From: Turneriella sp.
Lineage (GTDB): Bacteria > Spirochaetota > Leptospiria > Turneriellales > Turneriellaceae
DNA: 64,000 bases
NCBI GenBank assembly: GCA_965279515.1
Contig: CBDIID010000003.1
Coordinates: forward strand, 2,208,001 to 2,272,000
Direction: 5' to 3'
Part shown: one piece after another, positions 1 to 64,000 of the stretch
How positions within the stretch are numbered: the stretch's first letter is position 1
Layout: every line of letters starts with the position of its first letter
Program-made: the position numbers and the translations under genes
Notes under the pieces: generated by a model
The model's database searches: none
What the model was told of the DNA's origin: nothing
Seen by the model: the letters and a program-made list of their open reading frames with translations, nothing else

Positions 1-2
1 TG

Positions 3-590
3 TCGGCGTTGTTTGCCGTTGTTTCCGCCGGGGCAAAAACAGCAGCCCGAATCAAAGATGAGGGTACCGGACTCGGCCTCATTATCTGCAAAGAATTTGT
101 CGAAGCAAATGGCGGCACAATCGGGGCGGCGAGCGAACCGGGAAAAGGCAGCTGCTTCTGGTTCGAGATTCCCGCAGGAATCGAGGCGGCTTCGGCAACA
201 CGGCCCGGTCTACCGCAGAACCTGAGACTGCTGCGTGCGCTTATCATTGAAGACAATGCGATCCACCAGCGCCTCGCCGAAGGCGTGCTGGCAGAAATCG
301 GCATCGGCGCCGAAATAGCGGGCGATGGCCAGGCAGCCTGGGACATGCTGCAGCGTCAGGCCTTCGACTTCATTCTACTCGATGTAAAACTTCCCGGCAT
401 GGACGGATTTACCCTGGCGGCAAAACTCGCTACCCAGACAACGCGGCCCCGTGTGATCTTTCACTCGAGTTTCAGCGAAGAAGAGATTTTGCAACATGTC
501 ACCGCTGCAGATTTTGATGCCGTGTTGCCGAAACCGCTTGATCGAGACGCGCTGACGGCAATTCTGACCCGGTTCTATGCTGCAGACTGA
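3..590 (+). CDS. Hybrid sensor histidine kinase, C-terminal part (HATPase_c + receiver); 5'-partial
   Basis: G-box motifs GTGLGL and GKGSCFWF, then a receiver domain (LIIEDN...[12 protein letters not shown]...LPKP). The frame is open to the window edge. Confidence 0.9.
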
Positions 591-1224
591 ATCGCCGATT
601 CGACTCGTGATCGCCGAAGACCATCCGGTGTTTCTGGACGGACTTATCGCCAATTTCAAAAAACACCCCGAATTCGAAATTGTCGGCCGTGCGGGTGACG
701 GCCATGAGTTTCTGAAACTCATCGGGGAGCGCGCGGCAGACGTCGCACTGGTCGACATCTTCATGCCGAACCTCGACGGCATCGAAGCCCTGAAGCAGGC
801 ACGCACCACGAGGCCAGAGCTGAAGATCGTCATCATGACCGGCAACATCGAACCCGAGTTCTTAAATCTCGCCCTGTCGTCAGGGGCTACCGGCTATGTC
901 TCGAAGAACGACGATTTTCTGAACATGATTCAGACGCTGAAGCTCGCGCACCAGGGCCGCAAGGCGCTGTCGCCCAAATCACAACAGATCGTTTTCGATG
1001 CGGCCTCTGCCGTGGCCAATCCCCTCGAAGTTCTTACAACCCGCGAACTCGAAGTCTTCAAACTCGTCGCGGCGGGCATCCCCAGCGAAAAGATCTGCAA
1101 CGATCTGGATATTGCCTTGCGCACTTTGGTTTTTCATAAACAAAATATTAAAGAGAAACTGCAGGTGCGCAGCACGGCAGAGATGGCCGGCATTGCGCAT
1201 AAATACCGGCTGCTGAATAAATAG
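577..1224 (+). CDS. NarL/FixJ-family response regulator (REC + LuxR HTH)
   Basis: [32 protein letters not shown]...HKQNIKEKL; overlaps the kinase stop codon. Confidence 0.93.
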
Positions 1225-1225
1225 G

Positions 1226-1828
1226 TTATTTCAGAATCGCATCAAACATGTCCGGCATTTGGTCGAGGTAAAACTTCTGCCCGCTGATTCTCCACATCGC
1301 CACATTGCCTTCGTAGATCGCCAAGGCCTTGCGCGCCAGCGCTAACTTGTCGGTCGCCGCCGGCAGATGGCCCAGACGAATCGCGTCGACAAGATAGTCG
1401 CAGAGCAGATCTTCCCACATACGGGATACCGATCTGAGCTGCGCCTGGAACTCCGCGTCGGCCTCGGGCATCTGCAGGGCGAAGCGCAGAAACGGGCAGC
1501 CGAAAAATTCGCCGCGTTTGATCTGCCTTTTTTTTGCGAGCACCCAGGCGCGAAACAGTTGGCGAGGCTCGGGGTATTGTTGCATCAAAGCCTTCAGATC
1601 TGCCATGCTCTCTTCTTCTTTGCGGCGCAGGTAGACGAGGCCGAGATCTTTTTTGGATTTAAACGTATCGTAAAAACTGCGCGGCACGACTCCGGCGGCA
1701 TCCATGAGGTCGCGCACGGGAGTCACGGCATAACCCTGGCGCGAAAACAGCGTGTCGGCGGTGGTCTCTAACCGGTCGCGCACGCTGATCGCGCTGCGCG
1801 GTTTGCGTCTGGATGGCGCCTCATTCAC
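1226..1828 (-). CDS. TetR/AcrR-family transcriptional regulator
   Basis: N-terminal HTH (ADTLFSRQGY...FYDTFKSKKDL) and a GCPF motif. Start placed at GTG 1828 because the longer ORF start runs through the operator palindrome. Confidence 0.88.
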   Translation of the reverse strand: MNEAPSRRKPRSAISVRDRLETTADTLFSRQGYAVTPVRDLMDAAGVVPRSFYDTFKSKKDLGLVYLRRKEEESMADLKALMQQYPEPRQLFRAWVLAKKRQIKRGEFFGCPFLRFALQMPEADAEFQAQLRSVSRMWEDLLCDYLVDAIRLGHLPAATDKLALARKALAIYEGNVAMWRISGQKFYLDQMPDMFDAILK

Positions 1829-1829
1829 C

Positions 1830-1863
1830 TTGACAACATACATAACACTATGTATGTTGTCAA
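1830..1863. promoter_or_regulatory. Perfect 15-bp inverted repeat forming divergent sigma70-like promoters and probable TetR operator
   Basis: TTGACAACATACATA-acac-TATGTATGTTGTCAA gives TTGACA-N17-TATGTT on both strands. Confidence 0.85.
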
Positions 1864-1902
1864 ATAAAACGCGGAGGCTCAACCATCTGCGCTGGAGGGA
1901 AC

Positions 1903-2316
1903 ATGAATGAAAATTACACCCTGAAAAAAATACTGATCCGGGGAATCCTGAGCGGGCTATTCTTCACAGCACTTTGGTCGTCGTGGGCCTATTATGCCAA
2001 CATGGCGTATGGCGTTGAAGCAGCGCGGAAGGCGGCGATTACGCAGGGAAGTTTTACCATCGTCAACGCGTTTCTCTTTACAGTGATCATGGAGTATATG
2101 TTCTCGATTGGCAAAACCGCTTTCACACGGCTGTTGCTCGCCTTTGTCTTACCAAACTCGATCGTTGCTGTGGTACTGACTTCGCTGCACTATTACCGTG
2201 GCACACCGAACGTGCTCACAACAGTCGCGCCGTCGCTGGTCATTGTCGCGGCGCTGTCGCTCGGTTATGTATTGATTGTCGGGCCCAGAAAAATCAAATC
2301 AGGCGCGGCGGCTTAG
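1903..2316 (+). CDS. Small integral membrane protein (~4 TM), probable TetR target
   Basis: GGAGG SD, hydrophobic segments, divergent from tetR. Confidence 0.75.
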   Translation: MNENYTLKKILIRGILSGLFFTALWSSWAYYANMAYGVEAARKAAITQGSFTIVNAFLFTVIMEYMFSIGKTAFTRLLLAFVLPNSIVAVVLTSLHYYRGTPNVLTTVAPSLVIVAALSLGYVLIVGPRKIKSGAAA

Positions 2317-2450
2317 CAGGCTCCGGAAAACTTCCGAAAAAGCGAAAAGCCTCGCCGTTTGCCTTGCAAACGGCTACTAAAGCGCTCCGCTGCTTTTCGC
2401 TTTTTCGGTTCCGGAAGCCTGCTAAGAGTTTCCTTTCAGGAAACTCTTAG
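2312..2450. repeat. Nested palindromic intergenic element plus a second 13-bp hairpin
   Basis: Arms 2312-2350 and 2392-2426 are near-complementary; inner hairpin GCCGTTTGC-ctt-GCAAACGGC; CTAAGAGTTTCCT-ttc-AGGAAACTCTTAG at 2422-2450. Confidence 0.75.
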
Positions 2451-3295
2451 ACCCGCAGTACCTGGTTGATGAGCGTGCCGAGCATGCCGTCGTGCGTCTG
2501 AATTGCCTTCTGGTTCGCCTCGTACATACGCTGCACCTCGATCATGTTGACCATTTCGGTGACGATGTTGACGTTCGAGGCTTCAAGAAAGCCCTGTAAA
2601 ATTTCGGGCGCCTTGACCTGATCGACCGGGCGCATGTCGCCCGATTCGGGCGTGGTGTTGTAAAATGACAATCCGACTTTGTCAAGATGCCGGGGATGGT
2701 CTACGGTGCGGATCTGCAGGGTATCGAGCAATACGGGATTTTCCCACTGGTTGATATCCTTACTCGTAAAATTTCGCGGATCGTTACCCACAGCCTGGTT
2801 GATCCAGACTTCACCATTCGATTTCACAATGTAGTTGTTATGGTTCACGCGGATCGGCCCCTTCTCGCCCATCAGCGGAAAACCGTCGGGCGTCACCAGC
2901 ATACCGTTGCGGTCTAAAATAAAGGCGCCGCTGCGTGTCAGGCGGGGCCCTGCCTGGGACTCCACCACGAGAAAACCGTCGCCATTGATCGCAAGGTCCT
3001 GGTCACGGTCGGTCTTCTTCAACGCGCCCTGATCAAAACGCGTAAAAACCTCATTCACTTCGCTGCCGGTGCCGAGCTTCCCTACTAAAGGAGAGATATC
3101 AAAGCCGCCCATGGGCATCCAGCCTACACCGTCGTCGCGCGTGCGGTGAATCAGAACCTCGGGGTTGGCGCGGAATATTGTCACATCTTCTTTGAAGGCC
3201 GTCTTATCCACGTTCGCGATATTGTTCGCCACCGTGTCCATTTTGACCTGCATCGCGCTCATTCCCGACGCGCCTGTGTAAATACCCCGCAGCAT
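2447..3295 (-). CDS. Flagellar basal-body rod protein, FlgF/FlgG (FlhO-like) family
   Basis: [12 protein letters not shown]...[49 protein letters not shown]. Confidence 0.92.
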
Positions 3296-3431
3296 AGTTG
3301 ATTATCGATGGGGGGATGCCTTTCGGTGAGGGATTTTTATTCGCCCGGCATGCCCGGTCGCAGCTTTTCCCAGAGTTACAACGATACATGAGAAAAAAAC
3401 AGGCTTTTTCGGTATTTCTTATGTAAACACC

Positions 3432-3968
3432 ATGCAATGCAGAAAACAACCCCGGTTTTTGGCCGACAAACCTGTGCAAATCACTCATCTTTTGGAGATA
3501 CGGCTGGCGCCCATACACTGGAACAGAATTAAACTAGCCTCCTGGCAGCGTCGCCGTACCTACTCGACCATAACCCGCTACTGCACCTTGCGCCTGGCGC
3601 GCAAGTGCTCGCTGCGCTGGACGCCTAAGTTGCAGGTCGCGGCGACGGGCGTTAGGCAGGGACTTGAGATAGCACAGGATATTCATCGCCATATGATGTG
3701 TTTGTATGGGGATGATGCGAAGCTTATCCGCCTTGCCGCAATTGAACTGGGTTTAACCATCACGGGCTTCGTTCGGTTGGCGATTGAGCTCTATCTCCAA
3801 ACGCTGGTTATGGAAAAACGTAGCCAGCGATTGGTGTCGAACGCTAGTCTAACGTGGGATGGCATTCGCTGTATCGAAAACATCCAAATATTCGCCATAA
3901 ACGGCGGTGCCCGGCCATTCTATCGCAATCTAAGCTGCCTGTGCTTCGATCCGGATAGCTATTGGTGA
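3432..3968 (+). CDS. Hypothetical protein with two ribbon-helix-helix-like segments
   Basis: 178-aa ORF filling the intergenic space; MCLYGDDAKLIRLAAIELGLTITGFVRLAIELYL resembles an RHH. Confidence 0.55.
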   Translation: MQCRKQPRFLADKPVQITHLLEIRLAPIHWNRIKLASWQRRRTYSTITRYCTLRLARKCSLRWTPKLQVAATGVRQGLEIAQDIHRHMMCLYGDDAKLIRLAAIELGLTITGFVRLAIELYLQTLVMEKRSQRLVSNASLTWDGIRCIENIQIFAINGGARPFYRNLSCLCFDPDSYW

Positions 3969-4016
3969 ATCAAACCCGCATAACCCGACAAAAGACGTCC
4001 ACGCTCACAAGCCAAG

Positions 4017-4045
4017 TCGACAAAGCCGTTTTTTTACCCTATAAA
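4017..4045 (+). promoter_or_regulatory. Candidate sigma70 promoter
   Basis: TCGACA-N17-TATAAA upstream of the 4117 gene. Confidence 0.45.
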
Positions 4046-4071
4046 CAGCGCAGTTGAGCTCCAAAAGCACT

Positions 4072-4093
4072 CCGGGGGAGACCCCGGTTTTTT
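4072..4093 (+). terminator. Intrinsic terminator-like hairpin
   Basis: CCGGGG-gaga-CCCCGG followed by T6. Confidence 0.6.
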
Positions 4094-4116
4094 AACGGGC
4101 CAACGAGGAAAAAAAT

Positions 4117-4854
4117 ATGAAAAAGCAAATGTTAATCAGTTTATGCATAGCAGGTATTGTAGCACAAGGCCTCAATGCCGCACCGGCTGCCGAAAGCCCT
4201 TCACCGGCAAAGGCAAAGGGCCGTCAGGCAACAATTTCACTCTGGGGCGGCTATACTCCCTATGTCGGCGCCGTCGACAAGAGCGAGTATAACTCCGCCT
4301 GCGACGTTTATACGAAGGCAGGGGGGAGCTGCACAAACAAGTTTGGCGGTTATGCCGGCGGTGTGGATCTCTGGATGGGTAATGTTGCGCAGATCGGTTT
4401 TGCGGCGCAGTACTTTCAGGCAGCGAGCTTCGAAGGCTCTTCGAGCACCACCGTGTCATCGCCGCCACCACCGGGCAATACCACGACGGTGAAAACGACG
4501 GAGAAACTGTTTTCGCACTTCATTCCGCTGATGGCGCAGTTCCGCTTCCACCCGAAATTTTTCTATATCGGTATCGGAGCAGGAGCCGCGATCAACATCA
4601 CGAGCTATGAATTTACCGTAAGCAATTCCACGACCAGCGGCCGCAAGACGTCGAACCCAACAGGATTTTTCGCCCAGGCAACGCTCGGGATCGCCATTCC
4701 CCTGTCAGACAATGTCAGCGTCGACGCCTTTGTCAAAGGCTCGCTGCTAACCGTGTTCTATGAAGCCACGAAGGATTCGAGCGGTAACTACACATACCAG
4801 AGTGCCAGCGCATGGGCTGTGACTCCTGGTATTGCATTCTCTTTTCACTTCTGA
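4117..4854 (+). CDS. Exported outer-membrane beta-barrel-like protein
   Basis: Signal peptide, alternating amphipathic strands, C-terminal ...IAFSFHF. Confidence 0.7.
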   Translation: MKKQMLISLCIAGIVAQGLNAAPAAESPSPAKAKGRQATISLWGGYTPYVGAVDKSEYNSACDVYTKAGGSCTNKFGGYAGGVDLWMGNVAQIGFAAQYFQAASFEGSSSTTVSSPPPPGNTTTVKTTEKLFSHFIPLMAQFRFHPKFFYIGIGAGAAINITSYEFTVSNSTTSGRKTSNPTGFFAQATLGIAIPLSDNVSVDAFVKGSLLTVFYEATKDSSGNYTYQSASAWAVTPGIAFSFHF

Positions 4855-4863
4855 GGAGAGTCT

Positions 4864-5310
4864 GTGGAAACCGACAAAAAAATCCGCATTGTACAGATTC
4901 TGCTGACGCTGACAGCTATCGAATTTTTTGGCCCGGCGCTGCGTGACGCCGGGGAATCACATCTCACCAACGCCGCATGGCCGGGCCATGCGCGCGTGCA
5001 CATGATGTGGCTTATCGCCTACATGGTCACGTCAGGCATTGCCAATGTCTACCTGATTTGGCTGAGGCGTCCGTTCACACTGCAGAATCTCTATCTGTCA
5101 TTCGGATGGCAAACCTGTAACCTCGCGGCATTCTGGCTGGCGGTCATTCTCTCTCCGGCATACGGTGGCGCAGTCATCGATGGGGTTTACCATGTTGAAA
5201 TCATGGGCATCAATGAGAATATTCTCGCCTTCACGCTGCTTTCGTCGCTGACGGCGATGTCCTTCGCGTACTTCCACTTCCACGTGGTGCCACGCCACCG
5301 GAGCGCCTGA
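4864..5310 (+). CDS. Membrane protein with WPGHARVH motif (DUF6640-like)
   Basis: Four hydrophobic segments; HLTNAAWPGHARVH; stop overlaps the next start. Confidence 0.65.
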   Translation: METDKKIRIVQILLTLTAIEFFGPALRDAGESHLTNAAWPGHARVHMMWLIAYMVTSGIANVYLIWLRRPFTLQNLYLSFGWQTCNLAAFWLAVILSPAYGGAVIDGVYHVEIMGINENILAFTLLSSLTAMSFAYFHFHVVPRHRSA

Positions 5311-7076
5311 TGGCGAGGCTGGGCATGCTGCGCACGCAGGTACTCATCATCGGCGGCGGCCCCTCGGGCATGGTCGCTGCGCTTTGTCTCGCAGCATGTG
5401 GTGTGAAGAGTGTGATCGTTGAAAAACGCAGCACGCCATCCCGGCATCCCAAGGGCCACGAGGTCAGCGCGCGTACGCTCGAAATTCTGACGCAGTTGGG
5501 CATCCCATTTAAAGAACTCGAGGCAGAGGCGTCGCCGCATGAGGATGCCTCGCGTATTCTGTTCTGCCGCACCCTGAATGAAGAGATCGGCCGTATCGAT
5601 CTTAACGAGAAATCGATCCGCGAAAAATACGCGGCGCATACGGCGCTGCCACGCCCCTATCTCAACCTCTCGCAGACCGAACTCGAAAAAGTTCTGCGCC
5701 GGCATGTTACGAAAAACAAATCAGTTACACTGCTCACGGGTGCAGAATGGAAATCGCTCAGCCAGCAGGCCGACGGCGTGACATGCGTCGCACGGCGCGC
5801 CGAGGGCGAGGTGCTGGAAATCCGTTGTGACTATGTGTTCAGCTGCGATGGTGCGGGCGGAAAATGCCGCGATTTTCTCGGCATTCGTATGACCGGGCCT
5901 GAGAAAATTCAGGATGTCGTCAATGCCTACTTCACCGATGATCTGCGGGCAAAAATCAAAACGCCGGCAAAACTTTTCTTTGTCTTCAAGCCCGACGCCG
6001 TCGGTACGTTCATCGCCCACCATGCGGCGAAGCGCTGGGTCTACCACGTGCCGGTGATGACTCCGCACGAGAAAATCGAAGATTATACCGAAGACGTTTT
6101 CCGTGAGCGTATCGCAAAAGCGATGGGAGATCCGCACTTTAAGGCGAATATTCAATCGATCAGCTCATGGCGCATGACGGCCCAGGTCGCCGAGACCTTC
6201 CAAAAGGGTCGGGTATTTCTCGTCGGCGACAGTGCTCACCGCTTTCCGCCGACCGGGGGCCTTGGGCTCAATTCGGGTGTGGCAGACGCGCACAATCTGG
6301 CATGGAAAATCGCGGCGGTCCTCAACGGCGAAGCATCGCCTGAGCTTCTCGCAAGCTATGAAAAAGAGAGAAAGCCCGTCGTCGCCGTGAATAGCGAAGA
6401 GAGCCGCCGGAATTTTTTCAACCTGCTTAAGATCCCGGCGGCACTCGGCATCAACGCACATGTACTGCCCTGGATCATGGCATGCCTCGCGCTGCCGCCA
6501 TTGCGCTGGTTGGGAAAAGGCTTTAGAAAATCTGCACTCCGCCTGATCTTTGATCTCGGCGATAAGATGCTGCGGCGCTATGCCACGAAACCCAAATTAC
6601 AAAAACGTGTACAATCTGCTGTTTCGGAGCAAATCTCGCATTTCGACCGCATCGGTCTCGACCTGGGTTTCCATTATGGCCGGGACGCTGATCTCACACG
6701 AACGACGCAGTATGCACCCGATTTTTCGCCCGGTTCGCGTTTGCCGGTATTTTCGTTTCGGCAGTCGGGTCGGGAGATTATCTCTCACACGCTGATACGT
6801 TACACACGATTCTCGCTGCTCATTGGCGAAAAAGCCCTGTCTCTGTGGCGCCGGCATGCCCATGCGCTGCATACGGATATACAGTTGAAGCTCGCTGCAG
6901 TCCCCGAAACAGTGTATATCGGCGGCAAAGCGGTAGCTTTTCCGCGCACGGGGGCTATCCTCATTCGGCCCGACGGGCATATCGCTGCAAATTTCAGCAG
7001 CGCCGATAACGCCTATGAGGCATTGGCGCAATACTTTGAAAACTCAGGGTTCACAAACTGGAGGATCGCTTCATGA
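5310..7076 (+). CDS. FAD-dependent aromatic monooxygenase (PheA/TfdB-like, FAD_binding_3)
   Basis: IIGGGPSG, CDGAGG, RVFLVGDSAHRFPPTGGLGLNSGVADAHNLAWK, LIRPDGHIA. Confidence 0.92.
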   Translation: MARLGMLRTQVLIIGGGPSGMVAALCLAACGVKSVIVEKRSTPSRHPKGHEVSARTLEILTQLGIPFKELEAEASPHEDASRILFCRTLNEEIGRIDLNEKSIREKYAAHTALPRPYLNLSQTELEKVLRRHVTKNKSVTLLTGAEWKSLSQQADGVTCVARRAEGEVLEIRCDYVFSCDGAGGKCRDFLGIRMTGPEKIQDVVNAYFTDDLRAKIKTPAKLFFVFKPDAVGTFIAHHAAKRWVYHVPVMTPHEKIEDYTEDVFRERIAKAMGDPHFKANIQSISSWRMTAQVAETFQKGRVFLVGDSAHRFPPTGGLGLNSGVADAHNLAWKIAAVLNGEASPELLASYEKERKPVVAVNSEESRRNFFNLLKIPAALGINAHVLPWIMACLALPPLRWLGKGFRKSALRLIFDLGDKMLRRYATKPKLQKRVQSAVSEQISHFDRIGLDLGFHYGRDADLTRTTQYAPDFSPGSRLPVFSFRQSGREIISHTLIRYTRFSLLIGEKALSLWRRHAHALHTDIQLKLAAVPETVYIGGKAVAFPRTGAILIRPDGHIAANFSSADNAYEALAQYFENSGFTNWRIAS

Positions 7077-8050
7077 AAATCATACTCTTCGACATTCTCT
7101 TCATTCTCGCGGGTTGCTCAGTTTTCCTGGGTTGGTATCTCTTCAGGCCGTTACGGCATCATCCGCAACCGGCAGCGTTCGTTTGCCTGAACGAAGCGGA
7201 CGGAAAATTCAGTTCGCTACCGTTAAGACCGAAACACATTTTCGGCATCGGCTTAAGTTATGCGCAGCATATCGATGAAACGGCGCATGAATTCGATCCG
7301 CAGGGTGGTCCCGCCGTCTTTATCAAAGACCGCCGCTCGCTGAAACCGGGCGGTGGCGAAACTGAAATACCCGGCATGAGTGATTTGCTCGAAGCCGCAG
7401 CCGGCGTTGATGCGACGCTGCGCAAAACCTTGCGCGAAAAATTTCAGGATTTTCCGCCGCTGATGGACTATGAGGCAGAGTTGGGATTTACACTTTTGGA
7501 GAACATTTCTGACGATGAGCTGCATGACCCGTCGTACATTCCCAAACTCGGCTTTCTGATTGCAAATGACCTTTCGGCGCGCGCGCTGCAGGTTCTCGGC
7601 GAGGGTATGCCGAACCGCCTGGAATACTGGGGCATGTCGAAAAGCCTGGAAGATTTCTTACCGACGTCGAAAAAGGTCTGGGTGCCGAACGAACACGTTG
7701 CCGACGCGATTCCCTGTATCACGCTCGAAACGCGCGTCAACGGGGAGATCCGCCAAAGTGCGAAAACCAACAACATGATCTACACCCCACGCCAGATGCT
7801 GATCGCCGCGCGTGCGACATACCCGCAGCTGCCGCTGCTGAAGGGCGACATCGTCATCATGGGTACGCCGGGCGGCATCGCGCTCTCAGCGCCGCGCTTC
7901 AAGGCCCGGCTTGCGGAGCTGTTTCGTTTTAGCCGGTTTACGAAGCTCAGGTTTATTCTCAAGGGTGATCAGAGTAAGTTCCTGAAGCCGGGCGATAAAG
8001 TGACTGTCAGTGGCGGCTGGTTTGGTGAAATCAGGTCGCAGCTGAAATAA
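7073..8050 (+). CDS. Fumarylacetoacetate hydrolase family protein with N-terminal TM anchor
   Basis: GIGLSYAQH, DYEAELG, ANDLSAR, GDIVIMGTPGG, LKPGDKV. Confidence 0.88.
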   Translation: MKIILFDILFILAGCSVFLGWYLFRPLRHHPQPAAFVCLNEADGKFSSLPLRPKHIFGIGLSYAQHIDETAHEFDPQGGPAVFIKDRRSLKPGGGETEIPGMSDLLEAAAGVDATLRKTLREKFQDFPPLMDYEAELGFTLLENISDDELHDPSYIPKLGFLIANDLSARALQVLGEGMPNRLEYWGMSKSLEDFLPTSKKVWVPNEHVADAIPCITLETRVNGEIRQSAKTNNMIYTPRQMLIAARATYPQLPLLKGDIVIMGTPGGIALSAPRFKARLAELFRFSRFTKLRFILKGDQSKFLKPGDKVTVSGGWFGEIRSQLK

Positions 8051-8092
8051 TAAATGATGACATAATATTGAGGATAAAAGAAAGCTGCGGGA

Positions 8093-9778
8093 GTGATTAT
8101 CCTCAAGGAAATCGTTCAGAGCGCGGCCGGTAAGATTTATCATTTCTGCCGACTGCGCTCCGACGGCCTGGAGCTCGACGCCCTCAATATCTCACTCGAT
8201 GGTCAGGGGGCAATCGTATCGATTGAAATATTACATAACATTGAGGGAGATTGTGCCTTCTCTGATTCCGGCGAACTGGTCCATTGTACTGCATGGGAAT
8301 CAGAAGCCGAGGCCCAGCAGGCATCCGACTGGTCGCGTCATTATCCGCTGCGCGTCGGCATCGCAAAGGCCGGCCGGGCCGAAGCGTTGCGGATTTTTCA
8401 CAATTTGAGATCGGTCATCTACGATAATTATCTGAAACACCTGCTGGGGATATTCCCCAGTGGCAAAACGCGATTAATCTTCGATGAATCTCTGTACACC
8501 GTTTACATACCAGAGCTAGCACAACCCCAGCCAGCTGCGGATGTACCGGAATCAGAAAGTGATGTGCGCAGCTTCTTTAACAGGCATAGGCGCGTGCTCA
8601 GGATATGCGGGATCAGCATGTTGGTACTTTGTGGCGGTCTCGTCGCATTTCTGTTAAGAAAACCCAAGTTCCCCCCAAGAACCGAAGAGATGGCGCGCAT
8701 GGGCAAAACAGAGCTACTGCCAGCGCTGAAATTCCTCGATCGGGATTTCTCCGAAATACTGCAGCAGTACGGCCGCGAACACGGGCCGGGGCTCCCGGCC
8801 TATGGTGAAAAAGCTGCCGACGTCGAATTCAAGTCACCAGACCAATTTCTGGATGACTTGTATCCCCTGGATAAAGAGATACAAATCCGGATATTCCATG
8901 ATCAAGTTTTCAAAAATGTAAAATTTTTTTCCCGGGAAAAGGCGGGAATTTTTCGTCGTTTGTTCGATGAAAATCTGATCCGCACCATCTCGATGACGCC
9001 AGACGGCATTATCCCTTTTGCATTCGACTATCTCAAAAACCAGCTCGATAAGAATTCACTGCTCAATTATACCCTCTACCTGATTACCCATGAACAGAAC
9101 TCCGCGTTGGCGATTGAGGCAATGCTGATTTTTTTCCGGATAACGGAAATTCAAAAGCATACCGTTAGCTTTATCTTTTATGAGCGAGAGATCCGTGAAA
9201 CATGTATTAACCGGGACTTTGAAAGATTAAAACATCCGAATGAAGCCATAATACTCTGCGAAACACTTGAAAAGCATAATGCATGGAAGATGATGGACAA
9301 GGAAATTTTAATGGGAAAATTCCATACAATGCAGGAGAGCATACTCAAGCACCTAAGTGCCAGCGCCGGGCAAAGTACCCGGCTTGCAGACATTAAATTC
9401 GAATTAGCCCTGGTGCGCTTCGAGGCCGCACAGACTCCTGCAGATATGGCATCTGCGATTGCACTCTTTTATGAGATTCCCGTACCGGCGGAACCGGGCG
9501 GCTTCGCGTACAGGGAATCCCATCAACAACTTCTCAAGCTGTTTGCCCAGAAGCAGCCTGAATTGCGCTCTCTTCGGAATAGGAAGAAAGAAGAGGGAGA
9601 TCTCAGCAAACTGACAGCTAAGGCCGATGCCTTACGTTCATCGTTAAACCGGAGCGCGAAAATTCCGGCTACTCTAAAGGATCAGGTAAGCCAGACAATG
9701 CGGAAATGGCACGCCAACGTTGCCGAAAGAAATATCAAACGGGCACGGAAGTTCGCGGAAAAAACCGTAAATAAATAG
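8093..9778 (+). CDS. Hypothetical protein with one internal TM segment
   Basis: 561-aa ORF; TM near residues 170-188; appears more AT-rich than its neighbours. Confidence 0.65.
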   Translation: MIILKEIVQSAAGKIYHFCRLRSDGLELDALNISLDGQGAIVSIEILHNIEGDCAFSDSGELVHCTAWESEAEAQQASDWSRHYPLRVGIAKAGRAEALRIFHNLRSVIYDNYLKHLLGIFPSGKTRLIFDESLYTVYIPELAQPQPAADVPESESDVRSFFNRHRRVLRICGISMLVLCGGLVAFLLRKPKFPPRTEEMARMGKTELLPALKFLDRDFSEILQQYGREHGPGLPAYGEKAADVEFKSPDQFLDDLYPLDKEIQIRIFHDQVFKNVKFFSREKAGIFRRLFDENLIRTISMTPDGIIPFAFDYLKNQLDKNSLLNYTLYLITHEQNSALAIEAMLIFFRITEIQKHTVSFIFYEREIRETCINRDFERLKHPNEAIILCETLEKHNAWKMMDKEILMGKFHTMQESILKHLSASAGQSTRLADIKFELALVRFEAAQTPADMASAIALFYEIPVPAEPGGFAYRESHQQLLKLFAQKQPELRSLRNRKKEEGDLSKLTAKADALRSSLNRSAKIPATLKDQVSQTMRKWHANVAERNIKRARKFAEKTVNK

Positions 9779-9858
9779 CATTCACTCCGGAATCCGGGCG
9801 TTATAAAATTTACGTGACGACCTGAGAAAAAATACAGGACTAATTTATCTTTTAATCG

Positions 9859-10608
9859 ATGCCCCGCAATGCCCAAAAACCATCCGCTAAGCAACAGGTA
9901 ACCAAACCAGTTGTCTTTCACGCGCATAACCTCGCCAAAACCTATACCATGGGCGAAGTCAAAGTGCATGCGCTCGCCGGTATTGAACTCGAGCTCGTGG
10001 AGGGTGAGTTCATTGTACTCCTCGGCGCTTCAGGTTCCGGTAAATCGACACTGCTCAATATTCTCGGCGGGCTCGATACGCCGACCGACGGCAAGGTTCT
10101 CTTCCGCAACAAGGATATTTCAGCCATGTCGGAAAATGAACTAACCTTTTTCCGCCGCGACCATATCGGCTTTGTCTTCCAGTTCTATAACCTGATGCCC
10201 AGCCTTACCGCAGAAGAGAACATCGCGCTGGTGACCGAACTTGCGAAAGACCCCATGACGCCGGCTGAAGCCATGCGCCTCGTCGGCCTCGAAGAGCGCC
10301 TGCAGCATTTTCCCGCGCAGCTCTCCGGGGGTGAACAACAGCGTGTGGCGATTGCACGCGCGATCGCGAAAAAACCCGACGTGCTGCTCTGCGATGAACC
10401 CACGGGAGCCCTCGATTTCAAAACCGGCCGTATCGTGCTCGAGGCCATCTCTGCAGTAAACCTGAAGCTCGGCACAACAACGGTCGTCATCACGCATAAT
10501 GCCGCCATCGCCGGCATGGCCGACCGCGTCATCGAAATGCGCGACGGCCGCATTGTCAGTGATCGTAAAAATAAAAAACGCCAGGCAATCGCGGAGCTCA
10601 GCTGGTGA
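9859..10608 (+). CDS. ABC transporter ATP-binding protein (LolD/MacB type)
   Basis: [40 protein letters not shown]. Confidence 0.95.
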
Positions 10609-12944
10609 AAACCATCGACCGCAAAGTCATCCGCGAAATTTCAGGCATGAAAAGCCAGACGATCACCATCGCCATTGTCGTCGCCGCCGGGGTCGCGCTG
10701 TTTGTGTCTTCGAAATCTTCTTATGATTCCCTGGCCCGTGCACGCGACCATTTCTACAGCTCGACCGGTTTTGCGGAAGGTTTTGCTTCGCTGAAAAAAG
10801 CCCCGCGCAGCATTGTGACGCGCCTGTCTGCCACGGGTGGGGTCGCGCTCGTTGAGCCACGCATTACCCAGGAAGCCACGCTGGATTTCCCCGGAGAAAT
10901 ATTGCCCTCCGCCGGCAGATTCGTTTCCCTGCCCGATAAGTTAAGCCGCCTCAGCATCCGCAGCGGCAAATTGCCCGAGACCACAAATGAAGTGATGCTC
11001 AGCGAATCTTTTGCCCGGGCAAATAATCTGCGCCCCGGCAGCCGCATCGTCGCAGTGCTGAATGGCCGGCGCCAGGTGCTCAAGGTCACAGGTTCGGCGC
11101 TCTCTCCCGAATTTGTCTATATATTCCGCCCCGCGACCTTTATGCCCGATGACAAACATTATGGCATTCTCTGGATGACGCGCGAAGCGATGGAGAACCA
11201 CTTCGACTACGGTGCCGCCTTCAACGACCTCGCCTTTACCTTTGCGCCCGGCACGAACACCCGGCACACATTGAAATCCATCGACGCCGTGCTCGAAACC
11301 TATGGCGGCCTCGGCTCTTACGACCGCGACAAACTGGCCTCCTATGCATTTCTGCGCGACGAGTTTAAACAGCTGAGAACCAATGCCTTCTTTTTGCCGC
11401 TGGTTTTTCTCGGCGTCGCTGCCTTCCTGCTGCACATCGTCGCAACCCGGCTCATCAGCCGGCAGCGCGAGCAGATCGCCTCACTCATGGCGCTCGGTTA
11501 TTATAACCGGCAGATCGCCGGCCATTACCTGAAACTCATGCTGATCATCAGCGGTGGCGGCGCGCTGCTCGGTGTTGCGGCAGGCTGGTGGCTCGGGCAG
11601 GGCATGACACAACTTTACGGCGATTTTTACCGTTTTCCCGACCTAAAGCACGTGTTCCATTTTTCCGTCGCCTTCACCGGCCTCATGATCGGCACCGTCG
11701 CCGGCGTGTTTGGCACCTGGTTTTCCGTGAAACGTGTGATGAAGATGCAGCCGGCACAGGCCATGCGCCCCCCGGTGCCCGAGAGTTTTGCGCAGTCATT
11801 TTTCGAGCGCTGGTTCAAAAACATCCCTACGACCACACGCATGTTTTTGCGCAACCTGCTGCGGCGCCCGCTGCGCACCTCGCTCTCCATAGTCGGATTA
11901 TCCACTTCGGTAATGATTATGGTCCTTGGGCTGTTTATGACCGATGTCATGGACTCGATCGTCGGCATACAGTTTGATCTCATTAACCGCGACAACATGA
12001 ACGTCTCGTTCTTACGGCCCGTGCCGGCAGATGCACTGGACGAATTGCGTAGCATACCCGGAGTAGAGCTCGCCGAAGGTTACCGCCAGGTGCCCGTGCG
12101 GCTGAGGCATGGCCAATTTACAAAAGAGCTCGCGGTGACGGGAATTCCGGCAAATGCACAATTGCGGCGCGTGGCAGACCAGAATCGCGACGTTGTCTCT
12201 CTGCCGCTTTCGGGAGTATTGCTCAACTCGAATGTCGCGCGCAAGATGCAGCTGGGGCCGGGAGATACTGTCGAACTCGAACTCCTCGAAGGCAGCCGCC
12301 GCCGTGTCTCGGTTACCATCTCACGGCTGGTGGATGAAATTCTGGGCCAGGGTTGTTATATGCGCATGGAGGCTCTGAGCCGCCTGCTTAACGAAGAACA
12401 CAGTATTAACAGCGCCGCGCTGCGCATCGACACGCTGCAACAGGATCAGATTATCGCGCGCCTGAAAGTATCCTCGCAGGTTGCCTCGATCGGCACGCGC
12501 GAGGCGACGCTCAAAATCTTCTATGAGATGATGTCGCGCAGCATGCTGACGATGATTACGATCATCATGGTATTTGCCGCTGCGATTTCCATCGGCGTCG
12601 TCTACAACACAGCCATGATCTTGCTGTCGGAACGCACCTTTGAACTGGGATCGCTCCGCATCCTGGGTTTTACCAAAGCCCGGGTGTTCGAAATGCTCGC
12701 CTCGGAGCTAGGTACAGTAGTTATGGCCTCGCTCATACCCGGCTGCTTTCTGGGTTATGGTTTCGCCTGGCTGCTCATGAACTCCGTTGACACCGAAGAA
12801 TTTTCGCTGACGCTCATGATCAGCAACCGCACGTATGTAACGGCGATGCTGACTTCACTGGCGACGGCACTCCTCAGTTTTATCATCTTGTTTTTCCGCA
12901 TAAGAAAAATGGACCTGGTCTCGGTACTCAAAGTGAGGGAATAA
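10605..12944 (+). CDS. FtsX/MacB-type ABC permease (duplicated)
   Basis: Two FtsX-like modules ([27 protein letters not shown]) with periplasmic domains. Confidence 0.92.
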
Positions 12945-13817
12945 ATGGCAATTGCAGATAAAATCAAATCCGGCTGGAAAAACCGCTATCTCCGTTATGG
13001 CGGCCTGGCGGCAATCATCGTCGCCGCGCTGTTACTTTTCTACCGCAAACCCCCGGTGCCGACGGAAATCCACAAGGTGCAGCGCGGCACCTATGAAGCC
13101 TTCGTCGAAGAAGACGGGGTGACGCGGGTAAGGGAAAAATTTACGGTATTCTCCCCGGCTTCGGGTGTTTTGATGCGCGTGCATAAACATGCGGGGGATC
13201 GCCTGCAGAAAGGCGAGCTGATCACACATGTCATGCTCGATTACATGCGCCCGGTAAAATCGCCGGTCACAGGTACGGTATTAAAAATCCACCGTGAAAG
13301 CGAAGGTCCCATAGAAATGGGTTCTCCCATCGCCGACATCGGCGACACCGACAAGCTTGAAATCGTGTCCGAAGTTCTTACCCGCGATGTCGTCAACCTG
13401 AAACCCGGCAATGAAGTCATGGTCAGCGGCTGGGGCGGCGGCAACCTCGCCGGAAAAATCCGCCTCGTCGAACCATCCGCATTCACAAAAATCTCAACCC
13501 TCGGGGTCGAAGAGCAGCGCGTACGCGTGCTGATAGATTTTGACCGGCCCAAAGAAATGGGTGAGGGATTTCAGGTGCGCTGCCGCCTCATTTCACAACG
13601 CAAAGCAGATAGCCTGATTGTCCCGGTGGGCGCCCTGTTCCGCGACGGTGAAACCTGGGCGCTTTACCGCGTTATCAAGTCCCGCGCGGTAAAAACGACG
13701 CTGAAGGTCGCTGAAACCAGCGGCAGCACCGCACTGATAGAGACCGGCATCACTGCCGGCGACGACGTGATTTTGTTTCCGGGAGAAAAAATCCGCGACG
13801 GCGTAAAGGTACGCTGA
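12945..13817 (+). CDS. Periplasmic adaptor (membrane fusion protein) of the ABC exporter
   Basis: N-terminal TM; lipoyl halves SPASG and SPVTG; KISTLGVEEQRV; LIVPVGALF. Confidence 0.88.
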   Translation: MAIADKIKSGWKNRYLRYGGLAAIIVAALLLFYRKPPVPTEIHKVQRGTYEAFVEEDGVTRVREKFTVFSPASGVLMRVHKHAGDRLQKGELITHVMLDYMRPVKSPVTGTVLKIHRESEGPIEMGSPIADIGDTDKLEIVSEVLTRDVVNLKPGNEVMVSGWGGGNLAGKIRLVEPSAFTKISTLGVEEQRVRVLIDFDRPKEMGEGFQVRCRLISQRKADSLIVPVGALFRDGETWALYRVIKSRAVKTTLKVAETSGSTALIETGITAGDDVILFPGEKIRDGVKVR

Positions 13818-15181
13818 TGCCTTCAAACAATACCGCCATGCACTCACTGAGTGAATGGCGGCTGAACCAGACCCGCAGCCTGCTGTTACTCGTATCGCTG
13901 CTGATTGCCGCCATTCTGCCCGGGCTGCACTTCATGCTGAAAATCATTCCCGGCCTACCGGCTGACCCCCTCGGCATCAGGCTCATCGCCGCGGGCACCA
14001 TTCTCTTATTCGGAACGCTGACGTATTTACTGAAACCACTCCACCGCTTTTCAGAAGCCGTGCTGTTTTTCAACGTCACCCTGCTGCTGTGTGTGGATAT
14101 CTTGCTGATCACGCATGCACAGAACAACCTGATCCATATCTCCGCCGGGCTGCTGGCAATTTTCGGCGCGCAGGTTCTGTTCACCCGCTTCTGGTACTGC
14201 CTCAGTTCCTATGCGCTTGCCCTGGTTTTCCAAATTGCCTACACGGCGAGTGTGACAGATATCCGCGATTTCCGCAATCTGACGACGATTTTCATCTACG
14301 GCAATGCCTACGCCGTCTCGGCACTGCTCGCCTACCTGCACATCAAGCAGCTCGACCGGGATTTCGCGCAGCGTAAGGAAATTCTCGCCCTCAAACAAAC
14401 CCAGGACGGGGACTATTACCTCACTTCGCTGCTGATCGAACCGCTGATACGCAACAGCGCGAAATCGGCGCTGATCGCTGTCGATTTTTACATCGAACAA
14501 AAGAAAAAAGTCCGCTTCTATGAAAATGATTTCGACCTCGGGGGCGATATCTGTGTCTCAGACCGCGTCAAACTCGCTGGCGAGGATTTTGTTTTTTTCT
14601 TCAACGGCGACGCGATGGGTAAGTCTTCCCAGGGAGCCGGCGGAGCGCTTGTCACGGGTTCGCTGCTGCATTCCATTCTCGCGCGTTCGCATACCAGCCG
14701 CGAGATGCAGATTTCTCCCGAACGCTGGCTTATGGCGGTATACCGGGAGATCCAGCGCATCATGGAATCGTTTGATGGCTCGATGTATGTCTCTGCGGTG
14801 TTTGGCCTGATTTCAGAAAAAACGGGAGCTCTGCTTTACCTGAACGCCGAGCATCCTTTTTCGGTGCTTTACCGGGCGGGCCAGGCCAGCTTTACCGAGA
14901 ATGAAATCTCTGTACACAAACTCGGCGTACCCTTCGCCCAAAAACCGAAGATCTACGCGCGTCAATTGCTGCAGGGTGATATCTTTCTAATCGCTTCAGA
15001 TGGGCGCGACGATTTACTGGTAAACGGTAATTTCCTGGACTACAAAATAGCAGACCGGCCGCGATTTCTGACGCTCGTGGAGGCAGCCCAGGGAAACCTG
15101 AAAGAGATTGCGGCGGCAGTTCACGGCTCCGGAGAAGTCACCGACGACCTTTCCATGATCCGCATCGAGTATAAAGCATGA
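13817..15181 (+). CDS. Membrane-bound PP2C/SpoIIE-family phosphatase
   Basis: Multiple N-terminal TMs; LGGDI, NGDAMGKS, NAEHP, SDGRDD, TDDLS. Confidence 0.9.
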   Translation: MPSNNTAMHSLSEWRLNQTRSLLLLVSLLIAAILPGLHFMLKIIPGLPADPLGIRLIAAGTILLFGTLTYLLKPLHRFSEAVLFFNVTLLLCVDILLITHAQNNLIHISAGLLAIFGAQVLFTRFWYCLSSYALALVFQIAYTASVTDIRDFRNLTTIFIYGNAYAVSALLAYLHIKQLDRDFAQRKEILALKQTQDGDYYLTSLLIEPLIRNSAKSALIAVDFYIEQKKKVRFYENDFDLGGDICVSDRVKLAGEDFVFFFNGDAMGKSSQGAGGALVTGSLLHSILARSHTSREMQISPERWLMAVYREIQRIMESFDGSMYVSAVFGLISEKTGALLYLNAEHPFSVLYRAGQASFTENEISVHKLGVPFAQKPKIYARQLLQGDIFLIASDGRDDLLVNGNFLDYKIADRPRFLTLVEAAQGNLKEIAAAVHGSGEVTDDLSMIRIEYKA

Positions 15182-15744
15182 AACTTGTCATTATTCCCGG
15201 CCTCGGTAATTCTGGTCCTGAACACTGGCAGACACTCTGGCAGAAAAAGTTCTCTGGTTCCGTTCGCGTAAATCAAAATGATTGGGAAAGACCCGATCGC
15301 GGGCTGTGGATTGATGCGCTGCAGGGCGTTGTGGCCGTCCAGCAGGCGGATATCCTGCTTGTCGCCCATAGCCTCGGCGTCGCACTCGTCGCGCATTGGG
15401 CGGCTCAATACCGGGCGGCAAATGTGAAAGGCGCATTGCTCGTATCGCCGAGCGACGTCGATTCACCGGCGCACACACCCGAAGAGGTGCGCAGCTTTGC
15501 GCCGATACCGCTGGAAAGACTTCCGTTCAAAAGCATCGTGGTTTCGAGTAGCAACGACACATTCGTCAGCGCTCAACGCGCACGTTTTTTTGCCGACCGT
15601 TGGGGTTCGGAGTTTATCGACGTCGGGCCGCACGGTCACATCAACGCCGCGTCTGGCCTCGGCGAATGGGAAGAAGGTCAGAAAATTCTGGGCCGGCTTG
15701 AGGACCCCACCCCCGGCCCCTCTCCACGTAGTGGGGAGGGGTGA
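15178..15744 (+). CDS. RBBP9/YdeN-family alpha/beta hydrolase
   Basis: IPGLGNSGPEHWQ, VAHSLG, SSND, GHIN. Confidence 0.92.
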   Translation: MKLVIIPGLGNSGPEHWQTLWQKKFSGSVRVNQNDWERPDRGLWIDALQGVVAVQQADILLVAHSLGVALVAHWAAQYRAANVKGALLVSPSDVDSPAHTPEEVRSFAPIPLERLPFKSIVVSSSNDTFVSAQRARFFADRWGSEFIDVGPHGHINAASGLGEWEEGQKILGRLEDPTPGPSPRSGEG

Positions 15745-15762
15745 CCGAAGGTCGGGGTGGGG
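15705..15762. repeat. GC-rich REP-like palindromic element
   Basis: CCCCACCCC...GGGGTGGGG outer arms enclosing CCCCTCTCCAC-gta-GTGGGGAGGGG and GACC-gaa-GGTC hairpins, between convergent genes. Confidence 0.65.
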
Positions 15763-15770
15763 CTAGAACC

Positions 15771-17747
15771 CTACCCCTGCCGGTCTTGAATCAACAATTC
15801 AACCACGGATGGATCGGCAAGCGTGGATGTATCACCTAACGTCGAAAACTCACCCGCGGCGATCTTGCGCAAAATACGGCGCATGATCTTGCCGCTGCGC
15901 GTCTTCGGCAGTCCCGGTGTGATGTGGATGGCATCGGGCTTGGCGATTGGCCCGATCTCTTTGGAAACCTGCGCGATGAGCGCTTTTTTCAGGTCGTCGG
16001 TTGCGGCGATGCCTTCTTTCAGAATCACGTAGGCATAGATGCCCTGGCCCTTGATGTCGTGCGGAAAACCCACGACCGCCGCTTCGGCCACCGACGGGTG
16101 CAGCACCAATGCCGACTCAACCTCGGCTGTGCCGAGCCGGTGGCCGCTGACGTTGATGACGTCATCGACGCGGCCCGTGATCCAATAGTAGCCGTCTTTG
16201 TCGCGCCGGCAGCCATCCCCCGTAAAATAATAACCCTTGAAGGTCGAGAAGTAAGTCTGGTAAAACCGGTCGGGATCGCCATAGACCCCGCGCATAATCG
16301 CCGGCCAGGGAAATTGGATGCAGAGGTTGCCCTCGGTTTCGCCCTTCAGCGTTTTGCCCTCGGCATCGACGAGCAGCGGCTGCACGCCGAAAAACGGCAG
16401 CGTCGCCGAACCCGGCTTCGTCGTTGTCACACCGGGAATCGGCGAGATCAGCACACCGCCGGTCTCTGTCTGCCACCAGGTATCGACGATCGGGCACTTG
16501 CCCTTGCCGACCGTGCGGTGATACCACAGCCAGGCCTCGGGGTTGATCGGCTCACCGACCGAGCCCAAAAGCCTCAGCGAAGAGAGATCGTGCTTTTTGA
16601 CGGGTTCGTCGCCGAAACGCATCAGCGCGCGGATAGCCGTCGGTGCCGTATAAAAAATCGAAACGTGGTGTTTCGCGACAATCTGCCAGAAGCGGTCGAC
16701 GTGCGGGTATGTGGGAATTCCCTCGAACATGAGCGAGGTGGCGCCGTTGATGAGCGGCCCATAGAGAATGTAACTGTGTCCCGTGACCCAACCTAAATCG
16801 GCGGTGCACCAGTAGGTGTCGGAGTCATGCACGTCGAAGACAATCTTGTGTGTAAACGATGCATAGACACCGTACCCGCCTGTGGTATGCAACACGCCTT
16901 TGGGTTTGCCGGTCGAACCCGATGTGTACAAAATAAAGAGAGGATCTTCACTGTCCTGTTCGGAGGGTTTATTTTTCGCGGAGACCTTTCCTGCCTCTTC
17001 ATGCCACCACAGGTCGCGGCCTTCCTTGAAGTCGACGGCGTCGCCTGTGTGTTTCACGACAAGTACCTTGCGCACCTTCTGCGTGGATTTTTCAAGCGCG
17101 GCGTCGACATTTGCCTTAATCGGAATCACCTTGCCGCCCCGATAACCGGTATCTGACGTAATGATAAAATCAGACGCCGCATCGACCACACGGTCCTTAA
17201 TCGAATCAGGGGAAAATCCACCGAAAATGATCGAATGCACAGCGCCGATGCGCGCGCAGGCCAGCGTCGCCATCGCCAGCTCGGGGATCATCGGCATATA
17301 GATTGTGACGCGGTCGCCCTTTTTGACGCCATGCGCGAGCATTACATTCGCCATACGGCAGACTTCGTGGTACAGTTGCTGATAAGTAAACGTGCGCGAA
17401 GGCGTTGCCGGGTTATCGGGTTCCCAAATGATTGCGGCTTTGTTCTTGCGATCGGTCGCCAGGTGACGGTCGAGAGCATTGTAGCAGAGGTTGACCTTGC
17501 CGCCGACATACCAGGCATTCTGGGCCTTGGCAAAATTCGACTGCAAAACTTTTTTGAACGGCTTAAACCACGTAAGCTGCTGCTTGCCGATCTTACCCCA
17601 GAACGCCTCGGGGTTTTTCACCGACTGATGATACATTTTTTTGTATTCTGCCATGCCCTTGATGTGCGCGCCTTTCACCAGTGCGGGTGCGATTTTTTTC
17701 GGATCGAATTTTTCGTTGGCGTTTTTCGCCTTTGCTTTGGAAGCCAT
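15771..17747 (-). CDS. acs: Acetyl-CoA synthetase (AMP-forming)
   Basis: [47 protein letters not shown]; start set at MASKAK. Confidence 0.97.
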
Positions 17748-18089
17748 GTTCCACGAGTCGCGAATCCGCAAGCGCCGTCAAGGAAATGCGTTGTTCCAGC
17801 GGCGCGCCCTTGCAGAGAGAAAGCCCGCCAGAGCATTTTTAAATTATGTCACATGAATTTCAGCCAATAATTTCAACACAAAACTGAACGCTGCGTTCAA
17901 ACTCTGCTATAGAAAATTTTTATTTTTGGCCTCTGCTGTACTCTGAGCGCGATCTATATATGACGGTGCCCAACCGAACATAAAAAGTTGAACTTAGCGG
18001 GCACGGGACTGGGGCCACCATCCGCAGCGCGCGGCGGATGGCTTGTTCCAAATACCGAAGCACGTTCCGGGCATTGTCCTGGAGGCGTT

Positions 18090-18995
18090 ATGGCCTTGAA
18101 GAACGATCTGGTGCAGGCTGCACCTAAAGTATTGTGCTGGTACGGTGTGCCCTTGCACCTCACCGAAACACAGCGTTTCAATTTATTGCTGCACGATCTC
18201 TATCTGCACACCGCTACAGGTACAGATTTTGAAACATTTGGCCAGCTCAACGGCCGCACGACCGCATACGTCTATTCGTTTGATCATTATGCCCCAACAC
18301 TCAGGGCGCACAGCGAGTCGATGCAGATTTCAGCGGCGAAAAAACTTGCGCACTACATCAATTCATTCTGCAGCCACAACAGTATCGTCGTGACACGCAC
18401 ACTTTCGCCCAAGGTTGAAGATATTTTCCATCAGGCGGATGTCTCCTTTTTGCAGAGAGATTTGACCTTTGAGAAACCATTTTTCCACTTCATCCGCACA
18501 CATGCCTTGCCGCTGTTCCACAAACACGAGCGCCCAGACCGCAACTATATCCGCGTGGTGCCGAAAGAGGCGAACGAGTTCCGTGTGTTCGTAAAAAACC
18601 TGGGCCGCCCCGGAGACGCCACACTCACTGCGCGCCTCATGAACCTCAGCCTCAACGGTTTGAGTCTCAAGATGAATGAGAGCAAGTACCGCAACCTCGA
18701 TCTGCGCGAGGCTGTGCAGGTAACGCTGCGTTCGCCCAAGATGGCCATCCACATCACCTGCGGTTTTGTGACGCGCATCAATACCGACACCGATGAAATT
18801 GCAGTGAATTTTAGCCTGCACGACAAAAGTTTTATCGATAACCGCGACGCCGTGCAGCTGCAGCGCCTGGTACTCATGACGCTCGAACAGGGCGCCCGCA
18901 TGGAACTAGCAAAGAAAGCCGATCCGTCATTTCCCGATCTGAATATTGTAGCCCCCGGCGCGGTAACGCCTGGCGCCGCCAAAGGAGTCACCTGA
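18090..18995 (+). CDS. PilZ-domain protein
   Basis: RPDRNYIR (RxxxR) and NLSLNG (D/NxSxxG); GGAGG SD before ATG 18090. Confidence 0.72.
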   Translation: MALKNDLVQAAPKVLCWYGVPLHLTETQRFNLLLHDLYLHTATGTDFETFGQLNGRTTAYVYSFDHYAPTLRAHSESMQISAAKKLAHYINSFCSHNSIVVTRTLSPKVEDIFHQADVSFLQRDLTFEKPFFHFIRTHALPLFHKHERPDRNYIRVVPKEANEFRVFVKNLGRPGDATLTARLMNLSLNGLSLKMNESKYRNLDLREAVQVTLRSPKMAIHITCGFVTRINTDTDEIAVNFSLHDKSFIDNRDAVQLQRLVLMTLEQGARMELAKKADPSFPDLNIVAPGAVTPGAAKGVT

Positions 18996-19060
18996 TGCTG
19001 TTACGCTTCTTATCTGACCGGATCTGGCTCTACTTTATGTTCGGAATGCGCCCCGAATAA
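18995..19060 (+). CDS. Putative 21-aa small protein MLLRFLSDRIWLYFMFGMRPE
   Basis: TGATG stop/start overlap and an AAGGAG SD 7 nt upstream. Confidence 0.45.
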   Translation: MLLRFLSDRIWLYFMFGMRPE

Positions 19061-19102
19061 GCCGACGCCTTTACACCCGCCGCGTAAATGTAAACGCGGC
19101 GC

Positions 19103-21013
19103 ATGTGGTCGAACCTTTACCCAAGGCTCGCACTGTTTGTGCGTTTTCTCGCCGTCGTGCTCACGATCAGCATGGCGGCGCGCCTGGCCTTTCTCGTGCT
19201 GTTCCGTGCAGAGGCGGTGCGCACAGATACAGGCGCGGTGCTCTTGTCGCTCGTCGCTGGCCTGCGCTTTGACCTGGCAGCCTTTGCCCTGGTTTTCGGG
19301 TTCTTAATCCTGCTGTTTTCGCTGCCGCTTGTGCCGAAACAGCTGCGTTTAAGCCTATGGGGATTCACCCTGGTTCTGCATTTTCTCTACTTCGCGGTGA
19401 CTGTGGGCGACCTCGTTTTCTATTCCATTTCGCACCGCCGATCATCCGCCGAATTTTTTGCTGTTTTTGCCTCGTTTAAGGACTTCTGGGCCTTTGTCTC
19501 GGGTTCGGCGCTCTATATCATTCTGGGCATTCCCGTAGGTGTGGCGCCGTTCTACCTGCTCTACCGCAAGCAGGTGCGCCGGGAATTGCCACGCATTCCC
19601 GTTCTGCAAAGCCTCGCGCTCATGGTCGTTGTGGCATTGCTTTCGATCATCGCCGTGCGCGGCGGTTTGCAGGGTCGCCCGCTCAATGTCACGCATGCCT
19701 TTGTGGTCGGCGATTATTTTCTCGGCAACGTCACGTTGAACCCGATCTTTGCGACAATCAAACTAGCATATACGGGCGACTCGTTGCCGCTCAACCGCGC
19801 GCTGGGCAACCTGCCCGTCGCCGAAGTGCGTAAAGCCGTTGCGGCTGAGGGTGAATTTTTTCCCCGCGAAGACTATCCGTTTTTTCGCGAAACACAGCCG
19901 ACGGGCGCCATGGTAAAAAGAAACGTCGTGATCTTTATTATGGAAAGCTGGTCGGCCGCCGATCTCGGCTGGTTCGGGCATCCGCTCAAGGCGACGCCTA
20001 ATTTCGACGCTCTCGCTGCAGAGGGAGTCAACTTCACCGAAGCGTATGCGCTCGGCAACCGCTCGATTACCGCGGTACCAACGATTGCCAGTTCTATCGC
20101 CGGTATGTTCGGCAAGCCCTATACGACATCGTCGTATGCCAACAACAAACAGCGCGGCATGGGCACGATCTTTGGCGAAGCGGGTTATGCCGGTTATTTT
20201 GTCACGGGTTACAAGGCGGGCGCGCAGGGATTTTCCACGTATATGCGCGTCGCCGGTTTCGACAAAATTATCACGCGCGAGAATTTGGGCCTCGGTACCG
20301 AAAAGTCAGACGGCGTCTGGGGCATCTATGACCACCACACCTTCGAACGCCTGCACCAAATACTCGACGCCGAAACCAAACCCTTTGTCGCCGTCGTACC
20401 CAGCCTGCACCCGCACCACCCGTATAAGCTTCCCGCCGATTATGCCGAGCGTGAATTTTATAAAGATGTCACCCGCGCGCCGCATTTCAATGCTTTGCGT
20501 TATTCCGATTATGCGCTGGGGCGCTTTTTCACTCTCGCACGCAAGTCGCGGTATTTCGCGAATACAATCTTTATCATCACCGCCGACCACACGTATACGC
20601 AGAACGGCGTGTTAGACAAATACCGGATTCCATTGCTATTCTACGCGCCAGGGTTTCTGCGCTTTGAAAAAAGGAACGGAATAGCCTCGCAGCTGGATAT
20701 CCTACCTTCGCTCATTGACCTCATGCAGGTGAAAACTGCGCATGCCAGCATGGGCAAATCGCTGTGGCGCAAAACGGGCACGCCTTGGGCGATCATCGAC
20801 CTGGATGGCAGCATGGGTTACCTGAGGGCACCCTATGCGGTGCTCGCCAACCGTGAAAGCGGCGTTGCGGCCTATGACATGGCAACCGACCCGGGATTTT
20901 CGCGCGACGTTCTCGGTGAGAGGCGGCCTGCGATTGCCGACCGCCTGCGCGAATGGTTCTCTTATATGAATTTTGTCAACGAGAGCATCGCGAAAAACCG
21001 CATCGCGCCGTAA
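19103..21013 (+). CDS. LtaS/phosphoglycerol transferase (sulfatase-fold) family membrane protein
   Basis: Multi-TM N-terminus; NVVIFIMESW, TPNFD, HHPY, YSDYALGRF, IITADH. Confidence 0.9.
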   Translation: MWSNLYPRLALFVRFLAVVLTISMAARLAFLVLFRAEAVRTDTGAVLLSLVAGLRFDLAAFALVFGFLILLFSLPLVPKQLRLSLWGFTLVLHFLYFAVTVGDLVFYSISHRRSSAEFFAVFASFKDFWAFVSGSALYIILGIPVGVAPFYLLYRKQVRRELPRIPVLQSLALMVVVALLSIIAVRGGLQGRPLNVTHAFVVGDYFLGNVTLNPIFATIKLAYTGDSLPLNRALGNLPVAEVRKAVAAEGEFFPREDYPFFRETQPTGAMVKRNVVIFIMESWSAADLGWFGHPLKATPNFDALAAEGVNFTEAYALGNRSITAVPTIASSIAGMFGKPYTTSSYANNKQRGMGTIFGEAGYAGYFVTGYKAGAQGFSTYMRVAGFDKIITRENLGLGTEKSDGVWGIYDHHTFERLHQILDAETKPFVAVVPSLHPHHPYKLPADYAEREFYKDVTRAPHFNALRYSDYALGRFFTLARKSRYFANTIFIITADHTYTQNGVLDKYRIPLLFYAPGFLRFEKRNGIASQLDILPSLIDLMQVKTAHASMGKSLWRKTGTPWAIIDLDGSMGYLRAPYAVLANRESGVAAYDMATDPGFSRDVLGERRPAIADRLREWFSYMNFVNESIAKNRIAP

Positions 21014-21940
21014 TTAAAAGAGCGCCGTCATGGCGAGCGCCATACCGTTTTCAGTCTGCCGCGGTGTGAGATACCAATCGAGGCTGCGTTTGCCATCGGC
21101 AGCGACCTTACTCGTCTGCGTGCCTGCATACATGCGGCGAAAATTACGCCCGATCGTAAAACCAACGACTGTACCGATAATCGCACCAGCGATCACGTCT
21201 GAAGTCCAGTGGTAATTGCCATTGATCATAGCGAAACCCATGAGGGCAGAGACGGGATATCCCACCCAGGGAATCCATGGTTTGTCGGGATAAAATCCGT
21301 GGAACGCACTGGCCATGGCAAACATCGAAGAGGTATGCCCCGAAGGCCAGCGCCAACGCCCGGAAGAAACGGATTGTTCGGCAATATTAAAATTAAACTC
21401 CTTATCACGCGGTGTTGTTCCCGTGGTCGCATCGTATTCTGGCCGGGGGCGGCCCGACGCCCACTTCCAGAAAAACACAATACCGCCATTCACCCCCAGC
21501 GCCTGCAAACCCGCAGCGCCTGCAGCCGCCGTTTCATTTGAACCCCAAAAATAGCCGTAAAAGAACATCAGAGTGTGGGGAACGGCGGCGGCAAAGTTAC
21601 CGACCTGCAGAAACCCCTGGTCGACACTGCGCGACCAGACCGGGCTGCGGCTGATGGCCGAGTTGATGCGTTCGTCGAGATTGGTATTCACGATCACAGC
21701 CGTTGATACCGGGACGGAAACCCAGGCGGCGATGTTACCCGGTGACCCCCAAAAGGTGTCCGCGATATTGCCCCACAACCCCGAAAAAAAGTGCAATTTC
21801 GCGGGCGCGGGGGCGGTTGTCGCCGGAGCGGGTTTGGGTGGTTCTTCAGCGGCCGCTATGGCGGTTACGGAGAGAATCAGTAGGGAGAGAAGAATTTTGG
21901 CTGGCTTCGCCCGACGGCAAAAAAATTTGTCTGTAATCAT
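21014..21940 (-). CDS. PAP2-family phosphatase
   Basis: KWASGRPRP, WPSGHT, HWTSDV motifs; N-terminal signal-like segment. Confidence 0.88.
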   Translation of the reverse strand: MITDKFFCRRAKPAKILLSLLILSVTAIAAAEEPPKPAPATTAPAPAKLHFFSGLWGNIADTFWGSPGNIAAWVSVPVSTAVIVNTNLDERINSAISRSPVWSRSVDQGFLQVGNFAAAVPHTLMFFYGYFWGSNETAAAGAAGLQALGVNGGIVFFWKWASGRPRPEYDATTGTTPRDKEFNFNIAEQSVSSGRWRWPSGHTSSMFAMASAFHGFYPDKPWIPWVGYPVSALMGFAMINGNYHWTSDVIAGAIIGTVVGFTIGRNFRRMYAGTQTSKVAADGKRSLDWYLTPRQTENGMALAMTALF

Positions 21941-22006
21941 CTTGTGGTGATGTCCATAGACGCTTCTAAGTTGAATTATCCGACAGCAGAATACAGGATA
22001 TTAGCC

Positions 22007-23035
22007 CTATTTTCGTTTTCCGGTCTTAACCGGCGACTTACGAACGGCTTTCTTTTTGGGCCGCGGTGATTTTTTTGCGGCTTTTCTTGGGGGCGCCGCT
22101 ATAGCCGCTACACTTGTGGGGTGGGTTACGGGCTTAGTTTTGATACTGAAAAACTTCGCCATCACGATACCGACGATGGCAATGATGAGCACCCCGTACG
22201 CCATGTTGACATACATGGCCTGCACCGGCATCGCGAACGGAAAACCCATCAGCAGGATAAAAATCGCCACATCGCCCGACATCATGCCCACCATAAACAT
22301 GGCAAACTTCAGCATCGGCGATTGCAGATTCCCGCGGATCGTCTCCACATCGTGAACAAACTCCGTCTCGCCTTTCGCACCCTTCAGGTATGTGCGCAGA
22401 CGGCTGATCGAACCCGGATTGAAGACCAGAATCTGGAACCAGTCATTCAGGTAGCTGAACCAGAGCAGGAATGTGCCGTTTCCGGCGGCAATCGTGCGGT
22501 ATTTTTTTTCTATTTCTTCGACAATCGTATCTTTGCCGTCGCGCAGTGCCGCAGAGAACTTGCGACGGAAATGGTCGGTGCCCTGCGCCATGACTCCCGA
22601 AACTGTGGTGCTGAGTAGCAGCGTACCAACGGTTTCCGGAATACTGTGGGCGTTGTTCAGACGCATGAAGAAATAATAGCCGGTCATCAGGCAGAGAAAG
22701 CCAATGGTGTCCCCGAGCATGTCGAGATTGCGGCCCAGCTCAGACGACATGTTTTTGCGACGCGCGATTGTGCCGTCGAGGCAATCGAGCACAGCCCGCA
22801 CCTGGAAGATGATAAAAGCGATCCAGAGATCGGTGGCTGAGCCCCGGGACAGAAACCATGCGCCGACAAAGGCCAGAAACGTGTGCACGATCGTGACCTG
22901 TGTCGGTGTGATCGGCGTGTACGAGAACGGAATATACCAGAGGTTCGCCATCGGGTAATAGATGAATTTATTCGGAAAATCCGTCATCAGCGAGATGAGC
23001 TTCGTTGCCGGAGTTTCTTTCTGTTCTGCCGACAT
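22007..23035 (-). CDS. CDP-alcohol phosphatidyltransferase family protein
   Basis: Signature DCLDGTIARRKNMSSELGRNLDMLGD; PITPTQVT; TMs; Lys-rich tail. Confidence 0.92.
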   Translation of the reverse strand: MSAEQKETPATKLISLMTDFPNKFIYYPMANLWYIPFSYTPITPTQVTIVHTFLAFVGAWFLSRGSATDLWIAFIIFQVRAVLDCLDGTIARRKNMSSELGRNLDMLGDTIGFLCLMTGYYFFMRLNNAHSIPETVGTLLLSTTVSGVMAQGTDHFRRKFSAALRDGKDTIVEEIEKKYRTIAAGNGTFLLWFSYLNDWFQILVFNPGSISRLRTYLKGAKGETEFVHDVETIRGNLQSPMLKFAMFMVGMMSGDVAIFILLMGFPFAMPVQAMYVNMAYGVLIIAIVGIVMAKFFSIKTKPVTHPTSVAAIAAPPRKAAKKSPRPKKKAVRKSPVKTGKRK

Positions 23036-24111
23036 CAGCCGAGATTCCGTTTGAGAAGACTCAGCAATAATTCCATATCGCTGTCGCGGATATCGCCCAT
23101 CACGGCGATGCGGAAAATTTTTCCGGAAAAATTACCCTGGCCAGCGTAGATTGTGAAGCCGTTTGCCTTGAGATCGTCGTGTAATACATCATAACTTTTT
23201 CCTTCGGGCATCAGGAAAGAGGTCAGGTAGCTCGAAAAGACATCGCGCGGGATCAGGGTCTTGACACCGACCGATGCCAGCAGGTCGAGAACGGTGTCTC
23301 GGCGCTTACGGTATACTGTGCGCCGCTGCAGCATGCCACCCATATCGAAAAATTCTTTCAGCGCTTCATGGAGCGCATAGACGCCCTGTACGGACTGTGT
23401 AAACGGAGAAAATCCGCTTTTTTGCGCCTTATAATATTCGAAGAGATCGAGATAGAGACTTTTCGCTTCACTCACGCCCGCCTCGAGCAAGTCGCGGCGT
23501 GCCAGTACAAAAGAAATCGCCGGTATCGAATGCAGGCACTTGTTGCCCGTCGCGGCAACTGCAAGCACATTGTCGAAGGGGATCTCTTCGGCGGCGAAAC
23601 TGGAAACCGCATCGACCATAATGGGAATATTATACTTTTTACCGAGCGCTGCGATGGGTTCGATCGGGTTACGGCGGCCCGTCGTGGTCTCGTGATGAAC
23701 GGTTAAGATAGAATGGTAGTTCGCGGCATCGGTTTTCAGATGCGCTTCGAGAGCCATGAGATCGATACCCTGTGTCCAGTCGCCCTTGATCAGGTTGAAG
23801 GGTTTGCCTTGCCTGGTGAGCATCGTCGCCATACGCTCGCCATAGACGCCGTTTGCGGCAATGAGGCATTTCTTATTCGCCGGCGCAAAACTCTGCAGCA
23901 TTGCTTCGACCGCCGACGTGCCTGAGCCCGTCAACATCACCGGTTGAAAGTCTTTCGCTTCGGGATAGACTTCGGAAATCATTTTCAGAATTTCAAGGCA
24001 GAGGGTTGAAAATTCTTTTTCGCGGTGGCAGAGATCGGGTTTCATCATCGCCGCACGCACGCGGTCAGACAAGGTTACGGGACCGGGGTTTAACAGAATT
24101 TCGCGGCGCAT
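23035..24111 (-). CDS. aepZ: 2-aminoethylphosphonate aminotransferase (PLP class V)
   Basis: LLNPGP, GSGTSAVEAM, NGVYGER, HHETTTG, DAVSSF, NKCL, IYAGQG; adjacent to aepY. Confidence 0.9.
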   Translation of the reverse strand: MRREILLNPGPVTLSDRVRAAMMKPDLCHREKEFSTLCLEILKMISEVYPEAKDFQPVMLTGSGTSAVEAMLQSFAPANKKCLIAANGVYGERMATMLTRQGKPFNLIKGDWTQGIDLMALEAHLKTDAANYHSILTVHHETTTGRRNPIEPIAALGKKYNIPIMVDAVSSFAAEEIPFDNVLAVAATGNKCLHSIPAISFVLARRDLLEAGVSEAKSLYLDLFEYYKAQKSGFSPFTQSVQGVYALHEALKEFFDMGGMLQRRTVYRKRRDTVLDLLASVGVKTLIPRDVFSSYLTSFLMPEGKSYDVLHDDLKANGFTIYAGQGNFSGKIFRIAVMGDIRDSDMELLLSLLKRNLG

Positions 24112-24112
24112 G

Positions 24113-25255
24113 TTATGTGGCAAGATACTTCTTGAAGCGTTCCGCAACTTGTACCGGAGTTACTTTTGGGCGCGGCAGATCGGAGTTTTCGCCGGGAGCC
24201 GTTTTGATATGGATAAAGGTGAGCGCGTCGCCTTTCACCGCTTCGGCAAAAGCTGTCGAAAACTCGGCAAGCGACGCCGCGAATTTCACGACGGGATATC
24301 CGCAGGCATGTGCAACCAGCGCGAGATCAAGCGAATGCGAAACGGTCTCTTGCCCACCCGTCGAATCATGCACTTCGTTGTCTAAAAGGACGTGGATCAG
24401 ATTTTTTGGGCGCTCATAGCCAACCGTGGCGAGGGCGCCCATACGCATGGTGATCGCGCCATCGCCGTCCAGGGCAACGATCTTACGCTCGGGCTTGGCG
24501 ACGGCAATGCCCAAGGCAAAGCTCGAAACACAACCCATCGAGCCCACCATGTAGAGCTGGCTCTCGCGGTCGTCGAGGGCATAGAGCGCGCGGCCCGTAA
24601 AACCCGTCGTAGCGACAATGGCATGCGGCGCGGGCGTCAGGCGCTGTACTTCGGCAAGAACCTCGCGGCGCAGCGGCCGGCTTGTGCTCTTGCGCTCGCC
24701 CGTGAGCGGCGCGCCCAGCGGCTTGGGGTTCGGCTTCGATGTCAGTTTATGCGGCGCAACTGTGTCTTTCTTCATGACAAGACCGTAGGGTGTGCCCGTC
24801 GAATCCATGTGTTTCACGGCACGGTCGATGACCGCGGCGACATCTTTCTCTTCCGCCGGAAAGAACTCCCACTGGATGCGCATGAGATCAAACAACTCGC
24901 CTGTAATCTGGCCCATGAGTTCGTGCTGCGGCTCGTCATGCGCGCCGCCCGGTTCGCCGCGCCAGGTCGTGATGACGAGCACGGGAACCTTAAAAATCAT
25001 ATTGAGTGAAGTCAAAGGCGAAACCGTATTACCAAAACCTGAATTCTGGAACATCACAACGGCGCGGCGCCCGGCGATCTCAGCCCCCGAAGCGATTGCG
25101 ACCGCATCGCCTTCGTTCGTCGCGCCGATGTATTCGAGATCGGGCGCATCGATGACATAGTTAATGAAAGGTTTCAGGTATGAACAGGGCACTCCCGTAT
25201 AAAGCGAGAAACCAGCGGCTTTTGCCTGTTCAATAAATGTTTTGGCCTCGATCAT
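24113..25255 (-). CDS. aepY: Phosphonopyruvate decarboxylase
   Basis: GVPCSYL, NEGDAV, QNSGFGN, DEPQH, VGSMG, and ThDP motif DGDGA...N. Confidence 0.95.
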   Translation of the reverse strand: MIEAKTFIEQAKAAGFSLYTGVPCSYLKPFINYVIDAPDLEYIGATNEGDAVAIASGAEIAGRRAVVMFQNSGFGNTVSPLTSLNMIFKVPVLVITTWRGEPGGAHDEPQHELMGQITGELFDLMRIQWEFFPAEEKDVAAVIDRAVKHMDSTGTPYGLVMKKDTVAPHKLTSKPNPKPLGAPLTGERKSTSRPLRREVLAEVQRLTPAPHAIVATTGFTGRALYALDDRESQLYMVGSMGCVSSFALGIAVAKPERKIVALDGDGAITMRMGALATVGYERPKNLIHVLLDNEVHDSTGGQETVSHSLDLALVAHACGYPVVKFAASLAEFSTAFAEAVKGDALTFIHIKTAPGENSDLPRPKVTPVQVAERFKKYLAT

Positions 25256-26866
25256 TTAGAAACTACTGCCCAGAAGTACGTCGTCGAGGTTGTCAATATC
25301 AAGCCAACCCGCGCGCGAAGTATAGACGACGCGCACTTCATGGCCTTTTTCAATCAGCGTGCGGATGAGATCAGACATGCGTAACGTATCGAACGATTTA
25401 TCTTTTTGCAGCTCTTTCAGAAGATTCTGCACGACTGCTGCGCCCTTTGCCGAAAGTTTGATAATGCCTGCCCACTCGCCATGCCGCTTGCCTTCAGCCA
25501 TGTCGTTGCCGATACCTGTCAGCAGCACTTCGTGATAAAATGATTTTGTCGATTGCGGTTCGCTGCAAGAAACATAATCCGCATAACGCGCCGAATTGCG
25601 GCTCGTCTGCCAGTCATAGTCAACGACGGCGACGATGTCTGCTTTTTCGTCGATGAGTTCCTGTGCGATATATTTCTTGAAGAGTACATCGCCATAAGAG
25701 ATAAAAGTTTCGCCTTCAATTTTGGCGATCGCCTTGGCGAGCGAGCTCAGCTCCTGGGTTTTCGCGAAATCATCATTATCGGCATAGGCGACATTCAAAA
25801 GATTAAATGCTTCTTTTTTATAACCACGCACCACGGTGACTTCTTTGACGCCGACTGCGCGGTAACTATCGATGATATGCTGCACCAGCGGTGTGCCGCC
25901 AATCGGCACCATCGCCTTGGGGATGTCCTTCGTCAGGTCGCCGAGCTCTTCGCCGCGCGATGCCGCGAGTACAATCGCGCCCGGCGCGGCGGTCGCCGGT
26001 AAATAACGTTTCTCAGCGTCTTCGAGCTCATCAGCGCCCTGGATGCGGAAGACTTCGCTGACCGAAGCCACTTTTTCTTCGACATTCAGCAGGTTCTGGT
26101 CTTTGAAGATCGTCGCAGCGGTGTGCTGCATCGCGGTGATGGCCGAGCGCATCAGGTGGTTTGCCCAGATGACGATTGAAAACTTATAATCACGGAAAAC
26201 TTCGGTAGGGGTTGCGTAGTATTTTGTCGGCACAATCACGACCGGCGCACGGTCACCCCACTCTTTTTTGAAGGCAAGAATTTCATCGGGTTTGCGCAGG
26301 GCACTGTGGATTAAAATCGCATCAGCACCTGCCTTGCGGTATGCTTCGGCGCGTTTGATCGCCTCATCGAGGCCCCAGCCGGCGATGAACGCTTCGACGC
26401 GTGCGACGATGACAAAATCTTTATCGGTCTGCGCGTCTTTGCCGGCGCTGATCTTGCCGCAGAATTCCTGGATTTCGGCAAGAGGTTGCTCTGAGCCTTT
26501 GATAAAACTGTTGGTCTTCGGAAAGAGTTTGTCCTCGATACAGACCCCGGCAACACCGCGCTGCTCGAGCTTTTTCACGAGGCGGCGCATCGAATTGAAG
26601 TTACCATAACCGGTATCACCATCGAGCAGAATCGGAATCGTCGTCGCGTCGCTCATAAACTCGGCAACTTCGAGTACCTGCGTCCAGCTGGCTTCGTTAT
26701 TGTCGCGTACGCCCATCTGCGCCGAAATGGAAAGTCCGCTTGCCCAAATGCCCTTAAAACCCGCTTCTTCGGCGATCTTGGCGCTCAGGCCATTGTGTGC
26801 CTCCATGAGGAATTCCACCTCGTTTGAGAGCAGCATATTCTTAAGGAGGGTTGTTTTCTTTGTCAT
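25256..26866 (-). CDS. pepM: Phosphoenolpyruvate mutase fused to a C-terminal nucleotidyltransferase (PntC-like)
   Basis: [15 protein letters not shown] and the PepM motif [11 protein letters not shown]-terminal VLAASRG...PKAM...SYGDV...WLDID. Confidence 0.96.
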
Positions 26867-26930
26867 GAAGGGTCTGCGCGTGTTTGCGCTCAGAAACAGA
26901 GGGTCAAATTAAAAACGCCCGGCTTGACGC

Positions 26931-27476
26931 CTAGGTAAATTTGCCGCTATAAAAGATGAAATCGGTGACACCTGTGTCGATTCCATGCTGGGTGAGCAAT
27001 GTCGTCACCTGGCCCCGGTGGTGTGTCTGGTGGTTGAAAAAATGTGTGAGTACGTCGGCAAACGGCCGTGACATCTCTTCGCCGCGCGCATTCTTGTAAT
27101 GTAAAGTCGCCGCAAGTTTTTCGTCCGATAACCCGTCGCGAACCCAGGCGATCAGCGCCGTGTCGAGCGCGGTACGCTCTGCACCAAGATCCGCGAAATT
27201 TTCGTGAATCTGGTAGGCATGTTCGCCGGTTCGGCCTTCAATATTACGGGCAATCTCTTCTGAAAGTATGCCATAACCATGCCCGGCCCGGACAAACCGG
27301 CGCAGCCAGTTCTTGTCGGCCCAAAGAATATGATTGAGTGTGGCGTGGATAGATTTGAAGAACGCGCCTTGATCCTGCTTTCTTTGGTCATCCGTCAGCT
27401 TGGATGCTGCCGCATAGACGGCGGCGTTCATCACCTGGTTGTATTGACTCAACTTGGTGAGAACGCCGTGCAGCAA
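26931..27476 (-). CDS. DinB/YfiT-family metalloprotein
   Basis: YNQVMN, FFKSIHATLNH, HFFNHQTHHRGQ; start set at the TTG just after the acrB stop. Confidence 0.9.
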   Translation of the reverse strand: MLHGVLTKLSQYNQVMNAAVYAAASKLTDDQRKQDQGAFFKSIHATLNHILWADKNWLRRFVRAGHGYGILSEEIARNIEGRTGEHAYQIHENFADLGAERTALDTALIAWVRDGLSDEKLAATLHYKNARGEEMSRPFADVLTHFFNHQTHHRGQVTTLLTQHGIDTGVTDFIFYSGKFT

Positions 27477-27477
27477 A

Positions 27478-30400
27478 TTACTTCTTCTTGGCTTTTCGGG
27501 CTTTGCGCGCCGCTTGCGCCGCCTGAATTTCCGCTTCGATACTGCCGGTGGTCGCCATGGTAATGTGGGCGTCGTGGCCATAATTTCCAACCTGGGTCAT
27601 GTCATAATCCGGACGGAAACGTTTTTCAATCCATTCGCGTAGGCGGTCAATATAACCGAATACCGCCGGTACAAAGAAGAGCGTCATGATCGTCGAGAAC
27701 ACAAGCCCCCCGATGATGGCAATACCCATCGCAGTACGTTGTTTCGCCGCTTCACCGAGCCCCATCGCCAGAGGCAGTGTACCCGCGATCATCGCGAACG
27801 AGGTCATGAGAATCGGCCTGAGACGCGCCTTACCCGCTTCATAGATCGCGTCGTTGAGGCTCATACCTTTACGCACGCGCTGCAGCGCATAGTCGACCAA
27901 AAGGATCGAGTTCTTAGTCACAAGACCCATCAGCATGATCAAACCGATCATACTGAAAATATTCAGCTGCTCTCGGAAAATCGCGAGCGACACAAACGCG
28001 CCCGAGATCGCCGGAGGAATCGCCGTAATGATCGTGATCGGCGTGATGAACGACTCATAGAGCGAGGCGAGAACGAGGTAGATGAAAAGCAGAGCTAACC
28101 CGAAGGCGAGCAGGATATTCTCCATGAGTTCTTTTAAGTCCTCTGCCTGACCCCAGAAGACATAACGAACGCCTGGCGGGGGTTTGATTTTACCATCGAG
28201 CATTTTCTTGGCCTCGTCGACGGCGTTACCGATCGCACCGCCCGGCGCGAGGTTCGCGTGAATCTTGATGACGCGCGAGCGGTCTTGCCGCGAGATGTTC
28301 GACGGTCCCGCCTTAACCTCGCCTTTACCCAGAATGCTGAGCGGAATCGGGCGCGACGGCTGGCTCAGGTTCGGTACAAAACTTTTGGCGAACGATGTCT
28401 TCAAATCGCGCTGCTCTTCTTTGAGACGCATGCGGATATCGTACTCGAGGCCGTTATCGTAGAACTTGCCTACAACACCGCCCGCAACATGCAGGCGCAA
28501 TTCATTGCCCGCGGCTGAAGGACCGACACCGACCTGCTGCATGCGCTCCGGGTCAAGCTGCACCTGGAATTCTGGCTTACCGGTTTGGAAATCTGCCGAG
28601 ACATCGATGAGGTCTTTGATTGTCTTGAGTTCGGCCATGACGATCTGCGAATACTTGTCGAGTTCGTCGAGGTTCTCGCCCGTGACGTTCAGGTTCAGGG
28701 GATACTGCACGCCGCCACCGACGGCGCTGTAGTCGTTCACCGAGACTTTCGCGTAAGCGAGGTCTTTCAGCATATCGCGAGCGACGTCTTTGAGAAGCCA
28801 TGTTTCGCGCTTACGCCATTTGCGGTCGACAAGCACAACACCGAGCTCGCCCTTATTGGCAATCGCGGTATAGTTAGAGCCGGCAACCGAAGCGATGAGG
28901 TGCACTTCGGGCAGTTTGCGCAGGCGTGTCTCAATCTCTTCAGCCATTTTCTTAGAGCCTTCGAGACTGGTTCCAGGCGGCATTTCAAAATTCACAAGAA
29001 ATTCGGGCTGCGTGTTCGGCGGTAAGAAGGTTTTCTTTACCGCGCCGCAAGATGCACAGTTACCGAGCATGACGGCAACGGAGATGCCGACGGTGACCAG
29101 CGGACGGCGCAGCGTGAAGCGCATGATCGTCGAATATGTAGCTTCGAGCCAATCCTGGAATTTATTGAAGCCGCGGATAATGAAGTTCGGTTTACCATGC
29201 GCCGAACCACCGAAATAAGCGGAGAGCATCGGCGCTACGGTAATCGCATCAAAGAGCGAAATCGCCATCGCGAACACCACGGTAAGACCCAGCTGTCTCA
29301 GGAACTGGCCCACCATACCGGAGAGAAATCCGACAGGCAAGAACACCGCGATCACCGTCATCGTCGTCGCGATCACGGCGAGCAGAACCTCGGTGGTACC
29401 GGTTTCGGCGGCCTTTACCGGATGCTCACCCTCTTCCATCTTACGGAAGATGTTCTCGCGCACGACAATGGCATCGTCGACAAGTAGCCCTATCGACAGA
29501 GAAAGCGCCAGCAGCGTGATAACGTTGATGGTAAAACCCATCGCCAGCATGAGAATAAAGGCGCCCAGAAGCGAGTTCGGCAGCGCAAGGCCGGTAATAA
29601 TCGTCGAGCGCATATTTCCCAGGAAGAGATACACCACGAGAACCGCGAGCAGTACACCGATAATAATCGATTCTTTCACATCGTCGACGTTGATTTTAAT
29701 CCAGCGCGCGGTATTACGGATCAGAGCAATCTCAGGCGCGCCGGTGACTTTCTTGATTTCACCTTTCAGTTCGCGCAGTGCAACCCCGGTCTCATCAGAT
29801 TTCGGGCTGTTCTCGATCTGCTTTTGCAGCGCCTTCAACTTCGCGCTGATACTGGCGCTACCTTTGACGACCGCATCATCTTCAATCTTTTTGATCTGCG
29901 CGTTGACTTTCTCCGCCTTGTCGCCGTTGCGGAGCATTTCTTTGAGTATGTTGAGTTCGCGCAAAGCGGCGGGACGCAAATCTTCGTTGATCTTATCGAC
30001 GAGTTTCAGCGTGGCGTCCGCTACCGCGACGGTATTCGCGTTCGATTGTTTGTAGACGTCGACAAGCAGTGCGGGCTTGCGTTCGCGCACCATCTTCGTC
30101 TGGTCGATTTCCTTACCCTTGAGATCGACAGTATCTTCTTCGACGGGCAGGTAGAGAAAGGCTTTCGCCTTAGGATCTTCAACCCCGTCGGAAACTTTTG
30201 CGACGCGCTTCAAGAGCAGCGCGCTGCCGGCGTCGCCGCCGAAGGAAACAACGGTATTTTCAATCTGCTTGAGGCGCTCGAAGCGGCCCATGGTACGAAA
30301 CGCGATCTCTTTATCGCCGCTCTCTTTTTTACCGACCGGCACGTTCGCGCCATAAGAGCGCAGGTTATTCGCGATCCACGTCAATGTCATTTGGTTGGAG

Positions 30401-30978
30401 TTCAGGAGGTTACGGTCGACTTCGACCTGTACCTCACGCTTCTGCCCGCCGGAGATACGCACGGCACCGACACTCGGCACCTGCTCGAAGCGCGGTTTGA
30501 TGCGCTGGTCGACATAGTCATAGAGTTTTGATGAGGGCATATCGGCCGCAACGGAAAGGCGGATAATCGGCTGGTCTGCGGGGTCGAAGCGCTGTATGAG
30601 AGGATCATCGATGCCGTCGGGTAAATCACGCCGCACCTTACCGAGTTTGTTGCGAACCTGTTGCTCCGCTTCTTTGATATCTTGCCCGAGATAGAACTCG
30701 CACATGACGATCGAAACACCTTCCTGGTTGTCTGAGCTCACGCGCTTGAGGCCTGAAATCGACGAAACCTCTTCTTCGATTTTTTTAGAAATCAGGGTCT
30801 CAATTTCTTCAGGACCAGCGCCTGAGTAGGTTGTCATGATGGTAATAAAGGGGATATTCACATCGGGGAAAAGGTCAACGCCGATACGTTTCAGCGAGAC
30901 ATATCCGGTGGAGAGCATGAGGATGACTAAACTGGCGACAAAAATCGGGCGCTTAATCGAAAACGCGGCTATATTCAT
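27478..30978 (-). CDS. AcrB/AcrD/AcrF-family RND permease
   Basis: SIKRPIF, GLLVDDAIVVRENI, GLVTKNSILLVD, RLRPILMT. Confidence 0.95.
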   Translation of the reverse strand: MNIAAFSIKRPIFVASLVILMLSTGYVSLKRIGVDLFPDVNIPFITIMTTYSGAGPEEIETLISKKIEEEVSSISGLKRVSSDNQEGVSIVMCEFYLGQDIKEAEQQVRNKLGKVRRDLPDGIDDPLIQRFDPADQPIIRLSVAADMPSSKLYDYVDQRIKPRFEQVPSVGAVRISGGQKREVQVEVDRNLLNSNQMTLTWIANNLRSYGANVPVGKKESGDKEIAFRTMGRFERLKQIENTVVSFGGDAGSALLLKRVAKVSDGVEDPKAKAFLYLPVEEDTVDLKGKEIDQTKMVRERKPALLVDVYKQSNANTVAVADATLKLVDKINEDLRPAALRELNILKEMLRNGDKAEKVNAQIKKIEDDAVVKGSASISAKLKALQKQIENSPKSDETGVALRELKGEIKKVTGAPEIALIRNTARWIKINVDDVKESIIIGVLLAVLVVYLFLGNMRSTIITGLALPNSLLGAFILMLAMGFTINVITLLALSLSIGLLVDDAIVVRENIFRKMEEGEHPVKAAETGTTEVLLAVIATTMTVIAVFLPVGFLSGMVGQFLRQLGLTVVFAMAISLFDAITVAPMLSAYFGGSAHGKPNFIIRGFNKFQDWLEATYSTIMRFTLRRPLVTVGISVAVMLGNCASCGAVKKTFLPPNTQPEFLVNFEMPPGTSLEGSKKMAEEIETRLRKLPEVHLIASVAGSNYTAIANKGELGVVLVDRKWRKRETWLLKDVARDMLKDLAYAKVSVNDYSAVGGGVQYPLNLNVTGENLDELDKYSQIVMAELKTIKDLIDVSADFQTGKPEFQVQLDPERMQQVGVGPSAAGNELRLHVAGGVVGKFYDNGLEYDIRMRLKEEQRDLKTSFAKSFVPNLSQPSRPIPLSILGKGEVKAGPSNISRQDRSRVIKIHANLAPGGAIGNAVDEAKKMLDGKIKPPPGVRYVFWGQAEDLKELMENILLAFGLALLFIYLVLASLYESFITPITIITAIPPAISGAFVSLAIFREQLNIFSMIGLIMLMGLVTKNSILLVDYALQRVRKGMSLNDAIYEAGKARLRPILMTSFAMIAGTLPLAMGLGEAAKQRTAMGIAIIGGLVFSTIMTLFFVPAVFGYIDRLREWIEKRFRPDYDMTQVGNYGHDAHITMATTGSIEAEIQAAQAARKARKAKKK

Positions 30979-31019
30979 AAATTACAAATTAATCACTGCG
31001 GACGATTTTGACCAAAAAA

Positions 31020-31035
31020 TTAACCAAACGGTTAA
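31020..31035. promoter_or_regulatory. Palindromic operator TTAACC-N4-GGTTAA upstream of acrB
   Basis: TTAACCAAACGGTTAA; a near-identical copy lies at 39896. Confidence 0.7.
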
Positions 31036-31066
31036 ACCACTCGGTAAAAAATTTAGCCTGAGTGTA

Positions 31067-31173
31067 TGCGTCAGGGATGCGTAGGGCCTGGTCGGCGCGC
31101 AGATGCCATCCATGGCAGCGCCGACCGAAGCGCAGCGGAGCCCGGAGCAGCCCGACCCGAAGGGGGACGCCCT
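31067..31173 (-). ncRNA. Structured RNA or repeat resembling the Flavo-1 motif
   Basis: Minus strand reads GGGCGTCCCCC...GTCGGGCT...[GTCGGCGC..GCGCCGAC stem]...ATCCCTGACGCA, matching my recollection of Flavo-1 terminal motifs; no covariance search was run. Confidence 0.5.
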
Positions 31174-31174
31174 G

Positions 31175-31945
31175 TTAAATATCTAAAGGAGCAATTTTAG
31201 GCGGCAGGGGCAGCCTGAATGGTTTCAGCGGTGCCTTGCCTTTTTCAACATAGGTACCCATGCCGTTGGGTACGGCGACGGTGACCTTCTGCGCCGAGAC
31301 ATCCACCTGGCCCTCATGGCAGGCAAGGCCGGTGTCTTTTTTAGACGCGCTGAGTTCGAAGACCGTGCCGCGCACAGCAGCGACGGCGGATGGCGTGCGG
31401 ATCGCCATTTGGCCACCGGACTTGCGCATGTTTTCAACCTGCGCCTGCAGACGGCCTTCTTGCAGAGTGAAGATCGTGTCTTTGCTGTTTTTATCGACTT
31501 TATTTACAATAATGAAAGTTTCGGGTTGCAGGCGCAATATCGTCATGTTCGAGAGCTGCAGGTGCACGGACGACAGCGGGCCTGTCTTGACCTGGTCTTC
31601 GGAATAGAGGCCGAGTTTGATCATCACTTCTTTCCAGGAGTTTTCTTGCGCGCGCGCATACTGCGCCTTGCCGGATTTATAGATCACAACCGCCGCCGGT
31701 TTTTTGCCGAGGCTGGCCGGCACCTTGAGTTTCATGCCGGGTTGGATGAGGTTGGGGTTCGCGACCTTGTTGTATTTCAAGAGGGCCGGCCACTGGCTTG
31801 GGTCTTCGAGGTATTTTTTGGAAATTTTGGAGAGCGTGTCGCCGCGTTTGACTTCAATTACCTGCAATTTTTCTTCTTCGGTTTGGGCGGCGAGGCCCGC
31901 GGAAAACACCAGGGCGAGACAAAAAAGCGGTATGGAATATTTCAT
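31175..31945 (-). CDS. Exported LysM + FecR domain protein
   Basis: Signal peptide MKYSIPL; VKRGDTLSKIS...NPNLIQPG (LysM); RTPSAVAAVRGTVF (FecR). Confidence 0.88.
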   Translation of the reverse strand: MKYSIPLFCLALVFSAGLAAQTEEEKLQVIEVKRGDTLSKISKKYLEDPSQWPALLKYNKVANPNLIQPGMKLKVPASLGKKPAAVVIYKSGKAQYARAQENSWKEVMIKLGLYSEDQVKTGPLSSVHLQLSNMTILRLQPETFIIVNKVDKNSKDTIFTLQEGRLQAQVENMRKSGGQMAIRTPSAVAAVRGTVFELSASKKDTGLACHEGQVDVSAQKVTVAVPNGMGTYVEKGKAPLKPFRLPLPPKIAPLDI

Positions 31946-32009
31946 ATAACCTCTGGCGAGCGTTTCTTTAATAGACGCAGGGTCACGCAAAAATACGACA
32001 GCGGCGCAG

Positions 32010-32768
32010 ATGCTGCGGGCTTTCCGGAATTTATCCTTACTGACCCAGAACTTTATCCTGGGCCTCATCGCCATGGCGGTCGCTTTTCCGATCTACATGG
32101 TGCCGAACCTGGTGTATGCCGACAGGCCGGGCATGAACCTCAGTATCTTCATCGATACGTGGATGCCCTTCGCGCCATGGACAATTCTCGGTTATGCACT
32201 CATCTACGTGTTTGTTTTCCTGCCGCTCTTCACCATCAAAGACCGTGAAATTCTCTGGCGGGTGATTTTGGGTTTTTTAGCCTGCAGCGTGATCGCTGTT
32301 CCCTTCTTTATCTTTATGCCGGTGCGCATGCCGCGGCCGGGAATCCCCACGCAGGAAAGTTTTTTCTACTGGGGCGTGGCGCTGAACTATGTTCTCGACA
32401 AACCCGTGAATTGTTTTCCGAGCCTGCACGTGGCCAATTCCGTTTTTGCCGTGGCCTGCTGCATGAAACTTTCGCGCCGCGTGGGCCTGTGGGGTATCGT
32501 GGGCGCGGCGCTGATTTGCGTTTCGACCATGACGCTGCGGCAGCATTTTTTTGCCGATATTCTCGCCGGCGCCGCCCTGGCCTTAGGCTGTTATTTTGTT
32601 GTGGTACATCCCCTGATCCAGCGCCGCCTGGGCGAGGGGGCTGAGACCCTCGTCTTTCCGCCCCGGACAGCCCTGTGGGTGCTGTATATGTATGGCATTG
32701 TCGTTGGTACCTGCCTGCTGCTGTTTGCCGCCGGCATGCGTTTTCAGCCGGTTTTGCCGGTGAATTGA
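32010..32768 (+). CDS. PAP2-like membrane phosphotransferase (Aur1/IPC-synthase-like)
   Basis: PVRMPRP, NCFPSLHVA, QHFFADI; multiple TMs. Confidence 0.82.
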   Translation: MLRAFRNLSLLTQNFILGLIAMAVAFPIYMVPNLVYADRPGMNLSIFIDTWMPFAPWTILGYALIYVFVFLPLFTIKDREILWRVILGFLACSVIAVPFFIFMPVRMPRPGIPTQESFFYWGVALNYVLDKPVNCFPSLHVANSVFAVACCMKLSRRVGLWGIVGAALICVSTMTLRQHFFADILAGAALALGCYFVVVHPLIQRRLGEGAETLVFPPRTALWVLYMYGIVVGTCLLLFAAGMRFQPVLPVN

Positions 32769-32829
32769 CCGCGGCGCCGTGGATTTTCTTAATTGACGGA
32801 ATATCTCAGCGCACGCGCTGCTTCACTCC

Positions 32830-33600
32830 ATGAAAAATATCAGCCTTAAAACCACGTTATTGATTATTGCTATCAGCGCCGCGGCGTATTGCGGGAAGAA
32901 AAAAGACGGCGATGCGCCGAAAGCGGCGGCCAAAATCGCCTACGCCGTTTACGGTGCCGGCCTCTTCGACCAGATCGGCGCGGCAAAAGCATCGGAATAC
33001 CTGAGCCGCGGTGAGATGGTCACCGTGCTCGATACCGTAACTCCACCGTCAGTCAAAGAAGATGCTAAAGCCAAGACCTGGGCCAAAGTCGAACGCACTA
33101 CCGGCAAACAGGGTTTTGTCGATGCGGCAAACATCGAAGGCAAGGCATTCGTCGTCATTCGCCCACTCGACGTCTTCAGCATCAACCAGGCATCGGGTAA
33201 AAAACTCGCCAGCGTTCCTGCGGGTCAGGTCGGTTTTATCATCGAAGAAAAAGCCGATTGGGCAAAAATCCGTTTCGGTTACAAGATCAACGAAAACTGG
33301 GTATTCAGCAAGGACAGCACGAAATGGGTCGACCAGAAATGGGCCCAGGTCGAAGGCGTAAGCTATGATCCAATGGCGATCGGCCAGGGCGTCGAGCTTG
33401 AGACAGCGCTGCGTAAATATTACGACGGCGATGCAGCGAAAAAAGCGGCGGGCAAAAAAGAACTCGAAGGGATTATCAAAGAAGGTAAGTCACAATTTAT
33501 CGAACCCGCTCAAAAGGCGTTAGCCGGTGACGGTGAAGCGAAGAGCGAAAACAAAACAGAAGAAACAAAACCCGCTTCCGAAACACCAGGCGGCAATTAA
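32830..33600 (+). CDS. Putative lipoprotein with SH3-like domains
   Basis: Signal ending ...AAAYC-GKKK; WAKVERTTGKQGFV. Confidence 0.65.
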   Translation: MKNISLKTTLLIIAISAAAYCGKKKDGDAPKAAAKIAYAVYGAGLFDQIGAAKASEYLSRGEMVTVLDTVTPPSVKEDAKAKTWAKVERTTGKQGFVDAANIEGKAFVVIRPLDVFSINQASGKKLASVPAGQVGFIIEEKADWAKIRFGYKINENWVFSKDSTKWVDQKWAQVEGVSYDPMAIGQGVELETALRKYYDGDAAKKAAGKKELEGIIKEGKSQFIEPAQKALAGDGEAKSENKTEETKPASETPGGN

Positions 33601-33603
33601 GCG

Positions 33604-34569
33604 ATGGCGCGCCGCAAGCAGCGTAAAGAGACCGCCGTCTTTATCGTCAACCCACAGGCGGGGGGCGGCAAATCAGATAAGCAGCTCAAGCAGTTGCTTG
33701 CGGATATCGAAGCGATTTACGGCAACGCAAAAATACAGTTCACCGAGCGCAAACTGCATGCGACAGAACTCGCGCGCGGTGCGGTAGAAGCAGGTACCGA
33801 ACTGATCGTTGCCGTGGGCGGCGACGGCACCATCAGCGAAGTGGCAGCGGGTTTTTTCGACGCGAAGGGCAAGGCCCTGAAACCGATAAAACAGGCGCCT
33901 GCATTGGGAATACTCCCTGCCGGTTCAGGCAGCGACTATGCCAAGACGATTGGCATTCCCCGTTCATCGGCGATTGCTTTACAGATTTTGCAAACAGGCC
34001 ACACACGCACCGTCGATGCCGGGCTCGTTGAGTTTATTTCCACCAGCGGAGAAAAAACAAAACGCATCTTTATCAATATCGCCGATATCGGTATCGGCGG
34101 CGAGGTGATCGATATTCTCGAACGCCAGGGTAAACGGCTCGGTGCATTTTTGTCATACCAGATAGCGACACTGCGCGGCCTCATCGGTTACAAGAATAAA
34201 CACCTGAATATCGTACTCGACAAAAAACAGAAATTCGACGGCACGTATAATGGTGTGATCGTCGCGCTCGGGCAATACTTTGGCAGCGGCATGAAGATTG
34301 CGCCCAATGCGATTCCCGACGACGGCCTCTTTGATGTCGTGATGCTCGGCGAAATGAGCAAAATCGAAATGGTCGCCAAGATGCAGAAGCTGCGCAATGG
34401 TACGCACATTTTTGAAAAGAACATCACTGTACACCGTGCGAAACACGTCAGCATACAATCAGATACCCAGGCGCTTCTGGATTGCGACGGTGAAATGCCG
34501 GGTGAAGCCCCCGCCGAATTTACTATTCTGCCCGGCGCTATAAAAGTTGTGGTTCCGCCGCCGGCTTAA
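33604..34569 (+). CDS. Diacylglycerol/lipid kinase family (YegS/BmrU)
   Basis: IVNPQAG, VGGDGTISEV, PAGSGSDY, YFGSGM, DGE. Confidence 0.93.
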   Translation: MARRKQRKETAVFIVNPQAGGGKSDKQLKQLLADIEAIYGNAKIQFTERKLHATELARGAVEAGTELIVAVGGDGTISEVAAGFFDAKGKALKPIKQAPALGILPAGSGSDYAKTIGIPRSSAIALQILQTGHTRTVDAGLVEFISTSGEKTKRIFINIADIGIGGEVIDILERQGKRLGAFLSYQIATLRGLIGYKNKHLNIVLDKKQKFDGTYNGVIVALGQYFGSGMKIAPNAIPDDGLFDVVMLGEMSKIEMVAKMQKLRNGTHIFEKNITVHRAKHVSIQSDTQALLDCDGEMPGEAPAEFTILPGAIKVVVPPPA

Positions 34570-35066
34570 AACATCGGCTTCAGAGAATCTTTTTTCGGCT
34601 TGGCTGTTTCTTTTTTCGCCGTTTTCTTTTCCGGCGTTTTCACGGGCGTGGGCTCCGGCGGAAACAGTGCCACGGGTTTCGGCTCTTTATAGAGTCTAAC
34701 CTGTTTCAGAATCTCGATCATGCGGTTGTCGTGCCGGCCCGTCATGGCCTGCAGGTCGCGCGTGTTCTCGCGCTTCTGCGCGGCGACCAGACCCTCGACT
34801 CCGCTCTGCGTTTTTTTCCACTCCGCGTTCGCGTTGACGGGTAACTGTTTCGCGGTACCGATAGCCGCGTCAACACGGGGGATATCCAGCTTTTTGAGCT
34901 CGGCTTTCTTTTTCTCAATCTCTTTCGGGATCTTTTCTTTGACTACCGGATTCTCTTTTGTCTTTTTCCAGAGCTTTTCAAGGTCTTTGCCCCAGAACAG
35001 CCAGACTGCGCCGACGAAGATACCCGTGATGACAAGATAGATTGCGGCGCTGCGCAGCCAGGACAT
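34566..35066 (-). CDS. Hypothetical membrane-anchored Lys-rich protein
   Basis: N-terminal TM followed by a charged domain. Confidence 0.65.
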   Translation of the reverse strand: MSWLRSAAIYLVITGIFVGAVWLFWGKDLEKLWKKTKENPVVKEKIPKEIEKKKAELKKLDIPRVDAAIGTAKQLPVNANAEWKKTQSGVEGLVAAQKRENTRDLQAMTGRHDNRMIEILKQVRLYKEPKPVALFPPEPTPVKTPEKKTAKKETAKPKKDSLKPMF

Positions 35067-35099
35067 GAAGCTCTATAGGAAATTCGTGCACCGCGTCAA

Positions 35100-36854
35100 T
35101 TAGAAGGTATGGCTGACGCCGAATTGCAGGGCGTTCAAGAGATTGATCTCCGGCTCATTCAGGTTAAAACCGAAATCAATGCGGAAGACATTGTTGTCGA
35201 ATTCATGGAGCATCGTGCGAAGGCCAAGGCCGGCGATCGAATAATACGTGAGCGCACTCAGGTTTTCGCCGACTCCCGCATAATCGAAGAAGATGACCCC
35301 GGCGACCAGAAGGTAGGGCAACTTAAGGCCCGGCGAGCGGTACTCGATCGATGTCAGATGCCCTGCGCTCGGGTATACTGAACCATACGAGAAACCCCGC
35401 CGCAGCTGGTTAGCAATGTCTTCCCGCTTGTCCTTGGTGAGATGATTGCCTTTCGCCAGGTAGGTCCGCAAGGCCAGCGTACCAAAGCGCGTGAAATAGA
35501 ACCCGCGCAGATCGAAAGCCCAGAGATCGTCTGTGGGGTAAGGCGCACCGTTATACCAGAAAATCGCGGCGCGGGCCACGCTGGTTTCGAGCCTCAACTT
35601 CTGGTCGAGAAAATTCTTCTGGTACGCAGCGCCGAAAGAAGGCGCCGTGTAGTGGTCGGCTAAACCAAACGACGGGTTCGCGTAGACAATTTTCGAAGAA
35701 GTCCTCAGGCCCTCGAACTGGTCTTCGGTAAAAAGATAGCGCCTGAAATTGCGCATCGGCGCAAAATTACCGTTACGGGTATTGACTGAAAAAGTCAGCG
35801 CATGCGTCGAATATTGCTGGCTTTGGTAGAACGCCTTTGACGCGGCTGAAACAGGTAGCTCGGGGGTCTCAGAAAGCGAATACTGGTCATTTGCATAGAT
35901 ATAATTATCCCGTCGGATGTAATGCCAGATACCAGGCCCGAATTCGATGCGGTCATTTTTACCGAGGCCATAGAGATATTGCGCCGAAATATCTTCAATT
36001 TTCGTGCGGTAGATCAGGTCGAAATATTTCCCCGTCGCAGTATTATAACCCTGCCGTATGCCGCCGCCGAGATAGTCATAATTCACGCCATTCGTAAACG
36101 AAGTCGAAAGCTGAAAGGCATGCTTTTGGCCGTTCCTCGTGAACGGATGCGACAACGTAATTCCCTGCGTCTGCAGGTTGTACTGTGAATTGGCAAAACC
36201 CATCGTTGTCGCTGCGCCGATTTCCCAGCGCGAACCGTTGATGCGTGTCTTGCCGACACCGAGCGAAATGTAATCGCGGAAATTTTCGCGGCCATAACTT
36301 GCGCCCCAGTAATAGAGTTTTCCGAATACACTCGGCTCAAAGACATTGACGCCGAAAGAAGAGTAACCGCCCGAGCCGCTGGCGCCGGTGCTGAACTGCG
36401 GCGAATACCGGTCCTGTGTGACAACGGTCACATCTGTTTTTCCGGTTTCCGGATTTTTCTTCGTGACGATGACGGCCTGTTTGATAGGATCCAGAAGCCG
36501 CACATAACGTTCGGCGTCATAGAGTTTAAAGCGCGGTATCTTATCGCCCTCTTTGAAATCCAATTCGCTGTAGATGACATCTTTCTGCGTCACAAAATGC
36601 AAATTGTTGAGTAACGGAGCGAATATGTCGCTTGCAGGCAAGACCGTCTGGTTGAGGATCGTGATCGTGCCGACGGTTATTTCCGTTTCATCGGCATTTT
36701 CCTTTTCCAGTTCTGCGGGAGTTTCTTTTGCGCGCACGGCGAGCGCCGCCTCGACATCGGCCGGCAGATTTTCAACATGGCCGTCGAAACCTGCACAATG
36801 GAAAAACCCCGCCGCGAGACAAAGCGCGACGCCCAAACGGCCGGAGCGTTTCAC
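35100..36854 (-). CDS. Omp85/BamA-TamA-like outer membrane protein (POTRA + barrel)
   Basis: POTRA-like segment TQKDVIYSELDFKEGD...AERYVR; barrel strands; C-terminal GVSHTF. Confidence 0.72.
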   Translation of the reverse strand: MKRSGRLGVALCLAAGFFHCAGFDGHVENLPADVEAALAVRAKETPAELEKENADETEITVGTITILNQTVLPASDIFAPLLNNLHFVTQKDVIYSELDFKEGDKIPRFKLYDAERYVRLLDPIKQAVIVTKKNPETGKTDVTVVTQDRYSPQFSTGASGSGGYSSFGVNVFEPSVFGKLYYWGASYGRENFRDYISLGVGKTRINGSRWEIGAATTMGFANSQYNLQTQGITLSHPFTRNGQKHAFQLSTSFTNGVNYDYLGGGIRQGYNTATGKYFDLIYRTKIEDISAQYLYGLGKNDRIEFGPGIWHYIRRDNYIYANDQYSLSETPELPVSAASKAFYQSQQYSTHALTFSVNTRNGNFAPMRNFRRYLFTEDQFEGLRTSSKIVYANPSFGLADHYTAPSFGAAYQKNFLDQKLRLETSVARAAIFWYNGAPYPTDDLWAFDLRGFYFTRFGTLALRTYLAKGNHLTKDKREDIANQLRRGFSYGSVYPSAGHLTSIEYRSPGLKLPYLLVAGVIFFDYAGVGENLSALTYYSIAGLGLRTMLHEFDNNVFRIDFGFNLNEPEINLLNALQFGVSHTF

Positions 36855-36860
36855 GCGAGG

Positions 36861-37538
36861 TTATTTCTTGAAGTCGGCGCGGTCGTTCTGGAACGCGGGC
36901 GTCATCGGGAAGGTAATTTTGGCGATGGTCTTGTTTGAATAATCACTGTAGATCGTGAAAAAGTGCGGATCGATGCCCTCGGATTTAAGCATCATCAGAA
37001 TGAGCGCAATACCCATACCGGCGCCTTCTGAGTTATCTTGCATGTCCATATAGAGCTCACCGATGTTCTCGTACTTAAGGCCGTCGCGGAACTTGTCGCG
37101 GATACGCTCGTCTTCGCGCTTGGTGAGCGCGCTGTTATTCAGCACTTCGACAATCAGCTTCGTGTCATCGTATTCGAACTTGATGTCAACGAACAGCCCG
37201 CGGTCTTTTGCTTTTTGGGCATACTCATTGATGAATTTATCGGTCAGCTTTTCGCGGAACATCTCTAAGCCGCGGCGGTAATCGGATTCATTCTCGAGAT
37301 CGATCTTCACTTCATCGAACAGAATGCGTTTGATGTTGGCTTTGGCGCCGTTGACCGCAAGTTCTTTGATGCAGGTATAGAGCGTGGCTGTCAGGTCGAG
37401 TTTATTGTATTTATTGAGCAGGCGCAGAATGATGAGATTAAGGTCTTTCTCAGTTTCGGGCAGTAATGCGTAGGCACGTACCTTGATCGTCTGGTTTTTC
37501 TGAATCGCCGAATCTATGCGTTCCGCGAGCGATAACAT
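36861..37538 (-). CDS. Histidine-kinase-like ATPase domain protein
   Basis: KELAVNGAKAN (N-box) and EGAGMGIAL (G-box); start set at MLSLAER. Confidence 0.78.
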   Translation of the reverse strand: MLSLAERIDSAIQKNQTIKVRAYALLPETEKDLNLIILRLLNKYNKLDLTATLYTCIKELAVNGAKANIKRILFDEVKIDLENESDYRRGLEMFREKLTDKFINEYAQKAKDRGLFVDIKFEYDDTKLIVEVLNNSALTKREDERIRDKFRDGLKYENIGELYMDMQDNSEGAGMGIALILMMLKSEGIDPHFFTIYSDYSNKTIAKITFPMTPAFQNDRADFKK

Positions 37539-37587
37539 AGGGTTAAATGGGTTTGCCGGATGAAAGAGCAAGCTGAAAGCTATGTGC

Positions 37588-37714
37588 GCCTCACAGGGTG
37601 CATCCGGGATAACCGGAAGCAGCGAAGGCGTTTGCATGGCAAACGGCGCAGCGCTTTAGCAGCAGTTTGGCTAGACAAACTGCGAGGCTTCCGGTTATCT
37701 GTGCCCTGTGAGGC
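37588..37714. repeat. Nested palindromic intergenic element related to 2312-2426
   Basis: Outer arms GCCTCACAGGG...GATAACCGGAAGC and GCTTCCGGTTATC...CCCTGTGAGGC; two inner GTTTG/CAAAC hairpins. Confidence 0.72.
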
Positions 37715-37729
37715 CACGGTAAAAATAGC

Positions 37730-38479
37730 ATGCTGCCCGCCAATCCCGTAAGACGCACCCTTTACCGCGCCACAACGAGTTTCTTTGCCGCGCTCTCCGC
37801 TGTTCTGATTTCGATCTATGAATCGACGCTGCGCTTCGAGATCGAAGGCGAAGACCATCTGCGCATTTTGCGCGCGAAAGACCAGAACTACATCGTGGCC
37901 GTCTGGCATACCTTCGTGACAGCCGCGGTGTTTACCCTACACCACCGGCGCTTCTGCATTTATTCGGATCACCCCCGCACCGAAGCCTATGAGAAAAGCT
38001 GGACGCATTTTTTCCGTGAGATTGGCCTGAAGACGCTGCGCTCTCTCGGTTTCGACGTGCTCGATGCATCGCTCGGCAAACAGTCTGCGGGCGTTTTGAA
38101 TTTCATCAAAAAAATCCAGAGCGGCACACCGGCGATCGTTGCGCCCGACGGCCCGCATGGGCCGATCTACGAAGCGAAGCCCGGCGTGATCTACATGGCG
38201 GCAAAGGCCTCGAGTGTCGTGGTGCCGATCGGCGCCAGTTTTTCGCGGCGTGTCGTCGGCGCCAACTGGGACGACTTCTCGCTGCCGCTACCCTTCTCGC
38301 GCGTGGCCTTCGTGATCGGCGAACCGATCTATCCGCCGGCTGATTTGAGCGAAGCGGCGCTGGCGGAGCAAAGCAAGAAGGTCGAAGAAGTTCTGGATCA
38401 GCTGTGTTTCAGGGCGAATGAAATTTTAAAACAAAAGGGCGGCGTCAGCGCGGGCGCGCGAGAAAAAGCCCCAACATAA
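37730..38479 (+). CDS. DUF374 / lysophospholipid acyltransferase-like protein
   Basis: VAVWH, APDGPHGP, KPGVI, WDDFSLPLPFSR. Confidence 0.82.
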   Translation: MLPANPVRRTLYRATTSFFAALSAVLISIYESTLRFEIEGEDHLRILRAKDQNYIVAVWHTFVTAAVFTLHHRRFCIYSDHPRTEAYEKSWTHFFREIGLKTLRSLGFDVLDASLGKQSAGVLNFIKKIQSGTPAIVAPDGPHGPIYEAKPGVIYMAAKASSVVVPIGASFSRRVVGANWDDFSLPLPFSRVAFVIGEPIYPPADLSEAALAEQSKKVEEVLDQLCFRANEILKQKGGVSAGAREKAPT

Positions 38480-38810
38480 TCAGCGATGCCAGCGCGCTGC
38501 TGAGCAAAAACGGCACTGCCAATAATGCCACAAAATTATCAGACTGCCACACAAAGGTTAATCCCACTACGCTCGCGAGCGCGAAGAATAACCACACCCA
38601 GGTATACCAACCCGGCAGCACCTTCACTTTCCAGCCGCGGCTGAAGAGCCCGCGCTTGCCGGTGCGCGTTCCACCGCGGCGGTCTTCGCTGGGTGTTTTC
38701 TCGTCGTCGGGTAAATGGACAGGATTTAAAAAATCAAAGTTGATATTGCCGCGGCGCAGCGAGCGTTCGACGCGTTCAGAAAATTCTTTGTCGCTGCCTG
38801 AATCAGCCAT
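38445..38810 (-). CDS. Hypothetical 2-TM protein
   Basis: Two C-terminal hydrophobic helices; start overlaps the upstream gene. Confidence 0.65.
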   Translation of the reverse strand: MADSGSDKEFSERVERSLRRGNINFDFLNPVHLPDDEKTPSEDRRGGTRTGKRGLFSRGWKVKVLPGWYTWVWLFFALASVVGLTFVWQSDNFVALLAVPFLLSSALASLIMLGLFLARPR

Positions 38811-39417
38811 CTTTTTTCAACGCGTCCTTGAGTAGTTTCTGGTAACGCTCCACCTCGCCGCGCAGAATTTCATAGCGGCGCGAGAGATAGCCGGTGTAGA
38901 TGCCGACAAGCCAAAACCCGGCGACCTTCAACACTTCCTGGTGGAAGTCGGGAATATGCATGTCGGGCCAATACTGGTTCGCCAGCACACCGAGATAAAA
39001 GATATTCATGATAAACGTGCCCGCGAGGGCAATGCTCATGCCATAACGCAGCGCATTTGAAACGATGATGACATAGTTAATCGGATACAGGAGGCTCGTA
39101 CTGCCGCCCGTGGGTATCAGCACCAGCGCCACGAGCAGAAAGTCGCAGCTCATCGTCAGGTATTTGACCCAGCGGCCGATCTGTTCTTTTTTGAGCGCGC
39201 GCTGTACCAGCACGGCGATACCGACGTTAAAGGCCACGGCAAAACCCATGAGGCCGAAGATATAGGTGGCATCGAAGGTGATCCCACCCAGGGCATTGCC
39301 CTCACCCCGGTAGAATAAATAGCTGAGGTAGCTGCCGATCGTGAGTATCAGCACCCAGCGGACGCTGGCCTTGTTTTTTTCGTTGCGGATTTCCCAGAGG
39401 GCCTTTTCTCGGTTCAT
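38803..39417 (-). CDS. Hypothetical multi-TM protein (sensor-like membrane domain)
   Basis: About 6 TMs; TGGSTS...ALRYG motif seen in membrane sensor domains. Confidence 0.7.
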   Translation of the reverse strand: MNREKALWEIRNEKNKASVRWVLILTIGSYLSYLFYRGEGNALGGITFDATYIFGLMGFAVAFNVGIAVLVQRALKKEQIGRWVKYLTMSCDFLLVALVLIPTGGSTSLLYPINYVIIVSNALRYGMSIALAGTFIMNIFYLGVLANQYWPDMHIPDFHQEVLKVAGFWLVGIYTGYLSRRYEILRGEVERYQKLLKDALKKDG

Positions 39418-39531
39418 AGCGGTTGCCGGTCACTGAGCCGTGCCGCACTGGCCGCGCCACAATTTTTCGCAAAGCCGGGTCTATGGCCTGAGTTACGCTT
39501 TACACCGGGTTTCGGCCGCAAATATTGACGT

Positions 39532-39798
39532 ATGGCACACAAGAAGGGCGGCGGTTCGTCTAAAAACGGTCGCGATTCCAATTCACAACGACTCGGCCTG
39601 AAGGCTTCGGGCGGTCAGTTCGTAAAGGCCGGTTCTATTCTGGTACGCCAGCACGGCACGGTTTTCCATGCAGGCAGCAACGTTCTGCGCGGCCGCGATG
39701 ATTCCCTCTTTACTACAGTCCACGGCGTCGTGAAATTCGAGCGCATCGACAAGCACCGCCAGAAGATTTCAGTATATCCGGCAGCTGCCGCAAACTAA
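39532..39798 (+). CDS. rpmA: 50S ribosomal protein L27
   Basis: [22 protein letters not shown]...[10 protein letters not shown]. Confidence 0.98.
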
Positions 39799-39818
39799 GG
39801 GGACTTCCCCCTGTTCTG

Positions 39819-39843
39819 AAAAGGCCCCACTGGGGCCTTTTTT
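39819..39843 (+). terminator. Intrinsic terminator after rpmA
   Basis: AAAAGGCCCC-act-GGGGCCTTTTTT. Confidence 0.85.
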
Positions 39844-39895
39844 ATTTTTCGCCCCACCCCCAGACTTGAGGTAAAGGCCGGGGATTAGGGGGAAG

Positions 39896-39911
39896 TTAAC
39901 CATTTGGTTAA
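39896..39911. promoter_or_regulatory. Palindromic operator TTAACC-N4-GGTTAA upstream of tetR
   Basis: TTAACCATTTGGTTAA, about 50 nt before the start codon. Confidence 0.7.
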
Positions 39912-39962
39912 TTTTTTTGGCAGCAAAGTTGAACGGTATGTATATTTCAGTTAACAGCGTTT

Positions 39963-40703
39963 ATGTCAGCCACCGCAAAAAAATCCGGACGCCTGCCTGA
40001 AGCCAAGACACGCGAGGCTATTCTCAGGGCTGCCATCCATGAGTTTGCCGAGCGCGGCTTTGCCGGTGCCCGCACCGAAAACATCGCCAAATCGGCGGAA
40101 GTCAATAAGGCGATGCTGCACTATTATTACCACGACAAAGAGACCCTCTACAATGCGGTGCTCGACAGCCTCTACGGTTCATTTCTCGAAGCCGATGATC
40201 TCATCGAAAAAATCGCGAATGCGCCGCTGAACTCCGTACAGCATATACATATCTTTCTGAAGGTCATCATCGCCAAACACGGTGATCCCCGTAACCGCTC
40301 TTTCCGTTGCATTCTGGCATGGGAGCTGGCAGCCGGGCAGAATAACTTAAAACGCGTCGCGCAAAAATACCTGGTACCCCGCATGGTGCATCTCGCCGAA
40401 GTGATCGAGAAGGGCATCAAAGACGGAGAACTCGAATGTAAGAATCCGACCCTGGCCGTTTACAGTATGATTTCCCAGGTTGTGTTCTATTACATGCACC
40501 ATGAGACCTATACCGGTAGCGCAATCTACGACGACCTTTACGGAGATGTAACGCCCGGGTTTCTACTCGATTTTCTGCTGCAGAACTTTATCGCTGCATA
40601 TGCATGTGACCGCAAAATTGCCTACAAGCTGCCCGCGGATATTGAAAAAATCGCCGCAGAGCTGGCCGTGAAAATGACCACACACCCGCTGATTCAGGCA
40701 TAA
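39963..40703 (+). CDS. TetR/AcrR-family transcriptional regulator
   Basis: AILRAAIHEFAERGFAGARTENIAKSAEVNKAMLHYYYHDKETLY. Confidence 0.93.
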   Translation: MSATAKKSGRLPEAKTREAILRAAIHEFAERGFAGARTENIAKSAEVNKAMLHYYYHDKETLYNAVLDSLYGSFLEADDLIEKIANAPLNSVQHIHIFLKVIIAKHGDPRNRSFRCILAWELAAGQNNLKRVAQKYLVPRMVHLAEVIEKGIKDGELECKNPTLAVYSMISQVVFYYMHHETYTGSAIYDDLYGDVTPGFLLDFLLQNFIAAYACDRKIAYKLPADIEKIAAELAVKMTTHPLIQA

Positions 40704-41770
40704 CGCCGGCTGAGCCTCAGCATATATGTTTCGACATTCGCTAGCCGCGTCTGCGCCGCAAAGCTGCGATTGAAATACGCTGTTCCCCGCGCATGCGTGA
40801 CGCGGCGGCGGTGGCCGCCGTCGTGCCCGAATATTTTGACCGCCGCATCGCCAAAAAGCTTTTGATACACCGCGCGCATCAGCGAACCGACATCGCCGGC
40901 GGGGTTCTCGACGGCTGTCAGGTCGGGCCGCGATACGGCGCAGAATTCCTGCACCAGCGGGTGCGAAGAGGCGTAGGCGAGATGTGCGGCAAAGGGCAGG
41001 CGCTGCACCGCCGGATAACCCAGCAGGTCACAGACCAGCAACATCTGGTGTGAATGGATTGCCGAAACGGCACCCACAAAATGTTCCCGGCTGGCAAAGC
41101 CGGCGTCGACGGAGAACACAACCTGTGGATAGATACCACGGGCAATGAGTGCCGGCAGTGCGGTATCGGCACACCAGATCGTCATATACCCCGTTAAATC
41201 AGCGTTATCCAGCGACGGCCCTGCCATCACCAGGGCGTCTGGCCTTTTGCCCCCTAGCCGTTTAATGTCGCCGTAACCGGCCGCAGGCATCGCGTTCACG
41301 CGAAAATTGATCTGCCAGAGCTTACCAAAGTGGCCGATCGTTTTTAAGCGCACCGCCGCGCGTTCCAGCAGGGCCCGCGTCGCCTGGACTACATAGTCAG
41401 CCGCCTGCTGCCACTGGGCAATCGGCAGTAAGGTAAATTTTTCAGCGGCGCCGACATTGTTGATAAAACCTTCGAGGGCGGCATCGTCGGCGACCAAGCG
41501 GTCATCGGCGGGTAAATGTTCCGTAAAAAGCACGGGAGCAATCCAGACAAACCGGGTGCGATCGTTGAATATATCTTCGAGGCCACCAGCATAAGGAGCA
41601 ATCACCAGCGCCGTATGCCCCGCCGGTACGGATGCGATGAGCTCCCTTATCTGCGCGAGGTCGCGCGTACCTGAGCGGTCACTGTAGATCGGGATTTTTT
41701 TTCCCTGGAACAAAACAAAAAAGCGGCCTTCCGTCGCTTCGGCAGAAAGTTCGCTGAAGGCGAGCAGCAT
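40694..41770 (-). CDS. MptE-like / motility-associated factor (Maf) domain protein
   Basis: LVMAGPSLD, CADTAL, GIYPQVVFSVD, GHD; start set at MLLAFS. Confidence 0.7.
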   Translation of the reverse strand: MLLAFSELSAEATEGRFFVLFQGKKIPIYSDRSGTRDLAQIRELIASVPAGHTALVIAPYAGGLEDIFNDRTRFVWIAPVLFTEHLPADDRLVADDAALEGFINNVGAAEKFTLLPIAQWQQAADYVVQATRALLERAAVRLKTIGHFGKLWQINFRVNAMPAAGYGDIKRLGGKRPDALVMAGPSLDNADLTGYMTIWCADTALPALIARGIYPQVVFSVDAGFASREHFVGAVSAIHSHQMLLVCDLLGYPAVQRLPFAAHLAYASSHPLVQEFCAVSRPDLTAVENPAGDVGSLMRAVYQKLFGDAAVKIFGHDGGHRRRVTHARGTAYFNRSFAAQTRLANVETYMLRLSRRYA

Positions 41771-41772
41771 AG

Positions 41773-42300
41773 TTATTCCAATTCTATTCGAATTGTTCGC
41801 TCGCCGATGAGATCTTTTCCACAATAGACACCATAGGTCACTGCGAAGGGTTCGAGCCGCCGATACGGCTCTGCTTTGACGATCGCATATCTTTTCTCTA
41901 TAAGACTACCGAGCATCACAAGTCCATAGACATTATTTTCGCGTAACTCCAGGTATTCAAGCTCCAGCTTTTCGCCCGTAGGTGGTGAGAATGTATAACG
42001 CCCGTGCAGGCATTCGAAGGTAACGTCGTATTTTGAGCGCGCATTCTTCAGTTCAAAGGCAAGGCGGTCGCCGCGGAAATATACCGAGTTCGCAAAATCG
42101 CGGATCGTTTTGTTCCGCACGGTTTTTTCTGACGCGGAATAGACAACCTTTTCGGCAACGGGATTGATACAGCCCTTGGGATCAAAGTCGCGGCAAAAAG
42201 AAAAGATGTTATGCTGTTTGCATGCGCAGCACAGTAGAGATCCCACTGCAAAAAAAAAGGGTATGGCGATTCTCACAGGACCTTCAAGGCGAAACCGCAA
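41773..42300 (-). CDS. Hypothetical lipoprotein
   Basis: Hydrophobic signal ending ...LLCCAC; start uncertain. Confidence 0.55.
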   Translation of the reverse strand: MRFRLEGPVRIAIPFFFAVGSLLCCACKQHNIFSFCRDFDPKGCINPVAEKVVYSASEKTVRNKTIRDFANSVYFRGDRLAFELKNARSKYDVTFECLHGRYTFSPPTGEKLELEYLELRENNVYGLVMLGSLIEKRYAIVKAEPYRRLEPFAVTYGVYCGKDLIGERTIRIELE

Positions 42301-42743
42301 AGGGAAATCAACAACAAAAGCGAGATGATAAAAACCGGCGATACGACGCGTGGCTGCGGCAGCTCTTTCTCAGGATACGTGTGTTCGACCTCGGGCGTGA
42401 ACGGTTTCAGTGTCTCTTGTGTTAAATAGATCTGCACGAGCCACAGCACAAGTTTTGCCGAAAACACCAGGCCATAGAATCCCTTCAGCACCGACTTGCC
42501 CTTGAGCCCAGCCAGCGCTGCCCCTGAAATCACAATGACAATGAAGGCGCCGTGGAGGAACTTCCAGTAGAGGATAATGATCTCGCCACGGAAATTATCG
42601 ACATACTTATACGAGCGGTAGCGGCCGTAGATGCGCTGGAATATCAGCAGAAGAAAAACGAGGGAGCCGAAATAGACCGCGACGCCCAGCCAGTGGGCGG
42701 CGGTAAAAACAACCGGTACCCATTCCTGAGCCGGCTGCGCCAC
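42273..42743 (-). CDS. 4-TM membrane protein (CopD/DUF4149-like)
   Basis: AHWLGVAVYFGS, ISG, KLVL. Confidence 0.6.
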   Translation of the reverse strand: MAQPAQEWVPVVFTAAHWLGVAVYFGSLVFLLLIFQRIYGRYRSYKYVDNFRGEIIILYWKFLHGAFIVIVISGAALAGLKGKSVLKGFYGLVFSAKLVLWLVQIYLTQETLKPFTPEVEHTYPEKELPQPRVVSPVFIISLLLLISLCGFALKVL

Positions 42744-42748
42744 GGGGC

Positions 42749-43108
42749 TTAGTCTTCGCGGTAGTAGAGCTCGACCAGATTGCCGTTCGGGTCGGTCACG
42801 TGAACGCTTTCGCCGCCTTCGATCTCGAAGGGGCCTTTGGCGATGGTAATTTCACCCTGCTCTATTTCTTGCAGCGCCTCGGTGAAGTCGTCAACATCGA
42901 GTAAAAACGATAAAACGGGGACTTTTGCGTAGGGCTCAAGGCCGCTATCGAGCCGAATCTGAAGGTTATCAAAGGAAACCACTGCAAAATTTGTGCTTTC
43001 TTCGACAACTTCGAAGTCTAAAAACTGCGTGTAGAATTCTACCGCCTTTTGAAGGTTTTTGGCGGGCATATTGATATGACTCAGCGTTTCGATGATGACC
43101 ATGTGCAT
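42749..43108 (-). CDS. VOC/glyoxalase family protein
   Basis: LSHINM, AVEFYTQFLDF, DPNGNLVEL. Confidence 0.88.
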   Translation of the reverse strand: MHMVIIETLSHINMPAKNLQKAVEFYTQFLDFEVVEESTNFAVVSFDNLQIRLDSGLEPYAKVPVLSFLLDVDDFTEALQEIEQGEITIAKGPFEIEGGESVHVTDPNGNLVELYYRED

Positions 43109-43157
43109 GGCAAAAAGCACGGGAAAAACATGCCAGCAAGCATAATTTGAGAATCGA

Positions 43158-44432
43158 TTATCGGCTGGCGACAGGGCGACGCGCCGCAGGCACCGGTAGT
43201 GAAAAAATCTCGATGGGATTGGGAATTCCCTTGAGCTCTTTGGCGCCATGCGGCTCGAGGCGGATTCTCAGCAAACGCGCCAGATCGGCACTGATCAGGA
43301 CATTCTTGCCGAGCTCAGCACAGAGCGCGGCAACCCGGCTCGCGGTATTGACCGCCGCACCGATCGCCGTGAAATCGAGGCGGTCGTTCGAGCCGATATT
43401 GCCATACTGTATCAGGCCATAATGCAGGCCGATACCGTGCTCCAGGGGGATTTTCCCCTCGGATACGCGCCGCTCGTTGAGCTTTTTCAGTGCGCGGCCG
43501 GCGGCATTCGCCGCGATCAGCGACTGGTATTTCACCTGCCGCTCTTTGCCCTCGCGCGCGCTGAAGATGACCAGGAGTCCGTCTCCCAGGAATTTAAGCA
43601 CTTCGCCGCCATACTCGCGCACCACGGGAATAATAGTCTCATAGTAGGTGTTTAAGACCTCGATAATTTCTTCGGGCTGCATGATCGAACTCATCGCCGA
43701 AAAACCGCGGATGTCTGAAAACCACACAACCGACTCGAAATTTTCCATGTCACCGCGCTGGATACGCCCCGCCAATACCTGTGGCCCGGTGATTTCGCCG
43801 AGATAGAGGCGCAGCAAACTATCGAGCAGTTCATCTTTCAGGCGCGCCTCGAGTGCCAGCGTAAAGAGTCCCGTCAGGCGCTTCAGGTCAGTCATCGCCG
43901 CGGCATTGAATCCGCCTTTTTTGCGTGTCGCGAAGCTGATAAAACCCTCGATCTTCGCCTTGAAGTAAACCGGAAGTGCCAGGTAGTCGGTGCCGTCGAG
44001 CTCGTGCAGGTCTTTGAGAATCGGGTATTTAAATTTCTTCTGGCCCCGTAGGATTTTTTCGCGCACGGTGCGACCATGGAGAATGACCGGCGCCATCGGC
44101 GATTCGCGGAACGCCGGTGTCTCGATGTTTACACGCAATATGCGGATGTGATTTACGTAACCGTTTTTCAGTTTGATCTGGCGCACATCCTGGATACCGG
44201 TGCCCGGCGGCGGCAGCGGTATGTTATCGACATCTGACCATACCAGTGAAATCGCACCGAACTGCGGGTGCAAAGAACGGCTGGCGAAATTGGCGCGGAA
44301 AATCTGGTAACCCGCGCGGTTGAGAAAACCGGTGAAGGCGCCGAAAAATTCGACCGCCGATGCTTCTTTTCCGGATTTGCGCGCGAGCCAGTCGCCAAAT
44401 TCAAAAATCAGATTCTTCTGCTTTTCAGCCAT
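43158..44432 (-). CDS. Class III adenylate cyclase with N-terminal GAF-like region
   Basis: FSDIRGFS, LKFLGDG, IGLHYG, DFTAIGAAVNTASR; K and D specificity residues indicate ATP. Confidence 0.9.
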   Translation of the reverse strand: MAEKQKNLIFEFGDWLARKSGKEASAVEFFGAFTGFLNRAGYQIFRANFASRSLHPQFGAISLVWSDVDNIPLPPPGTGIQDVRQIKLKNGYVNHIRILRVNIETPAFRESPMAPVILHGRTVREKILRGQKKFKYPILKDLHELDGTDYLALPVYFKAKIEGFISFATRKKGGFNAAAMTDLKRLTGLFTLALEARLKDELLDSLLRLYLGEITGPQVLAGRIQRGDMENFESVVWFSDIRGFSAMSSIMQPEEIIEVLNTYYETIIPVVREYGGEVLKFLGDGLLVIFSAREGKERQVKYQSLIAANAAGRALKKLNERRVSEGKIPLEHGIGLHYGLIQYGNIGSNDRLDFTAIGAAVNTASRVAALCAELGKNVLISADLARLLRIRLEPHGAKELKGIPNPIEIFSLPVPAARRPVASR

Positions 44433-44537
44433 AGATCTGTCACAGAAGCCCACCATCACCGTCAATGGAATTCACAGCGTGTACGCGGGAAATCCCACAT
44501 TGTGTTGACGCCATAATGACAGCGATTAGCAACCAGT

Positions 44538-44801
44538 ATGGAAGCACACATTGCCGCGAAACAACCGATCGAAGCCGAACTCGAAGCAGGCAAAACCTAT
44601 TTCTGGTGCGCTTGCGGGCATTCGAAAACGCAGCCCTACTGCGACGGCACTCATAAAGAAGTAAATTCAGGCATTGCCGATGCAGCCGCGCGCTTCAAAC
44701 CGGTACGCGTTTCATCAGAACAGGCGCAAAAGGTGTGGCTTTGCATGTGTAAGCATACGAAAAATGCGCCCTATTGTGACGGAACCCATAAAACTCTCTA
44801 A
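44538..44801 (+). CDS. CDGSH iron-sulfur protein (two motifs)
   Basis: WCACGHSKTQPYCDGTH and LCMCKHTKNAPYCDGTH. Confidence 0.95.
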   Translation: MEAHIAAKQPIEAELEAGKTYFWCACGHSKTQPYCDGTHKEVNSGIADAAARFKPVRVSSEQAQKVWLCMCKHTKNAPYCDGTHKTL

Positions 44802-44996
44802 AATGTAGCGGTGCTTAGCACTTTTCTTCCCTTAAACCACCAATTCTTAGCATAAATTAGGCCGCCGATAGGGCCATTTTGTGCCATTTTATTCCTTACG
44901 AGAAGAAACCCAAGGATCTCTTAGCGAGACTATGGCATTTAATTTGCTGGATCTCGCCTAAGAGAACCCAATTCTCTAATACACAAGGAGTTAAAC

Positions 44997-46520
44997 ATGA
45001 AGTTAAAAAGCATTGCCTTATTGGCAAGTTTAACAGTCTTCGCTGCTGCAGTTTCTGCCGCGCCGAAGAAAGCCCCGGCAAAGCCAGTGGCCGCTAAGGT
45101 AGACCCAAAAGTGGCTAAAGCTGAAGCAGAGGCAAAAGCTAAGGCGGAAGCAGAAGCAAAAGCCAAGGCTGAAGCGGCGAAGGCGCCCGAAGGCCCGCCG
45201 GACAAAGCGTCATGGTTCAATGTTGGTGGTAATCTCGTACAAGGTTACACTTATAACCCGCAACATCCGTCAGACGGATATAACGGTACATTGACCTGGA
45301 CAGACCGCGCGAATGAGTATCAGCTCAATCAGGCGTGGATGTACTTCGAGATTCCCACAGACACAAGCAAAAAAGATTTTGACTTTGGTCTGCGCGTGGA
45401 TACTATGTTCGGTTCCAGCTACCGTTGGGCAACCAGCGCCGGTTTTGAAGACAAACTGTTCAAAACAAATACCGGTAACGGCTCGAGCGTAGCAAGCAAC
45501 CAATATGGCTTGGCAATTCCCCAAGCATACGTTGATATGGCTTACAAGTCGCTGAAACTGCGCGTGGGTCACATCATATCGCCTGTAGGTTTTTTTACGG
45601 TGGATACAACACAGAACGTGTTTAATACCATCCCCTACACGTATGCTTACGGTGAGCCTTTCACGCACTGGGGTGCATTTCTGTATTGGACTGCCAGTGA
45701 TAAGCTGACCCTTATGGGTGGTGCAACACGCGGTGGAGATAACCTCGATGGCGCAGGTGTTGGCTCGAAAGTTCCCGGCTTCCTTGGAACGCTGACGTAC
45801 GTCTTCGACAACAAAGCAACCTTTGACTGGGTTGTTCACGTAAGTAAGGAATACAACTACCACAGCTCAACCACGAGCACAAACCCGGCTCAGAGTTATG
45901 CTTTGGGTTCGTACAACCCTGATGACAGTCTCTACAGCTGGAGGTACTTTCAGACGCTCGTCTATAAGCGCCCACTTACCTCAACGCTGCAGCTGGTTGT
46001 TCAGTCTGACTTCGGAATTCAAAAAGTGGCAGACATGAAGTCCGCTCTGGATGCAACAAATCCGCAGAAAGACAAAGACGTTACAGCAATGTGGTACGGT
46101 GCGAACGTGTACCTGATACACCAGACACTGCAAACGCTGCAACTCGCGGTTAACTTTGAATGGTTCCGTGACAATAACGGTGTTCGCGTAGGTAACGTGC
46201 TCCCCACATACTCTGCGGCAACAACAGGTGTGCGTGGTATGGGTTCGAACTATCTCGCCGGCGGCCGTCTGAATTACGTGGGTAACTTCTTCCAGGTTAC
46301 ATTCGGTCCAAAATGGCAACCACAGAAGAACTTCTTCGTTCGTCTGAATGGTCGTTATGACTACTTCGACGGAACAGCGTTGAATGCAACGACTGCAGCA
46401 ACACTCGCTGCTTCCACGGATGCTGCGACACGAGCTACAGATCCTGCCGCATTACCGTTTGGGAACGGAGCGAAAAAAGATCAGTTCGTAATTGGCTTAG
46501 ACGCAGCTCTCCTCTTCTAA
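44997..46520 (+). CDS. Outer-membrane beta-barrel porin (BBP2/DUF1597-like)
   Basis: AAGGAG SD; signal peptide; DRANEYQLNQ, IPQAYV, GEPFTHWG, EWFRD; C-terminal F. Confidence 0.8.
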   Translation: MKLKSIALLASLTVFAAAVSAAPKKAPAKPVAAKVDPKVAKAEAEAKAKAEAEAKAKAEAAKAPEGPPDKASWFNVGGNLVQGYTYNPQHPSDGYNGTLTWTDRANEYQLNQAWMYFEIPTDTSKKDFDFGLRVDTMFGSSYRWATSAGFEDKLFKTNTGNGSSVASNQYGLAIPQAYVDMAYKSLKLRVGHIISPVGFFTVDTTQNVFNTIPYTYAYGEPFTHWGAFLYWTASDKLTLMGGATRGGDNLDGAGVGSKVPGFLGTLTYVFDNKATFDWVVHVSKEYNYHSSTTSTNPAQSYALGSYNPDDSLYSWRYFQTLVYKRPLTSTLQLVVQSDFGIQKVADMKSALDATNPQKDKDVTAMWYGANVYLIHQTLQTLQLAVNFEWFRDNNGVRVGNVLPTYSAATTGVRGMGSNYLAGGRLNYVGNFFQVTFGPKWQPQKNFFVRLNGRYDYFDGTALNATTAATLAASTDAATRATDPAALPFGNGAKKDQFVIGLDAALLF

Positions 46521-46539
46521 GGAAACTGTATCGAATCTC

Positions 46540-46569
46540 AAAAAGGCGGCCGCTGGCCGCCTTTTTTTT
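46540..46569. terminator. Bidirectional intrinsic terminator
   Basis: AAAAAGGCGGCC-gct-GGCCGCCTTTTTTTT between convergent genes. Confidence 0.88.
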
Positions 46570-46571
46570 GC

Positions 46572-49500
46572 CTAGCGCTTTCGCTTTTTTTTCTTCCACT
46601 TCGACTTACCTTCGTTGGCGCCTTCATAGACCAGGCGCGGCGCAGTCTCGGCTGTCGCCTCGTGATCCCTGATATCGAAGTAATCCGTTTTGCCGGCATG
46701 CGAGCCCGCAGTGGGCGCCGTGGGATTCTCGTCTTTTACGATCAAAAGGTAGAGGCATGGTAAGACAGTCAGAATCAGCACCAATGCCGCAAACAGACCG
46801 CCGACGACGACCGTGGCAAGCGGTCGCTGCACGTCTGAACCCACCCCCGTTGCCAGCGTCGCGGGGATTAATCCCAGAAGCGCCAGCGTCATCGTCATGA
46901 GGCGGGGCCTCAGCTGCACAATCGCCGCGTGTTCGACGGCTTCCATGACGCTCATGTTCAGGTTTGACCTCAGGATCAGGTTTGTTCGCGAAACGAAGAG
47001 GACTCCCCCCATCGTCGCAATACCGAACAACGAGATAAATCCCACCCCGGCCGAGATGTTGAAGTAATAATCGCGGACGACGAGCGCCATGAGGCCGCCG
47101 ACCAGCGACAGCGGAATGCAGGCCAGCGCCACCATCACGTAACGCAGGCGTTTGTAGAGGCCATACAGCAGCGCAAAGATGATAAAGATCGTCACCGGAA
47201 TCGCTACCGCCAACTGCTTACCGACGCGCGCGAGGTTCTCATAGTTGCCGCCGTATTCGAGGCTGTAGTCCTCGGGCAATTTTACCTGCGCGGCAACCTT
47301 GTCCTGTAACTCTTTCACGAAACCACCCTGGTCGCGGCCGCGGATATTCGTGCGCACTGTGATGGCGCGCTTACCTTCTTGCCTGAAAATCATCGTTGGC
47401 CCATCGATGATGGAAATATCGGCAAGCTGCGCCAGCGGCACGCGTTCTCCGGTGGGAGCGAAAACCGGCAGGGCCTGCAGCGCCTTGACGCTCTTGCGGT
47501 ATTCATAGGGATACCGCACAACGATGCCGAAGCGCCATGGCCCTTCATACAGCGTCGATATCCGCTGGGCACCGATACCCCGCTCTATGACGCTCTGGAT
47601 CGTGCTGATATTGATGCCGTAGCGTCCGGCAACTTCGCGCTTGATCTTGATCGTCAGTTGCGGCGAGTCGGCTTCCTGTTCGAGACCATATTCCGAAGCC
47701 CCCGGAATCTGACTGAGGATATCGAGGATTTCATTGGCTTTTTGCCGGGCGATCTTGAGATCGGGCCCATAGACAAACACCGCCAATTCAGCAATGGTAC
47801 CGTTAATCGCCTCCTGCATGTTATCCATAATCGGCTGCGAAAAGCTCCAGCGCACCGAGGGAAACTCGTGTTCCATATCCTTGATAATGCGGATGAGCAG
47901 ATCCTGTTTTGTTATTTTCTCTTCCCACTTCGCGTAATCGTGCAGCGACATCGTGATTTCGAGGCGATTGGGCGGCAGCGGGTCGGTACCCGAATCGTTG
48001 CGTCCGAGCTGCGCCACGGAGTTGGCGATCATGGTATTCTTCGCCAGGACTTCCTGAATCTTCGGCAACTGCTTGTTTGCGGACTGCAAAGAAACACCTA
48101 CCGGGAAATATCCCCTAAGTGTCAGGTTGCCTTCGTCGAGCTCGGGCAAAAATTCAGACCCGATCTTCAGCGTACCGAATATCGTCAGGGCGAGAACGGC
48201 GCCGAATGCGATGGCGACGACCTTTTTGTAGCGGGCCAGCAAATAACGTACCACACGATCGTACTGTTTTTCTATCCAGCCGTATACCGGGTTGTGCCAT
48301 TCGATTTTCTCCTTGCTGTCGGATTCCCAGTATTTCCGGTAAATCATCGCCATTAACACGGGCACTACTGTCATGGCAAAAACGAGCGATCCGAGAATCG
48401 CGTAAGAAATCGTAAACGCCATCGGTTTAAAGAGCCGTCCCTCGATACGCTCAAACGAGAAGATGGGAATATAGGCGAGGATAATAATGAGCATCGAAAA
48501 GACGATCTCCATCCCCACTTCCTTGGTGCCGTTCAGCGTATACTGGCCGATATTCTGCGTGCGGTTGTCTTTTCGGTCACGGTAAAGCCGCGTGATGTTC
48601 TCGGCCATAACGACGACGCCGTCGACGATGATACCGAAGTCAATCGCGCCCAGCGATAAGAGGTTCGCCGAAAGCCCCGTCATCCGCATGAGAATAAAAG
48701 CGCAACAGAGCGAGAACGGTATCGTCAACACCACCACCATCGCGGTGCGCACCGAACCGATGAAGAACACCAGAATCAAGGTCACAATCGTCACACCCTC
48801 TATCAGGGTTTTGCTGATCGTATTCAAGGTATACTTGACGAGATCGCCCCGGTCGACCATGACCTTGACCTGCATGCCATCCGGCATGTATTTCTCATTG
48901 ATTTCTTTGGTCTTCGCGCGCAGTTTTTCTCCGGTAGTATTGGGGTCACACCAGCGCCGCATGGCCGTGTTCCCCTGGACTCCCGAGGGGACGCTGAACA
49001 GCGCTTCGCCGGCGGATTTATCCTGCGTGAAATAGTTCACAACCCCTTGCGGTATCAGCGGCGAAACTTCGACCGAGGCCAGGTCTTTAACGAAGACCGG
49101 TACGCCGCGTTCGGTTTTCACAAAAATATTTTCGATATCCTTGAGATTGCGGATAGCGCCCAGCGAACGGATCGCAAACCCCTGGTCGCCCTGGCGCAGA
49201 ATATTGCCGCCGCTGTTGAGATTATTATTCTGAATGGCGTTGACGACTTCTTCGAGATTGGTATTGTATTGAACCATCCGCTCCGGGGTCGTGATTACGT
49301 GGTACTGTTTTTCCAGGCCGCCGAATGTCACAACATCGGCAACGCAAGGCACCGATAGAAGTTTCGGCATGACTACCCAGTCCTGCACCGTGCGCACTTC
49401 CATCGGCGTATGGTTTTTTCTGCTCTCGACGATGTAACGGAAAATCTCGCCCGAAGGTGAACTCATCGGCGCAAGTTCCGGTTCCACTTCGGGGGGAATC

Positions 49501-49862
49501 TGCGCTTCCTTGACTTTTTCCATCAGACGTATGCGCGCGAAATAGTCGTCGGTACCTTCTTCGAAGACGAATTGGAATGTCACAAGGCCATTGATCGTCC
49601 GCGAACGCCTGACGCGCACATTGGGCGTATTATTTGTGACGCGCTCAATGGGCAGTGTCACACGCTCTTCAACCTCGACGGCGGCGCGCCCCGGAAACGC
49701 CGCAACCATACGTACCTGCGTATCGGCAATATCCGAATACGCCTCTTTCTGGATGCCGACCCACGACCAGATTCCCAGCGCTACGATGAGACCGGCGAGA
49801 CCGAGGGTCGGGAGTTTGTTCTTGAGGGCGAACTCCACCGCCCGAAAAATAATCTTATCCAT
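46572..49862 (-). CDS. CzcA/CusA-family heavy-metal efflux RND permease (copy 2)
   Basis: [54 protein letters not shown] before ATG 49862. Confidence 0.95.
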
Positions 49863-50005
49863 GATTGCTCCTTGCAACAAAGACATCTTTGTTTTATCCC
49901 TGCCTGGAGTCGGCGCGCAATGGCAGCCCGCGCAGAGCGGAGCTCAACACTCAAGACGCACCTCTCCATACCCGCGGGTTTTCCGCGGCATTAAAAATTT
50001 TTTGC

Positions 50006-50446
50006 TTAGATGGATCTTACCGGAGGAGGAATCGGATACCGGCTTGGGATATCAGATTGGGCAAAATAATGAAAATCATCGTCGGGATGGATGACACTCA
50101 GGAAAAAACCGGAAGGTTTCAGGACCGCAGAGGTGACCGTCTGCAGAAAAAAATCGCGAAAATGTTCCTGAAAACCGAATCGCAGAAGGCTGCCACGCTT
50201 ATTCGGATGCGCGAGTTTTTGGGCGACTTCACCCGCAGTTTCCCGCACGCCGTGCTCCGATGCCAGCCCTCCGCCTGCAGCATGCAGTTCGGGTGCCTTC
50301 TGGATATGACCGTAGCCGAAAGTTCCCGGCGGCTGCACGCCTCCGGCGACGGCAAATCCGGAGACGGCATAGAATAAAAGGAAGAGCACCGCGGGGATTT
50401 TTCTCCGCGGGGAAAATTCAGAAACTGCTTTCGAATCGGATAACAA
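50006..50446 (-). CDS. Putative arrest-type leader protein ending in SRYPIPPP (paralog of 56800-57231)
   Basis: In-frame TTG just after the czcA1 stop, preceded by AAGAGG; N-terminal hydrophobic segment; ELHAA-x8-GVRET; C-terminal SRYPIPPPVRSI. Confidence 0.7.
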   Translation of the reverse strand: MLSDSKAVSEFSPRRKIPAVLFLLFYAVSGFAVAGGVQPPGTFGYGHIQKAPELHAAGGGLASEHGVRETAGEVAQKLAHPNKRGSLLRFGFQEHFRDFFLQTVTSAVLKPSGFFLSVIHPDDDFHYFAQSDIPSRYPIPPPVRSI

Positions 50447-50447
50447 G

Positions 50448-53400
50448 CTACCTCTTCTTCTTACGTTTCTTCCACTTCGACTTACCTTCGTTGGCGCCCT
50501 CGTAGACCAGCCGCGGCGGTGCCGCCGATTCCGCTGCATCTTTCGCCGCAAAATAGTCGATCGGCGATCCACCACCCGAAGACCCGGTCGATGGCGTCTT
50601 CTTTTCATCTCTGACGACGAGCAGGTAGAGGCAGGGCAGCACGGTAAGCACCAAGAGCATTGCCGAAGCGAGACCACCGACGATGACCGTTGCCAGCGGG
50701 CGCTGCACGTCTGAACCCACACCGTGGGCCAGCGTCGCGGGGATTAACCCCAGAAGCGCCAGGAGAATCGTCATCAGCATCGGCCGCAGCTGCACCTGCG
50801 CGGCTTTTTCGACCGCTTCAAACGTGCTCATGGTCAGGTTATTCGCGAGAATATGGTTCGTGCGCGAGACGAAGAGAACCCCCGACATCGTCGCAATACC
50901 GAACAGCGAGATAAACCCCACACCCGATGACACATTGAAATAATAATCGCGCATCACGAGGGCCATCATACCACCCACAAGCGAGAGAGGTATACAGGCC
51001 AAAGCAACCAGGACGAAACGGATATTTTTGAACAGCCCATAGAGCAGGCCGAAAATGATGAGGATCGTCGCCGGTATCGCAATCGCCAGCTGCTTACCCA
51101 CACGCGCAAGGTTTTCATAGTTACCACCATACTGCAGCGTATAGCCCTCGGGCATTTTTATCTGCGCATCGACCTTTTTTTGCAGCTCGGCGACAAAGGA
51201 GCCCTGGTCACGGCCGCGAATATTCGCACGTACTGTAATAGCGCGCTTGCCCTCTTGCCTGAAGATCATCGTCGGTCCATCGACAATGTCAATGTCGGCC
51301 AGCTGCGCCAGCGGAATACGTTCGCCAAGCGGTGAGAAAACCGGCAATGACTTCAACGCTTTGATGCTTTTTCTGTATTCATATGGAAAACGCACCACGA
51401 TACCGAAACGCCACGGGCCTTCGTACAGGGTGGATATCCTCTGCGCACCAATACCTTTCTCGATGAGGCTTTGAATGGTACTGACGTTGATGGCATAACG
51501 CGCGGCGACCTCGCGCTTGATCTTAATCGTCAGCTGCGGCGAATCGGCTTCCTGCTCGAGGCCGAATTCCGAGGCACCCTGGATCTTACGCATGATTTCC
51601 AGAATCTCGCTCGCTTTTTGCCGCGCGATCTTCAGGTCGGGACCGTAGACGAATACGGCCATATCGGCAATCGTACCCATGATCGCTTCGGACATGTTGT
51701 CCATAATCGGCTGCGAGAAACTCCAGCGGATCGACGGGAACTCGTGTTCGACATCTTTGATGATGCGGATCAACAAATCGTCCTTAGTAATTTTTTCATC
51801 CCATTTGCTATAGTCATGGAGTGCCATCGTGATTTCGAGACGGTTGGGCGGCAGCGGGTCAGTGCCCGAATCGTTGCGGCCGAGCTGCGCCACGGCATTC
51901 GCAATCATGGTGTTCTTTGCCAGTACCTCCTGGATTTTCGGCAACATCTTATTTGCAGACTGCAACGAAACACCAACCGGGAAATATCCCCTGAGCGTCA
52001 GGTTGCCCTCGTCGAGTTCGGGTAAAAATTCAGAACCGATGCGCATCCCGCCGAAAGTAATTAAGGCCAGCACGACACCAAAGGAAATATAGACGACCTT
52101 TTTATAACGTGCGAGCAAAAAACGCATGAGCTTGTCATAACGTACTTCGACCCAGGCATAGACCGGGTTATGCCATTCGATTTTTTCGTTCGAATCGGAT
52201 TCCCAGTATTTTTTGTAGATCATCGACATGAGGACAGGCATGATCGTCATCGCAAAGAGCAGAGACCCCAGAATGGCGTATGAAATCGTGAACGCCATCG
52301 GCTTGAACAGTCGGCCCTCGACGCGTTGGAATGAAAAGATCGGGATATAGGCCAGAATGATGATGAGAATCGAGAACACAATCTCCATCCCCACTTCTTT
52401 ACTGCTATTGAGCGTGTACTGGTTGATGTTCTGGCTGCGGCTAGCGCTTTTATCGCGGTAGCTGCGCATGATGTTCTCGGCCATGATCACGACACCATCG
52501 ACAATGATACCGAAATCGATAGCCCCCAGCGACAACAGGTTCGCCGACAAGCCGGTCATGCGCATGAGAATAAAGGCAAAGAGCAGCGAAAACGGAATCG
52601 TCAATACCACGACCATCGCCGTGCGCACTGAGCCGATAAAAAAGATCAGAATCAGGGTTACGACCGTCACGCCTTCGATCAACGTTGTACCGATCGTGCG
52701 CAGTGTATAGTTGACGAGGTCGGCCCTGTCGATCATGGGCTTCACCTGCATGCCGTCGGGCATATACTGTTCGTTAATTTCTTTCGTTTTAGCGCGCAGG
52801 TTGTCCCCGGTCGTATTGGGGTCGCACCAGCGCCGCATCGCGGTGTTTCCCTGGACGCCCGATGGAACCTTAAAGAGCGCCTCGCCCGCTGATTTATCCT
52901 GCGTAAAATAATTGATGATACCCTGTGGAATCAGCGGCGAAACTTCGACCGAGGCGAGATCCTTAACGAAAACCGGCACGCCCTTATCGACCTTGACGAC
53001 AATATTCTCAATATCTTTGATCGTGCGGATAGCCCCCAGTGAGCGAATAGCAAACCCCTGGTCCCCCTGGCGCAGAATGTTACCGCCGGTGTTCAGGTTA
53101 TTTTTCTGGATGGCTTCGACAACTTCATCGAGATTCGTGTTATACTGAACGAGCTTTTCCGGCGTCGTGATCGCATGGTACTGTTTCGCAACGCCGCCAA
53201 AGGTTACGACGTCGGCAACGCAGGGAACGCTGAGCAGTTTCGGCATCACAATCCAGTCCTGCACGGTACGCACTTCCATCGGCGTGTGATTTTTTTTCGA
53301 TTCGACTATATAGCGGAAAATTTCGCCTGAAGGTGAACTCATGGGCGCAAGTTCGGGCACGACCTCTGGCGGAATCTCCGCCTCTTTCACCTTTTCCATC

Positions 53401-53738
53401 AGCCTGATGCGGGCAAAATAGTCGTCTGTACCTTCCTCAAAGACAAACTGAAAAGTGACGAGGCCGTTGATCGTGCGCGAACGGCGTACGCGCACCTGTG
53501 GTGTATTGTTCGTCACGCGCTCGATGGGCAATGTGACGCGCTCTTCGACTTCAACGGCGGCCCGCCCGGGAAAAGCGGCAACGAGACGCACCTGCGTATC
53601 GGCGATGTCCGAGTAGGCTTCTTTCTGAATGCCGACCCACGACCAGATACCGAGCGCGATAATGAGACCAGCCAGTCCCAGGGTCGGCAGTTTGTTTTTT
53701 AGGGCGAACTCGACCGCCCGGAAAATTATTTTATCCAT
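50448..53738 (-). CDS. CzcA/CusA-family heavy-metal efflux RND permease (copy 1)
   Basis: Same HME-RND motifs; directly downstream of the adaptor gene. Confidence 0.95.
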
Positions 53739-53741
53739 AGT

Positions 53742-54701
53742 TTAGAAACCGACGGATAAGCCCTTGAGCAGCATGACGCCTTCCGTCACGACCGTATCGC
53801 CCTTCTTCAGCCCTTGCAGAATCTCGACGTATTCGTCGTTGGAGTTTCCAATCACGACGGTTTTTTTCCGGAACGTATCTTTCGCTTCTTCGACAAAAAC
53901 ATAGTTTTGACTTTCGACGGTAAAAATCGAAGTGAAGGGTAGCACCATAGGTGCTTTTTGGTCGTCGATGAATTCGACCTTGGCGAACATGCCGGGTTTG
54001 AACTTGCCATTTTCATTCGGGAAAATCACACGCACTTTTACAGTCCGCGTCGCCGGGTCGACGTTGTCACCCACGGCCTGCACCTTTCCTTTCATTTTCT
54101 TATCGGGGAAAGAATTGAAAATAATGTTCACGGCTTTACCGGCGCGGCAGGTGTCTAACCTGCTTTCGCTGATGTCAGCAATCATCCAGACGATGTTCGA
54201 GCCATAGTTGTTGAGGTCAGAGGGATTCACCCCTGCGGCGCGCAGCTTACCTTCCGATTCGGCGACCTGGGCCCCCGAGTTGCCGGCTTCGGTCTCGGCC
54301 TCGATGATGTCACGCTCGGTGGCAACCTGCATCGAGTACATGTCTTTCACGCGTTTGAGATTTTTCGAAGCACGCGAAGAGGCGTTGCGCGCCTGGCGGT
54401 ACGTGGCATACGCCGTGTTGAGATCGGCAGATTCGAAGAGCACGATTTTGCCCCCACTCGAAACCGAACGGCCGACGGTTGCAACCACGCGCGCCGGCGC
54501 CTGAATCTGTATGAATTCCTTGCCGCTGCCGAAGGGCCGCGTTTCAATGCGGGCACGCCCTTGGGCGCCTTCCGGGAAAAAGATCACTTCTCCCTTCTCG
54601 CGGATTTCAGGCGCCACATAGACCGTCGGCGGCTTTGCTTTCGGCCCGCAGGCAACAAGAACCAGACTCAAAAATACAGAATAAGACAGTATCGTCTTCA
54701 T
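53742..54701 (-). CDS. CzcB-like periplasmic adaptor (lipoprotein)
   Basis: AAGGAG SD; lipobox LVAC; VDPATRTVKVR, KPGMFAKV. Confidence 0.9.
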   Translation of the reverse strand: MKTILSYSVFLSLVLVACGPKAKPPTVYVAPEIREKGEVIFFPEGAQGRARIETRPFGSGKEFIQIQAPARVVATVGRSVSSGGKIVLFESADLNTAYATYRQARNASSRASKNLKRVKDMYSMQVATERDIIEAETEAGNSGAQVAESEGKLRAAGVNPSDLNNYGSNIVWMIADISESRLDTCRAGKAVNIIFNSFPDKKMKGKVQAVGDNVDPATRTVKVRVIFPNENGKFKPGMFAKVEFIDDQKAPMVLPFTSIFTVESQNYVFVEEAKDTFRKKTVVIGNSNDEYVEILQGLKKGDTVVTEGVMLLKGLSVGF

Positions 54702-54748
54702 TTTATTCTCCTTAATAGAAGTATGTTTTTTCATGATTATTCCTTTGT

Positions 54749-55312
54749 TTAACGTGGAAAAGTGAACAGGTAGCCGGCCTGAAAAATCAAGACCGGGTTC
54801 TTCATTTCATCCGACATGGCACGCCCCACCCCGCCCTGGAAGAAAAATCCGTCCATGAACAGTTCATAGGCGCCACCGATGTAACCGCTGGCCTGCGAGA
54901 CGCCGGTCTTGTCGTCAGGCAATGCCGGATCGAGCGCAAACAGCGGGTTGCGCTTCATATAGCCCCCGACAAAAGACAGGCTGTGGCGGATGCGATCGCC
55001 GTTAAACAGCGAGAAACCGACATCACCCTGAAAGCCCATAAAATTGCTGCCGTAAAACATGCCCGATCCCCTGAGGATAAAGCGCCACAGATGAAGCTGC
55101 GCATGCACATTGAGCCCCGAAGGCAAGCCAACGGTCGGCCCGATGGCAAAAAACGAATTTGTCAGCAGGTTACGGTCGATGGCCTCGTCGGCGTCTTTAT
55201 ACGCTTGGGCGAATTTATCCGTCTTCGCTTCGCTGTCCTTTGCCTGGGCAAACAGCACTCCGCCTGACAAAAATGCGCAAACCAACAATATACCAGGTTT
55301 GAAAGTTCTCAT
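54749..55312 (-). CDS. Small exported beta-strand-rich protein (possible 8-stranded OM barrel)
   Basis: GAGG SD, signal peptide, C-terminal FQAGYLF; lies inside the czc operon. Confidence 0.65.
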   Translation of the reverse strand: MRTFKPGILLVCAFLSGGVLFAQAKDSEAKTDKFAQAYKDADEAIDRNLLTNSFFAIGPTVGLPSGLNVHAQLHLWRFILRGSGMFYGSNFMGFQGDVGFSLFNGDRIRHSLSFVGGYMKRNPLFALDPALPDDKTGVSQASGYIGGAYELFMDGFFFQGGVGRAMSDEMKNPVLIFQAGYLFTFPR

Positions 55313-55313
55313 A

Positions 55314-56759
55314 TTATTTCACCTCCGCGGCATTGTTGTTCGCCGGTACGGTTTGCAGGAAGATGATGTCTTTCCCGATCGAGTAGTTGATGTTCTCGAG
55401 GGCTTCGGTGCGCTGCGTTTTAAGGTCGATCAGCTGCACGATGCTGTTGCGGTAAGTCTCAAAGAAGTCTGCAAGTTCGATGACGGAGATATAACGTTTC
55501 TGGTAACTCGCCACCATCACCTGGATCAACTCGCGGAAATCCTGGACATGGCCGCCCTTGAATTCCTGGTAAATCTTGTCTTTTTCTTTCGCCTTAATCA
55601 GCGAAGCCGCGAGCTCACCTTCGAGCCTCATACGTTCGTTCATGAGCTCGCGTTTTTTTGCTGCGATCGCCTTCTTGGCCGATTCGATATTCCCCTGGTT
55701 GCGGTCGAAGAGCGGCACATTCACCTGCGCAGTGAGACCGAAGTAGTTGGGCTGATACGTGTTTGCGCGGTTAAAAACCGGCCCAAATGCCAGGTCGGGA
55801 ATCGCATTCGCCTCTTGCAGTTCGAGGTTCGCTGTCTCGTACTTGAGGTTCAGCATCGCGGTTTTGAGATCGGGCCTATGCGTCTCCGCATACTCAACGA
55901 GTTGCTTTATCTCGAGGCTGTTTGCAGCCGCATTCTCGAGCAATTTTTCGTCGACGAGCGGCACCAGTTGGTGCTCGGCAAGTTCAGGCCGGTTCATCAG
56001 CACGCGTAAATTCACTTCTTTCAGGCGCACATTCATCATGATGTTCGCGCGCTCATTGCGCAGAAAATAACTTAGCGCCTTGAGACGCAGGTACTCCGCT
56101 TTAGTGATCGCGCGGCGAGACAATGCCACTTCGGCGCCCTTCACAGTTCTGCCGAGAGCTTCGATCGTCTGGTCATAATACATGACGCTCTCGCGCATAT
56201 AATGGAGGGCGAAAAAAGTATTGCGCAGTTCAAACTTCAGCGCGCGTAAAACATTAAAGAACTCATTTTCCGTCAGCGCCTTGTTGATTTCCGCAACCTT
56301 GATCCGCTTATCGATCTTGCCGCCCATGAGAAAGAGCTGCTGTATCTGGATTACCTGGCTGCCGTTTTCGGTAGCATCGAGAAATTGCGCCGTCTTATGG
56401 CTGTAAATGCTGGTTTCGAGAAACACGCTGGGGTTTGCATAAAGCCCCGCCTGCATGACAAGCGCGCGTTTCGCCTCGATCTGAAATTTTGCCGCAAGGA
56501 GCAGCAGGTTTCTTTCGACGAATGATCGTTCGGCTTCTTCCAGCGAAAGTCTATAGACTTTCAGATCACTCGCCGCGAGCGTCGGCGAAGTGATTGGGTT
56601 CGCAACGATAGGCTCCGGTGTCTGCGACGCCGGTTTGGTCGCGGACACAGGCTCGGCGGACTTAATGAGCTCCGCCTCTTGTTTTTCCGGAATATCGCCA
56701 GCCTGCGCATACAGCGATGCAACCAAAACAAGAAAAAAAGATATAGATACTTTAAACAC
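55314..56759 (-). CDS. CzcC/TolC-family outer membrane efflux protein
   Basis: GGAGG SD; LSLEEAE, AGLYANPS, RPDLK, IPDL, VPLFDRNQGNI. Confidence 0.93.
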   Translation of the reverse strand: MFKVSISFFLVLVASLYAQAGDIPEKQEAELIKSAEPVSATKPASQTPEPIVANPITSPTLAASDLKVYRLSLEEAERSFVERNLLLLAAKFQIEAKRALVMQAGLYANPSVFLETSIYSHKTAQFLDATENGSQVIQIQQLFLMGGKIDKRIKVAEINKALTENEFFNVLRALKFELRNTFFALHYMRESVMYYDQTIEALGRTVKGAEVALSRRAITKAEYLRLKALSYFLRNERANIMMNVRLKEVNLRVLMNRPELAEHQLVPLVDEKLLENAAANSLEIKQLVEYAETHRPDLKTAMLNLKYETANLELQEANAIPDLAFGPVFNRANTYQPNYFGLTAQVNVPLFDRNQGNIESAKKAIAAKKRELMNERMRLEGELAASLIKAKEKDKIYQEFKGGHVQDFRELIQVMVASYQKRYISVIELADFFETYRNSIVQLIDLKTQRTEALENINYSIGKDIIFLQTVPANNNAAEVK

Positions 56760-56799
56760 ATTCCCTCCACGCCTGCCTGAGCCGGCGAATCTTTATCGT

Positions 56800-57231
56800 T
56801 TATGCGAGAGAGAGGGCAGGTGGAGGTATTGGGTAGCGGGAATTAAGGTGCGTATGCGCAAGTGAAATAAGATTAGCGTTCAGGCAGGCATCACCCAGAA
56901 GCAGCAGCGGTTTGTTGAGTTTCTGGGCTGCGAAGGCCATGGGAAAGAGTTCCCACAGGGAAGATCCGGATGTATTGTGACGAGGCGGAGTGAAGCGGTT
57001 GTTACCCTGTTCGATCCGTTGGATTTCTTCGGGTGAAGATTCACGGATACCCTGCGCCGGTGACGTAAAGTCACGCGCAGCATGCAACTCAAGCGTACTG
57101 ATGTGCAGCGCTGAGCTTTTCACAACTTTGGGTGACAGGTCTTGCGTTGCAATGCTGAAGCTGCAAAGCACCAGAACTGATGCGATCAGTACAGAGAAAA
57201 CGCTTCTTGGTGCCGAGACAGATACGTTCAT
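56800..57231 (-). CDS. Putative arrest-type leader protein ending in SRYPIPPP upstream of czcC
   Basis: N-terminal hydrophobic segment; ELHAA-x8-GIRES; C-terminal SRYPIPPPALSLA; alternative TTG start at 57246. Confidence 0.72.
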   Translation of the reverse strand: MNVSVSAPRSVFSVLIASVLVLCSFSIATQDLSPKVVKSSALHISTLELHAARDFTSPAQGIRESSPEEIQRIEQGNNRFTPPRHNTSGSSLWELFPMAFAAQKLNKPLLLLGDACLNANLISLAHTHLNSRYPIPPPALSLA

Positions 57232-57295
57232 AATGCTATCAACCAAATCGAATCCGTCGTTCTTGGTAGATGGCTCAACGGGTCAATGAATATGG

Positions 57296-58084
57296 CTATG
57301 CCTGTCGCCAGGATGGCGTCTTTTTATACAAGAAAGCGCCGACGCCTTCACGGCCTTCATCGCTCATGCGCCGCCGGGCGGCCAGATCGATCAGATGCGC
57401 CGGCAGGTCAGCAGGCCATTTGCCACGGCCAGAATAAATATCCAGCAGGTTTTTGATCTCGGCCTGGGCCCCAGGCGCCCCTCTTTTCAGGTCGGTAATC
57501 ATTGCATTGAGAAACTCAAAACATGCCATCTTTGTACCGACATAATTCACGAGCCCCATTTCCTTGGCATCCCAGAACTGGAAAATCTCACCGGATAGGA
57601 AGAACCTCCTAGCGTTCGTCAGGCCGATGCGCGATACGACATAAGGCGTAATCACGCTGGGGATGAGCCCTAAGGTTACTTCAGCAAAGGCGAAGGTGGA
57701 AGATTCGAATGCGACAGCGATATCGGCGGCGGCCAACAGGCCAATGCCGGCCCCCGAAATATGCCCTTGCGCAATGGCAATGACGGGTATGCCGCAGGTG
57801 GCAATCGAAGTAAGCAGCTCTGAGAGGGGCTTAATGTCTTTTATCTGCTGCTGTTTCGTGAGCCCCGCAGTCTCTTCGATATGTTTCATATCGGCGCCGC
57901 CGCAGAACGATTTGCCTTCGCCGCGCAGCACGATCACCCGGGTCTCGGGGGATTTTGCCGCCCCCTTAAATATGCCTGTCAACTCAGCGATCATCTCTTC
58001 TGTCAAAGAGTTGGCTTTTTCGGGATGATTCAGGCTGACATGCAGAACACCGGCATCAAACTTGGTCAGAATAAATGAGCTCAT
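57296..58084 (-). CDS. Enoyl-CoA hydratase/isomerase (methylglutaconyl-CoA hydratase-like)
   Basis: FCGGAD, GAGIGL, EVTLGLIP, EGREGVGAFL. Confidence 0.9.
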   Translation of the reverse strand: MSSFILTKFDAGVLHVSLNHPEKANSLTEEMIAELTGIFKGAAKSPETRVIVLRGEGKSFCGGADMKHIEETAGLTKQQQIKDIKPLSELLTSIATCGIPVIAIAQGHISGAGIGLLAAADIAVAFESSTFAFAEVTLGLIPSVITPYVVSRIGLTNARRFFLSGEIFQFWDAKEMGLVNYVGTKMACFEFLNAMITDLKRGAPGAQAEIKNLLDIYSGRGKWPADLPAHLIDLAARRRMSDEGREGVGAFLYKKTPSWRQA

Positions 58085-58144
58085 GGAACCTAAAACCCCA
58101 TGCCCCGGAAACGGAAAAGCGGAAAAAAGATCGCAGGCTTTAAG

Positions 58145-59239
58145 CTATAATTTCAGGCTCGCGGCGGCGGTCACAATATGTTCCTGCGGACGAACAGCGT
58201 CGGAAAAACGGTAAATACCATCGGCGGCAAAAAAATTACGGTACTCCAGGCGGAGCACATAGGCCTCCTGCGGCTGAAAATTCAGATTCCAGGTAAATCC
58301 TCCCACCTGAAAACCATTCGCAGTGCCCGTCGCCACCATCACTTGTTTCGGATCGATAAAATATTCGAGGCGGATTGCGGTATTCCACTGCGGATTCAAA
58401 ACATAACGCGCGTACGCGGCGCCGGTGTACCATTGCCGGTACGATTCAAGGCCTGCGGTTTTTTGTACACCCACGTCGCAGGTAAGGGCAAATTGCCACG
58501 AAGCTGAAAGAGAAAACTGCAAAATTAAATTACTGTAAAACCGGTATTGCGGCGTATTGTCGTCGGGCGCGACGTTGCCGGCAAAAGAATTGTGAATAAT
58601 TTTCAATTGCGGTGAGAATTCATAGCTCACCTGCGTGCCTAAACTTTTATCGCGGTTCGTCGGCGTGATGACCTGCCAGCCGTTCAGTATGTGCAGTTGT
58701 AAAATCAGTTTTTGCGTCGCTTCGTAAGTCAGCCGCACACCCGTCGCATAATAAGGCACGTTGTCGAGATTTAAGGCACGCGAATAATTCCAGTTGGTGT
58801 GGGATATCCACGATTCATAACCGATATGGCCGAAAAAGATTCCGGCATCGAGCCAGAGCTTATCAAAAAATTTATAACCGACAAAAGCCTCCTGTAGATT
58901 TCGCGTCGAGAGCTGGTTCGAATATTTTTCCGTGTTCGTTTCGTTCTGGTAGTTTGCATTCACGGAAGTTCCGAACTGTAGCGCGAGGCGGCCACGGATG
59001 TGCTTTTCATCCACCGCCGCTTCAACATGCGCTAGATTGATATTAAATTCGCGGTCGCGGGCAATCTGCGTGAGATATTGCCGGTCACTGCTGGCTGGCC
59101 GGTAGACGCTCGATGCATAATACGTGTCGATGAAAACACCGGGCCTTACCAGGGGTTTTTCCGCCGCTTCGGTAACAGCATAAACGCCCTGTGCGGTTAG
59201 ACACAGGGCTGTCAGAACACATGTTGAAACTTTAGTCAC
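58145..59239 (-). CDS. Outer-membrane beta-barrel porin (BBP2-like)
   Basis: FNINLA, RGRLALQFG, LQEAFVG, HIGYES, NWNYSR, PYYATG, NGWQ. Confidence 0.82.
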   Translation of the reverse strand: MTKVSTCVLTALCLTAQGVYAVTEAAEKPLVRPGVFIDTYYASSVYRPASSDRQYLTQIARDREFNINLAHVEAAVDEKHIRGRLALQFGTSVNANYQNETNTEKYSNQLSTRNLQEAFVGYKFFDKLWLDAGIFFGHIGYESWISHTNWNYSRALNLDNVPYYATGVRLTYEATQKLILQLHILNGWQVITPTNRDKSLGTQVSYEFSPQLKIIHNSFAGNVAPDDNTPQYRFYSNLILQFSLSASWQFALTCDVGVQKTAGLESYRQWYTGAAYARYVLNPQWNTAIRLEYFIDPKQVMVATGTANGFQVGGFTWNLNFQPQEAYVLRLEYRNFFAADGIYRFSDAVRPQEHIVTAAASLKL

Positions 59240-59242
59240 GGG

Positions 59243-59539
59243 CTATTTGCAGAGGCCAGCCGTACCCCAACCCCAATAGTAGATGCCTTGTTTGGGGTGA
59301 TTTACGCGCTTAATATCCATGAGCAGGTAGTTTGCCCCCAGATCTTCCGCTTCTTTTTTAAGCCCTGCGACGACGTCGGCGCGGGGCTTGCCTATCGCAA
59401 TATCACCGACTTTGATTTCGCCGATCACGCGGCAGTTTTCCGGAAGCGCATTCGCATCCTGTACGGTCAGTGGCGCTGCGCCGAGAAATCCCAACGGCAA
59501 TAAAACCGTTAATAGCAGCATTTGTTTAATTTTTTTCAT
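59243..59539 (-). CDS. Small exported protein (DUF4156-like)
   Basis: GGAGG SD, signal peptide, C..IG...LKKEAEDLGANY...C pattern. Confidence 0.62.
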   Translation of the reverse strand: MKKIKQMLLLTVLLPLGFLGAAPLTVQDANALPENCRVIGEIKVGDIAIGKPRADVVAGLKKEAEDLGANYLLMDIKRVNHPKQGIYYWGWGTAGLCK

Positions 59540-59685
59540 TTGATCCTCCCGAATCCTCTGAATTCTGTGCTGAAATTAGCTGTTTTGCGGCGGGGCGCCC
59601 TGAGGGCCTTGTGGTAATAAAATACCGTAAACTACGGAGACGGTTATTTGGCTTGAGAAAGAATCTCTTTGTACTTTAGCCGCAG

Positions 59686-61317
59686 TTGAAAAAGGAACGC
59701 CGACGCGTCTGGGGATTAGTATTGATTCTGGTGGCTGCCTCCACCTTCACGGGCACAATTGCCTCCTTAATATTGTATCAGACAGCGCTCCGGGAAAAGT
59801 CCGATTTTCTGCTGATCGAGGTGCAGAACCTCGCGCGCCTCATTGGCGCCGTCGCCCGCTTTGACCGCAATACGTTCAGCGATGTCAGCAAGGCGACCAA
59901 GGCTACCCTCAGCCAGGTTGAAGATGCATTCAAGAGCCAGAATCCCGTAGGCGAAACCGGTGAAATCATGCTGGGCCGCAGCGAAGACAAAAAGATCGTT
60001 ATCTTTCTGCGTTACCGCGACCACCACCTGAACCAGAACCTCGTTCTGCCCCACGACAAAGCCCGTTCCGAGGCGATGGCGCGGGCACTGGCGGGTGAAA
60101 CCGGGGTCGGCCAGTTTCCCGACCTGAACGGAGAGCCTGTACTGGCGGCATATACCTACATTCCCTATCTTAAAACCGGGCTCGAGATAAAAATCGCCAT
60201 GGCCGAAATCGTCAAACCCTACTTGTGGAGCGGCTTTATGATCGCTCTCGCCAGTGGTGCGATGATCCTGTTTTGTATTTTTCTCTTCGTGCGCGTCAGC
60301 CGTCCCGTGCTTGCCGAGCTCGAGAAACACCGCATGCTCACCGAAGCGGTCGTCGAATCGGCGCAGGATATGATTATTACAACGGACGAGCAGGGCCTTA
60401 TCCGCCTCGTCAACCCGGCGACGCTCGAGGCGCTCGGTTATTCTGAAAACGAACTCATCGCCCGTGATTTTGCAATCCTGTTCGACCCCGAAGATGACAC
60501 GACGATGCAGACCATTGGCCGCATCCGCGATGAAAGTTTTGTTAACCGCCCGGACATCACAGTGTACCTGAAAAAAAAATCCGGTCCGCCGTTTCCCGCT
60601 TCGATCACTTCGGGTCGTAAACACCTCGCCGAGAACGGCATTATTACCATCGTCCTGCACGACCTGACGGCGCTCAAAGAAAGTGAAGATACGGTGCGGC
60701 ATCTCACGCACAAGATGATCGAAATTAAAGACGAAGAGCAGGATAAAATTTCGCGGGAACTACATGACACGCTGGGAACAAATCTCGGCTGGCTGAAACT
60801 GCAGGCGCAACAGCTGCTCAGGCACCTGCCCGACAAACGTGATGATGCCGCTGCGCTCATAACAGGTATTGACGAGACGATTGAAATGGCGCGCAGCATT
60901 TCACACTCCCTGAGCCCCATCGCCATCGAAAAACTGGGCCTCGTAACCATGCTCGAACGGCTGATCGAACGCGCGGCAAAGCTGACGCCGGCTTCGGTGA
61001 CGCTGCGGCACGAAAACCTCGATGTTGAGATTTCATCGCGTCTCAGCTTTCATATTTTCCGCATTGTGCAGGAATCCCTGAACAACGCCCTGCGCCATTC
61101 GCAGGCCACGAACATCTCTGTACTGTGCGGATGCAGCCGGAATAAACTCTCCCTCTGCATCGCCGATGATGGCCAGGGTTTCGATAGCGCGAAAAAAGCA
61201 TCGGGTCTGGGCCTTGCCCTGATTGCCGAACGCGTGCGGCTGCTGGGCGGCAAACTTAGCATCGACTCGGCGCCGGGTCGGGGAACGGAGGTGGCGATTG
61301 AGCTTGCCGTTGGTTAA
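59686..61317 (+). CDS. Membrane PAS-domain sensor histidine kinase (HisKA_3/NarX type)
   Basis: Two TMs, PAS, ISRELHD, RIVQESLNNALRH, DDGQGF, GLGL. Confidence 0.93.
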   Translation: MKKERRRVWGLVLILVAASTFTGTIASLILYQTALREKSDFLLIEVQNLARLIGAVARFDRNTFSDVSKATKATLSQVEDAFKSQNPVGETGEIMLGRSEDKKIVIFLRYRDHHLNQNLVLPHDKARSEAMARALAGETGVGQFPDLNGEPVLAAYTYIPYLKTGLEIKIAMAEIVKPYLWSGFMIALASGAMILFCIFLFVRVSRPVLAELEKHRMLTEAVVESAQDMIITTDEQGLIRLVNPATLEALGYSENELIARDFAILFDPEDDTTMQTIGRIRDESFVNRPDITVYLKKKSGPPFPASITSGRKHLAENGIITIVLHDLTALKESEDTVRHLTHKMIEIKDEEQDKISRELHDTLGTNLGWLKLQAQQLLRHLPDKRDDAAALITGIDETIEMARSISHSLSPIAIEKLGLVTMLERLIERAAKLTPASVTLRHENLDVEISSRLSFHIFRIVQESLNNALRHSQATNISVLCGCSRNKLSLCIADDGQGFDSAKKASGLGLALIAERVRLLGGKLSIDSAPGRGTEVAIELAVG

Positions 61318-61948
61318 GGCCCGGCTGATTCTCGCCGACGACCATGCCGTGTTCCGCGAGGGCATGAAACGTATGCTGGAAGATTCGGGATTTTTCAGTG
61401 TCGTGGCACAGGCCGGCGACGGCAAGACGTTGGCCGAAAAAGTGGCTTCGGTCGCCCACGATCTCGTGCTCACCGATCTTTCGATGCCGGGTGCCAACGG
61501 TTTCGAAGCGATCGAACTTGTGAAAAAGAGCTCTCCGCAATCCAAAATCGTGGTCCTGTCCATGCACAAGGACCGCGACCTCTTTAAGAAGGCTATCCAA
61601 CTCGGTATCGACGGCTACATACTGAAAGAAGATATCTTTGAGCAGATGATCCATTGCCTCAAGACGGTTGTGGCTGGTGAAAAATCTTTTTCGCCGCGCC
61701 TGACTAATTTCATTGCGACGGATTACGCGCTCGGGCAAACCGACGAACTCGCTTTTGAAATTCTGACGAAGCGTGAGCAGGAAATCTTACGGTTATTGGG
61801 CAAGGGGCAGAGCAACAAAGAAGTCGCCGGGTTTCTCGATCTCAGCGTGCGTACCGTCGAAACACACCGCGCCAGCATCATGCGCAAGATGGATTTCCAC
61901 AATATCCAGGAACTGGTGACGTACTGCGTGCGGAACAACCTCGATTAG
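61298..61948 (+). CDS. NarL-family response regulator
   Basis: GGAGG then TTG 61298; LADDHAVFREG, DLSMPG, LTKREQEIL...RTVETHR. Confidence 0.93.
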   Translation: MSLPLVKARLILADDHAVFREGMKRMLEDSGFFSVVAQAGDGKTLAEKVASVAHDLVLTDLSMPGANGFEAIELVKKSSPQSKIVVLSMHKDRDLFKKAIQLGIDGYILKEDIFEQMIHCLKTVVAGEKSFSPRLTNFIATDYALGQTDELAFEILTKREQEILRLLGKGQSNKEVAGFLDLSVRTVETHRASIMRKMDFHNIQELVTYCVRNNLD

Positions 61949-63108
61949 AATTTGTAACTCGTCGCAAGCCCCGTCACCAAGCGGTCGATCGGGGTCTGCG
62001 CGGTGATGTTGTAAATCGTGAATGCGTACGCGCCCCAGAGGCTGAGGGCGATATGCTCGTTCAGGGCCACGGCGTATTCGAGAAAACCGACATGGAGAAT
62101 CGTATCGAGCGTGTCGTGCAGCGGCACGTCGCGGAAAATCCACGAATAGGCGGCTTCGATGCGCATGTGTTTCGCAAAATGCCAGGTCAGCTCAATCGGT
62201 ATTGAATGCGTTCTCACAAAGAAGAGATCGCTGGAACCGGAAAACGCCGGGCGTTCCAAAAACCGGCGAAATTCGATCGAATAAGACAGGCTGAGCTCAA
62301 GCGTGTGGACAATTTCATGCGCCAGTGATATCTCGTAAGAATGCGCTGTCGAACTTGCTGGCAAGAGCCCCGCCTGCATGCCGACGTCGTTGTAAGAGCC
62401 CGTCGCGGAAAAACGCGCGTCCCATTTTTCCCAGGGCATCGCCATAAACGACAGGCGCGCCGAATAATTATTTACGTAGGTGGAGCGCGCAAAACTCTTC
62501 AGCGCCGCATACGATTGCCCGCTGCCAGGCCCGGCATAATTGGAATCTTCAAAATCGTCGTCCACATCGGTATTCGCCGATTCTGTCGCGCCGAGTTCAT
62601 TGTGGTGATCGGCCGCGGCGCTACCGTCATGGCTCGCCCCGGGCTCGAGTTCATGGAAGCCGTCATCTTCCGACGTATTCAGGATATTGGTCTGATCGTC
62701 GGCCGGATTGTTATTAAAGTACGGATTAAATTTGTGCGAGTAGTTGAGATCGAGCATGGTGCGGAAATCCCACTTGGACAAAATACCCGGCGTCCAGAGC
62801 GTATTGGCGTTAAAGCGGGGCATAACCTGCCAAACCTGGGCATTGAGGGGACGTCCCGATTGCCGGTAGGCGCTGTTGATGCCGCCATTCAGGCCGAATT
62901 TGAGATTTTTCGAACGCGAGATACTGTAGTGCACCCTGAGTTTGGTATCATTCACCACACCTTTATCACCCGCAGAAGGCGTATTGTTGAGGTTAGATTC
63001 ATAACCAGCCGCATTGACAACGATGATCCGGGGATTTTTCGCCTCGGCGGTTTCGGCGAAACAGAATGCGGGAATGATATAACAAAAACAGGTAAATAGC
63101 CGCCGCAT
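61945..63108 (-). CDS. Exported beta-barrel-like protein with acidic/His-rich loop
   Basis: Signal-like MRRLFTCF..., GYESN, alternating strands, C-terminal YKF. Confidence 0.65.
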
Positions 63109-63159
63109 CGGGAAAGAGCTAAAATCTTGACGCGGCCATTTCGTCAATCACTCCGCCTT

Positions 63160-63807
63160 ATGGAATTTTTCATTGATACGGCGGATGTGAACGAAATCAA
63201 AACCGCCCACGAACTCGGTATTTTAGACGGCGTCACGACCAACCCGTCGCTTGTGGCAAAGACAGGCAAACCCTTCAAACAGGTCATCCGCGAAATCTGC
63301 GCAATCGTCGACGGCCCTGTTTCGGCCGAAGTCGTCGCGATAGAAAAAGATGCAATACTGAAAGAAGGCAGAGAACTTGCCAAGCTGGCAAAGAACGTCG
63401 TCGTGAAGGTGCCGCTGATTCCCGAGGGATTAAAAGCCGTGAAAGTTTTTTCGGCCGAAGGCATTAAAACCAACGTGACGCTCTGCTTCACTGCAAATCA
63501 GGCATTGCTCGCCGCAAAAGTCGGGGCGACTTACATCTCTCCCTTCATCGGCCGACTCGACGACATCAGCCAGGAAGGTATCGAACTCATCGAAGAAATC
63601 AAAACCATTTACGAGAATTACGATTTCTCCACAAAAGTCCTGGTTGCGAGCATACGCCATCCGATTCACCTCAAACAAGCCGCGCTCATCGGCGCAGACG
63701 TCGCCACGATTCCGTTCAGCGTCTTCGGGCAGTTGGTAAAACACCCGCTCACCGACTCGGGCCTCGAAAAATTTCTCGCCGACGCAAAAAAGTTTAACTG
63801 GGATTAA
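63160..63807 (+). CDS. fsa: Transaldolase / fructose-6-phosphate aldolase (TalC/Fsa family)
   Basis: [42 protein letters not shown]. Confidence 0.95.
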
Positions 63808-63813
63808 TGTACT

Positions 63814-64000
63814 TTGGCCGTCGTTCTTTCCATTACAAACCAGAAAGGCGGCGTAGCTAAAACCACAACGGCGTTGTCGCTCGCGCATGCGTTCGCGCGC
63901 AAAGATCCGCAAAAGAAAATACTGCTGATCGATCTCGATTCGCAGCGCAATGCGACGTCGATTCTCCTGGGCGCGCAGGATATTCCGCCGGAAAAATCGG
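63814..64000 (+). CDS. ParA/Soj-family ATPase, 3'-partial (absent from the ORF track)
   Basis: TTG start gives MAVVLSITNQKGGVAKTTT...LLIDLDSQRNAT. Confidence 0.9.
   Translation, partial: MAVVLSITNQKGGVAKTTTALSLAHAFARKDPQKKILLIDLDSQRNATSILLGAQDIPPEKS

Follow-up and report, generated by a model that had tools for sequence, protein, structure and literature searches.

The window analysed here (the whole stretch of 64,000 nucleotides of Turneriella sp. DNA) carries a czc-type operon that opens with a small gene, L1, which we consider likely to be a leader acting in cis: by analogy with CutF and SecM, an export-coupled pause of the ribosome at its C-terminal IPPP would uncover the Shine–Dalgarno (SD) sequence for the next gene, czcC. 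The locus is conserved and probably regulatory. L1 would be translated and threaded by its signal peptide into the Sec translocon, and the ribosome would then pause at R-Y-P-I-P-P-P, as the known behaviour of PPP suggests, for a time presumably tuned by EF-P and by the pull of secretion. The exported LH / G-x-RES..EE.Q segment, some 73–75 residues upstream, would probably tune this pause too. While paused, the ribosome would cover codons that are otherwise, according to folding, paired with the czcC SD; the freed SD would permit translation of czcC-orf187-czcB-czcA1. A second leader, L2, would have been duplicated with czcA and be translationally coupled to czcA1.

Table 1. Features of the operon, which runs in the order L1, czcC, the 187-aa exported protein, czcB, czcA1, L2, czcA2, terminator-like hairpin (positions in the window)
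Feature	Position	Strand	Remarks
Leader L1, 143 aa	56800..57231	-	signal-like helix 8-31, LH 49-50, C-terminus SRYPIPPP-ALSLA
L1 G-x-RES..EE.Q segment	residues 61-74		
L1 SRYPIPPP codons	56818..56841	-	with adjacent tail, predicted anti-SD strand
czcC Shine–Dalgarno region and GTG start	56757..56778	-	predicted sequestered by L1 tail
czcC-like outer membrane factor (OEP)	55314..56759	-	PF02321
187-aa exported protein, no known family	54749..55312	-	kept in the operon at related loci
czcB-like periplasmic adaptor	53742..54734	-	
czcA1, CusA/CzcA-family RND permease	50448..53738	-	TIGR00914; closest solved structure ZneA
Leader L2, 146 aa, diverged L1 paralogue	50006..50446	-	ends SRYPIPPP-VRSI
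L2 SRYPIPPP codons	50021..50044	-	
Structured 143-nt spacer, L2 to czcA2	49863..50005	-	
czcA2, sister paralogue of czcA1	46572..49862	-	84% identity to czcA1, threefold longer branch
Terminator-like hairpin and U-run directly after czcA2	46540..46561	-	-20 kcal/mol

The stop codon of L1 is separated from czcC by a 40-nt gap, and an alternative TTG start at 57246 would lengthen the leader to 148 aa. L2 starts with a TTG 1 nt past the czcA1 stop, with AGAGG just upstream; this start is a putative one, since the stop-to-stop frame of L2 runs back into czcA1. The interval between czcA1 and L2 holds no terminator-like hairpin. The hairpin that follows czcA2 is missing from the listing of the consensus terminator scan, and the promoter scan gave no site upstream of L1. 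Contigs from public runs span czcA1-L2-czcA2 without differences, all of them from one study that may be the source sample. Both czcA copies score 835 bits against TIGR00914 (cut-off 701). ZneA is the best PDB match of both copies, and its residues E136, D602, E610, D654 and D658, which we take to be the zinc site, are all kept in the alignment except the last, replaced by E. No two-component system is conserved beside the operon in the loci read.

A sequence-only reading of this DNA had singled out the two leader frames, and both are present on the minus strand with what it had described: a hydrophobic N-terminal segment, the pattern HI-x3/x4-ELHAA-x8-G[IV]RE[ST], an identical SRYPIPPP ending five (L1) and four (L2) residues from the stop, and synonymous change in seven of the eight codons of this octapeptide. 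L1 and L2 are otherwise only 25% identical over 135 aa (E 4e-9). The six-frame translation of the genome, 9.8 million residues, contains SRYPIPPP twice, both times here; candidates for a third copy, found through other YP.PPP matches, proved to be short frames that overlap other genes or run antisense to them. In the AlphaFold model a signal-like helix is confident and no mature domain is folded (pTM 0.22). Pfam and NCBIfam hold no match for L1 or L2, nor does Pfam for 18 relatives. The comparison with DUF2946 and CzcI that had been proposed came back empty: DUF2946 (PF11162) matches neither L1, L2 nor the 18 relatives and is found in 0 of 20 family genomes, and the CzcI model NF045615 has no match at the leaders. 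A language-model search for look-alikes returned unnamed clusters, with a SecM cluster, weak, at rank 29 of 30; with one Leptospiraceae leader as query it returned a DUF2946/CzcI cluster, also weak.

Protein searches delineate a closed clade (12 matches; 9 representatives), which we studied as a set of 20 distinct proteins. PIPPP is present in all 20, two to six residues ahead of the stop, R[YF]PIPPP in 18 and RYPIPPP in 16. SRYPIPPP, which had been put forward as the mark of the family, is restricted to nine, and the motif that holds across the class is [LI]PPP. Upstream, LH is found in 17 of the 20 proteins and the G-x-RE segment in 19, at 73–75 residues from PPP in 17 of these 19; Q71, R79 and R84 are conserved as well. 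A czcC orthologue is present in five of the 20 family genomes, and the leader is found in these five too, immediately ahead of czcC each time, as seen with a profile built partly from those five leaders. Two further matches of this profile (L176, L177) are weak. Scans of metagenome contigs gave no leader loci and a single czcC contig, which lacks upstream DNA.

The search of relatives for PPP-ending frames upstream of czcC, another suggestion of the sequence-only reading, was extended to the class. Matches to czcC were found at 128 places in 105 of 190 genomes (in Leptospiraceae, an orthologue in 100 of the 114 genomes searched), and 111 places were examined. A PPP-tailed ORF lies upstream of czcC at 105 of these 111 (102 by a first script, three on re-inspection); the other six comprise one locus with just 153 nt of upstream contig and five divergent czcC paralogues. 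The residue ahead of PPP is L in 76, I in 25 and R in 1 (n=102), the stop follows one to five residues past PPP, and every position draws on all four Pro codons. A hydrophobic N-terminal window marks 100 of the 101 leaders with a start call. It is because an ORF with a signal-like N-terminus and an [LI]PPP ending precedes czcC at 105 of 111 loci of the Leptospirae that we take [LI]PPP as the shared core. Homology between the bodies of the Turneriella and Leptospiraceae leaders was sought and not detected (probability 4.8%, 8 columns); since the profiles align over the tail only, the two groups are positional counterparts, not proven homologues. In some Leptospiraceae a gene read as secA from its sequence lies upstream of the operon.

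Folding ties the tail of L1 to the start of czcC. Fifteen pairs are predicted between this tail and positions -19 to -1 of the czcC start, and the leader tail is predicted to be paired with the czcC ribosome-binding site (RBS) at all five Turneriella loci of the L1 type, with a helix register that varies from one locus to another. When the footprint of a ribosome is masked at PPP (second Pro), the cost of opening the RBS is 7.8–10.1 kcal/mol lower at each of the five, and 7.8 kcal/mol is reached by 1 of 167 strong-SD gene pairs taken as a control from the same genome. A ribosome placed eight codons earlier does not open the RBS in these computations; one that is terminating opens it no less well than the paused one. 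Resampling the tail with synonymous codons attains the observed effect in 26, 2, 9, 2 and 9 of 40 trials at the five loci, so that much of the pairing must come from CCN codons facing a strong SD. An effect of at least 5 kcal/mol was found at 4 of 79 main-group loci of Leptospiraceae and at 3 of 7 paralogue loci, 11 loci without a start call having been dropped. PPP is invariant in Leptospiraceae loci that lack the SD stem, hence the peptide motif can be separated from SD pairing. The arrest leader initially proposed for both pump segments is thus upheld in part: ahead of czcC, by the conserved signal-like segment and polyproline tail and by the stem at L1-type loci. For the second leader, no gating of the czcA2 start is predicted (-0.3 kcal/mol; 3.4 kcal/mol over a longer folding span, not tied to PPP). 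The spacers that follow L1 and L2 share a match of 16–17 nt, a weak likeness reached by 59 of 2000 shuffles. Two CCGCGG hairpins near L2 were considered as a special element and set aside as not specific, 22 being present on the main contig.

That the stem is opened as well by a terminating as by a paused ribosome fits a simpler arrangement, in which translation of the leader to its stop would constitutively melt the stem over the SD, slowing at PPP would be unregulated, and the level of the pump would be set with nothing being sensed. Pauses at IPPP or LPPP that are weak to moderate and can be rescued by EF-P, as well as leaders without a Cys metal site, go in the same direction. We nevertheless hold this arrangement to be improbable, as it leaves unexplained why a signal-like N-terminus is kept in 100 of 101 leaders, why the 73–75 residue spacing is fixed and LH, G-x-RE, Q71, R79 and R84 conserved, and why PPP is invariant in Leptospiraceae loci devoid of the stem. 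A putative signal peptide, conserved internal residues and a position like that of czcI would also suit a secreted periplasmic protein of CzcI-like type that modulates the pump in trans, its tail being a structural or interaction motif; CzcI itself is described as a putative regulator that senses metal and lies upstream of czcCBA. Such a protein would, however, be expected neither to lack a confident fold and any CzcI or DUF2946 match, nor to preserve a tail at constant distance from the stop codon when no homology is detected between the leader bodies of Turneriella and those of Leptospiraceae; we rate it a shade less probable still.

Lower again, if slightly, we would place transcriptional attenuation of the CruR type, where a paused ribosome would shield a C-rich, G-poor tract used for Rho loading, and its release would let Rho terminate transcription before the pump genes. 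There is a precedent in CruR (as described in PMC9426467), and Rho is encoded in this genome, as is EF-P. Over their final 13 codons, Leptospiraceae leaders contain roughly half as much G as synonymous usage would predict (175 vs 366, 97 loci; 93 vs 168 after dereplication, with 39 of 43 tails below expectation), a deficit measured against a pooled codon background in kin that are not independent; in the body of the leader the figures are 960 vs 1019. Pairing of tail and spacer is rare there (6 of 35) and spacers are long. Rho-type attenuation may be how the leaders of Leptospiraceae, and L2, operate. Against it at L1-type loci stand spacers that are mostly short (36–54 nt in four of five) and a tail predicted to be paired with the SD. 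The same depletion in G, and the fact that Pro codons are natural anti-SD sequences, could finally mean that RNA alone is selected, as an anti-SD or a pyrimidine tract, with the peptide motif as a by-product. This we regard as very improbable: the octapeptide is identical in L1 and L2 despite seven changed codons out of eight, all four Pro codons occur, and R-Y-P-I and residues upstream are conserved at the amino-acid level.

That leader and czcA were duplicated together is plausible in view of the sister relationship of czcA1 and czcA2 (support 98/97), the czcA2 branch being threefold longer. At unchanged residues 46–59% of their codons are identical. Of the other Turneriella loci, three reach beyond czcA, and none of these has a second copy; in the leader tree L2 is a long branch without a resolved placement. 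It nonetheless retains the signal-like segment, ELHAA, G-x-RE and the octapeptide, a sign that these elements, LH included, still experience selection. Leptospiraceae have independent duplicates of leader-czcA and leader-czcB-czcA (L179-L185), and tandem leaders, so that leader and permease tend to move together.

SecM is a small secretory leader with a C-terminal arrest motif, a build predicted here too; its profile, PF06558, is absent from the genome. RAPP/RGPP leaders, presented in PMC12992588 as small secretory arrest peptides that precede diverse genes, among them many metal-related ones, have the same build, and the C-termini of L1 and L2 had been likened to theirs. The motif is of another type, however: there is no RAPP, RGPP or RAGP here and, unlike RAPP, IPPP is expected to be sensitive to EF-P. 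More telling is the CutF-like class, defined as signal-bearing proteins of less than 150 aa with PP in their last 15 residues, CzcC-type genes being the commonest downstream (PMC9973294; 10.1101/2022.11.11.516240); as that survey is summarized, all its 29 clusters have Cys/His motifs and Spirochaetota are scarce in its list (PMC9973294). With 143 and 146 aa, PPP four to five residues before the stop and a same-strand gene within 1000 nt (czcC at 40 nt, czcA2 at 143 nt), L1 and L2 resemble this class when its filters are applied, the published list being one that may include spirochaete entries; as to the signal, the hydrophobic helix 8–31 of L1 is signal-like, cleaved or an anchor. CutF of Rhodobacter capsulatus is described as stalling at PPP and opening an SD stem (PMC9973294; 10.1101/2025.02.05.636593), and L1-type loci, five out of five, combine a PPP stall motif with a predicted stem over the SD of the next gene, which L2 does not. 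Unlike CutF, the leaders here have neither CxxxC nor His-rich site nor DUF2946 match, the predicted anti-SD of L1-type loci lies within the PPP codons and tail, and one of them is duplicated inside the operon. The view of a distinct arrest-leader family therefore holds at the level of sequence, while the architecture is that of the published class.

Three other systems deserve comparison. In Planctomycetota uA_LPPP, located before secA, is reported to stall at its motif, strongly in B. subtilis and weakly in E. coli in vivo (PMC10987492); likened by features, across phyla, our leaders resemble it in a signal-like N-terminus and an LPPP-type C-terminus, but they precede czcC or czcA. CruR of Bordetella pertussis, with RAPP, CxxC and DUF2946, controls an importer via Rho, copper relieving the stall, in the account of PMC9426467; a leader ORF with a proline-rich tail before a metal-transport operon is common to both, and the long C-rich spacer of CruR recalls Leptospiraceae and L2. 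CzcI of Cupriavidus metallidurans is likewise a small gene directly before czcCBA, without, as it is described, the C-terminal proline motif seen here. A literature search, thin on subscription papers, found no account of this leader from either Turneriella or Leptospira. This locus contributes a PIPPP clade of Turneriella, a predicted SD stem and a leader duplicated within the operon; the design, as far as the analogy carries, is already known from the CutF-like class and uA_LPPP. Control by an export-coupled ribosome pause would extend to a whole class of spirochaetes, from which the published survey had few leaders of this kind, and the Turneriella locus makes a compact test case, with a 40-nt spacer, a defined predicted stem and, on a single transcript, a pair of natural variants.

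What the leader would respond to is a matter of graded likelihood. In E. coli assays, as reported in PMC4176338, IPPP stalls moderately and LPPP weakly, an upstream Arg strengthens the stall and EF-P rescues it, so that the pause is more likely to be tunable than to amount to a hard arrest. Within the model of L1 as an export-coupled leader the most likely signal, with about an even chance, is some divalent metal in the periplasm, zinc for example, favoured because the pump is ZneA-like; secretion force, proton-motive force or pH come next, well short of even. Metal sensing by the leader itself is hinted at weakly by pump identity, one LH and acidic residues. The histidine-based sensing suggested at the outset finds little echo in the clade, where the first His of that proposal, His43, is kept in 1 of 16 aligned rows, CxxC or CxxxC in 0 of 20 proteins, and His126, which would sit within the exit tunnel, in 14 of 16 rows, L2 not among them. 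Across the class, a close Cys pair occurs in 1 of 101 leaders, and the mature part is free of His in 20 of 101. Leaders free of a cysteine sensor raise the question of what else such a design might sense, be it another metal or something that is not a metal. They might read the state of the envelope (secretion pull, proton-motive force, periplasmic pH, inorganic carbon), with a two-step relay in which L1 would open czcCBA1, translation of czcA1 would couple into L2, and a second pause alone would license czcA2. This bolder reading, unlikely as we judge it, draws support from Cys-poor, PP-tailed leaders that stand before other functions: acidic ones are conserved before DabA at 11 of 15 loci and before SulP-carbonic anhydrase at 18 of 30 by filter, one probably spurious, and LPPP leaders are also found ahead of a regulator and of RND operons that are not of the metal type.

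Leaders, small reading frames with an N-terminal signal-like segment and a C-terminal proline motif, precede genes of inorganic-carbon uptake as well as metal-efflux operons in this lineage (see the table below). Among the family's loci for dabA, an inorganic-carbon transporter gene, 11 of 15 (L201-L215) carry a signal-bearing acidic leader with a RAPP or RGPP tail, in which no conserved close Cys motif was found. At loci encoding a fusion of SulP with carbonic anhydrase the acidic leader ends in TPPP in Turneriella and in ENPPP in Leptospiraceae; it passed the filter in 18 of 30 (L216-L245), one case being probably spurious, and in G000, the genome holding the window, pairing of its tail with the Shine-Dalgarno (SD) sequence is predicted at 5.6 kcal/mol.

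Elsewhere in G000, the Cys-rich leaders of locus L157, for which no Pfam match was found, stand before genes for MbnP/cytochrome c peroxidase, cytochrome c membrane proteins and a TonB-dependent receptor; they are typical candidates for the CutF-like class of short, signal-bearing, PP-tailed leaders. LPPP/IPPP leaders also occur upstream of non-metal RND operons, of a regulator of the LIC13292 family and of a gene whose 299-aa product fits no known family.

Features in the window and in the compared loci (L-numbers); C3, contig of G000
Feature	Position	Strand	Place
Cys-rich PPP-tailed leader	L157:4749-5156	-	C3 1976-1982 kb, single cluster
Cys-rich PPP-tailed leader	L157:8178-8642	-	same cluster
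Cys-rich PPP-tailed leader	L157:9956-10324	+	same cluster
His-rich leader, RAPP end	L160:8114-8638	-	C3 near 1598109; immediately 5' of further CzcA-family gene
Signal-bearing acidic leader, RAPP/RGPP tail	L159:5470-5856	-	C3 near 1218465; before dabA
Acidic leader	L158:1388-1765	+	C3 near 817886; before SulP-carbonic anhydrase fusion
Two tandem leaders, NLPPP/NIPPP tails	L162:14933-15908, L163:1461-2433		one Leptospiraceae genus; upstream of czcC
LPPP/IPPP leaders	L187, L190, L183:6583-7059, L186/L188/L189/L194/L196-L198		before non-metal RND operons, LIC13292-family regulator or 299-aa gene
SD-like GGAGAG and GTG in frame with czcA2	window 49862-49961	-	44 nt past L2 stop
187-aa exported protein	window 54749-55312	-	inside czc operon
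BBP2 (OmpL-like) porin	window 44997-46520	+	one flank of operon
BBP2 (OmpL-like) porin	window 58145-59239	-	opposite flank

Within the window, the frame running from the spacer GTG between leader L2 and czcA2 is interrupted by one stop codon; this GGAGAG/GTG is possibly a relic of the lost czcC start. The 187-aa protein, without Pfam or NCBIfam match, is kept within related czc operons, at varying positions. Because one relative's operon (L031/L036 comparison) is 87% identical to that of the window in czcC but only 57% in czcB and 70% in czcA, whereas other relatives show 73-79% and 80-87%, this mosaic suggests an exchange of modules. In several related loci, too, czcA is adjoined by a BBP2 gene.
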